Position numbers and translations under genes: made by a program. A stretch of 64,000 bases of DNA from a phage, in the sequence record OZ336095.1; one strand, 5' to 3'. Shown piece after piece: positions 1 to 64,000 of the stretch (positions are counted from its first letter, which is position 1; the number at the start of each line of letters is the position of its first letter). The notes beneath the pieces were generated by a model. It made no database searches. It was not told the DNA's origin and was given only the letters and a program-made list of their open reading frames with translations.

Positions 1-261
1 TTTACTGGCTTTAGCATACATTACATCATCTTTGCCAAAGTCTATGCCTAAGTATGGTACAGAATTTGTTAAGATGAGGTTTGCACGTTCTGGTAAAGGT
101 TTACTACCCAGAGTCTTAAAAGTCTCATTACCCATGACTACTAAGTTATTTTTAGTGAGTCTCTTAAACTCTTGCATGTCCTGTTTATGTCGAGGCCACG
201 GCATACCAGTCGGTGTACCAAATTCACCGTTTTCACCACTTGCAAAGATTAATTTAATCAT
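1..261 (-). CDS. frd: Dihydrofolate reductase, N-terminal part only (gene runs off the window start)
   Basis: Reverse-strand translation from ATG at 261..259 gives MIKLIFASGENGEFGTPTGMPW...VVMGNETFKTLGSKPLPERANLILT, matching DHFR N-terminal motifs; not in ORF track because it is truncated. Confidence 0.6.
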   Translation of the reverse strand, partial: MIKLIFASGENGEFGTPTGMPWPRHKQDMQEFKRLTKNNLVVMGNETFKTLGSKPLPERANLILTNSVPYLGIDFGKDDVMYAKASK

Positions 262-518
262 TTTGTAAATCCTTTCTTAATGAACCAGTTGATAACATTC
301 TTCACAGCTTTATTGCTATGGTAGATTAAGTGTGGTGCAGGTTGGTATGAACCATAAGCCCAGAAAGCAATGATTTCATTACACCCTGTACACCTTGTAC
401 TCTCTTCAGCGATATGACCGTTGACTATTTCACTTACCTCACCTTGCAAGTCTGTACATCCACAATGTGGACATCGGATAGGTGTTCCATCAGACTCATA
501 GCAGTGTTCAATTTTCAT
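258..518 (-). CDS. Cys-rich small protein (putative zinc-binding), 86 aa
   Basis: ORF track; CPHCGC...CTGC cysteine pairs; stop overlaps frd start. Confidence 0.4.
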   Translation of the reverse strand: MKIEHCYESDGTPIRCPHCGCTDLQGEVSEIVNGHIAEESTRCTGCNEIIAFWAYGSYQPAPHLIYHSNKAVKNVINWFIKKGFTK

Positions 519-1034
519 TTATTTAACCTCAAAAACTGGCTCAAGAACCAATATAAAGTCTACACAGTCATCTTCTTCATCCAGAATACCATCAAAGTTC
601 TTAGGAACGAAGTCGAAGAGGCTCATAACAAAACAGTCAGAAGTGACCCTGATAGTTCCTCCCATGTTCTCTACAGTTAACACTGTGCGACTTTCTTTTA
701 CCTCCCTCAGAAGATTACTCACAAAGTCATCTAAGAAGTACTTCATCAATGACTTAAAACCTTTAGGGTAGTCTGTACCAGAGTATGTTTCAATCTGAGG
801 GACAAGCTTAACATTTATGCTAGTCTTTGTTAAGAACGTACTAGAGAACATACTGTCAGGTAGTTTACAAACAATCTTTCCAGTACCTTCATGTTCAATC
901 TCAACAAAACCAGCTTCATCGCCACATGTAACTATTTTAAAAGATGCTTCATTCTCACCCTGTGAAGCCATAAACTTTTTAAGCATCTCTTTAAGGAAAT
1001 CTGCATGAGCATCTTGTAAGTAGACATCAATCAT
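519..1034 (-). CDS. Hypothetical protein, 171 aa
   Basis: ORF track; abuts neighbouring minus-strand genes; no recognisable motif. Confidence 0.5.
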   Translation of the reverse strand: MIDVYLQDAHADFLKEMLKKFMASQGENEASFKIVTCGDEAGFVEIEHEGTGKIVCKLPDSMFSSTFLTKTSINVKLVPQIETYSGTDYPKGFKSLMKYFLDDFVSNLLREVKESRTVLTVENMGGTIRVTSDCFVMSLFDFVPKNFDGILDEEDDCVDFILVLEPVFEVK

Positions 1035-1047
1035 AGTTAATCACCTA

Positions 1048-1407
1048 TTATGGGAACAGACACTTAATGTCATCGTTTTTGAAAACAAAACTTGTGTAGT
1101 TGTGACCATCAACATCCAACCAAACAGCCTGAACATCTACACCATCAAGATTCTGGTAAAGCTCTTTGATGAAGTGGTCTTTCACAATCTGACTGCTAGT
1201 TGTTTCCAGCTTAATGTTCGAGATTGCTGAACCTACAGCCATATAGCCCATGACACGTTTCTTCTCAGTATGCTTAATCTTACCATCTTTGTAAGCCATA
1301 ATGAGATTGGAGAGAATCTTCACACCATAATACTTTTCAAGGTGAGTGGGTACGCCATAAAAACCTAATGCGAAGTTTTCAGAGTGGATAATGTTTTCAC
1401 GTTTCAT
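1048..1407 (-). CDS. Hypothetical protein, 119 aa
   Basis: ORF track; tight spacing in minus-strand operon. Confidence 0.5.
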   Translation of the reverse strand: MKRENIIHSENFALGFYGVPTHLEKYYGVKILSNLIMAYKDGKIKHTEKKRVMGYMAVGSAISNIKLETTSSQIVKDHFIKELYQNLDGVDVQAVWLDVDGHNYTSFVFKNDDIKCLFP

Positions 1408-1408
1408 A

Positions 1409-1708
1409 TTAATCTGCCAACCTTAAATTAAAATTAACACCAAATTTTTCACATACTTCCAACATATACTCAAGGGAGACATTACCAGTGAGATGAATTA
1501 TGTTGGACACACGAGCCTGAGAGATACCACAAATTTTAGCAACTTGCTCTTGAGAAAGACCTCTGGATTTAATCTCTCTCTTAAAACGATGTGCAACGAA
1601 ATCTCTCATTTCGTATACATCCATTGGACAAATATAACTCTCCATTTCAGCCTCTCTATCAGCCTCCCAATCATCTTGTGGGGCATAAGGGTCAAAAACC
1701 TCATTCAT
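1409..1708 (-). CDS. Putative helix-turn-helix DNA-binding protein
   Basis: ORF 1409..1738 trimmed to internal Met with GGAAG RBS; segment LSQEQVAKICGISQARVSNI resembles an XRE-type HTH. Confidence 0.4.
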   Translation of the reverse strand: MNEVFDPYAPQDDWEADREAEMESYICPMDVYEMRDFVAHRFKREIKSRGLSQEQVAKICGISQARVSNIIHLTGNVSLEYMLEVCEKFGVNFNLRLAD

Positions 1709-1913
1709 CTTTCTTCTTCCGTTTGCGTGAAGTATCAATCAACGAATCTATGTTTGTAGCTCTAACCTTTTCACGTTCATCGTTAAGATAATCATCAAGA
1801 GCCTTTTCAATCTGTGAATCATCTTGACAGATGACTGTAAAGACTGTAAAGCCGTCTGTATCATCAATTATCTTACCATAACCGCTTCTGGGATGTAACT
1901 TTTTAAGAGCCAT
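1701..1913 (-). CDS. Hypothetical protein, 70 aa, lysine-rich C-terminus
   Basis: ORF track. Confidence 0.4.
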   Translation of the reverse strand: MALKKLHPRSGYGKIIDDTDGFTVFTVICQDDSQIEKALDDYLNDEREKVRATNIDSLIDTSRKRKKKDE

Positions 1914-1914
1914 A

Positions 1915-2298
1915 TCAAATACCTGTGCAGCTTCTGTTTTCTAAGAAATACTCAACACCATACATAGCTTTTTGCATCAAATCTTCTTTAAACTGGATAC
2001 GGTGGTTGAGCATCGCCTGTACATCAATATCATCATGGTGTTTCTCTTTAATGTTTGCAGATTGCAGGAAATACTCTGCAAGAACACGATATTGATAGTC
2101 AGTTACCTTATCAGTCATCTCTGTCAAAGACTCTTCAGAGATTGGTTTAAGTAACTCACCATTAGCTAGAGCAATACCTTTTACAATCTGGCAAGTGTCT
2201 TCTGGAACACCTGATAAGTCCACATTTGGAAGTTCTGTTGCATTGACTGGTAAATTCATTGCCATAACCATTGCAGCAGCTAATAAAATCTTTTTCAT
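1915..2298 (-). CDS. Putative secreted/periplasmic protein, 127 aa
   Basis: N-terminal signal-peptide-like MKKILLAAAMVMAMNLPVNA. Confidence 0.5.
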   Translation of the reverse strand: MKKILLAAAMVMAMNLPVNATELPNVDLSGVPEDTCQIVKGIALANGELLKPISEESLTEMTDKVTDYQYRVLAEYFLQSANIKEKHHDDIDVQAMLNHRIQFKEDLMQKAMYGVEYFLENRSCTGI

Positions 2299-2684
2299 AA
2301 TGACCTCAAAGTTATATTAAATTTTGTATTACGTTGAGTATAAAAATAAGCTATAACACCTGACTTGTCAACAGATTTTATAGCTTATTTGGCAGATTTT
2401 TTATAAGGCTACTGCCATCCTTCCATACCATACCACACCAAACCACACCATACCGAACCACACCCTACCAAACCCGACCAAACCCGACCGAGCATCACTT
2501 AAAAATCCTCTTAGAAGACTCTTAAGTGATGTAATCGAATTTTTATGTAGCTCCGATTAACTACCCGCACTTTACCAAACCTCACCCTACCCTACCAGAC
2601 CTTACCTAACCGCGCCGTACCTCATTAAAAGACCCTCTTAAAGACCTTTTAAAAAGGAGCCTCCGAAGAGGCTACCTAGTCAAC
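2299..2684. repeat. Structured intergenic element A: C-rich/G-poor ACC-type tracts plus conserved double-hairpin module
   Basis: Inverted repeat catcacttaa...ttaagtgatg followed by aatcgaattt...cgattaactaccc; shared with 3731..4090. Confidence 0.6.
2646..2673 (-). terminator. Rho-independent terminator for minus-strand gene pair
   Basis: Hairpin agcctc-cgaa-gaggct; T-run on minus strand (plus cttttaaaaa). Confidence 0.5.
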
Positions 2685-3125
2685 TTAGAAAGGTTTTCTA
2701 CGTTGCTTGTTAATGTTAGCTTTCATAGCAGCTAAATGGTTTTGCTGTTCAATCAGTCGTGAGCGTTCTTGATGGCTAAGTGCCATAGTGTTCACATTCT
2801 CAATCGCTTGAGTGGCTTGCTTTAAAGCACGACCAATCTTACCAGACATTTTACGTTTTGCAATAGTTGCTTGATGTTTAGGTTCAACCACACGATAGCC
2901 AACACCCATTGAAGCAACCAGATAAATCTTCTCTTCTTTAAGAAGCTTTTCAATAAACTTCTCAAGTCGGTTTAGTCGTGTAAGTGCATAAGCCTTCATT
3001 TCATCTTCGTACTTAACAATGTCACCTTGATAAGTTGGCTTCACAATACCTAAGAAGGTGTCCATCTCAGAATGTGATACAGTGTCACCGTAACTGAACT
3101 TTGCTGCTAATGCTTTTGTATTCAT
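2685..3125 (-). CDS. Hypothetical protein, 146 aa
   Basis: ORF track; first gene of a two-gene cassette flanked by repeated structured elements. Confidence 0.5.
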   Translation of the reverse strand: MNTKALAAKFSYGDTVSHSEMDTFLGIVKPTYQGDIVKYEDEMKAYALTRLNRLEKFIEKLLKEEKIYLVASMGVGYRVVEPKHQATIAKRKMSGKIGRALKQATQAIENVNTMALSHQERSRLIEQQNHLAAMKANINKQRRKPF

Positions 3126-3127
3126 AA

Positions 3128-4090
<963 letters not shown>

Positions 4091-4312
4091 AGTGATGCTG
4101 GTGAGTACCCGTTGGTTTATGCTGCTCAGTATACTCACCAAATTTTCTATGTCAACAACTTTTTATAAAAAAGTTCTGATAGCTATATGTGTCACGAAAC
4201 AAAAGATTGTAAACAAGACACCCATTGCAAAAGATGTGTCCAAAAGCTTACTTGCAACGTATGACAATACAAAGACAACCAGTATAAACAGAATGACTGT
4301 ACTGAACATAGT

Positions 4313-5413
4313 TTATTCATAATCCCTAATAACTATCCCTACAGGAAACTGTAAAGAACCCTTACGAGTCATCTTCTGGAACTGAACAGTTAAAGGTTTC
4401 CCGATAAACTCTTCAGGATGTTCAGCAAGATACTGTTTCTTCTCATGAGTAGTCTTCCATGAGACATCTACAAAGACATTAGGAAGAGTCTCTACAACGA
4501 ACTTGCCATGACCACGTTTATCGGTCTTTACACCAGTCACTTTAAACTCTTCAGTGTGCATCTTCTTGTGCTTAATCAAGAAGTATGAACGGTGACCACA
4601 CTCGTAGAAAGATTCTTCAGAGATTGAGCGGTACATTGCACCTTCAAACTTAGCTTCAACCCACTTATCATGAGCTTCATCAAACTCTTCCCAAGAATTT
4701 ACACGGATAGTCTGCACAGGAACAACTCTACAGGTATCCCCAAGCTCAACAATGGGTGAGTTATCAATAACTTCACGACGCTCAGGCCAAGATTTTGAAT
4801 TGTCACAGATATCATACCAGTAGAATTTAAGAAGGTGACGGTCTGGATTGTCAGCATTCTTAATCATAGATACAATATCTTCTAAGTCCCAACCATGAGC
4901 ATAAATCTCTCCATCAAAGTCTTCAACTTGCGGGTGTAATTTAAGCAACAAAAGCAAATCTGGGATTAGTTCTGCTGGAACGTTGTAAACAGTATTCTCA
5001 CGAGAATAAGCCGTGAAACTAACTGAATCATCATCTCTTGAAATTCTACAACGTACACCATCCAGTTTTGGTTGAGCATCAGCAGGGAACTTCAGATACT
5101 TTGCGTGACTAACCTTTGCAGCATCATGAGCAAGCTGTACGCCTACCTTCTCAGTATTCTGTGCAGACTCTTTTGTGTAAGCATAACCTTTACGGTCAAC
5201 TTGCTTTTTATACTTAGCAGCAACTTCAAAGAGAGCTTGCTGTTCAGCATTACGCTCATTCTTTTTACCGATGTTCTTAGGCTCTGCTGTGTACTCTTCA
5301 AACATCATCTTGCCATTTTCTTTACCATAGGTTGTGATAACTTTGTCACCTACAGCAACACATGACCAGACGTTGAAGGAACCATCTTTATTTTGTTTGT
5401 ACAGAATTGTCAT
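4313..5413 (-). CDS. ATP-dependent DNA ligase (nucleotidyltransferase superfamily)
   Basis: Motif I KLDGVR, DGEIY, EGAMYR, LIKHKK; start moved to Met 13 with GAGG RBS; about 115 aa N-terminal extension before motif I. Confidence 0.6.
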   Translation of the reverse strand: MTILYKQNKDGSFNVWSCVAVGDKVITTYGKENGKMMFEEYTAEPKNIGKKNERNAEQQALFEVAAKYKKQVDRKGYAYTKESAQNTEKVGVQLAHDAAKVSHAKYLKFPADAQPKLDGVRCRISRDDDSVSFTAYSRENTVYNVPAELIPDLLLLLKLHPQVEDFDGEIYAHGWDLEDIVSMIKNADNPDRHLLKFYWYDICDNSKSWPERREVIDNSPIVELGDTCRVVPVQTIRVNSWEEFDEAHDKWVEAKFEGAMYRSISEESFYECGHRSYFLIKHKKMHTEEFKVTGVKTDKRGHGKFVVETLPNVFVDVSWKTTHEKKQYLAEHPEEFIGKPLTVQFQKMTRKGSLQFPVGIVIRDYE

Positions 5414-5606
5414 TTTTAACCTCTGAGTGATACCAAGTGTTGCAAGCATTACATGCGTAAAGCTCTAAGTCGTTTTTATCTGGTTTATGGAAACAGTTTG
5501 ACCCACAACGACACCGGAATAACTTACCATCAACACGAAGAATGAATGTTTCAAGCTCACCATCTTCTGTAAGAACTGCGTTCTTAAATTTATTATCTTT
5601 ACCCAT
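5388..5606 (-). CDS. Small zinc-ribbon-like protein, 72 aa
   Basis: CRCGSNC...CNACN cysteine pairs. Confidence 0.4.
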   Translation of the reverse strand: MGKDNKFKNAVLTEDGELETFILRVDGKLFRCRCGSNCFHKPDKNDLELYACNACNTWYHSEVKNDNSVQTK

Positions 5607-5762
5607 TTGTACTCTCGCCTGTGTCAGATTTTATATAAGACCTCTCACTACGTCTTTTAATGAAATGTACAACGCATTTTGGTGTATTTTTTACATCTTT
5701 AATGTGCAACCTTTCGAAACTGTGTACTGTGAAGATTGCATCTGTCATTGTTTGCTTAGATT

Positions 5763-5969
5763 TCATTTTCTCTTACCACCAATTTCCACGTCGATAACTT
5801 GAACATCACCAGCAACATCAAACTTATGAATGATGCTTTCCACAGTGTAAGTCCAACCATCAATGCGAACAAGCTCACCTTCTCGTGGAACTATTGGATT
5901 GCGTTGAGCTACAGTTGTAGTGGAGTGAACAACATCATAACGATAGATATAGTTTACTAATACTTCCAT
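5763..5969 (-). CDS. Hypothetical small protein
   Basis: ORF 5763..6068 trimmed to internal Met (MEVLVNY) with GAGG RBS so it no longer overlaps the lipoprotein gene. Confidence 0.35.
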   Translation of the reverse strand: MEVLVNYIYRYDVVHSTTTVAQRNPIVPREGELVRIDGWTYTVESIIHKFDVAGDVQVIDVEIGGKRK

Positions 5970-5979
5970 CGTAAAAACC

Positions 5980-6237
5980 TCACTCAATAACCGTGGTATG
6001 TGATTGACCATTTTTGCCATAGCTATAAGATGTTGTTGTTTGAGAGTTTGGGCATCTGACAACAACAATATCTCTGCTTATAGCATCACCATTGAGTTTG
6101 TAGATTTTGCAGTCTTGCATCTCTGGAGGGAGGCTGTAAGAAGCATCTTTGTTTTCATAAGATGGGTTGCAGCCAGCCAGAAAAATTACTCCAAGTGCAA
6201 CCATTGCTTTCACACAACTCTTAACCTTATTGTTCAC
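5980..6237 (-). CDS. Putative lipoprotein, 85 aa
   Basis: Signal peptide with lipobox-like LAGC. Confidence 0.5.
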   Translation of the reverse strand: MNNKVKSCVKAMVALGVIFLAGCNPSYENKDASYSLPPEMQDCKIYKLNGDAISRDIVVVRCPNSQTTTSYSYGKNGQSHTTVIE

Positions 6238-6369
6238 GATAGTCTACCTCTCTGTATGTTTTTAAATAGTGAGTGATGAGTTCTGGTAATTCACTACGTT
6301 TAACGTTTGAACGAAGAAGTGTCCAGTCAAAACCTTTACCAACCCTTCCCCAGAGACTGTACATCTTCT

Positions 6370-6603
6370 TCATAGCAACTCCAGAATATCAATACGTTCA
6401 CCTTTGAGTACTCCAGTACGGTCTTTTGCAATCTTACCGTCAACGATAAGGATGTGTGTAGACCTTAAAGCGTCGTTGTTAAAGGTTTTTACGAACTTGC
6501 TAGGCATGACTACAATGGACATCTCCTGAATTAACTCTGGAGTGTAGCAGTTATCATGAAGTTGCTGAATAACGTCTGCAAGTGTCATTTTTGATGTCTC
6601 CAA
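6370..6603 (-). CDS. Hypothetical protein, 77 aa
   Basis: ORF track. Confidence 0.4.
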   Translation of the reverse strand: METSKMTLADVIQQLHDNCYTPELIQEMSIVVMPSKFVKTFNNDALRSTHILIVDGKIAKDRTGVLKGERIDILELL

Positions 6604-6800
6604 TATTCAATGTCAATAAGCTCTTGTGCAATGCTTTTCAGATTACCTTTCAAGAAAACCTTCTCAGAACCTGAAAGAGATGAATTATCAATTAGCCTGT
6701 TCATTCTCTCAAACAACTTCTGCTTACGATTCTTGATGGTTTCCTTTGAAGCACCTTTCATCATTGCTGCATGGGTTCTTCCACGGTGGCTCATAATCAC
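6585..6800 (-). CDS. Hypothetical protein, 71 aa
   Basis: ORF track. Confidence 0.4.
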   Translation of the reverse strand: MIMSHRGRTHAAMMKGASKETIKNRKQKLFERMNRLIDNSSLSGSEKVFLKGNLKSIAQELIDIEYWRHQK

Positions 6801-6855
6801 TCCTATATAAGATATAGTATAAGGTACTCTTCCATGAGCACCTTGTCAATACTAA

Positions 6856-9555
6856 TTAGTGAACCTCAAGCCAGCTTTTACCAACCTTACCAGTACCTAT
6901 AACAAGTGTTTCTTTCTTAAGACCTAAGTTTTTAGAAGCTTGTCCATAATACCAGTCAGTAACTGCTTTCACTTCTGCCGTCATACTTTCTGGACATTCC
7001 CAACTTGTTTCATCGTGATATGCGCAGAGCAAACGAGCACCAATAGCTGGTTGACGACCATTCAACTTCATCAAACCTTCGTCAATCATACGACGACAAG
7101 CAAGGTTAATTGCCTCATTTTGAATCTGAGCCTCTGAACCCATCAAAAGATAGTTCAACAGTTTGTGTGGAGATTTACACCACAACCAAGCTCCAGCAAC
7201 CTTTACAAAACCCCCTTTAGAGATTGCAGCAGTCTTACCAAACACCTCTTCAAGTGCCTTCTTAGTTGCTTTGTAGTCAGCTTCCAAGTTATCTAGCAAC
7301 TTCTTAATTTTAGGCAAACGCACAAAGTAAGTCTGTTTAGTTAATGCACCTTCCTGAGTAGTGGCTGCCTTAATAGTTTTAGCAAACTTTTCATCACCTG
7401 CACCGAACAGTAGTGCATAGATACCATTCTTAGCTTTCTTACGACCTTTGCTAATCTCATGAAGAAGATTCTCATCCTGAGTAGCTCGACAAGTCAAGAT
7501 ATCCTGCTCATCATTCAAGCTAAAGTAAATACTGTTCAGTGTATGTGCATCAGTCCCTGAATAGACAACGTACAGGTCATTCTCAGAGTCATAGCGAAGG
7601 TACTTATCAATCTCTGGGTTTAGGTACTCATCAAAATGTTTGCAGTAATAGCGTCCATCTTCTTGACGAATAAACTCAATCTCTTCTTTACCTTGCGTTA
7701 CCGCTTTGGTGAAGTCTTTGTCACCCATAAAGTTACAAAGGAGAACTAGCTGAGCTGAGTTCATGTCTACAGAGACAACATTAGTACCTTCTTCACAAAT
7801 CCACACTGCCCTCATTGGTTCCCCATAGACGGCAGCACCAGACGGTACGTTTACAATACCATATTGTGTCATACGTCCAGTTGAAGTACCAAATACCATT
7901 GCACCAGCACTAAGGCGACCATCAGGACGAATCTGGTTCAACCAACCTTTTTCATCATCCTTTGAGTTCTCAATAGTTCTGCGTCTGTGCATCAAAGTGT
8001 AGTACTTAGCAATCTTCTGTCCAAGCTCACCTTCAATCGTATCATAAGATGATTCAGTAAGTTTTGGTGAAGTACGGATTAAGCAAGGCTCAAGCAAATC
8101 TGTGTATTTCTTCACAGACCAGTTATGCTCAATGTACTGTACACCTTCATGCTCAACATAGCTCAAACCACACCGCTCAATCATTTCCTGCCACTTAGGA
8201 TGTTTTGTAATCATCTTTTTATTGTCTTTGAAACGACAAACTTTGACAGGGCGACCATCTGAGTCTTTCTTGTAGTTCCAGTCATCTGGAATCCAACCAA
8301 CTGATTTCAAGTAGTCTTTAACAACTGCTACCTGAGTCATACGAGAAACTTCAAACTCAATTGGTGTATATGGTGCATCAATCAAACCTGTGTAGCGACT
8401 TGACTCAAGTTCAAAGTGGTTAACAACGTGACTGTTATAGTACTTCACAGTTTTGACTGTTTTTACTGGCTTCCAGTCTTTGCATTTCTTGCCAATCTTT
8501 GCATTCAACTCATTGCAAATTGCACGAGCATCCTTCATTGCTACAAAACCTTCCTTGTACTCTTCACCAGTTACAGAGTTGGTTGGTGTATAGCAATTTC
8601 TCTTTTCAATGTTGAAAATCTTTGTAGTTGGCTTACCAAATGGCTTGATTTCATATGTCTGCATCTCACCGTTACGTACCTGCTGACGATACTTTGTCTT
8701 AGGGTACTTGGTAATTCTCTTCAGTCCATCTGCATGACCGAATGTTTCAACATACTCATTCCAAGCTTTTGCAAACTCTTCTCCAGTGACTTTACCTTTG
8801 GTCTTAATAGTTGGAGGTAGATGTGGTTCAACCTCTGAAGCAAGTTCATTAGTCAATTTGTCAAGCTCCTTTACATGGAACTCCATAAGCTCCTTATCAG
8901 CTTTCCAACCATTGATAGCTTGTTGGCTCATCCAGAAAGATGTCTCTTTAGCTCGCATGTAAGTTTCATAAGTGTCTATACCACACTTCTTAAGCTTGAG
9001 ATACTCGTTATCAAGTGCCCGTTTAGTTTTGGCGTTAATACGGATATCTTCTACAACACGAGTGAAGATTTCTGCATTCCATACACCCCAATGCTCAATC
9101 TCTGGTTTACGAACACCAACACGAGCACCCCATGCAGCCAAACCATGAGCACCTTTATAACCCTTTGGAGTTGGTCTATCCATCCACTGAACACGAGACT
9201 GAATAAGAGAATCCTGAAAGAAATTACTCCACGGCTTACATTTTGGATTATCAAAGTTCCATAAATCCGGTGCAATGTGATTGAAGACCCACCAGTCATA
9301 ACCGAGGCCGTTATGGATACAAAGTCGTTTTGCCTTTAACGCAAACTCAACACCTTCACGTAAACCACCCTTAATGTACTTAGTGTACTTGTGACCGAGG
9401 ATAGGCTCATCTGTAAAGACCCATACAGGTGGCTCTTCATCGTCAGATTTATAGTCTGCAAAGGCCATTACGTGAACTTTAGTGAACTCAAGGAGTAAAC
9501 CATCAGTTTCTGTATCACCAACCAAATGTAAGTTTTTAAAATCTACGTTTTCCAT
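6856..9555 (-). CDS. DNA polymerase, family A (Pol I-like) with 3'-5' exonuclease domain
   Basis: Exo motif DTETDGL; motif A-like VSVDMNSAQLVLL; motif B-like RKKAKNGIYALLFGAG; motif C YHDE; start set at Met 11 with GGGAG RBS. Confidence 0.85.
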   Translation of the reverse strand: MENVDFKNLHLVGDTETDGLLLEFTKVHVMAFADYKSDDEEPPVWVFTDEPILGHKYTKYIKGGLREGVEFALKAKRLCIHNGLGYDWWVFNHIAPDLWNFDNPKCKPWSNFFQDSLIQSRVQWMDRPTPKGYKGAHGLAAWGARVGVRKPEIEHWGVWNAEIFTRVVEDIRINAKTKRALDNEYLKLKKCGIDTYETYMRAKETSFWMSQQAINGWKADKELMEFHVKELDKLTNELASEVEPHLPPTIKTKGKVTGEEFAKAWNEYVETFGHADGLKRITKYPKTKYRQQVRNGEMQTYEIKPFGKPTTKIFNIEKRNCYTPTNSVTGEEYKEGFVAMKDARAICNELNAKIGKKCKDWKPVKTVKTVKYYNSHVVNHFELESSRYTGLIDAPYTPIEFEVSRMTQVAVVKDYLKSVGWIPDDWNYKKDSDGRPVKVCRFKDNKKMITKHPKWQEMIERCGLSYVEHEGVQYIEHNWSVKKYTDLLEPCLIRTSPKLTESSYDTIEGELGQKIAKYYTLMHRRRTIENSKDDEKGWLNQIRPDGRLSAGAMVFGTSTGRMTQYGIVNVPSGAAVYGEPMRAVWICEEGTNVVSVDMNSAQLVLLCNFMGDKDFTKAVTQGKEEIEFIRQEDGRYYCKHFDEYLNPEIDKYLRYDSENDLYVVYSGTDAHTLNSIYFSLNDEQDILTCRATQDENLLHEISKGRKKAKNGIYALLFGAGDEKFAKTIKAATTQEGALTKQTYFVRLPKIKKLLDNLEADYKATKKALEEVFGKTAAISKGGFVKVAGAWLWCKSPHKLLNYLLMGSEAQIQNEAINLACRRMIDEGLMKLNGRQPAIGARLLCAYHDETSWECPESMTAEVKAVTDWYYGQASKNLGLKKETLVIGTGKVGKSWLEVH

Positions 9556-9615
9556 TTTTACTCCCTCTAAAATCATTAACCCCATACATTACTGCAAAAA
9601 ATTATAAAAAGCAAG

Positions 9616-9645
9616 TTGACAATACACTTGACAAGGTGTTAATCT
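9616..9645 (+). promoter_or_regulatory. Sigma70-like promoter candidate
   Basis: TTGACA, about 18 nt spacer, TAATCT; contains recurring CTTGACAAGGTG motif. Confidence 0.4.
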
Positions 9646-9812
9646 TTGCGAAGTGGGTTTTTACTTAAAAGGTTACTTAACAGTTTAACTATACAGATAC
9701 TTTAAAACTCTTAAAAGATTATTTAATAGCTTTTAAAAAGCTTTAAAGTATAACGTATAGAATACGTTAAGATAAAAGATTAAAACTTAATAGTTACTTA
9801 AAAGAGGCTTAC

Positions 9813-10235
9813 ATGCAGAAAATGTTTGTTCACCCAGACATAGCTGACTTTGTTAGAGCTTTGCAGAAGTTGGAAGAACTTGACATTGCTGCTCAACGGG
9901 AATATGCTCACCATCACAGGAGAATGGTTGATATACAACATGAAATAGAGTTGTCTGAAAACTATGAAGATGACTTAAAATGCTCTGTATTTGAGCATAT
10001 GAAAGATGTTGCTACAGCGAGACGTAAAGCTAAAGACACAGTTGCTTTACTAGATTCTCTTAAAAAGATGTTGCAAAGTGGTACAGACCTGTGTAATCTA
10101 GCGTCACTGATTAACGATGTTGAAACTTCTTGGGATAGGCACTATTATCCACGTTCTGAAAAGACACTTGACTTTTCTTCATCTGAAAACTTAAAATGTT
10201 CTAGAAAGAAACTTAACCAACTGAGAGAGAAATAA
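9813..10235 (+). CDS. Hypothetical protein, 140 aa
   Basis: ORF track; first plus-strand gene after divergent intergenic region. Confidence 0.5.
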   Translation: MQKMFVHPDIADFVRALQKLEELDIAAQREYAHHHRRMVDIQHEIELSENYEDDLKCSVFEHMKDVATARRKAKDTVALLDSLKKMLQSGTDLCNLASLINDVETSWDRHYYPRSEKTLDFSSSENLKCSRKKLNQLREK

Positions 10236-10236
10236 T

Positions 10237-11037
10237 ATGAATATCGATGTAGAAAAGATGCTTGAAGAAAAAGGTATTGACGAAGCATTTTTAATCAATG
10301 CCGTAGAAAGCATGGCTATGATTCTTCGTGGGAACAACTACACAGAACAGTTTATGCCTGCAAGCTATAACTTGCCTGAAGACAAGTCTGATAACGGTGC
10401 TTTTGCAGAACAGGTTAACATGATGCTTTGCGACAAAACACTCGCTCTGGCATCTATTGCGGTTGGTGTTGATGCTCTTGCAGAGTTTATTTTTTATGAG
10501 ATGCAGAGAAATGACTATATCAGGATGTCAGACGAAGATAAGGAACTGTTGCTGACTAAGGACACTGATTTCATTATTGATACACTTATCTCATCAACAA
10601 GTGCTGTTATGGCTGTTCTTGAGAAGCGTATGGAAGAGAAACTTTCACGATATGAAAAACTTGATTGGGGCGTAGAAGAATTAAGCCCACGAATCAAAGA
10701 GATTATCCAGCAAACTAAAGAGTCTTTGGAAGAAGCTGTTGAAAATGACTCTGTAGCTGATATAGAACCACTTCAGGTGAAAGTTGCACTGATGATTCCA
10801 GCTATCTCTACGATGATGAATATCGTTGCACTAATCCAACTTTCACAGATGATGGGTGTGAGTATTGAGTTCATTGAAGAGATGACTGGTGGCGTCAGTA
10901 TGCAAGCAATCAATGATGTTTTGGTGAACATTGGTGCTTCCATCATTGAAGAGAAACTACGCATTAACTTCGGTGATGATTTTGTGAAGCAACTCTCAGC
11001 TATGGCTGAAAAAGAGTCTGCTGAGCAACTTCACTAA
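10237..11037 (+). CDS. Hypothetical acidic protein, 266 aa
   Basis: ORF track. Confidence 0.5.
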   Translation: MNIDVEKMLEEKGIDEAFLINAVESMAMILRGNNYTEQFMPASYNLPEDKSDNGAFAEQVNMMLCDKTLALASIAVGVDALAEFIFYEMQRNDYIRMSDEDKELLLTKDTDFIIDTLISSTSAVMAVLEKRMEEKLSRYEKLDWGVEELSPRIKEIIQQTKESLEEAVENDSVADIEPLQVKVALMIPAISTMMNIVALIQLSQMMGVSIEFIEEMTGGVSMQAINDVLVNIGASIIEEKLRINFGDDFVKQLSAMAEKESAEQLH

Positions 11038-11055
11038 GTCTTTATAAATCTTACA

Positions 11056-11079
11056 AGCCTCCTTAGTTGGGGGCTTTTT
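11056..11079 (+). terminator. Rho-independent terminator candidate
   Basis: Imperfect hairpin aagcctcc...gggggctt followed by TTTTT. Confidence 0.4.
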
Positions 11080-11098
11080 AGTAATTAATGGAGATAAA

Positions 11099-11842
11099 AT
11101 GAGTAATATTATAGCATTTACTGGAAAGGCACGTTCTGGAAAAGACACCTCATGTTCTATTGTGAAGAACATCTTAGAGGATGAGCACGGCTACAATGTT
11201 GAAGTAATGGCCTTTGCAGACAACCTTAAACTATCTGCATCAAAGATATTTGACTTGACTTGGAATGACCTGTACGGTGAAACTAAAGAGACTCCACAGG
11301 TTTTTGACTTATCATATCCTGAACTGATGTTCAAAGTTACGGAAGCTATGGAGTTCACCTTCAGAGATGAACGTTACCATATGGACTACAAGCTTATGTC
11401 AGAGTTAACCGGACGATTAATCATGGAGCTTAAGAAGGTTGCTAAACCGACTCTATTGACACGTCTGGGGTTTAGCAAAAAGTATAAATTCTCATCAAGA
11501 CAAATTCAACAGATTTGGGGTACTGAAGTTATCCGTAAAGTTATGGGCGACAAGTTCTGGTCTAAAGACCTTGAAAAAAGAATGGTTAGATTCTATGAAA
11601 TGTGCTCACTTAGAAATCAATATGGTTTTGTCTTAATCAGTGATTTAAGATTTGACTCTGAAGCTGAATGGCTGAGTAGATTTGCACACCAAACTATTGA
11701 AGTAAAAAGAGACAATGTGGACAAAGTTTCATCACATGTTTCAGAAAATGGGATTTCTACAAAATATGAGCGTGACATTATTCATAATAATGGTACTCTT
11801 GCAGACCTTGAGAACAAGCTAAGAGCCATCATTAAAGTTTAA
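11099..11842 (+). CDS. Deoxynucleoside monophosphate kinase-like P-loop kinase
   Basis: N-terminal IIAFTGKARSGKDT P-loop closely resembling T4 gp1 dNMP kinase; 247 aa; GGAG RBS. Confidence 0.55.
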   Translation: MSNIIAFTGKARSGKDTSCSIVKNILEDEHGYNVEVMAFADNLKLSASKIFDLTWNDLYGETKETPQVFDLSYPELMFKVTEAMEFTFRDERYHMDYKLMSELTGRLIMELKKVAKPTLLTRLGFSKKYKFSSRQIQQIWGTEVIRKVMGDKFWSKDLEKRMVRFYEMCSLRNQYGFVLISDLRFDSEAEWLSRFAHQTIEVKRDNVDKVSSHVSENGISTKYERDIIHNNGTLADLENKLRAIIKV

Positions 11843-11850
11843 AAGAGAGA

Positions 11851-12051
11851 ATGAAGATGAGAGTAAAAGACAATTTTAAAGTTATTGACCACCGTTTAGT
11901 GGAACTCTCATCTCTTTCCAATGAGGTAATGATTGAACGTCTTAAGAGAGTTGAATCACGAAGGAAAGAGATTGCAGATGAAATTCATGAACTGGACAAG
12001 ATTGAAAATGGATTGAAGGCAGAACTACAACGAAGAGGTGCTAATGTCTAA
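11851..12051 (+). CDS. Hypothetical small protein, 66 aa
   Basis: ORF track; charged, helical-looking. Confidence 0.4.
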   Translation: MKMRVKDNFKVIDHRLVELSSLSNEVMIERLKRVESRRKEIADEIHELDKIENGLKAELQRRGANV

Positions 12052-14029
12052 AGGTCGTAAATTGAAAGAGGCTGGTCAGTTTGTTGGTCATTGTGCATGT
12101 CCACGTTGTGGTTCATCAGATGCTGGTTCAATCTATCATCATGACGATGATTCTTATTCAATGACTTGCTTTAGTTGTAACAAAGGTTTCCCAGAGTGGG
12201 ATTTTGATAAAGGACAAATCGTGAGCACTTATTCTACTGGTTCAGACAATAAAAACCGTACTTTCCGTGGAATGGACTTAGAAGATGTAAAAGAAAACCT
12301 AGAAGCAATGGACTTGAAAGACAGGAAGATTCCTGCAAAAGTCCTTGAACGCTTAGGTATCAAGGTTGACATTGACAGTGACGGTGAAATTGATGCGCAC
12401 TTCTATCCAACTTACAAACGTAATGAAGATGGTAAGCTAGAACACGTTGGTTACCGTGTACGTCACCGTTACCCAGAAGACCATCCAAAAGAGCACCTAC
12501 GTGGTAAGCTAAAAGACTTTTCTGGTGGTGTTGGAGACATTAAAGGTGAACTAGCAATGTTCGGTTCATGGATTGCTCCAGAAGGTGGTAACCGTCTATT
12601 CATCTGGGAAGGTGAGATGGAATGTGCGACAGCAATCTATATGACTTCTCTTGCGATTAAGGACAAATCTCGTCGTAAGAATTACTGTCACGTATCTGTT
12701 CCGTCAGGTGCAAACATTAAGTCTATCAAAGATAACTATCAGTACATTACATCATTTGATGAGATTTACTTGTGCTTTGATAATGATGAAGCAGGTGCTA
12801 AAGCTACCAAAGAGGCTGCTGGCATTCTCCCTATCGAGAAGGTTCGTTTATTTCAGTATCCAGAGGGTGTAAAAGACCTTAACGAATGGTGGACAAAGTT
12901 CTATAAAGAGAAAGACACAGTTCTTGAAGGGTTTAAGCAGCGTATCTACAATGCACCCCGTTACTGCCCTGCTGGTATCAAGAACTTCGCAGATGGTTTT
13001 GAGGCAATGAAGAATCGTGGTCAGATTCCATTGATTCCTTTCCCAGAATCTTTCGGAGATTTGAACAGGCTGACTTATGGCGGTTACGGTTTAGGTGAGA
13101 TTACAACTCTGGCAGCACCATCTTCAGTGGGTAAATCTGCATACACTCGTGAAATGATTTATACTGCTTGGAAGGATACCGATTACAATATTGGTGTAAT
13201 TCCTGTAGAAGATACCTATGAAGAGTTGATGGAGATGCTTTGTGCAATCCACCTCAGCAAGCAGATTTCTGAGATTCCTTATGACGAACGTGATTGGGAT
13301 GAATTGAAGGAAGCACATGCAGAGCTATCTAAAGGTCGTCGTATCCACATCGTAGACCATCAAGGTGCAATTGACCAAGATAACCTGCTGGAATTTGTTG
13401 ACTATCTTGTTAACAGTTTAGACTGTAAGATTATTATTCTTGACCCTATTACGTTGGCTCTGTCACGTTCAGATACGGATGAAGAGGAAGTTTTGTCTGA
13501 ACTATTGCGCCGTTGCAAACGCTACCAGTATGCACAGGTGAACGTCTGTCACGTTCGTAAGAGCGCAGGTGGTCAGAAAGCTAACTCTGAAGGTGGAGAC
13601 ATCTCTGAAGAGGATATTAAAGGTTCAGGTGCGTATTTCCAGATTTCTATGAACAACATTCTGTTAATGCGTAACAAGGTTGACCCAGACCCTGTTAAGA
13701 AAAACTTGACAAAAATCAAGTTAACTAAATGTCGTCGTCACGGTAAGTCAACAGGTATTGCTGGTCATACTTGGTACAACCCAGATACAGGACGCCTCAT
13801 CAAAGCATCTGGTTGTGGAGTTGACATTGATGGTGCAGCAGAAAATATTCGCCAACAGTTTGGTATTGGTGAAGCTGAAGACCATTACGATGACTCTTTG
13901 CCACATTATGAGGATGAAGTGTTTGACCGTGAAACTGGTGAAGTTTATACTGAAGAACAACGTCAAAGTTCAACAATTCCACCTGTATTAAGTGAGGATG
14001 CAGATGACTGCCCATTCGAAACTGAGTGA
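12044..14029 (+). CDS. Bifunctional DNA primase-helicase (T7 gp4-like)
   Basis: N-terminal Cys4 zinc finger (CPRCGSSD...CFSCNKG); Walker A GEITTLAAPSSVGKSAY; ATG at 12044 with GAAGAGG RBS (track start 12038 is GTG). Confidence 0.8.
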   Translation: MSKGRKLKEAGQFVGHCACPRCGSSDAGSIYHHDDDSYSMTCFSCNKGFPEWDFDKGQIVSTYSTGSDNKNRTFRGMDLEDVKENLEAMDLKDRKIPAKVLERLGIKVDIDSDGEIDAHFYPTYKRNEDGKLEHVGYRVRHRYPEDHPKEHLRGKLKDFSGGVGDIKGELAMFGSWIAPEGGNRLFIWEGEMECATAIYMTSLAIKDKSRRKNYCHVSVPSGANIKSIKDNYQYITSFDEIYLCFDNDEAGAKATKEAAGILPIEKVRLFQYPEGVKDLNEWWTKFYKEKDTVLEGFKQRIYNAPRYCPAGIKNFADGFEAMKNRGQIPLIPFPESFGDLNRLTYGGYGLGEITTLAAPSSVGKSAYTREMIYTAWKDTDYNIGVIPVEDTYEELMEMLCAIHLSKQISEIPYDERDWDELKEAHAELSKGRRIHIVDHQGAIDQDNLLEFVDYLVNSLDCKIIILDPITLALSRSDTDEEEVLSELLRRCKRYQYAQVNVCHVRKSAGGQKANSEGGDISEEDIKGSGAYFQISMNNILLMRNKVDPDPVKKNLTKIKLTKCRRHGKSTGIAGHTWYNPDTGRLIKASGCGVDIDGAAENIRQQFGIGEAEDHYDDSLPHYEDEVFDRETGEVYTEEQRQSSTIPPVLSEDADDCPFETE

Positions 14030-14281
14030 TAGTTATAAAAGAGAGGGGTTCACACCCTTCTTTGAAGAAAAAAGTTTAAATAAATTTCAGGAAGAGTGTT
14101 TGACAAAGGTTGATAGGTTCTATAGAATGCTCTACATGAAATGTGATGGAGGTGTTGAGGTAGAAGAAAAGTTCCACCACAGTATTATCACAGTCACTAT
14201 TACTATACCTCAGCATAATATTGGTTGGCTGTTTATAATGAAAGAAAATGTGTTTGAATATCAAGTATATCGGAGAATATC

Positions 14282-14431
14282 ATGAAACACTCTAAAGCAT
14301 TTGAAAAAGTTTTTGGGGATTCCTTAAAAGCCACTGCTGGAAAACCAGCAAAATACTATGAAGAAAAACGTGTAAGAACTGGAAAAACTGCACGTAAAGC
14401 AGCTTCTAAAGATAAGCACAACTTCCAGTAA
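14282..14431 (+). CDS. Small basic protein, 49 aa (below ORF-track size cutoff)
   Basis: ATG with GGAG RBS; MKHSKAFEKVFGDSLKATAGKPAKYYEEKRVRTGKTARKAASKDKHNFQ. Confidence 0.3.
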   Translation: MKHSKAFEKVFGDSLKATAGKPAKYYEEKRVRTGKTARKAASKDKHNFQ

Positions 14432-14445
14432 TTAGTAATTAGTAT

Positions 14446-14474
14446 TTGACAATAGAGTATCAACAAACTAGAAT
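14446..14474 (+). promoter_or_regulatory. Sigma70-like promoter
   Basis: TTGACA, 17 nt spacer, TAGAAT, about 35 nt upstream of the SSB gene. Confidence 0.55.
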
Positions 14475-14510
14475 TAGTACTCTTCATAAATTGAGATAGA
14501 GGTTTAAATA

Positions 14511-15368
14511 ATGTCTAAAGTTGTTAAAATGAAAGCTCCGGTAGAGAAGTACAACGGTACTGAACGCCAAACTCTGCGTTACCTGCTGAAAGATGTCTGG
14601 TTTTATTACCTGAACACTTCACCACGTCCGGGAAAAGGTAAATCTATTGATAAGAAATTCCCAGGAAAAGACTGTAACTACAGCGTATCAATTCTGGCAG
14701 AAGACGGTAACAAACTGTTTAAAGAGTTTACTAAGTCTAAGAAAAATCCAGAAGGCTGGGATAAAGTCACTACTGAAGCAGTTGATGCAGACGACTTCGA
14801 AGAGAAGTTTGGTTGTAAACCACCTTTTGAAGCAGACACTTACTACATCTTGAAAGTAAGTCGTGCAGCAGCTTATAAAGATGGTGCTGTATGGACAGCT
14901 AAACAGTCATTCCCTGTTATGCTTATTGAAGAAGTAAATGGTAAGCGTGTAGCTGTTAAACAGCCGATGAAGAAAATCAAAGCTCAAGCATCTGATAAAC
15001 ATGAAGATGATAAGAACTATGATGTAATTCATCCAGATATTGCAGTTGGTAACGGTTCTTTTGGTAGTGTGATTCTTTCTACTCACTTCTACACTTTTGA
15101 GAATAATGTTCTGACAAAACCTATTCAGGAACAGTTTATCATTGATACTCTTGTACCTTACACTGGTGGTAACGGTGCTAACGGCGAACCTGAACTGGAT
15201 GAAGACGAACTGGCTATGCTTGGTCTTGATGGTGTCGAAGATAACGGTGAAATCACTGAAGAAGACGCAACAGACCACAAACCTTCGAATGATTCTGATG
15301 ATGGTGACGATGAAGACTTGCCAGACCCAGATGACGAAGAAGATGAAGACTTCGATACAGAAGACTAA
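14511..15368 (+). CDS. Putative ssDNA-binding protein with acidic C-terminal tail (gp2.5-like)
   Basis: 285 aa; extreme acidic tail DDGDDEDLPDPDDEEDEDFDTED; position after primase-helicase. Confidence 0.45.
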   Translation: MSKVVKMKAPVEKYNGTERQTLRYLLKDVWFYYLNTSPRPGKGKSIDKKFPGKDCNYSVSILAEDGNKLFKEFTKSKKNPEGWDKVTTEAVDADDFEEKFGCKPPFEADTYYILKVSRAAAYKDGAVWTAKQSFPVMLIEEVNGKRVAVKQPMKKIKAQASDKHEDDKNYDVIHPDIAVGNGSFGSVILSTHFYTFENNVLTKPIQEQFIIDTLVPYTGGNGANGEPELDEDELAMLGLDGVEDNGEITEEDATDHKPSNDSDDGDDEDLPDPDDEEDEDFDTED

Positions 15369-15387
15369 TCTCTAAAAGTTACTTTAA

Positions 15388-15415
15388 AGCCCTGTACTTA
15401 GTATGGGGCTTTTTC
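15388..15415 (+). terminator. Rho-independent terminator
   Basis: Hairpin agccc...ggggct followed by TTTTT. Confidence 0.55.
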
Positions 15416-15430
15416 ATATGGAGAGTCACA

Positions 15431-16471
15431 ATGGAGAAGTACACATTAAAAAAACTTCCCGATTCAGTTACACATGTCTTTATTGACTCTGACAGTATTG
15501 CCTATAAAGGTGCTTGTGTAGTTGAGAAAGCAAAATATAAATATGTCAATAAACTCACAGCAGAAGAATCTGAATCATTTGATAATGCAAAAGATGCTGC
15601 AAGATGGTTAGCAGACCAGAGAATCCTTGTGGAAGAGCTTGGCCTGACATTTGATGAAGATGAATGGGAAAGACAGACTTGGAAAGAAGCTAAGAGTGAG
15701 AAAGAAGCTATCATGGCTACTCAACAGGTTCTTCAGGAATGGCTTAAGGTGGTTGGTAAAGAGAGAACTTGGGTAGGTTATTTAACAGAGAAAGGTGTGC
15801 ATAAACATAAAGACATTAAAGGTCTTGAGCACCAATATCAAGGGAACCGTAAAGATGCTGTCACACCAACACACTTAGTTGCTTGTCGTGAGTATCTTCT
15901 GTCAAGACCAGAGTTCAAACTCTTAAAGGGAGGATTCGAAGCCGATTCAATCGTAATTGCTAAAGCTGAAAAGATGGGTAAGAAGGCTGCTCTTATGAGT
16001 ATTGACAAAGACCTTCGACAAGCTGAAGGAACTTATTGTATTGATATGACTTATGAAAAATCACCACTAATCTTTATTGCTGATAATAATGTTGGCGATA
16101 TCTGGGATTGTCCTATCAAATCAAAACCAAAAGCTGCAAAAACAGTTGGTGTAGGTTTTAAGTTCTTGTGCTATCAGGCTGTTGCTGGAGATAATGCAGA
16201 CAACTACTTCGGACTTAAAGGTGCTGGTAAAGTAGCTGTGATGAATGCTTTAGATGGTAAAGAGACCTACAAAGAGTGTCTTGATGCTATCTATGAACTC
16301 TATGCTAAAAAAGACTCTTACACCTATGTATCATGGGATGGACAGACTGTTACAAAGACACCGTTAGAGCTAATGGAACAGCATTTCTGGATAGCTTATC
16401 AAGAAAGAAATCCAAAAGATAATTTCTCTTTTAAGAAATATAATTGGGAGCCGTGTATGAATGAAGATTAA
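15431..16471 (+). CDS. 5'-3' exonuclease / flap endonuclease (RNase H-like)
   Basis: VFIDSDSIAYKGA N-terminal motif and EADSIVIAKA (EADD-type) motif of the FEN / 5' nuclease family. Confidence 0.6.
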   Translation: MEKYTLKKLPDSVTHVFIDSDSIAYKGACVVEKAKYKYVNKLTAEESESFDNAKDAARWLADQRILVEELGLTFDEDEWERQTWKEAKSEKEAIMATQQVLQEWLKVVGKERTWVGYLTEKGVHKHKDIKGLEHQYQGNRKDAVTPTHLVACREYLLSRPEFKLLKGGFEADSIVIAKAEKMGKKAALMSIDKDLRQAEGTYCIDMTYEKSPLIFIADNNVGDIWDCPIKSKPKAAKTVGVGFKFLCYQAVAGDNADNYFGLKGAGKVAVMNALDGKETYKECLDAIYELYAKKDSYTYVSWDGQTVTKTPLELMEQHFWIAYQERNPKDNFSFKKYNWEPCMNED

Positions 16472-16958
16472 AAGATTTGGCAATTGCCCCACCTATGGTC
16501 ATTGGGTATCTTTATGTGGGGAAGTTGACCCCACTAAACATTTTGGTTTTGTCTATTTAGTACACTGTAAGAAGACTGGACAATATTATATCGGAAAGAA
16601 ACAGCTTAATAGTGTGACCAAAAGAAAAGTTGCTGGCAAGACTCGGAAGAAGGTAGTCACTAAGGAGAGTGATTGGATGACTTACGAGACTTCTTCTGAG
16701 TATATTAAAAAAGATATTGAGAGCTTTGGAAAAGAATTTTTTGACTTTTACATTATCCAAACCTACTACACGAAAGGTGGTCTAGTTTATGGCGAAGCAA
16801 ACCTTCAACATAAATTCGATGTAATGACAAAAAGGATTGACTCTAAGCTCAGACTCTTCTACAATGCCAATATTGCAGCAATTAAGTTTATCACTAAAGA
16901 AACTTATGAAGATGCTGAAAAAAGAATCCATAAGGTAATGAAAGCAAATTGTGCTTGA
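16461..16958 (+). CDS. GIY-YIG-like domain protein (possible endonuclease)
   Basis: FGFVYLVHCKKTGQYYIGKK resembles the GIY...YIG motif spacing. Confidence 0.35.
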   Translation: MKIKRFGNCPTYGHWVSLCGEVDPTKHFGFVYLVHCKKTGQYYIGKKQLNSVTKRKVAGKTRKKVVTKESDWMTYETSSEYIKKDIESFGKEFFDFYIIQTYYTKGGLVYGEANLQHKFDVMTKRIDSKLRLFYNANIAAIKFITKETYEDAEKRIHKVMKANCA

Positions 16959-16979
16959 TAACTATTGAGAGAGAATAAA

Positions 16980-17210
16980 ATGTTTAACAAAAGTAAAGCT
17001 GTGAGTCATGTAGCAAAGGTTGACAGCAAGATTGAAGAACTTGAGCGCATTCTTGCAAATGCCAGAGAGTCAATAATTAAAGAAGTTGAAGCTGTTGAAT
17101 CTCAAATGCAGCACCTAATGCTTAAACGTCAAGAGTTACGTGAGCATCTGGAATATATTGAAACACGAGAGCTAAAAGTTAACAGATTTTTAAGGAGTCC
17201 GAATGTTTAA
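16980..17210 (+). CDS. Hypothetical small protein
   Basis: ATG at 16980 after GAGAGAG (track start 16965 is TTG). Confidence 0.4.
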   Translation: MFNKSKAVSHVAKVDSKIEELERILANARESIIKEVEAVESQMQHLMLKRQELREHLEYIETRELKVNRFLRSPNV

Positions 17211-17958
17211 CTCAAGAGAATCAGTAAAAAACTGGAATCTTCGTTGTGGAAACACCCAAAAGCAACCTTACAGCAATGAGTATTGGGAATCTTTGAAATC
17301 TCAATCTCTGTGTATGCTTGAGGAAGCAAAAGAGCTTGTAAAAGCAATTGAAGAGAAAGACCCCATTGAGACACTGGATGCTCAGGCAGATTTGCAATAT
17401 GTTCTTGATGGTTTGATTTACCTGTCACAACATGACCATAACGGTGCTATGAAAGCTGTTTGTCATAATAATGACCTGAAGTACACAGATGACTATGAAG
17501 AAGCTTTAAAACGTCTTGCAGATATTGAGAAGCGTACTGGTCAAGAGTGTATCATCAGAATGTCAGTAGTTGATGGTAAAGAGTGGTATGCGATTGTTCG
17601 TGCAGCCGATGGTAAGATTATGAAGCAGTCTAATCTTCCTAAAGTGCAGCTTGGTGAATACATTGTAGAACTTGAAAGCCAAGAACTTTTTGTGGTAGTA
17701 TCTGAGACATGCGTTATCTGCAAAAGTATTGTAGGTAGCTTAAAGGATTTGGGTGTAGATGGTTTTGTAGAAGTTAATCCAATTACCTCTAAAGCAGATA
17801 AAGATTTCTGTAAAGAGAACGGACTATGGATTGCAGATATTGTCTACTATGATGGTGAGCAGTTCCATGTAACCTCATACCCGAAACTGAATTATGATGC
17901 TAATAACCTGAAGTGCTGGTTAAAAGGGGTTGGTTATAATGGATTCACAGAACATTAA
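17203..17958 (+). CDS. Hypothetical protein; N-terminal MazG-like NTP pyrophosphohydrolase-like region and C-terminal CxxC thioredoxin-fold-like region
   Basis: EEAKELVKAIEEKD...DAQADLQYVLDG acidic helix pattern; C-terminal VVVSETCVICKS. Confidence 0.3.
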   Translation: MFNSRESVKNWNLRCGNTQKQPYSNEYWESLKSQSLCMLEEAKELVKAIEEKDPIETLDAQADLQYVLDGLIYLSQHDHNGAMKAVCHNNDLKYTDDYEEALKRLADIEKRTGQECIIRMSVVDGKEWYAIVRAADGKIMKQSNLPKVQLGEYIVELESQELFVVVSETCVICKSIVGSLKDLGVDGFVEVNPITSKADKDFCKENGLWIADIVYYDGEQFHVTSYPKLNYDANNLKCWLKGVGYNGFTEH

Positions 17959-18262
17959 TAAAGAGGGTGTGGCTCAGAAGAGCCACTTCTCAAACTACAA
18001 TATTTCTATGACGGTGTTTATGAATGACCCGTTACTAGAAAAATATGGTGAGACTCCAGATACACTTCTGGACAATGAACAAGTTTTAAAAGCAGTCCTG
18101 TACAAATACGGGATTGATATTGAGAAAGAATATTCTTTTGAAATCTGCCAACACAGAAATACTTTTGGTAAAGTTGTGATGGCTCCGCTCTTTATGGGTG
18201 TAGAAAGAACTGACTATGGTTGGTTGTATCTAAAAAGAAACTTGGAGAAATACCGTGTCTAA
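17930..18262 (+). CDS. Hypothetical protein, 110 aa
   Basis: ORF track. Confidence 0.4.
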   Translation: MVIMDSQNINKEGVAQKSHFSNYNISMTVFMNDPLLEKYGETPDTLLDNEQVLKAVLYKYGIDIEKEYSFEICQHRNTFGKVVMAPLFMGVERTDYGWLYLKRNLEKYRV

Positions 18263-18587
18263 AACAAAAAAGCTATCTTATGATGACATTATCTCAGGTG
18301 CTAAGTTAGGTGTTGATAGTATAGGACAAGACGTTAAGCACGGAGACACAGTTATGTACTGTGATGACCGAAAAGGCAGAAGTGCAATCTTGTTTGGAAG
18401 AGTTGTTTGCAAGATACGAGGTAATTATGTTGTTGAAGACATGAATGTTGATGTCACAAAACAGCTTGAAATTATTATGAGTAATAATATATCATGGTTC
18501 ATCAATTGTATGCACACTTCTTCAGTCACAAAAGTAAGTGATAAGTTTTACGACATGTGGCAGAATGAGCAAATTTTCAAGATTTAA
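18255..18587 (+). CDS. Hypothetical protein, 110 aa
   Basis: ORF track. Confidence 0.4.
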   Translation: MSKTKKLSYDDIISGAKLGVDSIGQDVKHGDTVMYCDDRKGRSAILFGRVVCKIRGNYVVEDMNVDVTKQLEIIMSNNISWFINCMHTSSVTKVSDKFYDMWQNEQIFKI

Positions 18588-18593
18588 ACTAGG

Positions 18594-18616
18594 GAGCCTC
18601 TTCGGAGGCTCTTTTC
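18594..18616 (+). terminator. Rho-independent terminator
   Basis: gagcctc-ttcg-gaggctc hairpin followed by TTTTC. Confidence 0.6.
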
Positions 18617-18632
18617 ATCTGTAGGATTCAAA

Positions 18633-20867
18633 ATGATTAAGACAATTAAAAAATCAAACGGTACAGTAGTAAGCTTTGACCCAGAAAGACTGAATAAATG
18701 GGCATCATGGGCAGATAAGCGTGGAATTATCTGGTCAGAAGTCACTATGGAAGCCATGAAACGTGTCTATGAAGGCTGCACTACAAAAGAGATGCACCAA
18801 GCCATGATTGATGTTTGTGTTGATAAACAAACTCAAGAGTACTCAGACATGGCTGGACGGCTACTTCTGGGTATTATCTACAAAGAAGCCTTTGGAGGCT
18901 TTACTAAGGTTCCTACTCTGGTTACCTTCGTTAAAAATATGGAGAGAGCAGGACTTTGGGAGAAGATGGATTATTCACAGGAAGAGCTTGAATACCTGCA
19001 AGGTTACATCGTGCACTCAAAAGATATCTCTTACGGCTATGCAGTCTTGAAACAGTTCAGAGACAAGTATGGTATCCGTGATATTAAAACTGGAAGACTT
19101 TTTGAGTCACCTCAATTTATGTTTATGGGTATGGCTATGAAAGCCTTTGAGAAGCAACCAAAGCACCGTAGACTGCAAGATGTTATCAAGCTGTACACTT
19201 ACCTATCTGACCTGAAGATTAACGCTCCTACTCCTTATTTAAACGGTTTAAGAGCAACTAAATCAGGCTATGCGTCATGCTGTTTGATTAAGGCAAATGA
19301 TACTGCTGAATCACTTGGTATTGCTGCAAAGGTTGCTTATGATATGACTACAAAGCAAGCTGGTATCGGTATGCTGATGGAGACTCGCACTATTGGTGAT
19401 GGTATCCGTCAAAACACCATTGAGCACATGGGTAAGCTACCTTATTATAAGCTTGTACGTTCATCTGTAGAGGCAAATAAACAGAAGAGTCGTGGTGGCT
19501 CAGCTAATAACTTCTACACTGCTCTAGACCCGCAGATTGAAGATTTACTGCGTTTGAAGCACCCTACAACGGTTCCTTCTAAACGTATTAATGAGATGGA
19601 CTACTCATTCGGCACAAACGATTATTTCTGGCAGTGTGTTCAGTATGATACAGATTGGTTGCTATTCTCTTACAAAGATGCACCAAAACTCTATGACATG
19701 TTCTACACAGCATCTGCTGATGAGTTTGCTATGGCAGTTGGTCATGCAGTACATTCAGGTGTTAAGCACAGACGGGTAAAGGCTCGTGAAATTGCTAAGC
19801 TGTTTATCCAGCAGCGTTATGCAACAGGTCGTGTGTATCCTTTCTTCACCAACAATGCAAACACACACACGCCATTTAAAGAACCATTGAAGATGTCAAA
19901 TCTTTGTATGGAAATTGTGTTGCCAGTGTACGGATTTGAGAAAGAGACAGACCTTTACAGAGATGATGCTGTGAAAGAGGATGGTGAGGTGGCTCTTTGC
20001 TTCCTAGCTAGTTTGGTTGCAGGGAGAATTTCAGAAGATGAATACGCTGACGTTGCTTATTATGCTCTTGCAATGGTTGACTCCGTTATTGACCTTATGG
20101 ATTATCCGTATCCGTCGATGCGTAACCATGTTCAGAAGCGTCGTTCTGTTGGGATTGGCCTTACAAATGTGGCTCATTACCTTGCGAAGAACTACGTGAA
20201 CTACTCTTCACGAGCAGGTAAAACGAAACTCCATGAACTGGCAGAGATGCACTCTTACTATCTGCATGAAGCCTCTCTGAGACTTGCTAAAGAGCGTGGC
20301 GTTCCAGAGTACATGAAGTTCACTAAGTATCCTGAAGGTTGGGTTCCTCCAAAGACAGCTAACAAGAAGATTGATGAAAAGCATGATGCAAAACTACGAT
20401 ATGATTGGGATGACTTAGCACAACGTATCAAAGAAAATGGTGGAATCCGAAACTCTGTATTAGAAGCTTACATGCCTAATGAGAGTTCTTCACTAGCAAC
20501 TAATACGACAAATGGCTTGTACCCAATTCGTGACTTTATTTTAACTAAAAAGTCTGCAACTGGTAACGTGCTGTTTATTGTTCCAGATTATGAAGAGTTA
20601 AAGTATGTATATGAAATTGCTTGGGGTATTGACACCTTTGACCTGATTGATTGTTATGCAATTGTTCAAAAGTTCACTGGTCAAGCTATCTCTTCAGATT
20701 TCTATGTTGACTACGCAAAAGCTAAGAAGGTATCATTGGCTCAAGCTTTGAAGTACATGATTTATGCCAACTCGGTAGGTATGAAAACCATGTACTACCT
20801 TAACAGTCGCATTGGTGTAGGTAAATCTGCACTGCAAGATGCTTATTGCGAGGGTTGTGGTGTTTAG
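18633..20867 (+). CDS. nrdA: Ribonucleotide reductase class Ia large subunit
   Basis: 744 aa; N-terminal ATP-cone-like region; active-site SNLCMEI; paired with downstream nrdB. Confidence 0.9.
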   Translation: MIKTIKKSNGTVVSFDPERLNKWASWADKRGIIWSEVTMEAMKRVYEGCTTKEMHQAMIDVCVDKQTQEYSDMAGRLLLGIIYKEAFGGFTKVPTLVTFVKNMERAGLWEKMDYSQEELEYLQGYIVHSKDISYGYAVLKQFRDKYGIRDIKTGRLFESPQFMFMGMAMKAFEKQPKHRRLQDVIKLYTYLSDLKINAPTPYLNGLRATKSGYASCCLIKANDTAESLGIAAKVAYDMTTKQAGIGMLMETRTIGDGIRQNTIEHMGKLPYYKLVRSSVEANKQKSRGGSANNFYTALDPQIEDLLRLKHPTTVPSKRINEMDYSFGTNDYFWQCVQYDTDWLLFSYKDAPKLYDMFYTASADEFAMAVGHAVHSGVKHRRVKAREIAKLFIQQRYATGRVYPFFTNNANTHTPFKEPLKMSNLCMEIVLPVYGFEKETDLYRDDAVKEDGEVALCFLASLVAGRISEDEYADVAYYALAMVDSVIDLMDYPYPSMRNHVQKRRSVGIGLTNVAHYLAKNYVNYSSRAGKTKLHELAEMHSYYLHEASLRLAKERGVPEYMKFTKYPEGWVPPKTANKKIDEKHDAKLRYDWDDLAQRIKENGGIRNSVLEAYMPNESSSLATNTTNGLYPIRDFILTKKSATGNVLFIVPDYEELKYVYEIAWGIDTFDLIDCYAIVQKFTGQAISSDFYVDYAKAKKVSLAQALKYMIYANSVGMKTMYYLNSRIGVGKSALQDAYCEGCGV

Positions 20868-20922
20868 TTTTAACAACTATGAGGGTCGTAAAAGACCCTC
20901 TAAAAATAACTTTGGAGAGACC

Positions 20923-21180
20923 ATGAAAGATTTAATAGAAAAACATGAGCGGCCTATATACTTGCTCCACAAGCCTCGGAAAACGATGTACTATGTGAGT
21001 AGCACAGATATGATGATAAAACAAAAGGATGACTCATGGGTTGCTGGTATCTCTTACATCTCTATAGCAGATGGTAAAATCTACGCAAGACCTTATGAGA
21101 TGTTTAACAAAGAAAATTGGGAAGTTTTAGACAGAAAACAAGCCTTAGAAATGATAAAGAAAGGAGAAATCACGCTATGA
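20923..21180 (+). CDS. Hypothetical small protein
   Basis: ORF 20839..21180 trimmed to Met with GGAGAG RBS; stop overlaps nrdB start (ATGA). Confidence 0.4.
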   Translation: MKDLIEKHERPIYLLHKPRKTMYYVSSTDMMIKQKDDSWVAGISYISIADGKIYARPYEMFNKENWEVLDRKQALEMIKKGEITL

Positions 21181-22250
21181 TTAACCAGCACCCAATCTTT
21201 TTAGGTGGTGAGAGAAAAACTTTTGACTCACTTAATAAACACTACCCAAAAATCTTTGAACTTTATAAACAACAAAAAGCACAAGATTGGTCAGAAGATG
21301 AGTTCCCTTTTGAACAATCACGTCTTGATTTTGAGAGTGTACCAGCATCAATGTCAGGTGTAATGCTTGAGATTCTTAAGTGGCAGTGGGAAGCAGATAC
21401 TCAAGTTGCTAAGAGCTTGGCATTTGCCTTTGCACCATTTATCTCTGATGACATCTATGCAACTGCAATTATGAAGCAGTCTGAGATTGAAAACCTACAT
21501 GCTCTTACTTACTCAGAGATTGTAAGGCAATGTATTAAAAACCCTGAAACAATCTTAGATGAGATTAACCAGAATGTTGCTGTACAAGACCGATTAAAAA
21601 CTGTGAATCGTGTTCTTGAAGAATTACTGGATGAAGGTATAAACTATCGTCTGAGTTATGTGCGTGATTCACTTCTGGACAAAGACCCTTTACACTTCCA
21701 TAAAGTGATTCTGAAAGGGCTATTTGCAGTGACTGCACTTGAAGGTATATCTTTTATGGCATCCTTTGCATGTACCTTTGCACTTGATGCTCAAGATAAA
21801 TTTCAGGGTATTGCTCAAGCTGTCCAGAAAATTATGCTTGATGAAATCCTTCACACTAAAATTGATATTGAAGTTTTAAAAGAAACTTTAAGAGATGATG
21901 AGTGGCAGAAAGCTTTTCAACAAATTCTTCCAGAGATTAAAGTAATCTTAGATGAAGTAGTTGAAAGTGAAGAGAAATGGTCGTATTATATCTTCTCCGA
22001 AGGACGTGCTGTAGTTGGCTTAAATACAAAGCTTCTTCATGAGTGGGTTTACTATAATGCTGCCCCACTGTATGATATGTTTGGCATTCCCAGAGATTTT
22101 GTAGCTCCTAAAGAACCACCTTTGAAGTACATGATTAAGAAGATGGAAATTGATAAAGAGCAGAATGCTAATCAGGAGCAACAGAATGGTGCGTACCTAT
22201 TGAATACTGTTGTAGATGATTTGAATAGTGGATTTTTAGAGGTTCCTTAA
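21177..22250 (+). CDS. nrdB: Ribonucleotide reductase class Ia small subunit
   Basis: Start at MINQHPIF with AAGGAG RBS; ferritin-like diiron protein size and position after nrdA. Confidence 0.85.
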   Translation: MINQHPIFLGGERKTFDSLNKHYPKIFELYKQQKAQDWSEDEFPFEQSRLDFESVPASMSGVMLEILKWQWEADTQVAKSLAFAFAPFISDDIYATAIMKQSEIENLHALTYSEIVRQCIKNPETILDEINQNVAVQDRLKTVNRVLEELLDEGINYRLSYVRDSLLDKDPLHFHKVILKGLFAVTALEGISFMASFACTFALDAQDKFQGIAQAVQKIMLDEILHTKIDIEVLKETLRDDEWQKAFQQILPEIKVILDEVVESEEKWSYYIFSEGRAVVGLNTKLLHEWVYYNAAPLYDMFGIPRDFVAPKEPPLKYMIKKMEIDKEQNANQEQQNGAYLLNTVVDDLNSGFLEVP

Positions 22251-22492
22251 TGACTTATGTAATTTACTCCAAAACTGGATGCCCTCAATGTGAGACTGCA
22301 AAGAATTTTGCAAAAGCTCGTGGTATTGAACATGTTGTGAGAATGTTAGGGCAGGATTATGAGCTATCAGACCTGATGGATATTGCACAGATGCCAGTTC
22401 GTCAGATGCCATTCATCATGAAAACTGATGGGCAAAACCTAAAGCCTGTTGGAACGCTACAGAATTTTATGGCAGAGGTGAATAATGCTTAA
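22250..22492 (+). CDS. Glutaredoxin / NrdH-like redoxin
   Basis: 80 aa; CPQC active site near N-terminus; between RNR genes. Confidence 0.7.
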   Translation: MTYVIYSKTGCPQCETAKNFAKARGIEHVVRMLGQDYELSDLMDIAQMPVRQMPFIMKTDGQNLKPVGTLQNFMAEVNNA

Positions 22493-22691
22493 ACGCCTTT
22501 GGGAAGGTTTGGTTGTTGATGCACCAGCTATTGTGATTGGTATGCTTATTGTTAACCTATTTACTGACTTTGAACAAGGTTCATTGTTTGGAGCTATGTT
22601 ACTATGGGTTATCTTCGAAATATTAGAGATACAGTTAGGTATCACTGAAAAACTAAGAGAACTCTTTTCGAAGTTTTCTAAAAAGATTTAA
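22485..22691 (+). CDS. Small hydrophobic protein, 68 aa
   Basis: ORF track; predicted transmembrane segments. Confidence 0.4.
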   Translation: MLKRLWEGLVVDAPAIVIGMLIVNLFTDFEQGSLFGAMLLWVIFEILEIQLGITEKLRELFSKFSKKI

Positions 22692-22698
22692 AATGAAA

Positions 22699-22720
22699 GG
22701 GTCTCTTCGGAGACCTTTTT
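22699..22720 (+). terminator. Rho-independent terminator
   Basis: gggtctc-ttcg-gagacc hairpin followed by TTTTT. Confidence 0.6.
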
Positions 22721-22739
22721 AGCATGTAAAGGGGCAATA

Positions 22740-24884
22740 ATGAACAAAGTACAGATTATTAAAAAGAACGGCTCACTTGAAGAACCTGATATCAAAAAAG
22801 TTTTAGCAGCAGTCACAAAGTCAGCTAACAGAGTTGGTTATAAAGAGCTTCCACCAGATGTTACTCAAGCTCTTGAGTCAGCATTTATGAGGATTCTGGT
22901 AAAGTCCACTAAGCAGAATAATTTGCTAATTTCTGTAAATGATATTCACAGTATTGTTGAGGGTGCTTTGGCAGAAGTCAATCACGAGATTTATGAGTCT
23001 TACTCAACATATAGAAATTACCGTAAAGAAGTTGCTCAAAATTGGGATGAGCTTTACCAGAAGACCAAAGATACACTCTTCTTAGGTGACCGAGAAAACG
23101 CTAATTTTGACAGCAGTTTAATTTCTACAAAAGGTTCAATTATTCGTGGTTATCTGACTAAAGAAATCTTTAAACAGTACCACTTAACACCAGAGGAACT
23201 TGAAGCCATTGAAAAAGGGTTTATCTATATCCATGATTTAAGAGACCTAATTTTTGGTGGTATCAACTGTTGCCTGTTTGACATTGGTAAAGTCCTGAAA
23301 GGTGGCTTTGAAATGTCTGGCATCGAATATTGTGAACCGAAGTCTGTACTGTCAGCCTTACAGGTTATTGGTGATGTAGTTCTTTCAGCAACTGCACAGC
23401 AATTTGGTGGTTTTACTTTAGCAGAGATTGATAAGGTACTTGTACCGTATGCTAAGAAGTCTCTACGCTATCATGCTGAGAAAGCATCATCTTATGGTAT
23501 TCCTAAAGAGCATTACCACAATTATGTAATGGAGCAGTTACAAATTGAACTGACTCAAGGTTTTCAGTCACTTGAGATGAAACTAAATACCGTGCCTTGT
23601 AGCCGTGGTGATTTTGCATTCACAACTTTGACATTCGGGTTACTTGAATCAGATATGTCCAATGAAGATAACCGACTGCAATATATGATTGCAAGTACTC
23701 TCCTAGATGTTCGTATGAATGGTCAAGGTAAGAGCAAGAAACCTGTTGTATTCCCTAAACTGGTTTATATTTATGACCAGAAGAGACATAATGAGAATAT
23801 CTGCCAAGGCCACCTGTACAGTAAAGCTATAGAGTGTTGCTCTAAAGCGATGTATCCAGATTTCTTAAGTGTGTCTGGTCATGGTGCTGTAGCAGAAGCT
23901 TTTGAGCGTTCTGGCAAGGTAATTTCGCCGATGGGTTGTAGAGCCTTCTTATCTCCATATCTTAATGAGGATGGGGAAGAGTTCTACGTTGGTCGTGCTA
24001 ACATTGGTGCTGTATCTTTGAACTTACCGATGATTTATCAGTACGCCAAAGAGAATGGTTTAGATTTCTGGAAAGAGCTTGATAAGTACCTAGAGATGAT
24101 TCGCAGCTTCCACAAGAAACGCTACGAAATGATTGCTAATATGCCAGCAAGTTCTAACCCTCTCGCATTCACACAGGGTGGTCTATACAAAGGGAATAAG
24201 AAACCTACTGATAAGGTTGGCTGGGATATCGTGAAGTCCTTCACAGCTTCTTTTGGGGTTACTGCGCTTGATGAATTATCTGTTCTTGCTGAAGGTAAAC
24301 GACTTCATGAAGTTGGAAGTTGCAGTTTTGCATACGATGTTCTGGAATACATCAACATGAAAACTGAAGAGTTTAAAAATGAAGATGGTTTCTTATATGC
24401 AGTCTATGGCACTCCAGCAGAATCACTTTGTGGAACTCAGCTAAAACAGTTCAGAGATATGTTTGGAGTTATCAAAGGTGTTTCTGATAAGGAATACTTT
24501 ACAAACAGCTTCCATATGAATGTTGCAGCAGACATCACACCATTTGAGAAGCAGGACTTAGAAGAACCTTTCTTCCATATCTGTAGAGGTGGCAGAATCC
24601 AGTATGTAAGGGTAGCTAATCCAGAAAACTTATCAGCACTTAAGAGTTGTATTACAAGAGGGATGTTGAAAGGTTTCTATCAGGGACTTAACTTTGACTT
24701 AGCAATCTGTGAACATTGTGGTAACAGACCAAAGGCTGATGTTGAAGAGTGTGAGGTTTGCCATTCACATGATATCTCTGTGATTAACAGGGTGTGTGGG
24801 TATCTTGGATGGACTAAGATTAAAGGTGAATCCCGAATGAACGATGCAAAAATCGCTGAGATTCGTGATAGAGTCTCTATGTAA
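22740..24884 (+). CDS. nrdD: Anaerobic ribonucleoside-triphosphate reductase
   Basis: 714 aa; C-terminal Cys cluster and glycyl-radical motif RVCGYLG. Confidence 0.9.
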   Translation: MNKVQIIKKNGSLEEPDIKKVLAAVTKSANRVGYKELPPDVTQALESAFMRILVKSTKQNNLLISVNDIHSIVEGALAEVNHEIYESYSTYRNYRKEVAQNWDELYQKTKDTLFLGDRENANFDSSLISTKGSIIRGYLTKEIFKQYHLTPEELEAIEKGFIYIHDLRDLIFGGINCCLFDIGKVLKGGFEMSGIEYCEPKSVLSALQVIGDVVLSATAQQFGGFTLAEIDKVLVPYAKKSLRYHAEKASSYGIPKEHYHNYVMEQLQIELTQGFQSLEMKLNTVPCSRGDFAFTTLTFGLLESDMSNEDNRLQYMIASTLLDVRMNGQGKSKKPVVFPKLVYIYDQKRHNENICQGHLYSKAIECCSKAMYPDFLSVSGHGAVAEAFERSGKVISPMGCRAFLSPYLNEDGEEFYVGRANIGAVSLNLPMIYQYAKENGLDFWKELDKYLEMIRSFHKKRYEMIANMPASSNPLAFTQGGLYKGNKKPTDKVGWDIVKSFTASFGVTALDELSVLAEGKRLHEVGSCSFAYDVLEYINMKTEEFKNEDGFLYAVYGTPAESLCGTQLKQFRDMFGVIKGVSDKEYFTNSFHMNVAADITPFEKQDLEEPFFHICRGGRIQYVRVANPENLSALKSCITRGMLKGFYQGLNFDLAICEHCGNRPKADVEECEVCHSHDISVINRVCGYLGWTKIKGESRMNDAKIAEIRDRVSM

Positions 24885-24888
24885 AAAC

Positions 24889-24933
24889 TTGACAAGGTGA
24901 TGTAGGTCTTGATAGGCTTACATCACCTTTTTT
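24889..24933 (+). promoter_or_regulatory. Composite element: TTGACAAGGTG promoter-like motif overlapping a terminator hairpin
   Basis: TTGACA...TAGGCT with about 18 nt spacer; hairpin ggtgatgta...tacatcacc followed by TTTTTT. Confidence 0.45.
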
Positions 24934-25039
24934 ATTGGATGTTAGATATGGCAGAGAGTATTATTGGGTTGTTCATAGGTTCTGTCTTACTAGGGTTCTT
25001 TTTAGGACTTTCTTATTGTGAATTGAAAGGTAAGTTAAA

Positions 25040-25240
25040 ATGTTTAAGATATCAAAAGCGTTGATATACATACTCCATATTCTAGTCTTCTTCTTTGGGG
25101 TTAGTGTTATGGTATGGGGTTTTTCAGACCCACAATGGAGTTTCTCATATCATGGTCAGATGGATTTATGGTCATGCTTCAAACCATTTTTAGGGTTAGT
25201 CATAGCATTCAGTGCATTACCAACTAAGGTGAAATTATGA
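25040..25240 (+). CDS. Small membrane protein, 66 aa
   Basis: ORF track; hydrophobic. Confidence 0.35.
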   Translation: MFKISKALIYILHILVFFFGVSVMVWGFSDPQWSFSYHGQMDLWSCFKPFLGLVIAFSALPTKVKL

Positions 25241-25632
25241 TTAAGTTGAACAAAAAACAGTTTGAGTGGATTAAAGATTATGCCTCAGAGTGTGGCTCTT
25301 GTGAAAAGAATCACGTAAGGTACTCAACATTCCATACAGCCTTTACATTATATCTCAGCGAAAACGTTCTAGCTGATTCTGTAGAAGATGGTGTGTCATT
25401 ACCTAATGAGTTACTTGATAAATTAGCTGTAGTTACTGGAACTTGGTCTGAAGAAGATGGTCATGAGTTATCTGATGATGTTGTCTTCTACAGTCTTGAA
25501 AACATTATGAATCCAGAGTATATTGCACTAATGACCTGTGCACAAGACTGTGTAATCTTGCAGGATTTCATCAAGAAACACTGCGAAGAGTTTATTACTA
25601 AACAGGTTCCTTGTCAGGTGGTGTTTGAATGA
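25237..25632 (+). CDS. Hypothetical protein, 131 aa
   Basis: ORF track; overlapping start/stop with neighbours. Confidence 0.45.
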   Translation: MIKLNKKQFEWIKDYASECGSCEKNHVRYSTFHTAFTLYLSENVLADSVEDGVSLPNELLDKLAVVTGTWSEEDGHELSDDVVFYSLENIMNPEYIALMTCAQDCVILQDFIKKHCEEFITKQVPCQVVFE

Positions 25633-25928
25633 GTAAAACAATTCGAAGAAAAGGTTTAAAGAACGTTCATGGACTCTACGAGTGGAGAAATGAGGTACGT
25701 AACAGAGAAAATGCTTCAGATGTCTACTTCCATTCTGATATGATGTCCAGAAAAGGTGGCTCTTACGACTTCACAAGCCAGCCTTGTAGAGAGATTAAGA
25801 AGGCCACTAAACGTCTTACAAGAACACAAATAAGGCAGCTTTCTAAGACATCCTTCTTAGATGAAGATTTTGATATTGATAGCAAGTCTCCAAAGAAAGC
25901 CGCTAAGAACACTTATATGTATTGGTGA
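25629..25928 (+). CDS. Hypothetical basic protein, 99 aa
   Basis: ORF track. Confidence 0.45.
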   Translation: MSKTIRRKGLKNVHGLYEWRNEVRNRENASDVYFHSDMMSRKGGSYDFTSQPCREIKKATKRLTRTQIRQLSKTSFLDEDFDIDSKSPKKAAKNTYMYW

Positions 25929-25937
25929 GGTAACTAG

Positions 25938-26423
25938 ATGAATTACATGGAGATTCGACCATTTGACACAGCTAATGGTGAAGGGGTTCGTGTAAGCCTC
26001 TTCGTAGCTGGTTGTAAGCACCACTGTGAAGGTTGCTTTAATAAGGAATCTTGGAAGTTTAATGCTGGTAAAGAGTTCACTTATGCAAACCTTTATGGCA
26101 TCATTAAGTTAATGGATGATAATGCCATCAGTGGGCTGTCAATACTTGGTGGAGAACCTCTGGATGATAGAAACATTCAAGAGGTTACCAACATATGCAA
26201 ACGTATTAAAACCGTTTACCCAGAAAAATCTATCTGGCTCTGGACAGGTTTTCAGTTACATGAAAAAATTCACCTTGATGTGATGAAATATGTTGACGTG
26301 GTGATTGATGGTAAGTATGATTCATCTAAACCAACAGTTAAACCATATCGTGGTTCTGATAACCAAAACCTCTGGAGAAAAGAGTATGGGTGGCAAGGTG
26401 ATTGTCAGTGGAGAGCAGAGTGA
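25938..26423 (+). CDS. nrdG: Anaerobic RNR activating enzyme (radical SAM)
   Basis: 161 aa; CKHHCEGCFN Cys cluster; size and position typical of phage NrdG. Confidence 0.75.
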   Translation: MNYMEIRPFDTANGEGVRVSLFVAGCKHHCEGCFNKESWKFNAGKEFTYANLYGIIKLMDDNAISGLSILGGEPLDDRNIQEVTNICKRIKTVYPEKSIWLWTGFQLHEKIHLDVMKYVDVVIDGKYDSSKPTVKPYRGSDNQNLWRKEYGWQGDCQWRAE

Positions 26424-26504
26424 TTATTCTGGCAAATGGACTAAGGTATAACTCCAATTGGTATCACTGAAGAAGAACTTCATAAGTTCTGTATTAAACT
26501 TTAA

Positions 26505-26530
26505 TGAGAGAGAGAGAGAGAGAGAGAGAC
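26505..26530. repeat. (GA)13 dinucleotide microsatellite
   Basis: gagagagagagagagagagagagaga immediately upstream of ATG at 26536. Confidence 0.9.
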
Positions 26531-26535
26531 TAAAA

Positions 26536-26802
26536 ATGGGAATTTTAGGTAATATGAAAGCTGGATTCTTGAAGGCACTGGCAAAAGCAGCAGCAATTGT
26601 TTCTATGACTGGAAAGCAGGTCGGTGTAGATGCTTCAGCGGTTGCACAGGTTCTTACAAGCCAAATTGAACAGCAGCCTTACATCTATGTAGGTCGTGGC
26701 AAAGGTGGTAAGAAACAAGCCCACCGTCCGTCTGGTGCAGCAGCTATTAAACGAGCAGCTAAGAAAGCTCGTAACCGTAAACGTAATAAGAAGGCTAAAT
26801 AA
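26536..26802 (+). CDS. Hypothetical protein with basic C-terminal tail, 88 aa
   Basis: ORF 26458..26802 trimmed to Met 27 so the (GA)n tract is not translated. Confidence 0.4.
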   Translation: MGILGNMKAGFLKALAKAAAIVSMTGKQVGVDASAVAQVLTSQIEQQPYIYVGRGKGGKKQAHRPSGAAAIKRAAKKARNRKRNKKAK

Positions 26803-26804
26803 TC

Positions 26805-27125
26805 ATGAGCAAAGTTTATAACACTCGTAAATTACAGATTTTCTTACTGTGCCAGTTTATGGCTAGAGAGCATAACTCCTACTATTGTGGTACAGGATTC
26901 ATTAGTGATAATGATGGCTCATATCTCCCATTCAAAGAGGCTGTAAAACTCTTCAATGAAGAGAAAAGCTCTGAGAAAGATATTGAAAAGGTTAAATTAA
27001 CCTATAGTAAGAAAGATAAGAAGATTATCTGCCTAGATAACTTTGTGAAAGTTACCAAAGAAACTAAAGAGTTAATGGAAGAAAGTGAAATTCCATTCAC
27101 AAGAATCTTGAAAGTAGCTCAGTAA
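26805..27125 (+). CDS. Hypothetical protein, 106 aa
   Basis: ORF track. Confidence 0.45.
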   Translation: MSKVYNTRKLQIFLLCQFMAREHNSYYCGTGFISDNDGSYLPFKEAVKLFNEEKSSEKDIEKVKLTYSKKDKKIICLDNFVKVTKETKELMEESEIPFTRILKVAQ

Positions 27126-27138
27126 GCAGATACTATAA

Positions 27139-27165
27139 GGGAACTGTAAAGGTTCCCTTTTTATT
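27139..27165 (+). terminator. Rho-independent terminator
   Basis: gggaac...gttccc hairpin followed by TTTTT. Confidence 0.6.
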
Positions 27166-27176
27166 TTGGAGATAAT

Positions 27177-27692
27177 ATGTATCTGTCAAATCTGAAACGT
27201 TCTGCTGCAATGTCAGTGTTAAGACTCAGTTTTGAGGAACGTCAAGAGTTCATTGACTCCCACCAATACGACCCTTCCAACTCCAATCACATGATTCTCT
27301 GGAATCGTGAGAGTACTCGTGAAAGAGCATTATTTCGATATTACCCACACTATACCATAGACAACCTATATGAATGCTTTGTTGTGAAGAACACCATTAC
27401 AGTACTCAATAAACTTTGCAGATACACAGGCAGTCAATCCTTCACATTAGGTCACCACAAACCTGTTACAAAAGGTGGTGAACATCACTGTGCAAACTGG
27501 TTTATCCAGACTAAACTTGATAACCAGAAGCAAGGGGATAGTCTTTTAAGTACCCCTAAGATGACCTACGAAGAGCAAGAGAAATATATCAAAAACAATA
27601 TGCCAGATGTGCTTGACAACAACTATACAGATTTGGCAATATCTCTCCTGTTGAAGTTCGAGACAGTTTATAGGGCAACTTATAATGGCTAA
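27177..27692 (+). CDS. HNH endonuclease
   Basis: LGHHKPVTKGGEHHCANW HNH-type motif. Confidence 0.55.
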   Translation: MYLSNLKRSAAMSVLRLSFEERQEFIDSHQYDPSNSNHMILWNRESTRERALFRYYPHYTIDNLYECFVVKNTITVLNKLCRYTGSQSFTLGHHKPVTKGGEHHCANWFIQTKLDNQKQGDSLLSTPKMTYEEQEKYIKNNMPDVLDNNYTDLAISLLLKFETVYRATYNG

Positions 27693-27963
27693 AGAGAAGT
27701 GGGAGATTTTACCATTAGTCAGTGAAGGTGGTAATGGTTGTGAGATGTACATGATACGTGGTCATGTTCCAGAACCAATTGCACTTGAGATGGTAAACAA
27801 CTTTACAGATGGCTCTTACAAAGACTTAGGAGAGCCAACTATAAAGCAGCAATGGGTAAAGCCTGTACCAGACAGCACAGGTAACTGTAGTGTACTTTAT
27901 CACGTTGTAGACCCTGCAAAATGCAAATCTGCAATGGCAGTAACAAACGTAACTTTTGATTGA
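27685..27963 (+). CDS. Hypothetical protein, 92 aa
   Basis: ORF track. Confidence 0.4.
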   Translation: MAKEKWEILPLVSEGGNGCEMYMIRGHVPEPIALEMVNNFTDGSYKDLGEPTIKQQWVKPVPDSTGNCSVLYHVVDPAKCKSAMAVTNVTFD

Positions 27964-27974
27964 GAGAGAAAACT

Positions 27975-28856
27975 ATGAAAACATCTATCCGTGTTACAGT
28001 TCATTCACCAACTAAAGGGACTCATGAAGAAGAGTTTAACATCGTCCAATTCCCTTCTGGTGAGATTGGTGGACACTTTTCGCCAGAGTTTGTTGATTTT
28101 ACTGCTTATGCAGCATCATCTATCAACAATGTGATTATGATTGTAAAAGGTTATGATAAGGACACATTGTTTGCTGTGGCACTTGCTAAAGAAGCAATTG
28201 ATGATTTAGTACCTCATAAGTTTGCTATGAAGACTGCTATCTTTTACTATTTGCCAAATGCACGTTACGACCGTCACATGTTTAAAGGTGATGCAGCAGC
28301 TTTGAAAGTGTTTGCACAACAGGTTAATGCAATGGGTTTTGATGCAGTCTGTGCAGTTGACCCTCACAGCTATGTACCAGATAACCTGTTTAACTGCTTC
28401 CAGAGTATTCCTCAAAAGGAAATTGCAGTCCACTATGCAAATGACCCACTGATTGATTACTTAGTAGCCCCAGATGCAGGTGCTGCTAAGAAGATTGCAG
28501 AGACTGCTAAAGAGGTGGATAAACCATACATCACAATGTCTAAAGTGCGTAACCTTAAGACTGGTGAAATTACTGGTATGCGAATCCTTGATGATGTTGA
28601 TTTGACAGATAAAACCGTCATGATTCTGGATGATATCTGTGATGGTGGTCGAACCTTCATAGAAGCAGCGAAGCATCTTCGTGAAGCAGGTGCAAAACGT
28701 GTGGAACTTTATGTAACACATGGTATCTTCTCTAAAGATGTTGAAAACCTTCTTGACAATGGTATCGACCATATTTACACTACAAACTCTTTAGGCGAAG
28801 CTAAAGACCGTGGCTTAACACATTACAGTCAAGTTACTGTAGCAAACCTTGATTGA
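27975..28856 (+). CDS. Ribose-phosphate pyrophosphokinase (Prs) homolog; candidate ADPR-PP synthetase of NARP1
   Basis: Prs-like motifs FPSGEIGG, YYLPNARYDR, VDPHS, VMILDDICDGGRTF (PRPP-binding loop), GAKRVELYVTHGIFS; ATG at 27975 (track start is TTG); immediately upstream of NAMPT-like gene. Confidence 0.65.
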   Translation: MKTSIRVTVHSPTKGTHEEEFNIVQFPSGEIGGHFSPEFVDFTAYAASSINNVIMIVKGYDKDTLFAVALAKEAIDDLVPHKFAMKTAIFYYLPNARYDRHMFKGDAAALKVFAQQVNAMGFDAVCAVDPHSYVPDNLFNCFQSIPQKEIAVHYANDPLIDYLVAPDAGAAKKIAETAKEVDKPYITMSKVRNLKTGEITGMRILDDVDLTDKTVMILDDICDGGRTFIEAAKHLREAGAKRVELYVTHGIFSKDVENLLDNGIDHIYTTNSLGEAKDRGLTHYSQVTVANLD

Positions 28857-28865
28857 AAGTTTATA

Positions 28866-28887
28866 GGGGCTTAAAAGCCCCATTTTG
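28866..28887 (+). terminator. Rho-independent terminator (weak T-run)
   Basis: ggggctt-aaa-agcccc hairpin followed by ATTTTG. Confidence 0.45.
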
Positions 28888-28901
28888 AGAGAGATTAAAA
28901 G

Positions 28902-30683
28902 ATGACTAAATCACTTTATGCAGTACCAGCAGGTTTAAACGCAGATGCTTACAAATCTGGTCATGTTTACCAGTACCCTAGTGCAACAGAATACTTGATG
29001 TTCAACCTGACACCACGTAGTGACAAATGGTTTAACAGCCCATTAGCAATTGATGGTGTAGTAGCTTTTGGTATTCAACGTTTCGTTAAAGATTACTTGA
29101 TAGACCACTGGAACGCCACTTTCTTTGAACGTGATAAAAAAGAAGCCATTGATGAAATATTAGAAGTCATGAATGGTGTTCTGGGTAAAGATGCTATCGG
29201 TCGAGAGCATTGGGAAGCACTTCACGACTTAGGTTATCTACCAGTTGAAGTATACGCTGTAGAAGAAGGTACAGTTGTCCCTATGCGTGTCCCAATGATT
29301 GTCTTCCAGAACACTGTTTCAGGTTTCCATTGGGTAGCGGGGTATCTGGAAGATGCTTTCTCTGCTGAGATTTGGAAGGCTTGTACCATTGCAACTATTG
29401 CATTGCATTATAAACGCATCTGTAAGAAGTGGGCTGACCTTACTTGCGACAACGACTTACATTTACCTTATCAGTGCCATGACTTTGCTATGCGTGGTAT
29501 GTCCGGCTTTACTGATGACGCATTTAACGCTGTAGGCCACTTAACCAGCTTTAAAGGAACTGATAGCTTCCCTGCTGTGTATACGGCTAAACGAATCTAT
29601 GGACAGTCTTACCCAATCTCTGATATTGGTAGCTCTGTACCAGCCACTGAGCACTCTGTAATGTGTGCAAACATTGCTTGGGAAGGTGGTAATGAGTTGA
29701 TTGAAGAAGAAAGACGCTTTAAAGGTGAGTTACAAACCTTCCGTCGTTTCTTAACAGAAACTTACCCAACTGGTATTGCAAGTATTGTTTCAGATACTTA
29801 TAACTTCTGGAGAACTGTGTCAGAAATCTTACCAGCACTCCGTAAAGAAATTATGGAACGTGATGGTAAACTGGTAATTCGCCCTGACTCTGGAGACCCT
29901 GTACATATTGTCACAGGTTATAAAGCAATCCACTTAGAGTGTGCTAAAAAGGCTTATTACGAGCACCTAAGCAAGCTTGAAGCCAGCGACACAATGTTGA
30001 ATGCTGTTCTGAACATGAAGCTTGAAAACATCAACTATGGTATTGCTGGATGGCTACTGTCAGAAGGCTACGAAATGGTTGTTGACAGAGAAGACTTTGA
30101 AGTTGCTGATACAGTGCTGTTGAAAAACGCTTATATGGTTGGTTCTGCAAACGTTGTAACACGTCCTGTAGCGGAGATTGATGGAGCTATCAAGACACTG
30201 TATAACATCTTTGGGGGAACTATTAACTCTAAAGGGTTTAAGGTACTGGATGAGCACATCGGCCTTATCTATGGTGACTCTATCACGCTGGAACGTGCAA
30301 ACGAAATCATGAAGCGTCTGTATGAAATGGGTTTTGCAAGCTCTAACGTAGTATTTGGTGTAGGCTCTTACACTTACCAGTACATGACTCGTGACACCTT
30401 TGCATTTGCTGTCAAAGCAACTCTTGCAAGCATTGGTGGTAAAGAGATTATGCTTGCAAAAGACCCTAAAACAGATAGTGGTGTTAAGAAATCTGCCTTT
30501 GGTGGTGTAGCACCTATGTGGGATGGTGAAAATCTGAAAGCTGTAGATGGCTATGGGTTCCAGAGCTTTGCAGATGCACTTGAACACCCAGCTTGTGCTT
30601 TACGTCTAGTCTTTAGTGACTCTGAGCAGTTCGGCTACACAACTCTTGGTGATATTCGAAATAATATTGACAAGCAGCTTTAA
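28902..30683 (+). CDS. Nicotinamide phosphoribosyltransferase (NAMPT/NadV) homolog; candidate nicotinamide ADPR transferase of NARP1
   Basis: 593 aa; N-terminal NADAYKSGHVYQYP resembles the NAMPT DSYKVTHYKQYP signature. Confidence 0.7.
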   Translation: MTKSLYAVPAGLNADAYKSGHVYQYPSATEYLMFNLTPRSDKWFNSPLAIDGVVAFGIQRFVKDYLIDHWNATFFERDKKEAIDEILEVMNGVLGKDAIGREHWEALHDLGYLPVEVYAVEEGTVVPMRVPMIVFQNTVSGFHWVAGYLEDAFSAEIWKACTIATIALHYKRICKKWADLTCDNDLHLPYQCHDFAMRGMSGFTDDAFNAVGHLTSFKGTDSFPAVYTAKRIYGQSYPISDIGSSVPATEHSVMCANIAWEGGNELIEEERRFKGELQTFRRFLTETYPTGIASIVSDTYNFWRTVSEILPALRKEIMERDGKLVIRPDSGDPVHIVTGYKAIHLECAKKAYYEHLSKLEASDTMLNAVLNMKLENINYGIAGWLLSEGYEMVVDREDFEVADTVLLKNAYMVGSANVVTRPVAEIDGAIKTLYNIFGGTINSKGFKVLDEHIGLIYGDSITLERANEIMKRLYEMGFASSNVVFGVGSYTYQYMTRDTFAFAVKATLASIGGKEIMLAKDPKTDSGVKKSAFGGVAPMWDGENLKAVDGYGFQSFADALEHPACALRLVFSDSEQFGYTTLGDIRNNIDKQL

Positions 30684-30698
30684 AAGTATATGATAAGA

Positions 30699-30719
30699 GG
30701 CTCCTACGGGAGCCTTTTT
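30699..30719 (+). terminator. Rho-independent terminator
   Basis: ggctcc-tacg-ggagcc hairpin followed by TTTTT. Confidence 0.6.
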
Positions 30720-30733
30720 AATTTCTGGAGAAG

Positions 30734-31081
30734 ATGATGGATAGCCTTTCTATATGGTTTAACAAGAAACCTGTGCAACCAAAATACTTACAAGTTGCCT
30801 ATACAGACATCCTTGAAGTTCTCGGTAAAGAAAAGTTTGAAAAGTTTTGTGAAGGTATCTACAATCACCACTGCCAATTTGCTACAAAAGAAGGTATGTT
30901 TGTCATAGAACAATTCTTTGGCAGAGACCCAGATGACTACGAAGAGATTAGCTTTGTAATGAAATACATGATAGAGTATATTGAAAATCGTGGATTCGAA
31001 GTTAATCCTGAATTTTATGAACATGAGGGTGTACCTTTAGCAAAAGGTTTCGATGGCATACTCGTTAACTGGACTTGGTGA
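30734..31081 (+). CDS. Hypothetical protein, 115 aa
   Basis: ORF track. Confidence 0.45.
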   Translation: MMDSLSIWFNKKPVQPKYLQVAYTDILEVLGKEKFEKFCEGIYNHHCQFATKEGMFVIEQFFGRDPDDYEEISFVMKYMIEYIENRGFEVNPEFYEHEGVPLAKGFDGILVNWTW

Positions 31082-31086
31082 AAACT

Positions 31087-31452
31087 ATGAAAATCAAAGA
31101 GATGAACATCAACATTGTCTTAGAAGAACGTTGGGAGAACATCAATAAGCCTGAAGATGGCCATAAGTTTCTTAACAAAATTTTAGTAGCAGCTAAAGAA
31201 GAACTGACTGGCAAGGTCGCAGCAGCAATTACAATAAAGGTCTGCGTAAAAGGTCTTCCAGACAATCACCAATTTGCACTTGACGAGTTTAAAGGAAGCT
31301 TCTACAATCCAAACAAACAGATGCTTGAAAGTAACTTTGCAGTGTCTACAAGTATCGTTCATGACAGAAGCTTTATCCTTTACAAGAATATGAGAGGTGA
31401 GTCATGCAAGCATGCAAGCATATTGGATAGAAATTTTACTGTCACTCGGTAG
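31087..31452 (+). CDS. Hypothetical protein
   Basis: ATG at 31087 (MKIKEM; track start 31075 is TTG). Confidence 0.45.
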   Translation: MKIKEMNINIVLEERWENINKPEDGHKFLNKILVAAKEELTGKVAAAITIKVCVKGLPDNHQFALDEFKGSFYNPNKQMLESNFAVSTSIVHDRSFILYKNMRGESCKHASILDRNFTVTR

Positions 31453-31588
31453 TGTAGCAGTCCTTGTTTATCTTCTTTGTAAGTACTTTGCAGAACATAA
31501 GAAGTGTGACTACTGTAACGGAGAAGGGTATACAAGAGCAGGTTGTTGCCCTATGTGTGGTGGTTCTGGTAAAATGTTTAATAAGTAA
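31412..31588 (+). CDS. Small membrane protein with C-terminal Cys-rich zinc-ribbon-like motif
   Basis: Hydrophobic segment then CDYCNGEGYTRAGCCPMCGGSG. Confidence 0.35.
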   Translation: MQAYWIEILLSLGSVAVLVYLLCKYFAEHKKCDYCNGEGYTRAGCCPMCGGSGKMFNK

Positions 31589-31616
31589 TTTAACAGTAAA
31601 CTAAGAGGAAAGTATT

Positions 31617-33983
31617 ATGCGCATGGTAAATGACCACGCAGAAGTGATTAAGAGTTCAACTTCTTTAGAGACGTCTCAAGCACAGATTACAATGACACCT
31701 GAGATGTTCAGCCTTTTGAGTTCTGGTGTATATACCTTTAAAGAAAGGGCAGTGATTCGTGAACTGTCATGTAACGCAGTAGATGCTCAGAAAGAAGCTG
31801 GAAAAGAGAACATCCCATTCCATGTGCATTTACCTACTCGTTTTGAGCCTTACTTCGAAGTTCGTGATTTTGGAACTGGATTGACTCATGATAAAGTTAT
31901 GAGTTTGTACCTAAACTATGGAGCTTCTACGAAGAATGACTCTAATGACTACATTGGTGCAATGGGTATCGGCTCAAAGTCACCATTTGCAATTGCTCAG
32001 TCATTCACAGTATCTAGTTATGTTGACGGTGTTGTTAATAAGTACTCTGTTTATCTTGAGAATGGTATCCCTCAAGTAACTAAGCTGACAACTAACCAAA
32101 CAAAAGAACCTAATGGTTTAGCTGTACGTGTGGCAGTTGCTGACCACCGTATCTCAAAGTTCTTTGAAGAAGCTGGGAATGTGTACTCATACTTCACTGT
32201 AAAACCAGAAAGTAATATTGAGTACGACGATGTATTAGCAGATATGAACGTAATTGCCCGTGAAGAAGGTGTTTATGATGCCATGATTCATAAGCACAGC
32301 TGGCGTTCTAGTGATAACAGGACAGAGTTTAATGTGGTGATGGGTAACATTGCCTACCCTGTTAATATGGAAGCATTACTTGGCGATGATTTCTTCAAAG
32401 TATTGCCAGAATTTTTCCGTAGGAGCGTAGACCTTGTAAACATCTACATGCCTATTGGTTCAGTTGCTATTGCAGCTTCTCGTGAAGCATTGCAGATGAA
32501 TGACACGACAAAAAATGTTATCATTGAGGCTACTAAAAAGATAACTGAAGCCATTACAAAGGATGTTATCAAAAAGATTAACAATCAGCCCACACTCATG
32601 GATGCTGCACAGGCTTATGCTGAGTTGCGTTTGAACTCACGAGAAATGTTTAATGCTGTGTGTCCAAAGCTAGAGTGGGGAGGCGTTAAGCTTGATTCTC
32701 TGGAAGAAGAGTTGCTAAACATTCGTCGCGGGATTATCTACGCAGAAGACGGCTCAGTCATTTATGAACGTGACGGTAAAGGTAATATTAAGGTTGATAG
32801 GAACGGGAACAATATCCCTAAAGTAGATTATCTTTATAACCCAGTTGCTTATGTCAAGTTCAACTCTTTAGAGAGTAAGATTCGTGCAACAGCACTTTCC
32901 TACACTCAAGAGGCAAGTATGTTCAATATCTTTGGTGCAATGCGTAAAAGCCAAATTGAACAGTTTTTGTTCGTGATTAATGACCGTCGCAATAAAAATG
33001 GTACTGAGAAGACTGTAGGCCGCAATCAGATTCTGCGTGGTGCATGTCGAGACTACGCCAGTGAGTCAAGTCTGTTTCACAGATACAATGGTATTGTGTT
33101 TGTATTCTCGACTGAAAAAGAGTTAGACGACCTAATCAATCTACACAAACTTGATAAAAGCTTGTTAAAGATTGTGAAGATGTCTGATAAGGAGCACCAT
33201 TATCAGCGTAAAGAAGCTGTAAGAGGTGTTGTAAAACTCTGGAAAGCTGTTCCAGCAGAAGGTGTAGCTTCCTATAAAGAGGTTTCAGAGGACTTTGATA
33301 CAATTGAAGAACCTCAGCTTTACATTAAGGCAATTGGTGACACAGTTGATGGCGAATGTTTTTGCTCATCTCCAGAAGATGTAGCCAAGTCAGTTGCTAA
33401 TGTTACAGGGAAGACAGTCTATGTTTTCCGAAAAGCAAATTGGAAAAAGATACCAGAAGACTGGATTGAAGTAGATGAGAAACTCTTGAACGACAGCTTA
33501 ACTGATGTTCATTGGATTAATCATAACAGGTATATGACACGTATCTATATGAATGGTGTCCTTGACCTTACAAGCAGTTGGATTATTGCCAGAAACTTTA
33601 CGTTCAATAACAGGAAGATTTCTCGTGGCTATTGCTATTCACGGGATACAAACAAAACTATCTTCCTAGAAGGAAATGAAGATGCTGTAGAGGCAATGTT
33701 CGGTAAAATCCAATACGTTGCTGCACCATTTGCATACACTTATACTATTAGTGTATTGAAAACTTTGAAAGACTGTCTTGACAATGATACAAAGCTTTAC
33801 AAGAAAATTAAGAAAGCTGGTGACCGTATGGTCATTAAGGTGACAAACTACCTTTCAAAAAGAAAACAAGAAAACTTCTTGCTTTCTCATTTAGATTGGA
33901 ATAAAGTGTCACCCATCGAAGTGAGTAAGTTCTTAGGCTTTGATGTAAAATGTGTTCCAGAAGGGACTACAATTTATGATTAA
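31617..33983 (+). CDS. rIIA: rIIA protein (GHKL-ATPase-like N-terminus)
   Basis: FSLLSSGVYTFKERAVIRELSCNAVDAQ, FEVRDFGTGL, NDYIGAMGIGSKSPFA match T4 rIIA N-terminal blocks; 788 aa. Confidence 0.8.
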   Translation: MRMVNDHAEVIKSSTSLETSQAQITMTPEMFSLLSSGVYTFKERAVIRELSCNAVDAQKEAGKENIPFHVHLPTRFEPYFEVRDFGTGLTHDKVMSLYLNYGASTKNDSNDYIGAMGIGSKSPFAIAQSFTVSSYVDGVVNKYSVYLENGIPQVTKLTTNQTKEPNGLAVRVAVADHRISKFFEEAGNVYSYFTVKPESNIEYDDVLADMNVIAREEGVYDAMIHKHSWRSSDNRTEFNVVMGNIAYPVNMEALLGDDFFKVLPEFFRRSVDLVNIYMPIGSVAIAASREALQMNDTTKNVIIEATKKITEAITKDVIKKINNQPTLMDAAQAYAELRLNSREMFNAVCPKLEWGGVKLDSLEEELLNIRRGIIYAEDGSVIYERDGKGNIKVDRNGNNIPKVDYLYNPVAYVKFNSLESKIRATALSYTQEASMFNIFGAMRKSQIEQFLFVINDRRNKNGTEKTVGRNQILRGACRDYASESSLFHRYNGIVFVFSTEKELDDLINLHKLDKSLLKIVKMSDKEHHYQRKEAVRGVVKLWKAVPAEGVASYKEVSEDFDTIEEPQLYIKAIGDTVDGECFCSSPEDVAKSVANVTGKTVYVFRKANWKKIPEDWIEVDEKLLNDSLTDVHWINHNRYMTRIYMNGVLDLTSSWIIARNFTFNNRKISRGYCYSRDTNKTIFLEGNEDAVEAMFGKIQYVAAPFAYTYTISVLKTLKDCLDNDTKLYKKIKKAGDRMVIKVTNYLSKRKQENFLLSHLDWNKVSPIEVSKFLGFDVKCVPEGTTIYD

Positions 33984-34062
33984 AGTGTTTGACAAGGGGC
34001 TTCAAAGCCCCTTAAAATAGCATCACAAAATGATTTATTAACTAACAAGAGAGAGTAATAAG

Positions 34063-35172
34063 ATGACTACTAAAACTAAAGCACAGATTGACGCAGAAAT
34101 TTACAAACTGGTTAAAGAGGGCAAGCTGACTAAAACCGCTATTGCACAGAAATTTAACACCTCAACCCGTTCAGTCGGTCGTGCTGTAGAGCGTCATGAA
34201 GCAACCTTAAAAGGGAATAAGAAGGTGACTTCTACACCAGCTACGAAGACTTTGAAGCAAGTTGCTAAGACCTTTAAAAAGAAAGCTGACAAACCAGTTG
34301 AAAAGGTTGTTAAAGAGTCTGTACAGAAAGCTCCAGTAAATAAACTACATGAAGCTATGCAGAAAGATGACAAGATTGAGTACATGATTACTGGTGACTC
34401 TGTAATTATGACTTATGGTTCAGAGTCTGAAATTGTTGAGTCTACTCATCCGAACTATCAAGAGATTGTAGTTCATGTTGTGAAAGGTGAGTTTAAGAAA
34501 GCCTTTGAACTGATGAACATTCGTAAGTCTATCGAAAACTTCACTCAGGGTGCTATCACAATCAAAGGTGATAAGTTATTCTACGGTGCTGTTGAGATGC
34601 GTTCTACTCTGGTTGACCGTATTCTTCACATGATGAAGACTGGAGATAAAGGCTTTGAACGCCTTGTGATGTTCTTCGAAAAACTGATGGAAAACCCATC
34701 TAAAGATTCCGTAGAACAACTTTGGGGCTTCGTATCTCACCTTGATGTTGAAATTGATGAAGAAGGCTACATCATTGGTTGGAAGAAAGTCTCTACTCGT
34801 GAAGGCAAGCTGGTTGACTCCCACACCTACAGAGTACCTAATGATTTGGGTAACATTGTAGAAATGCCACGTTGGATGGTTGATAATAACCGTAACGTGA
34901 CTTGCTCTCAAGGTCTTCACGTTGGTGCTTGGGATTATGTTCGCTGCTTCTCAGGTGATACAATTCTTAAGGTTCGTGTTCATCCACGAGACGTTGTATC
35001 CGTACCAACTGATTACAACGATATGAAGATGCGTTCATCACGTTATGAAGTTGCAGCAATCGTTGATAATCAACGTAAAGTACTGAAAGCATGGGATGGT
35101 AAGACTGAAGCTTTACATGTCATCGTTGGTACTGCTGGTGAACTTATCTCTCAGCGTAAACGTGAAAGCTAA
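34063..35172 (+). CDS. rIIB: rIIB protein
   Basis: LFYGAVEMRSTLVDRIL, ENPSKDSVEQLWGFV, VHPRDVVSVPTDYNDMKMRSSRYEV match T4 rIIB blocks; directly downstream of rIIA. Confidence 0.75.
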   Translation: MTTKTKAQIDAEIYKLVKEGKLTKTAIAQKFNTSTRSVGRAVERHEATLKGNKKVTSTPATKTLKQVAKTFKKKADKPVEKVVKESVQKAPVNKLHEAMQKDDKIEYMITGDSVIMTYGSESEIVESTHPNYQEIVVHVVKGEFKKAFELMNIRKSIENFTQGAITIKGDKLFYGAVEMRSTLVDRILHMMKTGDKGFERLVMFFEKLMENPSKDSVEQLWGFVSHLDVEIDEEGYIIGWKKVSTREGKLVDSHTYRVPNDLGNIVEMPRWMVDNNRNVTCSQGLHVGAWDYVRCFSGDTILKVRVHPRDVVSVPTDYNDMKMRSSRYEVAAIVDNQRKVLKAWDGKTEALHVIVGTAGELISQRKRES

Positions 35173-35189
35173 TAAGTAATTTCTTAAAA

Positions 35190-35211
35190 GGCTGCTTCGG
35201 CGGCCTTTTTT
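35190..35211 (+). terminator. Rho-independent terminator
   Basis: GC-rich hairpin around ttcg loop followed by TTTTTT. Confidence 0.55.
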
Positions 35212-35272
35212 ATTTGTATTTTGTGCAGAGTGCTGTATAATTGTTGTCACGATAAACTAAACAGGAGAACCA

Positions 35273-35821
35273 ATGAAGAAATTGATTCTAGGTTTGTGCT
35301 TAATGTTTACAGCACACTTATCTTATGCAGTTGACTGCCCAGAGCTATCAATTAGCCAAAAAGTAAACATGTTAAAAGCTTACCAGTATGGTGAGAATAA
35401 CATGGGTAAAGGTTGGGGTATAACTCTAGCTGCTATAGCCTTACAAGAGTCAGAGTTAGGTCTGAAGGTAGAGAATAAAAAGACACATGATTATGGTATT
35501 TTCCAGAATCACTTGAAGACTGTTGTAAAGCGTAACAAAATTAGCCCTAATGTGGCTAAAAAGAAACTCTTAAAAGATTTTGACTATGCTGCGAAGGAAA
35601 CGCACAAAGAACTTGAGTTTTGGACAAAGGTGCATGGTCAGCCAAAGTCAAAGAAGACTTTACAAAAAGTTTTAGCATCATATAATGCTGGGTATTCGTA
35701 CAGAATCCCTAAAGCTAAGAAGTATTCTCAAGATGTCTATAACAACATGAAAGTTATTGCTCAATGTGAATTTGCAACAAACATTTCTAAGGTAAATCAT
35801 GAAAAAATTAAGAAAGTCTGA
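35273..35821 (+). CDS. Secreted lytic transglycosylase-like (SLT domain) protein
   Basis: Signal peptide MKKLILGLCLMFTAHLSYA; AIALQESELG, DYGIFQ, YNAGYSY resemble SLT ES...GLMQ...AYNAG motifs. Confidence 0.5.
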   Translation: MKKLILGLCLMFTAHLSYAVDCPELSISQKVNMLKAYQYGENNMGKGWGITLAAIALQESELGLKVENKKTHDYGIFQNHLKTVVKRNKISPNVAKKKLLKDFDYAAKETHKELEFWTKVHGQPKSKKTLQKVLASYNAGYSYRIPKAKKYSQDVYNNMKVIAQCEFATNISKVNHEKIKKV

Positions 35822-36494
35822 TGAAGTACTGTGTCATGCTTATGACTTACATCCTCATGAGTTAGGTCTTGATTCCTGTGTATGGACTCCAGAACAGTGT
35901 AGGGATTTTGAAGACACCGCAAGAGAGGTTGTATGTTCACTCGAAGAGTTCCACACATCAGAGCCAATTGTTAATGTTGTAGATAAAGAGACTGGACAAG
36001 CTATAGGTGTAAGTCGTGATAGTTTAGTCATAGTCAATAAAGACCTTGTAGAAAAAGGGAATCTCATCTTAGCAGATATTGATGGTGTTCTTACAAATTT
36101 TAATCACGAAGATTGTTCAACGGAATTGACTGACGGTTCATTCTCGCAGTATACCAATCTTCTTGATTCTGTAAGAGCAAAGCCGACGTATGTTTTCAAT
36201 ATCATTGATGCAATTGCTAATCATGCTGCTGTTGGACTCTTGACAGCGAGAGGTGAATCTCAGAGAATACCTACTGAGATGTTTTTAAGGCATAACACAG
36301 AGCATGATTACATGCTTTTTATGCGTGGTTTTGGGACTAACTCTATAAGTGCAGAAAGTTTGAAAGTAAGGATGATTCAGTCTTGCATTCTTCCTTACTT
36401 TAATATAGTATGCTTTATAGAAGACACAGAGAAGAATGTTCAGAAGGTAAACAGAATACTTCCACACATCAAAACCATGTTAGTTAAACATTGA
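35799..36494 (+). CDS. Hypothetical protein, 231 aa
   Basis: ORF track. Confidence 0.45.
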   Translation: MKKLRKSDEVLCHAYDLHPHELGLDSCVWTPEQCRDFEDTAREVVCSLEEFHTSEPIVNVVDKETGQAIGVSRDSLVIVNKDLVEKGNLILADIDGVLTNFNHEDCSTELTDGSFSQYTNLLDSVRAKPTYVFNIIDAIANHAAVGLLTARGESQRIPTEMFLRHNTEHDYMLFMRGFGTNSISAESLKVRMIQSCILPYFNIVCFIEDTEKNVQKVNRILPHIKTMLVKH

Positions 36495-36504
36495 GAGAAA
36501 ACTT

Positions 36505-36969
36505 ATGAACAATATCATTACGGTAGCACTGGACGTTACGGCAAACAAATCTGAAGTAGTTCGTAAAATGATTCAAGGTAACTTTGAAGGTAAAATTTTC
36601 CGTGCTGTTAATGTAAAAGCTGATGGTAGCATTCGTGAATATCGTGCATTGTTGAACGTTAAGAAGCACGTAAAAGGTGTTGGTTCAACGACTGCACACA
36701 AAGAAAACCTGATGACTATCTATGATATGGGTAAGGCTTCAGAGTTAGGTGCTGAAGGTATCGTTAAAGAAGGTGCTCCGTATCGCTCTTTCAATCTGGA
36801 AACTACTCTTATGCTTTCCTTTACAAGTGGTTCTAAAACAATCACTTATCTCTTTACTGATGCTGCAACGGTATCTGCTATTAAGGATAGCACTGTCAAA
36901 GCTGGCGTAGTTGCTGCTGCAAAAGCTTCTTCGATGGCTGCGAATATCCTTGCTAAAGTCCTCGGTTAA
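36505..36969 (+). CDS. Hypothetical protein, 154 aa
   Basis: ORF track; followed by strong terminator. Confidence 0.5.
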   Translation: MNNIITVALDVTANKSEVVRKMIQGNFEGKIFRAVNVKADGSIREYRALLNVKKHVKGVGSTTAHKENLMTIYDMGKASELGAEGIVKEGAPYRSFNLETTLMLSFTSGSKTITYLFTDAATVSAIKDSTVKAGVVAAAKASSMAANILAKVLG

Positions 36970-36981
36970 GGTTAAGATACA

Positions 36982-37002
36982 GGCTCCTTCGGGAGCCTTT
37001 TT
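36982..37002 (+). terminator. Rho-independent terminator
   Basis: ggctcc-ttcg-ggagcc hairpin followed by TTTTT. Confidence 0.65.
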
Positions 37003-37021
37003 CATTTCAGGAGATTGTTAA

Positions 37022-37369
37022 ATGACATTTAAAGAGTTTTGTCAAGCTACTTTCATAATTGTTTTCTTAGTTGGGGCAGGTGTCTGGGGAGGATACTCTT
37101 ACAGAGACTACCAAGTTGCTGAAACTGAGCTAAATAATGAGAAACTAATAAGTGTTGCCAAAGATGCTTATCAGGAAGGTTTAGCCACACTCAGCACCAA
37201 TTACAAAAATGATTTGAAAGATGTGCTTGCTAAGAATAAGCACACAAAAGAGGTACTAACATATGAAAAAACTAAGCCAGAGTTTTATAATGTTTGTGTT
37301 ACTGATAATTATGTCAGGGTGTTCAACGAACAAAGTGAACAGTACATTCAAAAACTCCCAAGTAAGTGA
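37022..37369 (+). CDS. Candidate i-spanin (N-terminal transmembrane protein)
   Basis: 115 aa; N-terminal TM FIIVFLVGAGVWGG; overlaps a lipoprotein gene in another frame. Confidence 0.4.
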   Translation: MTFKEFCQATFIIVFLVGAGVWGGYSYRDYQVAETELNNEKLISVAKDAYQEGLATLSTNYKNDLKDVLAKNKHTKEVLTYEKTKPEFYNVCVTDNYVRVFNEQSEQYIQKLPSK

Positions 37370-37532
37370 GAGTGATAAGTACACTCAAGAAGATTCAAGA
37401 TTCACTATCAAAGGTAATACTGGTAGTGATGTGGCAGCAGCCCTTGAGTTCTATCGTGATGGATTTTACCAGTGCACAATCAAAGCTAATAACCTTATTG
37501 ATATGATTTTATTAGGAAATAAACAGCAATGA
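37263..37532 (+). CDS. Candidate o-spanin (lipoprotein), overlapped with upstream gene
   Basis: 89 aa; signal peptide with lipobox-like IIMSGC; GAGG RBS; start embedded in 3' end of 37022..37369. Confidence 0.4.
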   Translation: MKKLSQSFIMFVLLIIMSGCSTNKVNSTFKNSQVSESDKYTQEDSRFTIKGNTGSDVAAALEFYRDGFYQCTIKANNLIDMILLGNKQQ

Positions 37533-37798
37533 CAGAGAATGAAGATACTTTTTACGTAGAAGGGTACTTACTGTTACCGCGACCAAAAGAAACTTATATG
37601 CGAATTGACTTCATACCAACCATTATGGATAATGTGATGTGTCATATCTTTATGCAGGGTGTCACAGCACAGCTTAAGCATGTTGGTAAAGACTGCAAAA
37701 TAAAGGTTGACACTCATCCAGAAATCAAAGAGAATCACTACACATGGTTCTTACCAGACTCTAAAGAAATCTTAGCAGTTCTCAAAACGAGGAAGTAA
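37529..37798 (+). CDS. Hypothetical protein, 89 aa
   Basis: ORF track. Confidence 0.45.
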   Translation: MTENEDTFYVEGYLLLPRPKETYMRIDFIPTIMDNVMCHIFMQGVTAQLKHVGKDCKIKVDTHPEIKENHYTWFLPDSKEILAVLKTRK

Positions 37799-37800
37799 CT

Positions 37801-38127
37801 ATGCAGATTAATGGAAGAGACTTTGTAGCCGTTTACTACGAGAAAGGTAAAGAGGTTGGTGTAGCACAAGTATCTTATGGCAATGGTAAGTGGCTATATG
37901 GGACAATCGCAGTAGTAGGAACAAGAAGTGATACAAAAACTTTTAAAGATTGTGTTGACCTTCTTGAAGAATCCATACACAATCATTGGTGTCTGATATG
38001 GATGACTGACAACGAAGTGATAGAACGCTTCAAAAAGATTGGTATCAACATTGATAGCATTGAACATGTTGATTTATATGAGCTAACTGAGAAGGTAAAC
38101 TATGAAAGTAATACTAGCCAGAGATAA
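37801..38127 (+). CDS. Hypothetical protein, 108 aa
   Basis: ORF track. Confidence 0.45.
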   Translation: MQINGRDFVAVYYEKGKEVGVAQVSYGNGKWLYGTIAVVGTRSDTKTFKDCVDLLEESIHNHWCLIWMTDNEVIERFKKIGINIDSIEHVDLYELTEKVNYESNTSQR

Positions 38128-38329
38128 AAAGACACGGAAACTTATCAGGTCAGCGGTGTTCATTGGACGAAATAAGGTCATACCATTTGCAGCAAATGAT
38201 GTGATAGCTTACCGGAAGAACTTAGTATTCACTGACTGTTTACGTGGCTTCATCTCTGAACCATTAGAACACTTTAAAAGTCGTTGTGGTAAAGGCATCA
38301 TCATTCAAGAGGTAATTATTCATGGCTGA
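38102..38329 (+). CDS. Hypothetical protein, 75 aa
   Basis: ORF track. Confidence 0.4.
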   Translation: MKVILARDKKTRKLIRSAVFIGRNKVIPFAANDVIAYRKNLVFTDCLRGFISEPLEHFKSRCGKGIIIQEVIIHG

Positions 38330-38522
38330 TTTCTGCAAAGACTGTGCTATCGAAATGTTTGGACGTGATACAGGTGATTTAAAAGGTCTTATCACTGAAG
38401 ATGACTTTAAAGCTGGCTATGCAATGCCAGTAATCTGTGAAGGTTGTGGGTGCATCTGGGTAGACCACGAAGGGCAACGTGTAAAACCTTCAGAAGATAA
38501 AGAATCTTGGGAGAGATGTTAA
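38322..38522 (+). CDS. Small Cys-containing protein, 66 aa
   Basis: ORF track; CKDC...CEGCGC. Confidence 0.4.
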   Translation: MADFCKDCAIEMFGRDTGDLKGLITEDDFKAGYAMPVICEGCGCIWVDHEGQRVKPSEDKESWERC

Positions 38523-39308
38523 ATGGGTATTGTAAAAATCATCAAAGGTGATATCTTTGACGCATTTGATAAAGGTAAGTTTGACATCATTGGTCACGGT
38601 TGCAACTGTATGAACTTCATGGGTGCAGGTATTGCAGCAACTATTTCCAAGCGTTATCCAAAAGTGTATGATACTGACACAGAAGTTTACCTGTTTGCAG
38701 GTGGCATTCGTCACAAACCCTGTGAAAATTTACTAGGTAATTTCTCTGTAGCACGTTTAAAACAAGGCCGTATAGCTAACCTTTACACCCAACTTCATAC
38801 TGGTAAAGATGCCCGATACAGTGCTTTAGAGTCATCTTTGAAACAGCTTAACAGATACTGTGAAGTTAACCAGTTGAAGAAAGTTGGTCTACCTATGATT
38901 GGTGCAGGTATCGGTGGGCTTGACCCTCAAGCTGTCACAGTTATCATTAATCAGGTGATGAAGAGTGTAGATGTTTATCTGTATGTCTATGAAGCAAAAA
39001 TGTATAATGAGTTACACTCAGGTTGGAAAAACTACTGTGAACCAGAATACTTTGCAGGTGTAGTTGTGTTCACAGATAACGAAGTTACCCTCTTCAGACG
39101 AAGAAAAGGTAAGATACATCAAAGTAACCCTCCGGTTGAAAAGATGTCTCTGAGTAACGCTCTAGTTACCCACCTGTCGAAGAGCAATCACAGGATTGCA
39201 GTAACATTTGGCAGTGATGCAGATACTTATATCTATGCAAGAACTGATGAGGATATCGAGACAGTTTTCTCTTCACCAGAAGTTACCTTCTTAGACGCAA
39301 AGAACTAA
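38523..39308 (+). CDS. Macro domain protein (ADP-ribose binding/processing) with C-terminal extension
   Basis: IKGDIFDAFDKGKFDIIGHGCNCMNFMGAGIAATI and GLPMIGAGIGGL resemble macro-domain Gly-rich diphosphate-binding loops. Confidence 0.55.
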   Translation: MGIVKIIKGDIFDAFDKGKFDIIGHGCNCMNFMGAGIAATISKRYPKVYDTDTEVYLFAGGIRHKPCENLLGNFSVARLKQGRIANLYTQLHTGKDARYSALESSLKQLNRYCEVNQLKKVGLPMIGAGIGGLDPQAVTVIINQVMKSVDVYLYVYEAKMYNELHSGWKNYCEPEYFAGVVVFTDNEVTLFRRRKGKIHQSNPPVEKMSLSNALVTHLSKSNHRIAVTFGSDADTYIYARTDEDIETVFSSPEVTFLDAKN

Positions 39309-39374
39309 GAAACTCTGTAGAATATTCACAATAGACCAAGCCTTTCTTATCTGGTAAATTTTTCAGGTAAGGAG

Positions 39375-39560
39375 GGCTTTTTCATTTCAGAATTGTGCAG
39401 GTAGATTTCTATAGAGAAACCTGTAGAGAAAATATTGAACTCCAAAGAGAAAATTCATTTTCAAACTGTGCAGATAATCTCCAAAGAGCTTTTTCATTTT
39501 CAAAACGTGCAGACCCCGCTCAGGTCGGGCAAGGAAAATCATTTTAGATTTGTGCAGGTA
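39375..39560. repeat. Degenerate tandem repeats (four units with core cattttcaaa.ygtgcag) followed by a polypyrimidine tract
   Basis: Units at about 39378, 39451, 39488, 39535; ccctctccccctcttactccccctctcccc at 39585..39615. Confidence 0.6.
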
Positions 39561-39737
39561 GGTTTTTATAGAGAGCCAGACCAACCCCTCTCCCCCTCTT
39601 ACTCCCCCTCTCCCCAAAAGTCAAGAGAAAAATTTGTAGCGGATTGAAAAATAATTCTTGATTTGTGTTCTGTTTTGTGGTAGTCGTGTGCGCCCGTTTC
39701 ATTACAGTTTTGCCAAAAATATTTTTAAAATTTTTTC

Positions 39738-39766
39738 TTGACTCTTTGAACGTGGTTATCTAGTAT
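39738..39766 (+). promoter_or_regulatory. Strong sigma70-like promoter at entry to small-ORF region
   Basis: TTGACT, 17 nt spacer, TAGTAT. Confidence 0.6.
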
Positions 39767-39774
39767 TTGCATCA

Positions 39775-39829
39775 ACGGGGAGGGAATGACCTTCCCCACT
39801 AAATAAAGTCCTAAACTGGAGATTCAAAA
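39775..39829 (+). repeat. Cassette type 1 (hairpin ggggagggaatgaccttcccc + actaaataaagtcctaaactggagattc + ATG)
   Basis: One of six near-identical copies preceding small ORFs. Confidence 0.7.
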
Positions 39830-40213
39830 ATGGCATATCGTGCACCTAAATTCATCAACAAAGACAACTTTCGCAACGCACTGGAGAAGTCACTTGATGA
39901 GAATTTTAAAGGTAACATTATCGTTGTTCACGCATTCAATTTTAAGTATGATGTAAACGGGAATAGAATCAACCATTACACGGCAACCATGTTAGATGGT
40001 ACACTTTCAAGTGAAAAAGCCGTACTAAATGCACTGGCAGGACGTGGAAAGGTATTAGTAAGATGTGATAAGAGACGTTATCAGGGCGGCGCATATGGTT
40101 ATGATGATGCTGTTTACCATCTTGAAAATATGGGCTATCAAGTAGAAAAAGCTGGAGCATCACAAATCATCGGCAGCGATGGTTATGTAACTATCTTCAA
40201 AATTAACAAATAA
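39830..40213 (+). CDS. Hypothetical small protein (cassette ORF), 127 aa
   Basis: ATG directly after cassette RBS GGAG; ends KINK inside next cassette. Confidence 0.5.
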   Translation: MAYRAPKFINKDNFRNALEKSLDENFKGNIIVVHAFNFKYDVNGNRINHYTATMLDGTLSSEKAVLNALAGRGKVLVRCDKRRYQGGAYGYDDAVYHLENMGYQVEKAGASQIIGSDGYVTIFKINK

Positions 40214-40299
40214 AGTACTTTACAAGGGGCTTATAGTTCGATAAAGTAAGCCCCAGATAAAGAGCTTTACCACTAAATCCTAAATTGGAGAACTTAAAA
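40214..40299 (+). repeat. Cassette type 2 (agtactttaca + hairpin ggggcttat...ataagcccc + agataaagagctttaccac.aatcctaaa.tggaga + ATG)
   Basis: One of seven copies; hairpin arms covary between copies. Confidence 0.7.
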
Positions 40300-40593
40300 A
40301 TGGCTATTATCAAAAACGTTGTAATTACTGCAAAGACTCGTGATGACGCTCGCGTTATGGCTAAAAAGTTATGCGGGAAAGTGGTTGACAATGGAAAACA
40401 ATCCGCTGTAAGGTGGGGCGTGAAGGTTGATAAACAGTTGAAGTTAAAAAATTCACCGATAAACCTTTTTACATGTGTAAACACTATCGGGAAGACAAAT
40501 GTATACACGAAAAAGGCATACATTAGGCGCGTAGCATTAACATCCCCCATTCGTACAATGAGAAGTTATGCAAAGCTGAAAATTAACAAATAA
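40300..40593 (+). CDS. Hypothetical small basic protein (cassette ORF), 97 aa
   Basis: ATG at 40300 after cassette (track start 40285 lies in cassette). Confidence 0.45.
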   Translation: MAIIKNVVITAKTRDDARVMAKKLCGKVVDNGKQSAVRWGVKVDKQLKLKNSPINLFTCVNTIGKTNVYTKKAYIRRVALTSPIRTMRSYAKLKINK

Positions 40594-40678
40594 AGTACTT
40601 TACAGGGGGCTTAAAAGTTGATATCTTAAGCCCCAGATAAAGAGCTTTACCACTCAATCCTAAACTGGAGATTCTAAA
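40594..40678 (+). repeat. Cassette type 2 copy
   Basis: Hairpin variant gggggcttaa...ttaagcccc. Confidence 0.7.
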
Positions 40679-41191
40679 ATGAAAACTGTAGACGCTACCT
40701 TTGAAGTTGTAAAAGAAAAATTTTCCATCATCTACGAAGCGGTAAATTGCTACGAAGCAAGCCATAATCTCGATAATTGGGAGTTTACAAACGACCATCA
40801 AGGCGGTGTGACTGTTAAAAATCCTAACTGTCAGCATAATGATTTTAAATATGCAATCCCTTTGCATTACAGCCTTAAACAGCTTTCAAGTGACTATGCA
40901 AAACAAGGCCGGGAAAATCCATCAAAAGAGGCTTACGCAAGCTTACAAAAAGAACTAGAAAGAGATTTAGAGGCTTCAGAGTACAGCCTTGCCGCGAAAG
41001 TTGTGGATGCAAACGGTAACACGGTTTTAGAAAGTTTTTATCTTGGTTATGCTTTCGATTGGTGCTATCGTGACGGCGATGATTTAGAGGATAGACTAAA
41101 AGAAGAGGTGAACAATTCAGACGCAGAAACTGAAGTATTAGAACGTTTGGAATCGTTGAAAGATTCAGTGATGAATATCTTTAAGAACTAA
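40679..41191 (+). CDS. Hypothetical protein (cassette ORF), 170 aa
   Basis: ORF track; cassette upstream. Confidence 0.5.
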   Translation: MKTVDATFEVVKEKFSIIYEAVNCYEASHNLDNWEFTNDHQGGVTVKNPNCQHNDFKYAIPLHYSLKQLSSDYAKQGRENPSKEAYASLQKELERDLEASEYSLAAKVVDANGNTVLESFYLGYAFDWCYRDGDDLEDRLKEEVNNSDAETEVLERLESLKDSVMNIFKN

Positions 41192-41283
41192 ATAGATTTC
41201 TTTACACGGGGTTATCAAGCTGGTAGGATAGCCCCAGATAAAGAGATTTATCAAATAAAGCCCTTAAACTAGGAGATTCTAAA
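41192..41283 (+). repeat. Cassette type 2, diverged copy
   Basis: Hairpin ggggttatc...gatagcccc with compensatory changes. Confidence 0.6.
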
Positions 41284-41580
41284 ATGAAATTATCAAATCA
41301 AGTGCGTGAAAATCTGAGCAAATTACTCAACAAAATTGATTTCATTGAAACATCAAGGAATAGCCATGATGTTATGGAATGGTTACACGGCAAAATAAAA
41401 GGTCGTCGTGTAGTGATTTGCTTATGGAACAGTTGCAGGGAGTATAAAAAACCTGTATTACAAGTCAATATCTATGATGATACTTTTAAAAGTCCAGTAA
41501 AGTCTAAAAGCGATTTATTAGAATCTTATGAGATATCTGTAAATGGCAAAGTATCACGTAATGAGGTAACACCATGTTAA
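41284..41580 (+). CDS. Hypothetical protein (cassette ORF), 98 aa
   Basis: ORF track. Confidence 0.5.
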   Translation: MKLSNQVRENLSKLLNKIDFIETSRNSHDVMEWLHGKIKGRRVVICLWNSCREYKKPVLQVNIYDDTFKSPVKSKSDLLESYEISVNGKVSRNEVTPC

Positions 41581-41906
41581 TGACTGGTATCACTGCAATC
41601 ATTGCCATTTTCGCGCTATATAAGGCATATAAAGCCTATAATCTAGCAAATAAGGCAATCACACAGCAGGTTAGTAATAACCTTGTAGAAAGCTTTCTAG
41701 GGCGCCTCAGTGATGAGCAAATAAAGCGGCTAGAGATGAGCTTCAGATATAAAGCGAAAACCTATCAGATAAGTGACATCTTTAAAGATGATTTTCAGTT
41801 AGTTGATGATTATAATTCTCTGATAAATGCTTTAAACGTCAGTGACTTGAAAGACTATCACGCTGTAATTGTTCAAGAATTGAGCAAACGAAAACAAAAC
41901 TGTTGA
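41574..41906 (+). CDS. Hypothetical protein with N-terminal transmembrane helix, 110 aa
   Basis: MLMTGITAIIAIFALYKAY; start overlaps previous stop. Confidence 0.45.
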   Translation: MLMTGITAIIAIFALYKAYKAYNLANKAITQQVSNNLVESFLGRLSDEQIKRLEMSFRYKAKTYQISDIFKDDFQLVDDYNSLINALNVSDLKDYHAVIVQELSKRKQNC

Positions 41907-41935
41907 CACTGGTTTTCAGATAGATTAAATTACAC
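41907..41935 (+). promoter_or_regulatory. Sigma70-like promoter candidate
   Basis: TTGACA, 17 nt spacer, TAAATT; near-identical copy at 43521. Confidence 0.45.
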
Positions 41936-41939
41936 ACCA

Positions 41940-41994
41940 ACGGGGAGGGAATGACCTTCCCCACTAAATAAAGTCCTAAACTGGAGATTCAAAA
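41940..41994 (+). repeat. Cassette type 1 copy
   Basis: Same hairpin and leader as 39775..39829. Confidence 0.7.
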
Positions 41995-42153
41995 ATGTTT
42001 TTTGCAGGTGATAAAGTTGTCTGGAATGATATAGATGACGGTTTATGTACGAAAGTTGTTGTTATCTTAGAAATTGATTATATCACTGGTGTTGCAACTG
42101 TAGCAGATAATGATATAATCTTTGATGTCTTAATTAGTGAACTGTCAAAATAA
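41995..42153 (+). CDS. Hypothetical small protein, 52 aa (below ORF-track cutoff)
   Basis: ATG directly after cassette; MFFAGDKVVWNDIDDG...VADNDIIFDVLISELSK. Confidence 0.35.
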   Translation: MFFAGDKVVWNDIDDGLCTKVVVILEIDYITGVATVADNDIIFDVLISELSK

Positions 42154-42178
42154 AATCCTTAAACTAGGAGCTTTTAAA

Positions 42179-42451
42179 ATGTACACTACTAACAACGGTC
42201 GCACTTTAAACGTAACCCTTCGTCACTATGTGAACGGTGTAATGCACTTCGAGGATTTACAAGCCGAACAACATATCTTAGATTGGCAACTAGCAGGACT
42301 CCAAAAAACTGCTACCGGATACGGCAAAAAGATTCCAACTAGCTGGAAAGTACACTATGAAGGACGTTTGCGCAGAATTTACCAAGATGTATGCAGCAAT
42401 AGCGCATCTAGTTACATCATAGTAAAAGGTAAAAAGCTGCATTTAGTATAA
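42179..42451 (+). CDS. Hypothetical small protein, copy 1 (90 aa)
   Basis: ATG after AGGAG RBS (track start 42137 is GTG); MYTTNNGRTLNVTLRHYVNG... Confidence 0.45.
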   Translation: MYTTNNGRTLNVTLRHYVNGVMHFEDLQAEQHILDWQLAGLQKTATGYGKKIPTSWKVHYEGRLRRIYQDVCSNSASSYIIVKGKKLHLV

Positions 42452-42536
42452 AGTACTTTACAGGGGGCTTATAAGTCTGTACAGTAAGCTCCCGATAAAG
42501 AATTTTATCACTCAATCCTAAATTGGAGACTCTAAA
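42452..42536 (+). repeat. Cassette type 2 copy
   Basis: Identical to copy at 43027..43111. Confidence 0.7.
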
Positions 42537-42692
42537 ATGGCTATTAATAATCGTGAACTGGCTGTATTAAAAGCACGTTTGACCGTCAACCGCATCAACG
42601 TTATTACATCAGCAGCACCGGACGAAACATTACACACTGTAGCAGATAATGATATAATCTTTGATGTCTTAATTAGTGAACTGTCAAAATAA
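42537..42692 (+). CDS. Chimeric small ORF created at duplication junction (51 aa)
   Basis: N-terminus equals start of 43112 ORF (MAINNRELAVLKARL...), C-terminus equals end of 41995 ORF (...VADNDIIFDVLISELSK); in frame across junction at 42635/42636. Confidence 0.3.
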   Translation: MAINNRELAVLKARLTVNRINVITSAAPDETLHTVADNDIIFDVLISELSK

Positions 42693-42717
42693 AATCCTTA
42701 AACTAGGAGCTTTTAAA

Positions 42718-43026
42718 ATGTACACTACTAACAACGGTCGCACTTTAAACGTAACCCTTCGTCACTATGTGAACGGCACTTTAAACGTAACCCTTCGTCA
42801 CTATGTGAACGGTGTAATGCACTTCGAGGATTTACAAGCCGAACAACATATCTTAGATTGGCAACTAGCAGGACTCCAAAAAACTGCTACCGGATACGGC
42901 AAAAAGATTCCAACTAGCTGGAAAGTACACTATGAAGGACGTTTGCGCAGAATTTACCAAGATGTATGCAGCAATAGCGCATCTAGTTACATCATAGTAA
43001 AAGGTAAAAAGCTGCATTTAGTATAA
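42718..43026 (+). CDS. Hypothetical small protein, copy 2 with 12-aa internal duplication (102 aa)
   Basis: Same as 42179..42451 plus duplicated TLNVTLRHYVNG. Confidence 0.45.
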   Translation: MYTTNNGRTLNVTLRHYVNGTLNVTLRHYVNGVMHFEDLQAEQHILDWQLAGLQKTATGYGKKIPTSWKVHYEGRLRRIYQDVCSNSASSYIIVKGKKLHLV

Positions 43027-43111
43027 AGTACTTTACAGGGGGCTTATAAGTCTGTACAGTAAGCTCCCGATAAAGAATTTTATCACTCAATCCTAAATTG
43101 GAGACTCTAAA
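43027..43111 (+). repeat. Cassette type 2 copy
   Basis: As above. Confidence 0.7.
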
Positions 43112-43516
43112 ATGGCTATTAATAATCGTGAACTGGCTGTATTAAAAGCACGTTTGACCGTCAACCGCATCAACGTTATTACATCAGCAGCACCGGACGA
43201 AACATTACACAACATTATCGGGAAGATTCAAGGCGTTATCTTAGACGTTGAAAATGTAAAAAACTCATTAGCCGACGTTGCAGCAGGTATCACACTAGAT
43301 GGCGCACAATATGAAATGTCCGACATGTTAGGTAAATCAAAGGTAATGAATAAAGAGATTGATTTAAAAATGTTTAGATTTGCCGTGAAAGTGTGGCTAT
43401 CTGTTGAGTATGACGCTAATTTTGCAATCGCTGATTTCTTTGCCACATGGTTGCAACGTAATTTGGCGAGTCATGACTTCCGTGACATCTGCGATGCAAT
43501 TTACGCAGAACTCTAA
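43112..43516 (+). CDS. Hypothetical protein (cassette ORF), 134 aa
   Basis: ORF track. Confidence 0.5.
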   Translation: MAINNRELAVLKARLTVNRINVITSAAPDETLHNIIGKIQGVILDVENVKNSLADVAAGITLDGAQYEMSDMLGKSKVMNKEIDLKMFRFAVKVWLSVEYDANFAIADFFATWLQRNLASHDFRDICDAIYAEL

Positions 43517-43520
43517 AAAT

Positions 43521-43549
43521 TTTATTGACACTGATTTTTAGATAGATTA
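43521..43549 (+). promoter_or_regulatory. Sigma70-like promoter candidate
   Basis: TTGACA, 17 nt spacer, TAAATT. Confidence 0.45.
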
Positions 43550-43561
43550 AATTACTCATCA

Positions 43562-43617
43562 ACGGGGAGGGAATAACCTTCCCACTAAGTAAAGTCCTTA
43601 AACTAGGAGATTCAAAA
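43562..43617 (+). repeat. Cassette type 1 copy
   Basis: Slightly diverged hairpin. Confidence 0.65.
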
Positions 43618-43866
43618 ATGATGAATTTTTTAAATATCCCTGATACTTGCCGACTGTTGACGCAACCAGAAAATTTAGGCAAACCTTTCCTGTACCATAT
43701 GCCAGACAATACACCAAAAACATATAGCTACACGGTTAACCGCTTTACGGGTTACGCTGCAAAAAACGGTTACAAGGTTACTACTCAAAAAGTAACACTA
43801 TTTACAAATATCGAAGAGCTTCCAACAATCGCTGTAAAACTAATATTTACGAAGAAGACGCAATAA
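43618..43866 (+). CDS. Hypothetical protein (cassette ORF), 82 aa
   Basis: ORF track. Confidence 0.45.
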   Translation: MMNFLNIPDTCRLLTQPENLGKPFLYHMPDNTPKTYSYTVNRFTGYAAKNGYKVTTQKVTLFTNIEELPTIAVKLIFTKKTQ

Positions 43867-43951
43867 AGTACTTTACAGGGGGCTTAAAAGTTGATATCTT
43901 AAGCCCCAGATAAAGAGCTTTACCACTAAATCCTAAACTGGAGATTCTAAA
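43867..43951 (+). repeat. Cassette type 2 copy
   Basis: As above. Confidence 0.7.
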
Positions 43952-44155
43952 ATGACTATTATTAACGGCGTATCTATCGAGACTGTACATATCAAAGACA
44001 TTAAAGTTGGTGATGTAGTCCTTTCCCACGGCGTAGAGAAAACTGTCACTGCAAAGGATATCAAAGATGATTCTTTCATGGGTAGAACTCTCTTCGGTGA
44101 TTCTTATTGCTTAGGTTATCTTGCAGTTTTAAAAGTTGTAAAAAATAACAAATAA
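43952..44155 (+). CDS. Hypothetical protein (cassette ORF), 67 aa
   Basis: ORF track. Confidence 0.45.
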   Translation: MTIINGVSIETVHIKDIKVGDVVLSHGVEKTVTAKDIKDDSFMGRTLFGDSYCLGYLAVLKVVKNNK

Positions 44156-44240
44156 AGTACTTTACAAGGGGCTTATAGTTCGATAAAGTAAGCCCCAGAT
44201 AAAGAGCTTTACCAATCAATCCTAAACTGGAGATTCTAAA
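44156..44240 (+). repeat. Cassette type 2 copy
   Basis: As above. Confidence 0.7.
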
Positions 44241-44783
44241 ATGAAATGTTTTCACGGTACTACTCAAGAAAATTTCCTCAACCTGATTAATAACGGTAAC
44301 AAGCCATCAGGTGCATGGAATTGTTCGGATATGGACGGCAATTTTTACGTGTATCCAGAAAATAAAATCTATGGCGACGATGAGGAAGAGATAACATCGG
44401 AGGGCATTCAGCAAGCTCTAGGCAATGCCACTATCACCGCAGCTTTTCAGATGAAGACTCAAAATATTGTTATCTTAGAACTCGATATTCCAGAGGATGA
44501 GCTAAATGATGATTATTCTTGTGATAATATGTCTGGCGTAGCAAGTTTTACAGAATACTTCGATTTAAATTGGATTAAAAAGGTTTACGTAACCGAGTTT
44601 AATGCGATGTTTTCACCTTTTTGTCTTCCTTCACTGGATAACCCAAATATGAACTATCTTGATGAGACATTAGAACTACTTGCTAAAAGTGTTCAACAAT
44701 CGGACAGTATTCAGGTTTTTTGTGACATCATGGATACACTGACAGAAAACATCGCAGAAGAGGATTTAAAGAGCTTTTTCTAA
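44241..44783 (+). CDS. Hypothetical acidic protein (cassette ORF), 180 aa
   Basis: ORF track. Confidence 0.5.
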   Translation: MKCFHGTTQENFLNLINNGNKPSGAWNCSDMDGNFYVYPENKIYGDDEEEITSEGIQQALGNATITAAFQMKTQNIVILELDIPEDELNDDYSCDNMSGVASFTEYFDLNWIKKVYVTEFNAMFSPFCLPSLDNPNMNYLDETLELLAKSVQQSDSIQVFCDIMDTLTENIAEEDLKSFF

Positions 44784-44848
44784 AACCTATACAATCACCT
44801 TATAAACACTGATTAGCCCCTCACAGGGGCTTTTAGAGGGCTTAAATC

Positions 44849-45082
44849 ATGCTTACAACCGTTTATCTCATCCTTTCTATTTGTAATGGCCATTCATGTG
44901 ACTTTAAAGGGCTTGAGGAGTTTACAGGGAGTAAAGAAAATGCTGTTCAAGTGTGCCAGATAGCAAGGCAAGACTACCCCGCCAGTGATGATATACAATG
45001 TTACTTTAAGACAGAAGATGAAGACGGTATCTATTTTGACAGCGTAGATGGTCAGTATGAAATTATCATTGAAAAAGACTAG
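44849..45082 (+). CDS. Hypothetical protein, 77 aa
   Basis: ORF track. Confidence 0.45.
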   Translation: MLTTVYLILSICNGHSCDFKGLEEFTGSKENAVQVCQIARQDYPASDDIQCYFKTEDEDGIYFDSVDGQYEIIIEKD

Positions 45083-45116
45083 ACAAGCCTGATAAAAATC
45101 TGTAAATTGTCAATAA

Positions 45117-45172
45117 ACGGGGAGGGAATGACCTTCCCCACTAAATAAAGTCCTAAACTGGAGATTCTAAAA
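45117..45172 (+). repeat. Cassette type 1 copy
   Basis: As above. Confidence 0.7.
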
Positions 45173-45514
45173 ATGGCTTATGTAACTGTAATTACCAATA
45201 AAGAAAATTCATCTTGGTCAACTCAAGTCAGTGATAAGATGTCACCTATGCAGTGCCTAAAATACTTTGAGCAGTGGAACAAAGGCGAGGGTGTCAGCCC
45301 CTTTCAAGTGATGCAAATCATCCATACGGATAACGAAGGGAACAAAACGACACTTAATAGCGAATATTACGCAAATCGTTTTGAGAGTCGAGTTGAAACG
45401 ATGAAGGGGCTACGTGAGGCCGGATATGGGCACATTGCCGCCCTGTTATGGGATAACCTACTAAAAAACCAACGTATCAGCTATGTAAAACCTGAAAAAA
45501 TATTCATCAGTTAA
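45173..45514 (+). CDS. Hypothetical protein (cassette ORF), 113 aa
   Basis: ORF track. Confidence 0.5.
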   Translation: MAYVTVITNKENSSWSTQVSDKMSPMQCLKYFEQWNKGEGVSPFQVMQIIHTDNEGNKTTLNSEYYANRFESRVETMKGLREAGYGHIAALLWDNLLKNQRISYVKPEKIFIS

Positions 45515-45711
45515 TCAATAACTTACAAAAAACTTTTAAAAAAGTGTTGACAATACCCATTGACATTGGTAACTTTGTTCGAGGGGGTTATCTAAAAGGG
45601 ATTCACTTAACAGATTCTTTATATATAAACTTAAAAATTGCTTGCAATCACTTTCTAAAAGCCCTATAGTATCTATCAAGCAAAACAACTTCCTAAACTG
45701 GAGAAATCAAG

Positions 45712-46239
45712 ATGAATAAGTTCACAGCAATCAATACTATTCGCTCAAAAGACGTAATGAAAAAGCCTGTCAAGGATACTTTCGAATTTACCCTGAAAGA
45801 TAAAACTTTTGCAGTTATCACGAAAGGGGAAGATAAGAAATATTACATACATCGCCCAAATCAGCAAATGATAACAGCTAACAGCTTTATGAAGGCCGTA
45901 GCGGTTATCCTGCCGGATTATATGGCTATCGTCGCAGAAATTCACGAAATGGCTATCAAGGCGACTAAAAACGAGCTAAACCAATACAAAATGGCTTATG
46001 AACGCTCTATAAAGTCTCATAACCTTTTTATTGCAATTTTCTACACTGGCGTGTCTGCTACTGGTACAGGCAATCAACAACACCCAATCTATGAAGTTGA
46101 AAAACTGTTTACAAGTGAATACAAAACAGATATTTTTAAAGTAACGTTAGGCAAGGCATTAACAGACTTAATCAAGCTTTACGAAAAATCTTTAAAAAAT
46201 TTAGAAAATGCACTTGACGAAACGTTATCAAATCTTTAA
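45712..46239 (+). CDS. Hypothetical protein, 175 aa
   Basis: ORF track; GGAG RBS. Confidence 0.5.
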   Translation: MNKFTAINTIRSKDVMKKPVKDTFEFTLKDKTFAVITKGEDKKYYIHRPNQQMITANSFMKAVAVILPDYMAIVAEIHEMAIKATKNELNQYKMAYERSIKSHNLFIAIFYTGVSATGTGNQQHPIYEVEKLFTSEYKTDIFKVTLGKALTDLIKLYEKSLKNLENALDETLSNL

Positions 46240-46250
46240 AGTATCTATCA

Positions 46251-46305
46251 AGGGGAAGAAATCACTTCCCCACTAAATAAAGTCCTTAAACTAGGGGTTA
46301 TCAAG
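46251..46305 (+). repeat. Cassette type 1 copy (diverged)
   Basis: ggggaagaaatcacttcccc hairpin plus conserved leader. Confidence 0.6.
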
Positions 46306-46569
46306 ATGGAAAACGTAGAATTAACCACACTATTGCAGATTGCAACTGACAAAGAAGATGTAGCACTGTTTCACCGTATCGAAAGCGATTTATTCAATGG
46401 TGAAATCATCAAAGAATCTTACGAAGTTGTCGGATTCAAAGATGGTAAAGCATTTGGATTCTTTGACCTCGACAAAGGCAACGCTGTTACAAAGTACGAT
46501 GTTTTGTCTTGTGAGATTCTTACAAAATACAACGAAAAAAGGCTTGCAACATACGCCAATATGCAGTAA
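46306..46569 (+). CDS. Hypothetical protein (cassette ORF), 87 aa
   Basis: ORF track. Confidence 0.45.
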   Translation: MENVELTTLLQIATDKEDVALFHRIESDLFNGEIIKESYEVVGFKDGKAFGFFDLDKGNAVTKYDVLSCEILTKYNEKRLATYANMQ

Positions 46570-46580
46570 ATTACTAATTA

Positions 46581-46633
46581 ACGGGGGATGACCTCCCCCA
46601 CTAAGTAAAGTCCTAAACTGGAGAATCTAAATT
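46581..46633 (+). repeat. Cassette type 1 copy (diverged)
   Basis: gggggatgacctccccc hairpin plus conserved leader. Confidence 0.6.
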
Positions 46634-46882
46634 ATGTCAACTATCCGCGTAACTGTTAATGCTTATGGCTGCCACGAACTTGATGCAAAATTCGATATCG
46701 GTGGAACAAATAACACCTTTGACCTTATCAAAATGCTGATTCAGCAGGTGCTACCAGATTATAACCCTACCGATGACTTTTGGAAGGACGCTGTAAAAGA
46801 AGCCATAAACGAGGAATATCACTACCACTACTGGGGAGAAAAAATTGTCTCCCTGTACTACAACAAGCAAGATTATAACTAA
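46634..46882 (+). CDS. Hypothetical protein (cassette ORF), 82 aa
   Basis: ORF track; last plus-strand gene before the repeat region. Confidence 0.45.
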   Translation: MSTIRVTVNAYGCHELDAKFDIGGTNNTFDLIKMLIQQVLPDYNPTDDFWKDAVKEAINEEYHYHYWGEKIVSLYYNKQDYN

Positions 46883-46920
46883 TCGACGCAGCGGGGCTAT
46901 TTAGCCCCAGATACCTTGAC

Positions 46921-46946
46921 AGCCCCTATTTAAAGGGGCTTTTTTA
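46921..46946 (+). terminator. Rho-independent terminator
   Basis: agcccct...aggggct hairpin followed by TTTTTT; second hairpin ggggctatttagcccc just upstream. Confidence 0.6.
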
Positions 46947-46950
46947 CGTC

Positions 46951-48504
46951 TATCCAATCCTTATACAATCCCTTTCCTTTCCTTTCCAGAATCTTACTAG
47001 ACCTTAAAAGCAATAACTCTATAGTCTACTCTATAACCTCTTATCAAATCAACTTAAATAAAAGCCAATAACCCCAGAAAGGGGATGGCCCATTTAAACG
47101 CTCTATAAAGCTCTATAACATCCTTATCAACCTAACTTAAGGGATTGCATTAACTCACCCTAAAAAGCCCTTTATAAAGCTTCCTAGAGACTTAAAAGAA
47201 TCTTATAAGGGTGTAAGCTTTATCGTCTCGTTAGTATTCTTGTGAATAACTAAACAACCCCTTGATAGTCACTAAAAAGTATGTTATAGGGGCTATAAAG
47301 TAGCTTAAAAGTTGCTTAAAAGTTACGTAAATGCTAGCCCCCTTAACATTTTCTTAACAATTTCTTAACAATCCCTACATAGTTATGCTTGTTAGAGACT
47401 TGTTAGCCCCTTGTTAAATCTCTGTTAAGACCACGTAAAAACCTTGTAAGAGTCTTTGACATAGCCTTAAAAGCTCCTGTAAAGCCCTATAAAGAGCTAT
47501 CCATACAGTTGAGGGGTAGATACTAGGAAGAGGCTTAAAAGAACTTATAAGGGGCTATAGAGAGCTTTTAAGAGGCATGTTTAGAGAATCACTAAGAGAG
47601 AAAGGGAACGATAAGAAAAGAGATAGTGACCATGTTAATAGCTTGTTAAAAAGATTAAACACTTGTTAGGAACTTGTTAATTATCCCTACAAAATAACTC
47701 TTTAAAATTAACTTGTTAGCTCTTGTTAGTCATCTGTTAAGATTCTGTAAAGTCTATGTATCAACTGTTAAGAAACTGTTACATCCCTGTTAGTTCTGTT
47801 AAGAGTCTATTAAGACCTTTGAAGAGTTGTTAAGAGCTTGAGAGAGTTGTTAAGAGATTGTTAAGGATATTTTAAAATTTTGCAAAGTACTTGTAAGGGA
47901 GTTGTTAAGGGTTACCAAGCAGATATACATCCTCAACAGATATTTTTGAGTTCCTTCAAAGACCCTAAAAAATGACTTGATAGCCCTATTTTATAAAAAT
48001 TTTAAAATTCTGAATAATTACCTAGACAGTCTTTTAAAAATACAGGCATAAACAGGCTTATAAGATACCTTGTTAGTACCGTGTTAGACCTTGTGAGATA
48101 AGGTCTGTAAAGATATTCCTGTTAAGTTTGTTAAAACAGTCTATATAGAGGCTTAGTAGCTCCTAGTGAACACCTATAGAGGGTATCATAGCTGACATAG
48201 AGATTAAGAGGTGTATAGGAGCTTCTAAGAGGGTGTAGAGAGATGGTTAAGGTGATTGTATAGGTTGTTAAGAAGGCTTGTTAGAGGGCTTGTTAGAAGG
48301 GTTATACAGAGGGGCTATTAAGACCACTAGATAGTTACTAAGACACTATATAGTACTATATAACTATATAGAGAGTAAGATTAAGAAGGTTGTTAAGAAG
48401 GATAGATATTTTATTCACATATGATGGTGACCCAGAGGTTGGGACAACCGATAAAATTTTATAAAAATTAAAAAGCCCCCGATTAAGGAGGCTCTTAAGA
48501 TATT
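46951..48504. repeat. 1.6 kb ORF-free region dense in short repeats
   Basis: No ORF of 60 aa or more on either strand; more than 25 copies of YTGTTAAG/YTGTTAG (some as CTTAACAA) and many CTTAAAAG/CTATAAAG/CTTATAAG units. Confidence 0.85.
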
Positions 48505-49098
48505 TTAAATCAGTGTTTCCAGAACTGTTTTCAGGGATGACTTAGTTGTCTGATAAAAATGAGTGAATCCGTTGTTGTTATCGAATATCTGCATCATAAT
48601 ATCATCTCCCTTGATTGGATACACTCGGATATCATAGTGAAACCCGTTAAAGACAGCAGAACCATTACAGAACACACTAAAATCGTCCACTGAGATATAC
48701 TCTTCATGTCCTGTGATTTTTATACAGACGCCTTTGCTCGGTCTCTTAGGGTTGATATCTTCCATCACAGACATACTCTGTCCACCAAGAGATACCATAG
48801 TGACCACTTTACGGTTCTTCTGTCTAAAGTACATTTTAACTTTCTGTAAAGTGTCTTCATAGAACGGATAAGACTTCTCTACAAAGATTCCTTCAAGTGG
48901 CTCTTTACCATTTTCAACTTCTCTGGTATGTCGTACTGCAAAGATAATTTGTTGGAACCAGTCAAGATTTTCTTCGGAGAGTGCTTCACGAACATCACTC
49001 CAGTCAAGGACTAGGTAGTTGCCTTCAACTTCTTTTAAGTTATCTTTTTCCATACCTATCACACCGTTATCGTAAAACTTGGTAAGCTGGTACTGCAA
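48505..49098 (-). CDS. Hypothetical protein, 197 aa
   Basis: ORF track; first gene of minus-strand block. Confidence 0.5.
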   Translation of the reverse strand: MQYQLTKFYDNGVIGMEKDNLKEVEGNYLVLDWSDVREALSEENLDWFQQIIFAVRHTREVENGKEPLEGIFVEKSYPFYEDTLQKVKMYFRQKNRKVVTMVSLGGQSMSVMEDINPKRPSKGVCIKITGHEEYISVDDFSVFCNGSAVFNGFHYDIRVYPIKGDDIMMQIFDNNNGFTHFYQTTKSSLKTVLETLI

Positions 49099-49531
49099 AC
49101 TCGTTGCTACTGTTTCTAATAAGGTCTTCTTCTGTTACTAAGAATGTAATCCCACATAAGTGCGTATAGTGGCTGTCATACTCGAATACTTTAAGTAAGT
49201 ATTTACCATCATGATAAACAGATTCTACTACACCTTTTGCAACAATCTTTCCAGTCTTGAAGTCTTTAAGAGGGTATGTATTACCAACTTTAGGGACTGT
49301 TTTCACTTCAGGTTCTTTTAGCTTCTCACTAGCTTCTACATCACCTAGTAAGTTAGAACTTTCAAAAGCTCTGAATCTCATATAAGCTTCTGAACATTCC
49401 CAGATAAAACAATGTACAAGAACCTTAGCAGCATGTCTTGAGCAATTCAACTCATCACAGATTTCTTTGTACATTTCATCTTTAGTTGAATTGGTAAGTA
49501 TTGCTTTTCGAACTGTTTCTTTAATTTTCAT
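49067..49531 (-). CDS. Hypothetical protein, 154 aa
   Basis: ORF track. Confidence 0.45.
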   Translation of the reverse strand: MKIKETVRKAILTNSTKDEMYKEICDELNCSRHAAKVLVHCFIWECSEAYMRFRAFESSNLLGDVEASEKLKEPEVKTVPKVGNTYPLKDFKTGKIVAKGVVESVYHDGKYLLKVFEYDSHYTHLCGITFLVTEEDLIRNSSNEFAVPAYQVLR

Positions 49532-49949
49532 AAGTTCTCCGAATAACCCTATTAAGCATCTCTAAAGTCAGCTTTCCAGATTCTAAATGTGGCACAATAA
49601 GTTTTAAAGCTTTTTCAACATCATGCACAACATCTATTATACCTTCTGCATAGGCTTCTACAAGGATATCTTTTACATTTTGTGATTTACCTTTTTGTGG
49701 TATCACTAGACGCATATCAAACTCATTTGCTTGAGGATGGTTCTTACCTTGCCAATAACCATCTTTGTTAAAGCTGATGTAGTCACCGTGGTAAAAGTGT
49801 ACACCATTAGCTTTAAACTTCTCCAGCACAAGGCATTGAATTGGGTATTCAGTATTCCACTCCCTGACTCCTATAACCTTCACTGTTGCGATGTACTCCT
49901 GTGTTTTTGCATCTATGATGTCAAGTTCTTGACCAGCTATGATTTGCAT
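49521..49949 (-). CDS. Hypothetical protein, 142 aa
   Basis: ORF track. Confidence 0.45.
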   Translation of the reverse strand: MQIIAGQELDIIDAKTQEYIATVKVIGVREWNTEYPIQCLVLEKFKANGVHFYHGDYISFNKDGYWQGKNHPQANEFDMRLVIPQKGKSQNVKDILVEAYAEGIIDVVHDVEKALKLIVPHLESGKLTLEMLNRVIRRTYEN

Positions 49950-50002
49950 ATTCGCTACCTTCTAAGTTTCTACAAAGGGGCTATCAAGTAACCCCTAAGT
50001 TA

Positions 50003-50227
50003 TTACTCAGACTTTTCAGTCTTCTTATCGGATTTCTTACTAGTCTTCTTCTCAGCTTTCTGCTCAGGTTCCTTCTCAGAAGTTGCCTTAATAACCATAT
50101 CAAGAAGCTCTGATAGGTCACTCTTCAGCAAAGTAACAGGCTGCTCATTGTAGAAGTTTTTGTCAAGATAAACTTTGAACTCTTCTATAGAAGGAAATCC
50201 AAAGATTGGTACAGGTGTCTTAATCAT
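50003..50227 (-). CDS. Hypothetical small protein, 74 aa
   Basis: ORF track; lysine/serine-rich C-terminus. Confidence 0.4.
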   Translation of the reverse strand: MIKTPVPIFGFPSIEEFKVYLDKNFYNEQPVTLLKSDLSELLDMVIKATSEKEPEQKAEKKTSKKSDKKTEKSE

Positions 50228-50303
50228 TACTTAGTCTCTCCATAGGCATCTTTCAAGATTGCCTTGTTAATCATTTCAGCGATTGCAAAACGAACACATA
50301 CAG

Positions 50304-50807
50304 CTATAATTGTAGGTTGCATTCTTTACTTACCTCTTCAAGTTTAATCTCCGAGTCCTTAAGTCGTTTCTTATGAACTCTGAATCTTAGTAGTGAGATA
50401 ATGATACCAGCTAAAGGAACAGCATACAAGTACCATGCATCATATACCTTTGCAGTAATCTGTGTGATAGTTAAATCTTGAGCTATGTAACTGATTGCTG
50501 ATACGGCTAGTAATGTTGCTAAGAAGAAAACCAGTATCATAGCAATATTCAGACAACCTCTGGCATGGTATTCATGCTTAATGCACTTATTCTTCTCTTC
50601 AACAACCCTGTTGTAGTCATTTGTAAAGTCTCTGTAGAAAGCTTTCAAGTATTCTTGAGTGTAGCCTTCAAAGCAACCTGTACCGTACCAATAGTCACCA
50701 CCAAAGTGTGCTATGATACCGGTATCCCCATTTGGTTTGGTTACTCTCAAAGAGGTGTGATGACGAGTATCCTGATAATCTATCTTGTATCTTTCTTCGT
50801 AAATCAT
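50304..50807 (-). CDS. Putative membrane protein, 167 aa
   Basis: Hydrophobic segments (ILVFFLATLLAVSAISYI, AVPLAGIIISLL). Confidence 0.45.
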   Translation of the reverse strand: MIYEERYKIDYQDTRHHTSLRVTKPNGDTGIIAHFGGDYWYGTGCFEGYTQEYLKAFYRDFTNDYNRVVEEKNKCIKHEYHARGCLNIAMILVFFLATLLAVSAISYIAQDLTITQITAKVYDAWYLYAVPLAGIIISLLRFRVHKKRLKDSEIKLEEVSKECNLQL

Positions 50808-51022
50808 TTTCCAATCCCTCTCAATCGTTTATTCCACTCAAGGTCAACAAGTCTTTGCAGGACTTTCCCTCTAGGTGTTACACCTTTTAAATCTGCATCG
50901 TAGCAACGGTAAAAGTCACCTTCAGCGTGTTTACCATAGCACTTTCTTATATTCTGACTTCTACGATATTGCTCTAACAGGGACAGTTTGTAGTAATCTT
51001 CAACTGTAGTTAGCTTTTTCAT
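50804..51022 (-). CDS. Hypothetical small protein, 72 aa
   Basis: ORF track. Confidence 0.4.
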   Translation of the reverse strand: MKKLTTVEDYYKLSLLEQYRRSQNIRKCYGKHAEGDFYRCYDADLKGVTPRGKVLQRLVDLEWNKRLRGIGK

Positions 51023-51105
51023 TCTTTTACCATGCCTCTTATCTAGAAACTAAAAAGGGAACTACCTCTCGATAGCTCCCATCATAATCAGTGTTGTATA
51101 CTCGG

Positions 51106-51687
51106 TCAAGAGTATTTTTTAGGCAGCAATGCACTGCGCTTGTTACTCTCTTCACTCAATAGTGCAATGAAATCATCACTTTTACCTTTCCACGGGCTGA
51201 ATGAAGGGATATGTTCGCGGATAGCCTCAATCACTGTTTTAAGTGCTGTGTTCTTCATCCACCAATCAGAATCTGCTGATGCTACCACGTAGTATCCACC
51301 GTCATCAGTTAAAATTGGCTCTGAAATACATGGTGAAATCAAAGTGGTGATGATTGAACCGTTGTTCATGTAGTATGTGCGCTTCATAACCTTTTCAAGA
51401 AGCTTGTGAAGGTCACCAAACAGTGTTACAAGTTCTTTGTGGTCAATATCTTTTTCGAGGTTTGCTCGATACTTCAATAGTGCAGCATCAACCTCTCTGT
51501 CATTGAACTTGAAATATTGAACCTCTTCAACAAGGCAAACACTGATATTGTTGACATTCATAGTCAACTTGCAAACTTTTACAGGAGAGTTGATATTTGG
51601 TTGAAAAAGTGCAATACAACCTTCAATATTTCCAAAATGTTGTACCAGTGTTACTTGTGGAGTGATATTCTGTTGCTCTTCGGACAT
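51106..51687 (-). CDS. Hypothetical protein, 193 aa
   Basis: ORF track. Confidence 0.45.
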   Translation of the reverse strand: MSEEQQNITPQVTLVQHFGNIEGCIALFQPNINSPVKVCKLTMNVNNISVCLVEEVQYFKFNDREVDAALLKYRANLEKDIDHKELVTLFGDLHKLLEKVMKRTYYMNNGSIITTLISPCISEPILTDDGGYYVVASADSDWWMKNTALKTVIEAIREHIPSFSPWKGKSDDFIALLSEESNKRSALLPKKYS

Positions 51688-52031
51688 TACAGTTTCCTCA
51701 TTAAATACTTTTTAAGTTGGGTGTTAGGTTTCTCAAAAACTTCTATAGAAGATATCTTGACAGATTCACCACGCATACCAGTATGTTTGAATATGTAATA
51801 CTCTAACATCCCTATGTACTTTGCTGGTAAGTCATATTTGACATACACCGTTACAGAATCTTCAAACTCAACAACCTTTGTACCATCTTTGTAGTTAAAC
51901 TCTTTAGGATGGTTGTAGTTGTCTATATCGTACATTAAGAAGAGTCTTTTACGTTGTAAGTCAAGCTTATTTGTTAAAGACTCTTTAATATCTGAGAAGT
52001 TTTTGTAAACTGTGACATGGAGCTTACTCAT
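51687..52031 (-). CDS. Hypothetical protein, 114 aa
   Basis: ORF track. Confidence 0.45.
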   Translation of the reverse strand: MSKLHVTVYKNFSDIKESLTNKLDLQRKRLFLMYDIDNYNHPKEFNYKDGTKVVEFEDSVTVYVKYDLPAKYIGMLEYYIFKHTGMRGESVKISSIEVFEKPNTQLKKYLMRKL

Positions 52032-52317
52032 CGTTAAACTCTCTGACGAAGAAATAGTTGACTTTATTATTACCTACCATAAGGTCAAAGCAGGTGTTCT
52101 CAAAAGGCTTGTTGTAGGCATCATATGAAGTGTACGTATCAGCTACTTGCTTAGTAGTGAGCTTTTTACTTGATGGATTTAAGAGGCCACCATACAGTTT
52201 CTTGATAGCCTCTTCTACAACAGACCAGATGATTTCGTCAGTAATTTCTTCGTACAGGTCAAGTTCACGCTCTAGTGAGAAGTCACAAATAGGGAAAATA
52301 ACCTGTACTTTACTCAT
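52024..52317 (-). CDS. Hypothetical protein, 97 aa
   Basis: ORF track. Confidence 0.45.
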   Translation of the reverse strand: MSKVQVIFPICDFSLERELDLYEEITDEIIWSVVEEAIKKLYGGLLNPSSKKLTTKQVADTYTSYDAYNKPFENTCFDLMVGNNKVNYFFVREFNDE

Positions 52318-52712
52318 TAGCGAATGACCTGTGTTACCTGAATAGCTTCAGTTACTGACAAATCACCAACCGTTTCTTCTTTGACGAAGGTGAAGGTAAG
52401 TTCAACAGGCTCTTGTTCTTCCTGCTCAACCGGAATACCGTTAAGCTCATCAAAGATTGATTGAGTTGTCCAGTCTTCTCCACCATCTGGGTAGTGGATT
52501 GCGTAAAGAGGGAACTCTAAATTATACCAAGCAAATACAGGACAACCATCTTCATCATCTCGACATCTGTGGAGATATGTGTTTGTACCTTCAAAATGCA
52601 AATGGAGATTACCATTCTTCTCAAATAGAAGAGCATCTTGCAGGTCTAGTTCCTCATTTTCGCTATAACGGCTGACATCAACCTTAACATGGATATGACT
52701 GTTATTATTCAT
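52317..52712 (-). CDS. Hypothetical protein, 131 aa
   Basis: ORF track. Confidence 0.45.
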   Translation of the reverse strand: MNNNSHIHVKVDVSRYSENEELDLQDALLFEKNGNLHLHFEGTNTYLHRCRDDEDGCPVFAWYNLEFPLYAIHYPDGGEDWTTQSIFDELNGIPVEQEEQEPVELTFTFVKEETVGDLSVTEAIQVTQVIR

Positions 52713-53103
52713 AAAAACCTCTCTCTGCTTGTTCGATTTTTGCTCTTAAAATTTCGCAATGTTGTAAATGGTAGTTAGCTTCTTGTTCATGTGTTGCTAA
52801 CTGCCTTTCAAGAACAGTTTTATAATAACCTGCAAGTTGCTCTTTTGTCAACGGGTGTTCTGAAATAATATCAAGTCCACTTTCGCCAAGAGGGTTGAAT
52901 TGTCCATGCTCATTGACATTGTAAGTCTCAAACTTGAACAGACCATTGTTCACAGACTCAATAGGCGACAGCTCAACAAGCTCTACAGTAAACCGTGTAT
53001 ATACCTTGTCACCTCTTGAAACCACATTGTTTCCGACAATGCGTACAAGCGAGCCATTACGAGTGTACTTAAAAGTTCCAAAGTCACTAGCCCAAAGTTT
53101 CAT
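52705..53103 (-). CDS. Hypothetical protein, 132 aa
   Basis: ORF track. Confidence 0.45.
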   Translation of the reverse strand: MKLWASDFGTFKYTRNGSLVRIVGNNVVSRGDKVYTRFTVELVELSPIESVNNGLFKFETYNVNEHGQFNPLGESGLDIISEHPLTKEQLAGYYKTVLERQLATHEQEANYHLQHCEILRAKIEQAERGFYE

Positions 53104-53121
53104 AGTTTTCTCCTTAGAAAA

Positions 53122-53143
53122 TAAAAAGGCTCCCGAAGGAGCC
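53122..53143 (-). terminator. Rho-independent terminator (minus strand) downstream of lysozyme gene
   Basis: ggctcc-cgaa-ggagcc hairpin with T-run on minus strand. Confidence 0.55.
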
Positions 53144-53153
53144 TATGAAGATA

Positions 53154-53618
53154 TTACTTTGGATATACACTGTCAAGATAAATGTCAGCTTCCATTCTAC
53201 GTCTGTTTTTCAGGCCGTTTGAAGTGACCTTCTTACCTTTTACTGTAACCTTGTTCCACCACTGCATAGCTTCTGCACAACCGACCTTATTACCAGCATT
53301 GTGGCGCTTGATAAATGTAGAGTCCTGCATAGCTGTGATACCAATGTTGTATGTTTCACTTACAAGTGCATCAAACTCATTCTGAGAAGTTGGAACCTTG
53401 ATGGCTTTGTTCACTGCTGTAACGAACTTTTCAACATCTGCAAGAAGATACTGTTCAGCTTGTTCAGCGGTAATCTTCATACCCATCTTAACAGGCTTCC
53501 CACCAATACGAATTGTCCCATACCCAATTGTGGGGATTCCAGCAGAATCTTCGTAAGACTCAAGCTTAAGACCTTCAAAGAACTTAATAGCTTCTAAACC
53601 TTTTCTTGAGAGTTGCAT
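53154..53618 (-). CDS. Lysozyme (GH24, T4 e / lambda R-like endolysin)
   Basis: N-terminal LEAIKFFEGLKLESYEDSAGIPTIGYGT matches the E...D...TIGYG catalytic region; GGGGAGG RBS; 154 aa. Confidence 0.75.
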   Translation of the reverse strand: MQLSRKGLEAIKFFEGLKLESYEDSAGIPTIGYGTIRIGGKPVKMGMKITAEQAEQYLLADVEKFVTAVNKAIKVPTSQNEFDALVSETYNIGITAMQDSTFIKRHNAGNKVGCAEAMQWWNKVTVKGKKVTSNGLKNRRRMEADIYLDSVYPK

Positions 53619-54751
53619 TATGCCTCCCCTGCTGTGTTAACAGTAACTGTTGCTGCATTAGATGTTACAGAGCCACCTGCACCAGTAACTACACAGGTGT
53701 AGCTTCCTGCATCAGCAGCGGTTGCACCTTCTTTGGTGTAAGTTGCAGCAGTTGCGTCTGGGATGACTTCCTCACCTTTCTTCCACTGATAACCTGTTGC
53801 ACCAGTAGCCACAACATTCAGCGTTAAGGTCTCACCTTCAGTGATTTCTTGATTGGTTGGCTGTTGAGTAATTACTGGAAGTGCGTTCACAGTTACTACA
53901 GCAGCATTAGATGTCACTGCACCACCCGCACCTGTTACAACGCAAGTATATGAGCCTGCATCTGCTGGCAGAGCACCAGACTTGCTATAGGTAGCATTTG
54001 TAGCTGAAGGAATGTCAGAGCCATCTTTCTTCCACTGGTAACCTGTCGCACCTGTTGCAGTCACTTCCAAGTTAATGCTTCCACCCTCATTGACAGTCTG
54101 ACCAGAAGGCTGCTGTGTAATCACAGGCAGTGCATTAACAGCAACTGTTGCCGCATCTGAGGTAACACTTGTTCCAGCCTCTCCAGATACAACACAAGTG
54201 TATGAGCCAGCATCAGAAGGTACTACGGACTGTTTTGTATAAGTTGCAGAGGTGGCACTAGGAATATCCTCTCCATCCTTTTTCCATTGATATCCAGTGG
54301 CATTCGTTGCAATAACACTTAGGGTAAGCGTACCACCTTCATTTACTGTTTGATTGGTTGGTTGCTGAGTGATTGCTGGTGGCTTGATAGCATCCTTCAA
54401 CTTAGCATTCAACATTGAGAATGGTTTAACTCTTGCCAGCCATTCACAATAAATTGTGTCAACGTCTTTACCATTGATAATTGCATATTGTAAGTCCATG
54501 AAGAAGTCAGAAGTTCTCATTTGAGCACCAATGCTGTAAAGCAACTCATCACTAAATGGAACTTTGTAGTCTGGTTTGTAGTCAAACTCATCGACTTCTG
54601 CAATATCAGCTTCAGGCCAATACGAACTGTAGGTAAGCGGTAAAATAGCCTCTTGATATGTTCTAAAATCATATCTCTTACCAGCCTTTACGTTTGCAAT
54701 GAAGCCCTTCACAAACTCTTTGAAGTCTGGGTAAGTCTTTGCTTTAATCAT
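53618..54751 (-). CDS. Protein with N-terminal unknown domain and three tandem Ig-like domains
   Basis: Three roughly 85-aa repeats each with YQWKK...SATYT...AGSYTCVV.G; N-terminal 125 aa paralogous to 54748..55119. Confidence 0.6.
   Translation of the reverse strand: MIKAKTYPDFKEFVKGFIANVKAGKRYDFRTYQEAILPLTYSSYWPEADIAEVDEFDYKPDYKVPFSDELLYSIGAQMRTSDFFMDLQYAIINGKDVDTIYCEWLARVKPFSMLNAKLKDAIKPPAITQQPTNQTVNEGGTLTLSVIATNATGYQWKKDGEDIPSATSATYTKQSVVPSDAGSYTCVVSGEAGTSVTSDAATVAVNALPVITQQPSGQTVNEGGSINLEVTATGATGYQWKKDGSDIPSATNATYSKSGALPADAGSYTCVVTGAGGAVTSNAAVVTVNALPVITQQPTNQEITEGETLTLNVVATGATGYQWKKGEEVIPDATAATYTKEGATAADAGSYTCVVTGAGGSVTSNAATVTVNTAGEA
53621..54379. repeat. Three tandem coding repeats of about 250 bp (Ig-like domains)
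   Basis: Direct repeats visible at protein level within 53618..54751. Confidence 0.7.
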
Positions 54752-55119
54752 TTCTTTTTAGCCTCTAAATGTGCGTTTAGTCTAAAATAACCTTTGTGAT
54801 GCGGAGATACGTCACCAACAACAATACCTTTAACCTTATAACCTTTACCAATTACATACTGGATATCCATAAGGAATCTTCCAAGACCAACAATATGGAA
54901 CATTGGATATAATAGATTCTCAGAGTCTGGAATATTGATTTCGGGTTTGTAGGTACGATGTTCGATTGTTGGTGTAATATCTTCTTCAGGCCATTTGCTG
55001 AGTCTCCATGTCAAAGGTGTTGGGATAACATCATTAAGGCTGTACCTTTCACCATTTTGCACGGAATTGACATAGGATTGTAGGAAGCAATAAAAGTCTT
55101 TTGCACTCTTAGCTTTCAT
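54748..55119 (-). CDS. Paralog of the N-terminal domain of the Ig-like protein (no Ig domains)
   Basis: Shared blocks ...GKRY...WPE.DI...YKP...SE.LLY...FMD.QY.I..G with the adjacent gene. Confidence 0.5.
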   Translation of the reverse strand: MKAKSAKDFYCFLQSYVNSVQNGERYSLNDVIPTPLTWRLSKWPEEDITPTIEHRTYKPEINIPDSENLLYPMFHIVGLGRFLMDIQYVIGKGYKVKGIVVGDVSPHHKGYFRLNAHLEAKKK

Positions 55120-55130
55120 TAAATATCCTT

Positions 55131-55158
55131 ATAAATAGTTAAAGGGGCATCAGCCCCT
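55131..55158 (-). terminator. Rho-independent terminator (minus strand)
   Basis: aggggc-atca-gcccct hairpin with T-rich tail on minus strand. Confidence 0.45.
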
Positions 55159-55166
55159 ATTCACAC

Positions 55167-55757
55167 TTAAGCTTTGGTCTTAAGTAGGTTCTTAAGTTTT
55201 TTAAGATTCATACTCTCATCAAACTTAAAACCAAATCCATTGACATAATCAATGAACTCGGATTTCTTACTAAGTGACAATGCGTAACTCATATCGAAGT
55301 TCTTACTTGTTTCTGCGTCTGGACTAGAGTTCACATCAAATGAAATTTCTGTAGGTTCTTGCTTACTTTTTCTCATATTATCAACCAACAAACATGTATA
55401 GTTTGCTGGATAGAAGTTTACACTGCCATCAACGTAGCTGTACTTATTATTATGGATAAGGTTGGAAAATACCTTAAGAAATGTTTCTGAGTCGTGGCAA
55501 ACAAGTTTGAATTGGCTGCTCTCTCCAAGCGCAACTAATGAGTACGGACTTTCACTATCAAAGTCATAATTTGGATTCGATGGCGTCACTGTTACACGCA
55601 TCAAGTTATTAGCAATAGTCTTCTGTTTAAAAGAATTTTGAACATAGTGAAGACCTCTATCAGACTGATTGACTAGCTCTTTAAGTAGGTCATTTGCATA
55701 TGGTGAATTAATTGATACAGAGCCATCACTATTGTAATTAAAACTTACTGTTAACAT
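55167..55757 (-). CDS. Hypothetical protein, 196 aa
   Basis: ORF track. Confidence 0.5.
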   Translation of the reverse strand: MLTVSFNYNSDGSVSINSPYANDLLKELVNQSDRGLHYVQNSFKQKTIANNLMRVTVTPSNPNYDFDSESPYSLVALGESSQFKLVCHDSETFLKVFSNLIHNNKYSYVDGSVNFYPANYTCLLVDNMRKSKQEPTEISFDVNSSPDAETSKNFDMSYALSLSKKSEFIDYVNGFGFKFDESMNLKKLKNLLKTKA

Positions 55758-55984
55758 TTTTCAGTTCTCCTGCGGTTTATAATTTTGCTGCAATAGAGAA
55801 ACGAAGTAAACTCACTGGAAGAAACCATTAAGTGTTGTTCACTAGATTGAGCCATTGCCCTGAAATACATTCCAGTCAAAGCATCATAGTGACTATTCTT
55901 TCCAATTGAGGTTATATAGCCATGACTCTTTGCAGTTTGATATAAATCTATAATATCTGCGATTTCTAATTGGGAACTACACAT
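55751..55984 (-). CDS. Hypothetical protein, 77 aa
   Basis: ORF track. Confidence 0.4.
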   Translation of the reverse strand: MCSSQLEIADIIDLYQTAKSHGYITSIGKNSHYDALTGMYFRAMAQSSEQHLMVSSSEFTSFLYCSKIINRRRTEKC

Positions 55985-56148
55985 AGATAATCCTCTTGTC
56001 TTCTGTAATTTTGAAAGAACAGGTACAGACCAATTTCAGAGGACGAATAGTAGATTAATTCTACCCTTTTTGATTCCTTACAGTGATTGGTATTCTTACC
56101 TTTCTTCGGTTTATTTGATTTTCTCATTAAGTCTCCTTTGTAGAACAA
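55966..56148 (-). CDS. Hypothetical small basic protein, 60 aa
   Basis: ORF track; weak. Confidence 0.3.
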   Translation of the reverse strand: MFYKGDLMRKSNKPKKGKNTNHCKESKRVELIYYSSSEIGLYLFFQNYRRQEDYLCVVPN

Positions 56149-56225
56149 GGCAGACCTACAGCTTAAGTAAGATGGTACAGTAATCCATACAACAAGTCAA
56201 GAACTATTGCAAGTTAAAAAAGTTG

Positions 56226-56254
56226 TTGACAAAGTACTTGACAAGGTGTAGGCT
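56226..56254 (+). promoter_or_regulatory. Sigma70-like promoter candidate
   Basis: TTGACA, 17 nt spacer, TAGGCT; contains CTTGACAAGGTG motif. Confidence 0.45.
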
Positions 56255-56375
56255 TATAAATACTTAGAAGATAACTTAAAAGGTTCCTCTAAAAAGGCTA
56301 TTTAAACAGATATCTTTCTGGATATCTATCTTTTATCTTAAAAGCCTTTTAAGAGGTCTTATAAGAGGCATACCA

Positions 56376-56747
56376 ATGAAAAACAGAACAAACAAAGGCC
56401 AGTTTAAAAAAGGCCAGTCTGGAAACCCATCTGGAAGACCAAAAGGCTCTCGTAACAAAAGCTCACTTGTAAAAGCTCAACTGACCATTGATAATTCTGC
56501 TGAGTTTGCTGCAAAGTTGTTTGAGGCGGTTGTTACAAGGGATGCTGCTAAGCTTGCAGAGTTCGGTTTGACGACTGACGATGTAAACCTGAAGTCGATG
56601 ATGGAGGCTGGTAAAACCATCATGACTCACTCAGCAGGTGAGATGAAAGCGATTGCAGCAGACACTAAGAAGACCCCTGATAATGGTGGTCAGTCTCAGA
56701 CAGATAACAAACCAACGTTCTCTGCTGTAGCGACTCTCAAAAAATAA
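56376..56747 (+). CDS. Hypothetical protein with N-terminal Gly/Pro-rich basic motif
   Basis: KGQFKKGQSGNPSGRPKGSRNK motif. Confidence 0.45.
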   Translation: MKNRTNKGQFKKGQSGNPSGRPKGSRNKSSLVKAQLTIDNSAEFAAKLFEAVVTRDAAKLAEFGLTTDDVNLKSMMEAGKTIMTHSAGEMKAIAADTKKTPDNGGQSQTDNKPTFSAVATLKK

Positions 56748-56828
56748 TTTTAAAAGGTGTTGACAGACTCTACAAAGTTGCTCTAAAGTCTGTCACATCA
56801 ACAAACAAATGAGAGAAGAGAGTAAAAT

Positions 56829-58244
56829 ATGAGCGAATTATTTAAACATGCGCACCTTCATGCAGGTCGAACTGAAAATGGTGCTGTAAACCATACTTCA
56901 TCAATGTCTGCTCTTGTAGACTTTTACAAAGCTGCTGGTTCAAGCCGTAGCAACGTAGAAATCTTACCAGACCTGTTCTACAAAGCTTTGCGTGAGGATG
57001 TTGATGTTGCAGTTCGTATTTTGCTTCATATGCGAGATGTACGAGAAGGCATGGGTGAGCGTAAAGCCTTCAGAACTGTTTTACTTCAAGCGATTGAAGA
57101 TAAGGTTTTAGAACCTACACAGGTTCTTCGCATTATGGATAAGATTGCAGAGCTTGGTCGTTTTGATGACTTCAAAATCTTCGTAGGTACTCGTTTCGAG
57201 ACAGATGCCTTCAAACATTTAGAAGCAGCATTACTAGACCCTGCAACAGCAGGTTTGGCAGCCAAGTGGCTACCACGAGTCAAACCACGTCATAAGCAGT
57301 TTGTAAAACGTTTCTGCAAGTTTGCCAACTTGAGTGAGAAAGAGTACCGCACACTGTTGTCTGCACTATCTGATACAGTTGAGCAAAAAATCTCTGCTAA
57401 TGAGTTTGGTAAGATTGACTACAGTAAGATTCCTTCACTTGCTGCTGCACGTTACCAAAACCTGTTTAACCGTAAAGATGGAGAGCGTTACAAAGCTTAC
57501 ATCGAGTCCTTATCAAAAGGTGAGACTAAGATTAACGCTGGTGCTGTTTACCCATACGATGTGATTAAATCTATTAAGTATGGTAATGCAGATGTTGCTA
57601 ATGAGCAGTGGAAAGCACTACCAAACTGGATGGCAGAAGGTGAAAACATCTTGTGCATGACTGATGTCTCAAGCTCAATGTCTTGGGTGAATCTTGGTTC
57701 AATCACTGCTCTTGATATTGGTGTATCACTTGCATTGTATGTTGCAGAACGTAATACAGGTTGCTTTAAGAATGAGTTGATGGTTTATTCAACAAACCCT
57801 CACTTCATCGAACTGAGTGGTGATTTACGAAACCGTCATCGTCAGGTGATGCGACACGTTGAATATGGCTCAACTAACTTACAAGCAGCTTTTGACCGTA
57901 TTCTTGAGACAGGTAAAAGAAACAACTTGACTCAGAAAGATATGCCAAGTAAGCTTATCATTTTCTCCGATATGGAGTTTAATCAGGTTGATGGTGCTAA
58001 TGGCCGTACAAACTTCGAAGCAATTCGAGATAAGTACGAAAAAGCTGGATATGAGATGCCACAACTGGTATTCTGGTACTTAGCAAACCGTAATGGTACT
58101 TGCGAAGTGTCTGTTAAGGATAACGGTGTAGCAATGGTATCAGGCTTCTCTCCAGCTACTTTAAAAGCTCTGCTTGGTGGTGAGAAGTTTGACCCAATCA
58201 GCGTAATGCTCAAAGCAGTAATGATTGACCGTTATATCTGGTAA
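56829..58244 (+). CDS. von Willebrand factor A (vWA) domain protein with helical N-terminal region; possibly TROVE/Ro60-like
   Basis: MIDAS-like DVSSSMS motif after a roughly 270-aa helical region; C-terminal LIIFSDMEFN; gene ends about 170 bp before the tRNA cluster. Confidence 0.45.
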   Translation: MSELFKHAHLHAGRTENGAVNHTSSMSALVDFYKAAGSSRSNVEILPDLFYKALREDVDVAVRILLHMRDVREGMGERKAFRTVLLQAIEDKVLEPTQVLRIMDKIAELGRFDDFKIFVGTRFETDAFKHLEAALLDPATAGLAAKWLPRVKPRHKQFVKRFCKFANLSEKEYRTLLSALSDTVEQKISANEFGKIDYSKIPSLAAARYQNLFNRKDGERYKAYIESLSKGETKINAGAVYPYDVIKSIKYGNADVANEQWKALPNWMAEGENILCMTDVSSSMSWVNLGSITALDIGVSLALYVAERNTGCFKNELMVYSTNPHFIELSGDLRNRHRQVMRHVEYGSTNLQAAFDRILETGKRNNLTQKDMPSKLIIFSDMEFNQVDGANGRTNFEAIRDKYEKAGYEMPQLVFWYLANRNGTCEVSVKDNGVAMVSGFSPATLKALLGGEKFDPISVMLKAVMIDRYIW

Positions 58245-58263
58245 AAAAGTTTTAAAAAGGGTA

Positions 58264-64000: not shown

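Follow-up and report, generated by a model that had tools for sequence, protein, structure and literature searches.

A predicted Ro60-like ring protein and four Y-RNA-like elements at the tRNA cluster of a Felix O1-type phage

The window analyzed here is a 64,000-nucleotide stretch of sequence record OZ336095.1 (positions are those of this stretch) from a Felixounavirus, a Felix O1-type phage. Upstream of its tRNA cluster lies a gene for a Ro60-like protein, with the following features:

56760..56789 (+), putative sigma-70-like promoter TTGACA-18-TAAAGT directly 5' of the gene (consensus scan, 10/12 matches; a consensus match only)
56829..58244 (+), gene for the Ro60-like protein (471 aa, ATG start; Pfam DUF2828 and DUF7788; PHROG 850 "RNA-binding protein")
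56829..57638 (+), helical repeat half, residues 1-270 (in the predicted structure, superposable on Ro60's HEAT/TROVE ring)
57651..58193 (+), Ro60-type vWA domain (DUF7788), residues 275-455 (PF25043, E 6e-43; hhalign against a TROVE-protein profile, E 4e-6)
57663..57677 (+), MIDAS motif D279-V-S281-S-S283, with T349 (57873-57875) and D381 (57969-57971)

The original prediction had placed a 471-aa open reading frame at 56829..58244 on the plus strand, and it was found exactly there; the ATG start is supported because homologues align from residue 1 with 100% coverage. With 2544 homologues (E <= 1e-3) and 710 phage records, this is a real, conserved gene. The protein matched PF11443 (DUF2828) at 101.4 bits, above the curated Pfam cut-off of 29, and PF25043 (DUF7788) at 147 bits (cut-off 27.1), and it matched phrog_850 over its full length (E 1.8e-183). 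In some records the gene is labelled just "vWFA protein." Its carriers include Felix O1-like, KVP40-like, Listeria P100-like, Campylobacter, and mycobacterial phages, some of which serve typing and biocontrol.

The motif DVSSSMS, read earlier as a MIDAS motif, is present at residues 279-285. D279, S281, S283, T349, and D381 do not vary across 40 aligned sequences (42-89% identity); the MIDAS motif of this Ro60-type vWA domain (DxSxS, T, D) is therefore complete. Profile alignments (hhalign) place the segment in register with the Ro60 motif DVSASM, and residues 266-451 aligned with Ro60 357-522 when a 6-sequence TROVE-protein profile was used (87% probability, E 4e-6). The original prediction had proposed searching TROVE and vWA profiles. 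The vWA part succeeded in relatives, where Pfam vWA_Ro60 matched 10 of 40 family members (best E 1.7e-4) and VWA_2 was also matched; the TROVE part did not, as PF05731 matched neither the 471-aa protein at E <= 1 nor any of 40 family members at E <= 10.

Structure prediction, which had also been proposed, bore out a helical N-terminal region and a C-terminal vWA-like domain: in an AlphaFold model approximately residues 1-270 are all helical, with an alpha/beta domain after them. This order, a HEAT-like helical domain and then vWA, matches the fold of Ro60, and the model superposes on solved Ro60 structures. As had been stated, the N-terminal region falls short of a full TROVE domain (about 270 aa, compared with about 350 in Ro60). 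Invariant in this half are T15, N17, G18, R40, R69, D70, R72, G74, G76, E77, R78, G110, R111, D113, D114, K146, W147, R208, and Q210; the basic residues conserved in the alignment (R40, R69, R72, R78, R111, K146, R150, and R208) are compatible with a closed ring that has a central cavity and binds the Y RNA stem on a basic outer surface, but do not prove one.

At the sequence level, phmmer of the 471-aa protein against PDB sequences gave nothing significant, and a profile search against PDB reached Ro60 at E 0.6 only, which we took as a lead and not as evidence. With human Ro60 alone or with the 6-sequence TROVE-protein profile, hhalign aligned the vWA half only and left residues 1-265 unaligned, though that profile is shallow and a deeper one might align further. 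Because the N-terminal half has no sequence-detectable similarity to Ro60, the ring resemblance rests on predicted structure, and alpha-solenoids can look alike without shared ancestry. The protein could conceivably be a general protein-interaction module of the vWA/MIDAS type with a helical N-terminal extension (an assembly cochaperone, say) and no RNA role, its likeness to Ro60 being convergent or a prediction artefact. Such a module would fit the missing TROVE match, the restriction of sequence similarity to the vWA half, and the plain "vWFA protein" label; we still consider it very unlikely.

Downstream of the gene is a tRNA cluster, and four unannotated RNA elements, E1-E4, occupy 58577-59357 within its first kilobase:

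58264..58384 (+), two promoter-like sites (58264-58292 and 58355-58384) ahead of the cluster (consensus scan)
58411..63556 (+), tRNA cluster of 26 genes with E1-E4 embedded (ARAGORN, Rfam)
58577..58655 (+), E1, Y-RNA-like, between tRNA-Glu and tRNA-Met (CAGCAA at 58594-58599)
58744..58809 (+), E2, Y-RNA-like, between tRNA-Met and tRNA-Asn (CAGCAA at 58761-58766; also matched by CM R1)
59133..59212 (+), E3, Y-RNA-like (CAGCAA at 59150-59155; also matched by CM R1)
59220..59357 (+), E4, long and Y-RNA-like (CAGCAA at 59237-59242; fold and T-arm scan)

The first tRNA, a tRNA-Pro at 58411, begins 166 nt past the gene end. The earlier estimate of about 170 bp to the tRNA promoter is thus right for the distance to the first tRNA and wrong for the distance to a promoter, because the promoter-like sites lie closer, the first of them within a hairpin (58256-58287). 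An Rfam scan of the window's RNA cluster returned tRNAs and chance-level matches only, and the 10 larger window ORFs tested included no RNA ligase or RtcB.

The sequence CAGAAGACCNNNTNCAGCAA has four exact copies in the window, compared with 0.56 expected by chance, and all four fold into one common architecture. In E1, an outer stem (UGAC/GUCA) is followed by an internal loop (AGA/G) and the helix AGACCAA/UUGGUCU (58584-58590 / 58644-58650). The corresponding stems are UUGC/GCAA and AGACCGU/ACGGUCU in E2 and GGGC/GCUC and AGACCAA/UUGGUCU in E3, and the handle of E4 is AGACCGUU/AACGGUCU. A tRNA-like domain in permuted order, with T arm, closed acceptor-like stem-loop, and D arm, is present in E4 and in none of the other three window copies. 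The E4 interior runs from an anticodon-like hairpin through a T arm (GAAGGUUCGAUUCCUUC) and a closed acceptor-like stem (ACUCGGC/GUCGAGU) to a D arm (GUGUAAUGGUAGCAC), and it gave a partial match to a tRNA model (22.5 bits).

Common to E1-E4 is a handle, WGR-N7-CAGCAA...YCU-G, whose stem covaries freely. It consists of a 7-9 bp helix with WGR starting exactly 10 nt ahead of an invariant single-stranded CAGCAA; on the 3' side the helix closes with YC(U/A), followed by an invariant G. The four unannotated elements and this shared handle are what is new here. We rejected the idea of a lineage-specific element: the motif in its exact Felix form, CAGAAGACC...CAGCAA, is confined to Felixounavirus loci, but the generalized register matches more widely. 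The outer 4-bp stem and the AGA/G internal loop were likewise rejected as family features; they are conserved only within Felixounavirus, and the outer stem was therefore left out of the family definition. Most handle copies are minimal 50-70-nt hairpins without a tRNA-like domain, and long copies have a permuted tRNA-like core.

Over 1.42 Mb, a strict descriptor of the handle matched the gene strand 101 times, with 0 matches for the opposite strand and 0 for shuffled sequence. In an independent set of bacterial genome assemblies, the corresponding counts were 22 / 2 / 0 for the strict descriptor and 40 / 3 / 0 for a relaxed one. Covariation in the handle stems is extensive, though the pair counts are partly circular because the strict descriptor demanded pairing. 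Support independent of this circularity comes from the strand and shuffle controls and from a sequence-only motif, which occurred 137 times on the gene strand compared with 20 on the other; a 7-bp partner plus G was present in 100 of the 137 gene-strand motifs, compared with a background rate of 8%. The covariance model CM R1, made from joined half-elements with their interiors excised, had poor sensitivity: it overlooked E1, E4, and all copies in the phage loci from Mycobacterium, Listeria, and Campylobacter, each of which the descriptor recovered. For this reason we relied on the descriptor with its strand and shuffle controls.

Distant phages from Proteobacteria, Actinobacteria, Firmicutes, and Campylobacter carry the handle beside the protein family, in many cases without a nearby tRNA. 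Of 81 handle matches, 54 are at most 1 kb from the gene (p 3e-30), 23 of them upstream and 31 downstream. Beside the gene, the element is present in phages of Mycobacterium, Listeria, and Campylobacter and in a metagenome-assembled, phage-like contig of roughly 143 kb; in a Vibrio phage it lies inside the tRNA cluster. Thus Y-RNA-like genes sit beside the protein gene both here (E1-E4) and, as related RNAs, in most relatives' loci. With the relaxed descriptor included, the element was undetected in 18 of 76 viral loci and in 58 of 80 genome-assembly loci. A large block of Clostridia genome loci looked negative with the strict descriptor, but k-mer analysis shows ACAGCAA and T-loop motifs upstream in most of them (ACAGCAA in 37 of 42 examined). 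The relaxed descriptor picks up only part of these loci, and a candidate variant handle may be present there.

One alternative is that the elements serve to process or punctuate tRNA operons, for instance as hairpins recognized by an RNase; the vWA gene would then be near them as a by-product of its place beside tRNA clusters, and its protein would have an unrelated role. Copies do stand between tRNAs with tRNA ends 5-12 nt away, in this window and in several other loci, and 29 of the 81 matches are within 300 nt of a tRNA. This explanation is nonetheless very unlikely: 22 loci have the element within 700 nt of the gene and no tRNA inside 3 kb, the CAGCAA handle is absent from the T4 and T5 tRNA regions on either strand and from five canonical TROVE loci, the tRNA-embedded ones included, and an invariant single-stranded CAGCAA with modular cargo would be unexpected in a simple cleavage hairpin.

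A second alternative keeps the protein binding but has the elements act in cis, as UTR operators for autoregulation or mRNA stabilization, and not as trans-acting Y RNAs. Many loci have the geometry this would call for, with the element on the same strand 27-60 nt past the stop or 35-200 nt before the start, and the nearby copies fall on both sides of the gene as counted above. The window copies, however, lie 333-1113 nt downstream, past two promoter-like sites and with tRNAs in between; arrays reach 5-7 copies (relatives' loci L022 and L072); several loci have copies 6-7 kb from the gene, beside tRNA-Met or tmRNA; and long copies contain tRNA-like domains that match YrlA. We regard cis action as unlikely.

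Rfam YrlA (RF02553) aligns full length to the long copies of L072, L022, and Nicholas (E 4e-5 to 6e-4) at 28.7-38.9 bits, below the gathering threshold of 69 bits; canonical TROVE phage loci likewise fall below this threshold (32.5-46.8 bits). In the L072 and Nicholas copies the T, AS, and D arms fit the YrlA consensus, and the model's outer stems misfit (NC marks). E4 alone gave no match to YrlA even at E <= 10, and its fold and T-arm scan show the permuted tRNA-like domain that characterizes YrlA. The YrlA motif GNCGAA(N)G is absent and is replaced by the invariant CAGCAA 10 nt after the stem start.

Bacterial Rsr (Ro60) is known with YrlA/YrlB Y RNAs from Deinococcus and Salmonella (Chen et al. 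2014, PMC4201824), and the 5'-proximal GNCGAA(N)G of YrlA is the proposed Rsr-binding site. Like Rsr, the window protein is a ring protein, here by prediction, of helical repeats and a MIDAS vWA domain, with small RNA genes adjoining; unlike Rsr, it is about 60-70 aa shorter, has DUF2828/DUF7788 instead of TROVE, and lacks sequence-level similarity in its N-terminal half. The elements share with YrlA a closing stem, a conserved 5'-proximal motif, and a modular interior that is sometimes permuted tRNA-like, and differ in their handle, in having several copies per genome, and in being interleaved with tRNAs. As with Rsr, an RtcB RNA-repair gene is close by in some loci; in the Listeria phage List-36 the RtcB ligase gene is 1.3 kb downstream.

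Two kinds of phage Ro60 are also close in comparison. The Thermus phage phiLo encodes phiRo60 with the RNAs Yrl1/Yrl2 (Hu et al. 2025, PMC12135203; PDB 9l5y). Its binding to Yrl RNAs and host PNPase is experimental (Hu et al. 2025, PMC12135203), whereas the Felix O1-type protein is known from sequence and model. phiRo60 also alters PNPase activity; its deposited entry names a TROVE domain-containing protein, and its RNAs have a CGAA motif. Actinophage "Ro-like RNA binding proteins" (Bxz1 gp220, Gordonia Sixama gp163, and others) resemble the window protein in that the gene lies among tRNAs, with a YrlA-like RNA about 0.2-1.3 kb away, and in the functional label given by annotators. They have 33-40% identity to human Ro60, whereas a Ro60 query does not retrieve the window protein; their loci have CGAA-like handles and no CAGCAA handle.

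Stable RNAs of obscure function are also present in the tRNA clusters of T4 (rnaC, rnaD) and T5 (RNAI, RNAIII, RNA1, RNA2, and others). These too are small non-tRNA RNAs inside a phage tRNA cluster, some tRNA-like and presumably co-processed. Unlike Felix O1-type phages, T4 and T5 lack the protein, since all Escherichia phage matches are Felix-like, and their tRNA regions lack the handle.

Taken with the predicted fold and the Ro60-type vWA/MIDAS, the adjacent RNA family that co-occurs with the protein family supports the original Ro60-like reading. We think it likely that the window gene and E1-E4 constitute a divergent phage Ro60/Y-RNA particle built on a compact Ro60/Rsr-class ring protein; that protein and RNAs belong to one particle is most likely because the handle adjoins this family in very diverse phages. 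In the mechanism we infer, a HEAT-like helical ring closed by the MIDAS-containing vWA domain would assemble with E1-E4, which would be transcribed together with the tRNA cluster and probably released by tRNA-processing enzymes cutting the flanking tRNAs. The handle would be the putative protein-binding site, the counterpart of the GNCGAA/CGAA handle of canonical Y RNAs, and the variable interior would be cargo, which in E4, like that of bacterial YrlA, takes the form of a permuted tRNA-like domain. By analogy, the particle would most likely redirect or dampen a host 3'-to-5' exoribonuclease during infection; alternatively, it may supervise structured RNA such as tRNA. The analogy draws on Rsr-Y RNA-PNPase in Deinococcus and Salmonella and on phiRo60-Yrl in phiLo, and for the window protein a PNPase link is suggested by analogy only.

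Particles of Ro60 and Y RNA are found from bacteria through to humans as a conserved system, yet little is understood of what they do in bacteria and phages. To our knowledge, previous studies were based on TROVE-annotated proteins. DUF2828/DUF7788 accounts for 710 phage records, whose hosts span at least four phyla, compared with 358 records, almost all from actinophages, for canonical TROVE Ro60. We lean slightly towards the view that DUF2828/DUF7788 is a second, wider branch of phage Ro60-type proteins with its own undescribed universal handle and a large modular family of Y-like RNAs. If so, cargos would span minimal 50-nt hairpins to tRNA-like and other interiors, and some unannotated non-tRNA gaps in phage tRNA clusters would be explained. 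CGAA would pair with TROVE and CAGCAA with DUF2828, and there would therefore be two orthogonal recognition codes. Salmonella encodes its own Rsr-YrlA, and orthogonal codes would let a phage particle function there without cross-talk with the host system.

Were DUF2828 a Ro60 branch, the known number and host range of phages with such particles would grow roughly threefold, a widespread "hypothetical / vWFA / RNA-binding" gene would gain a function, and a simple sequence-and-structure rule would serve to annotate its partner RNAs. One protein and four short RNAs would then offer a tractable E. coli/Salmonella system in which to probe candidate roles of phage Ro particles (PNPase control, tRNA surveillance, and defence evasion), and contrasting the two handle types would provide a ready test of how Ro60-type rings read RNA.

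The phage is a Felixounavirus, a Felix O1-like myovirus, and the 3 kb around its Ro60-like gene match many Escherichia and Salmonella phages at 97-98% identity. Homologues of the encoded protein aligned from residue 1 onward. The features of this region are as follows.

53618-54751, minus strand: 377-aa ORF with three tandem Ig-like repeats ('ITQQP.NQ.V.EG..L.L.V.ATGATGYQWKK...')
54748-55119, minus strand: adjoining 123-aa ORF
56376-56747, plus strand: gene for a 123-aa DUF5681 protein, immediately upstream of the Ro60-like gene
56760, 58264 and 58355: promoter-like sites
56829..58244, plus strand: Ro60-like gene, 471-aa ORF
From 58411, plus strand: cluster of 26 tRNA genes, starting 166 nt downstream of the Ro60-like gene and on its strand

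The DUF5681 gene, whose product has a very basic, glycine-rich N-terminus (KGQFKKGQSGNPSGRPKGSRNK), keeps its position in Felixounavirus records. Further upstream, the N-terminal ~120 aa of the Ig-like-repeat ORF resemble the neighboring 123-aa ORF, and the two are probably decoration or fibre-associated paralogues.

The original prediction had placed a MIDAS motif, DVSSSMS, in the 471-aa ORF, and we located it at residues 279-285; the motif is complete, because D279, S281, S283, T349 and D381 are invariant in a 40-sequence alignment of the protein and its relatives (42-89% identity). The helical N-terminal region and C-terminal vWA-like domain that had also been proposed were recovered in a confident AlphaFold2 model from the alignment (pLDDT 87.7, pTM 0.87), with ~17 helices as far as residue 270 and an alpha/beta domain after it. 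Foldseek against the PDB returned 11 matches at E ≤ 2 × 10−6, every one a full-length Ro60/TROVE protein: 9kop (a TROVE-domain entry), Deinococcus Rsr, and Ro60 of Thermus phage phiLo, Xenopus and human. Isolated vWA domains appeared only from E 3 × 10−3.

At the level of sequence profiles, the Ro60-like reading stood for the vWA domain and not for TROVE. Pfam assigned the protein to DUF2828 (E 7 × 10−29) and DUF7788 (E 6 × 10−43), with no direct TROVE or VWA assignment, and PHROGs placed it full length in phrog_850, "RNA-binding protein." Among the 40 relatives, 23 matched VWA_2 and 10 matched the dedicated vWA_Ro60 profile, while none matched TROVE even at E ≤ 10. A profile built from the alignment matched human Ro60 (its sequence checked against 9nen) in the vWA half (E 1.6 × 10−4), and matched a six-sequence profile of canonical TROVE-type Ro60 with 87% probability (E 4 × 10−6; residues 266-451 against Ro60 357-522), the N-terminal half being unaligned in this comparison. 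Sequence likeness to Ro60 is thus demonstrable for the vWA half only. The protein is Ro60-like by predicted fold and vWA subtype but falls outside the Pfam TROVE family in its present definition; the earlier interpretation as a Ro60-like RNA-binding protein is supported.

Four exact copies of CAGAAGACCNNNTNCAGCAA were found in the gaps between tRNAs, against 0.56 expected by chance. They mark four Y-RNA-like elements (E1-E4), which fold separately, each to one common closing architecture.

58580, 58747, 59136 and 59223, plus strand: copies of CAGAAGACCNNNTNCAGCAA
E1-E4, outer 4-bp stems: UGAC/GUCA, UUGC/GCAA, GGGC/GCUC and UUAC/GUAA
E1-E4, internal loop: AGA on one strand, G opposite
E1-E4, inner stem of 7-8 bp: AGACCAA/UUGGUCU or AGACCGU/ACGGUCU
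E1-E4, inside the inner stem: single-stranded nUACAGCAA, then a variable interior
59220-59357, plus strand: E4, with an interior of anticodon-like hairpin, T arm (GAAGGUUCGAUUCCUUC), closed acceptor-like stem and D arm
59738-59984, plus strand: 247-nt gap in the tRNA cluster with the region's best promoter-like site (59753-59781, 11/12 matches)
60062-60299, 60390-60644 and 61383-61638: other long non-tRNA gaps in the cluster
60206-60290, plus strand: unannotated tRNA-like sequence with a T arm, a "CCUCCAAAACC" loop and acceptor-like ends (GGGACG...CGUCCC)

The order of the E4 interior is the permuted order reported for bacterial YrlA (PMC4201824). E4 itself had no match to the Rfam YrlA model, and its anticodon-like and T arms were matched by the tRNA model (22.5 bits). 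E1 and E2 lie 4-5 nt past the preceding tRNA and 9 nt ahead of the following one. Nothing is annotated in RefSeq in the gaps holding E1-E4, and a 2025 study of Sf14 tRNAs makes no mention of Ro60 or Y RNAs.

Elsewhere in the cluster, the 247-nt gap gave weak matches to tmRNA models (RF04321, 29.2 bits; RF00023, 15.1 bits). The tRNA-like sequence at 60206-60290 received no ARAGORN call and only a tRNA-Sec match from Rfam (22.4 bits); a similar sequence occupies the matching position (~13990-14066) in a 47%-identity relative, L006. This may represent a tRNA that is degenerate or unusual (anticodon CCA?), or some other tRNA-like RNA.

To describe the closing stem, or handle, across loci, we used a strict descriptor: a stem of 7 bp or more from WGR, 1-3 nt, CAGCAA, and a partner strand at most 230 nt away ending C(U/A)G. 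In 80 viral-contig loci with relatives of the protein (75 of them 38-47% identical), where 449/449 tRNAs share the gene's strand, this gave, over 1.42 Mb, 101 matches on the gene strand and none on the other strand or in shuffled sequence. The register is fixed, with WGR starting exactly 10 nt ahead of CAGCAA; the 3' strand terminates in YC(U/A), and the next base is an invariant G. Stem sequences differ wholly between loci, yet complementarity is kept: pair 7-36 is AU in 38 and GC in 38, pairs 8-35, 10-33 and 11-32 each show at least four pair types, and pairing fell from 83% to 34-43% when the partner strand was slid. These pair counts are partly circular, because the descriptor itself required pairing. 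As an unbiased test, the sequence-only motif WGR-N7-CAGCAA occurred 137 times on the gene strand versus 20 on the other, and 100 of the 137 (73%) had a 7-bp partner plus G, versus 8% in background.

Another 80 loci, drawn independently from bacterial genome assemblies, gave 22 strict matches on the gene strand, 2 opposite and 0 in shuffled sequence. The Clostridia block seemed negative by this descriptor, yet 37/42 of its loci have ACAGCAA at most 700 nt upstream and 30/42 have a T-loop; in the one example inspected (L145), the first A-U pair is absent. We also applied a relaxed descriptor, which takes the invariant G-C pair and trailing G as its anchors.

Relaxed descriptor: matches on gene strand, opposite strand and in shuffled sequence; loci with a copy
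Viral loci: 118, 4, 1; 58/76
Genome-assembly loci: 40, 3, 0; 22/80
Isolated DUF2828-type phages: 14, 0, 0; 5/5
Canonical TROVE loci: 0, 0, 0; 0/5
T4 and T5 tRNA regions: 0, 0, 1; 0/2

This is a conserved, covarying, strand-specific RNA family. It is also tightly coupled in genomes to the DUF2828 protein family, across phyla. Strict matches were present in 51/76 non-redundant viral loci, in 35 of them at most 700 nt from the gene, and 22 of these 35 have no tRNA within 3 kb. Of 81 matches, 54 are at most 1 kb from the gene, a zone with 12% of bases (p 3 × 10−30), and 75 lie close to the gene or to a tRNA (p 1 × 10−42). No CAGCAA handle was found on either strand of five canonical TROVE phage loci or the T4/T5 tRNA regions. 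Very distant lineages carry the element as follows.

Mycobacterium phage Nicholas: three tandem copies directly after the gene (short, long, short)
Listeria phage List-36: three copies, upstream
Campylobacter phage CP8: a single copy, 20 nt ahead of the gene
L090, a ~143-kb metagenome-assembled phage-like contig: two copies downstream of the gene
KVP40-like Vibrio phage phi-pp2: two copies within the tRNA cluster

The protein family comprises 2544 database clusters (E ≤ 1 × 10−3), 710 phage records and at least 453 stretches of bacterial genome assemblies. The phage records include those from Escherichia (120, all Felix-like), Mycobacterium (95), Salmonella (77), Vibrio (56), Listeria (54), Staphylococcus (42), Campylobacter (40), Enterococcus (36), Bacillus (28) and Aeromonas (23), and a Lak megaphage. 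Mycobacteriophage homologues such as Nicholas gp54 (E 3 × 10−71), annotated "Ro-like RNA binding protein," are DUF2828 plus DUF7788 too (Pfam). Canonical TROVE Ro60, 33-40% identical to human Ro60, was found in 358 phage records, nearly all actinophages, and the Ro60 query did not retrieve the Felix-type family.

Long members of the RNA family carry YrlA-like cores. A T arm is present in 9/31 long copies, and in several of these a closed acceptor-like stem and then a D arm follow it. Three copies matched Rfam YrlA (RF02553) over its full length: L072 14497-14612 (38.9 bits; E 4 × 10−5 in a three-locus search, 1.7 × 10−7 for the locus alone), L022 12413-12542 (34.8 bits) and Nicholas 4048-4156 (37.9 bits). 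The fit is very good in the tRNA-like core, whereas the outer stems and GNCGAA region misfit, CAGCAA standing in place of GNCGAA. No score reaches the gathering threshold (69 bits), and neither do those of YrlA-like RNAs beside the canonical TROVE phage genes of Sixama (46.8 bits) and Bxz1 (32.5 bits), whose handles are CGAA-like. There are thus two protein types, each with its own handle type and similar cargo, the pattern expected of a handle that serves as the protein-binding site.

Short CAGCAA elements repeatedly matched the Rfam model of Dictyostelium Class I RNA weakly (24-31 bits, under its gathering score of 41.5): at 58752-58805, in the E2 region, and at L022 11844-11900 and 6430-6489. 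Both kinds of RNA pair their 5' and 3' ends in a short stem, beside which lies a conserved motif; the similarity is probably a chance likeness of architecture. Directly upstream of the canonical Ro-like gene of Rhodococcus phage Trina, a 209-nt "tRNA-OTHER" pseudogene (L088 1143-1351) probably represents a Y RNA annotated as a tRNA by mistake; it had no Rfam YrlA match at E ≤ 0.01. The stable RNAs of T4 (L091, 70908-71171) and T5 (L092, 30284-30644, 31808-31979, 32838-33083 and 40848-41566), the classical RNAs "of unknown function" in these tRNA clusters, are a different class, since they lack the CAGCAA handle and their phages lack the DUF2828-type protein.

Other features were noted near these genes.

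L022 8605-9054, L026 1317-1767, L085 3468-3889: phage tmRNA genes
L032, L037, L040, L052, L060: phage tmRNA genes 5-9 kb downstream of the gene
L082 926-1477 (List-36, NC_024364.1): ROOL RNA match (91.5 bits, E 1 × 10−17; gathering score 99.1)
L081 231-1163 (Nicholas gp48), L088 3142-3996 (Trina gp138): Band-7-like membrane protein genes near the Ro-type gene
L090 13393-14652: IS605 OrfB / Cas12f-like TnpB gene, inserted downstream of the Ro60-like gene in the tRNA region
L006 13320-13680: small ORF in the tRNA cluster of an 88-kb relative, with an HNH-like motif at its end (...CANCHREIHN)

Phage tmRNA genes lie on the gene's strand in many of these loci and in one canonical TROVE locus; in L032, L037 and L040, CAGCAA elements lie near the tRNA-Met that follows the tmRNA. 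In List-36, the ROOL match lies between tRNAs, ~1 kb upstream of the gene for the Ro60-like protein, and downstream are genes for RtcB ("tRNA splicing ligase") and for an HD phosphohydrolase; several large structured RNAs and RNA-repair genes therefore cluster there. The RtcB gene echoes the Salmonella operon rsr-yrlBA-rtcBA (PMC7790460); no RtcB or RNA ligase was found among ten window ORFs tested. The Band-7-like gene, common to DUF2828-type Nicholas and canonical-TROVE Trina, could be a shared neighbor or a coincidence. The L006 ORF resembles homing endonucleases in T4/T5 tRNA clusters.

Phage Ro60 with Y-like RNAs is already known (PMC4201824, PMC12135203, PMC7824862) and databases already label the DUF2828 family "RNA-binding protein" or "Ro-like," so the protein identification alone is not new in kind. 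Literature on DUF2828, phage Ro60/TROVE, phage YrlA and "Ro-like RNA binding protein" yielded only genome announcements and the papers cited here. In this search, made outside subscription journals, we found no description of the CAGCAA handle family, of four Felixounavirus tRNA-cluster RNAs with the handle, or of a strict correspondence between type of handle and type of protein. All three are apparently new, though an earlier description is possible.

We propose that the window protein binds the CAGCAA handle, and that E1-E4 would be transcribed together with the tRNAs and cut free by the enzymes of tRNA processing. The phiRo60 protein of Thermus phage phiLo binds Yrl RNAs and attenuates PNPase (PMC12135203). 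By analogy with this system and with Rsr-Y RNA-PNPase, the proposed RNA-protein particle may act on host RNA decay or on structured-RNA surveillance.
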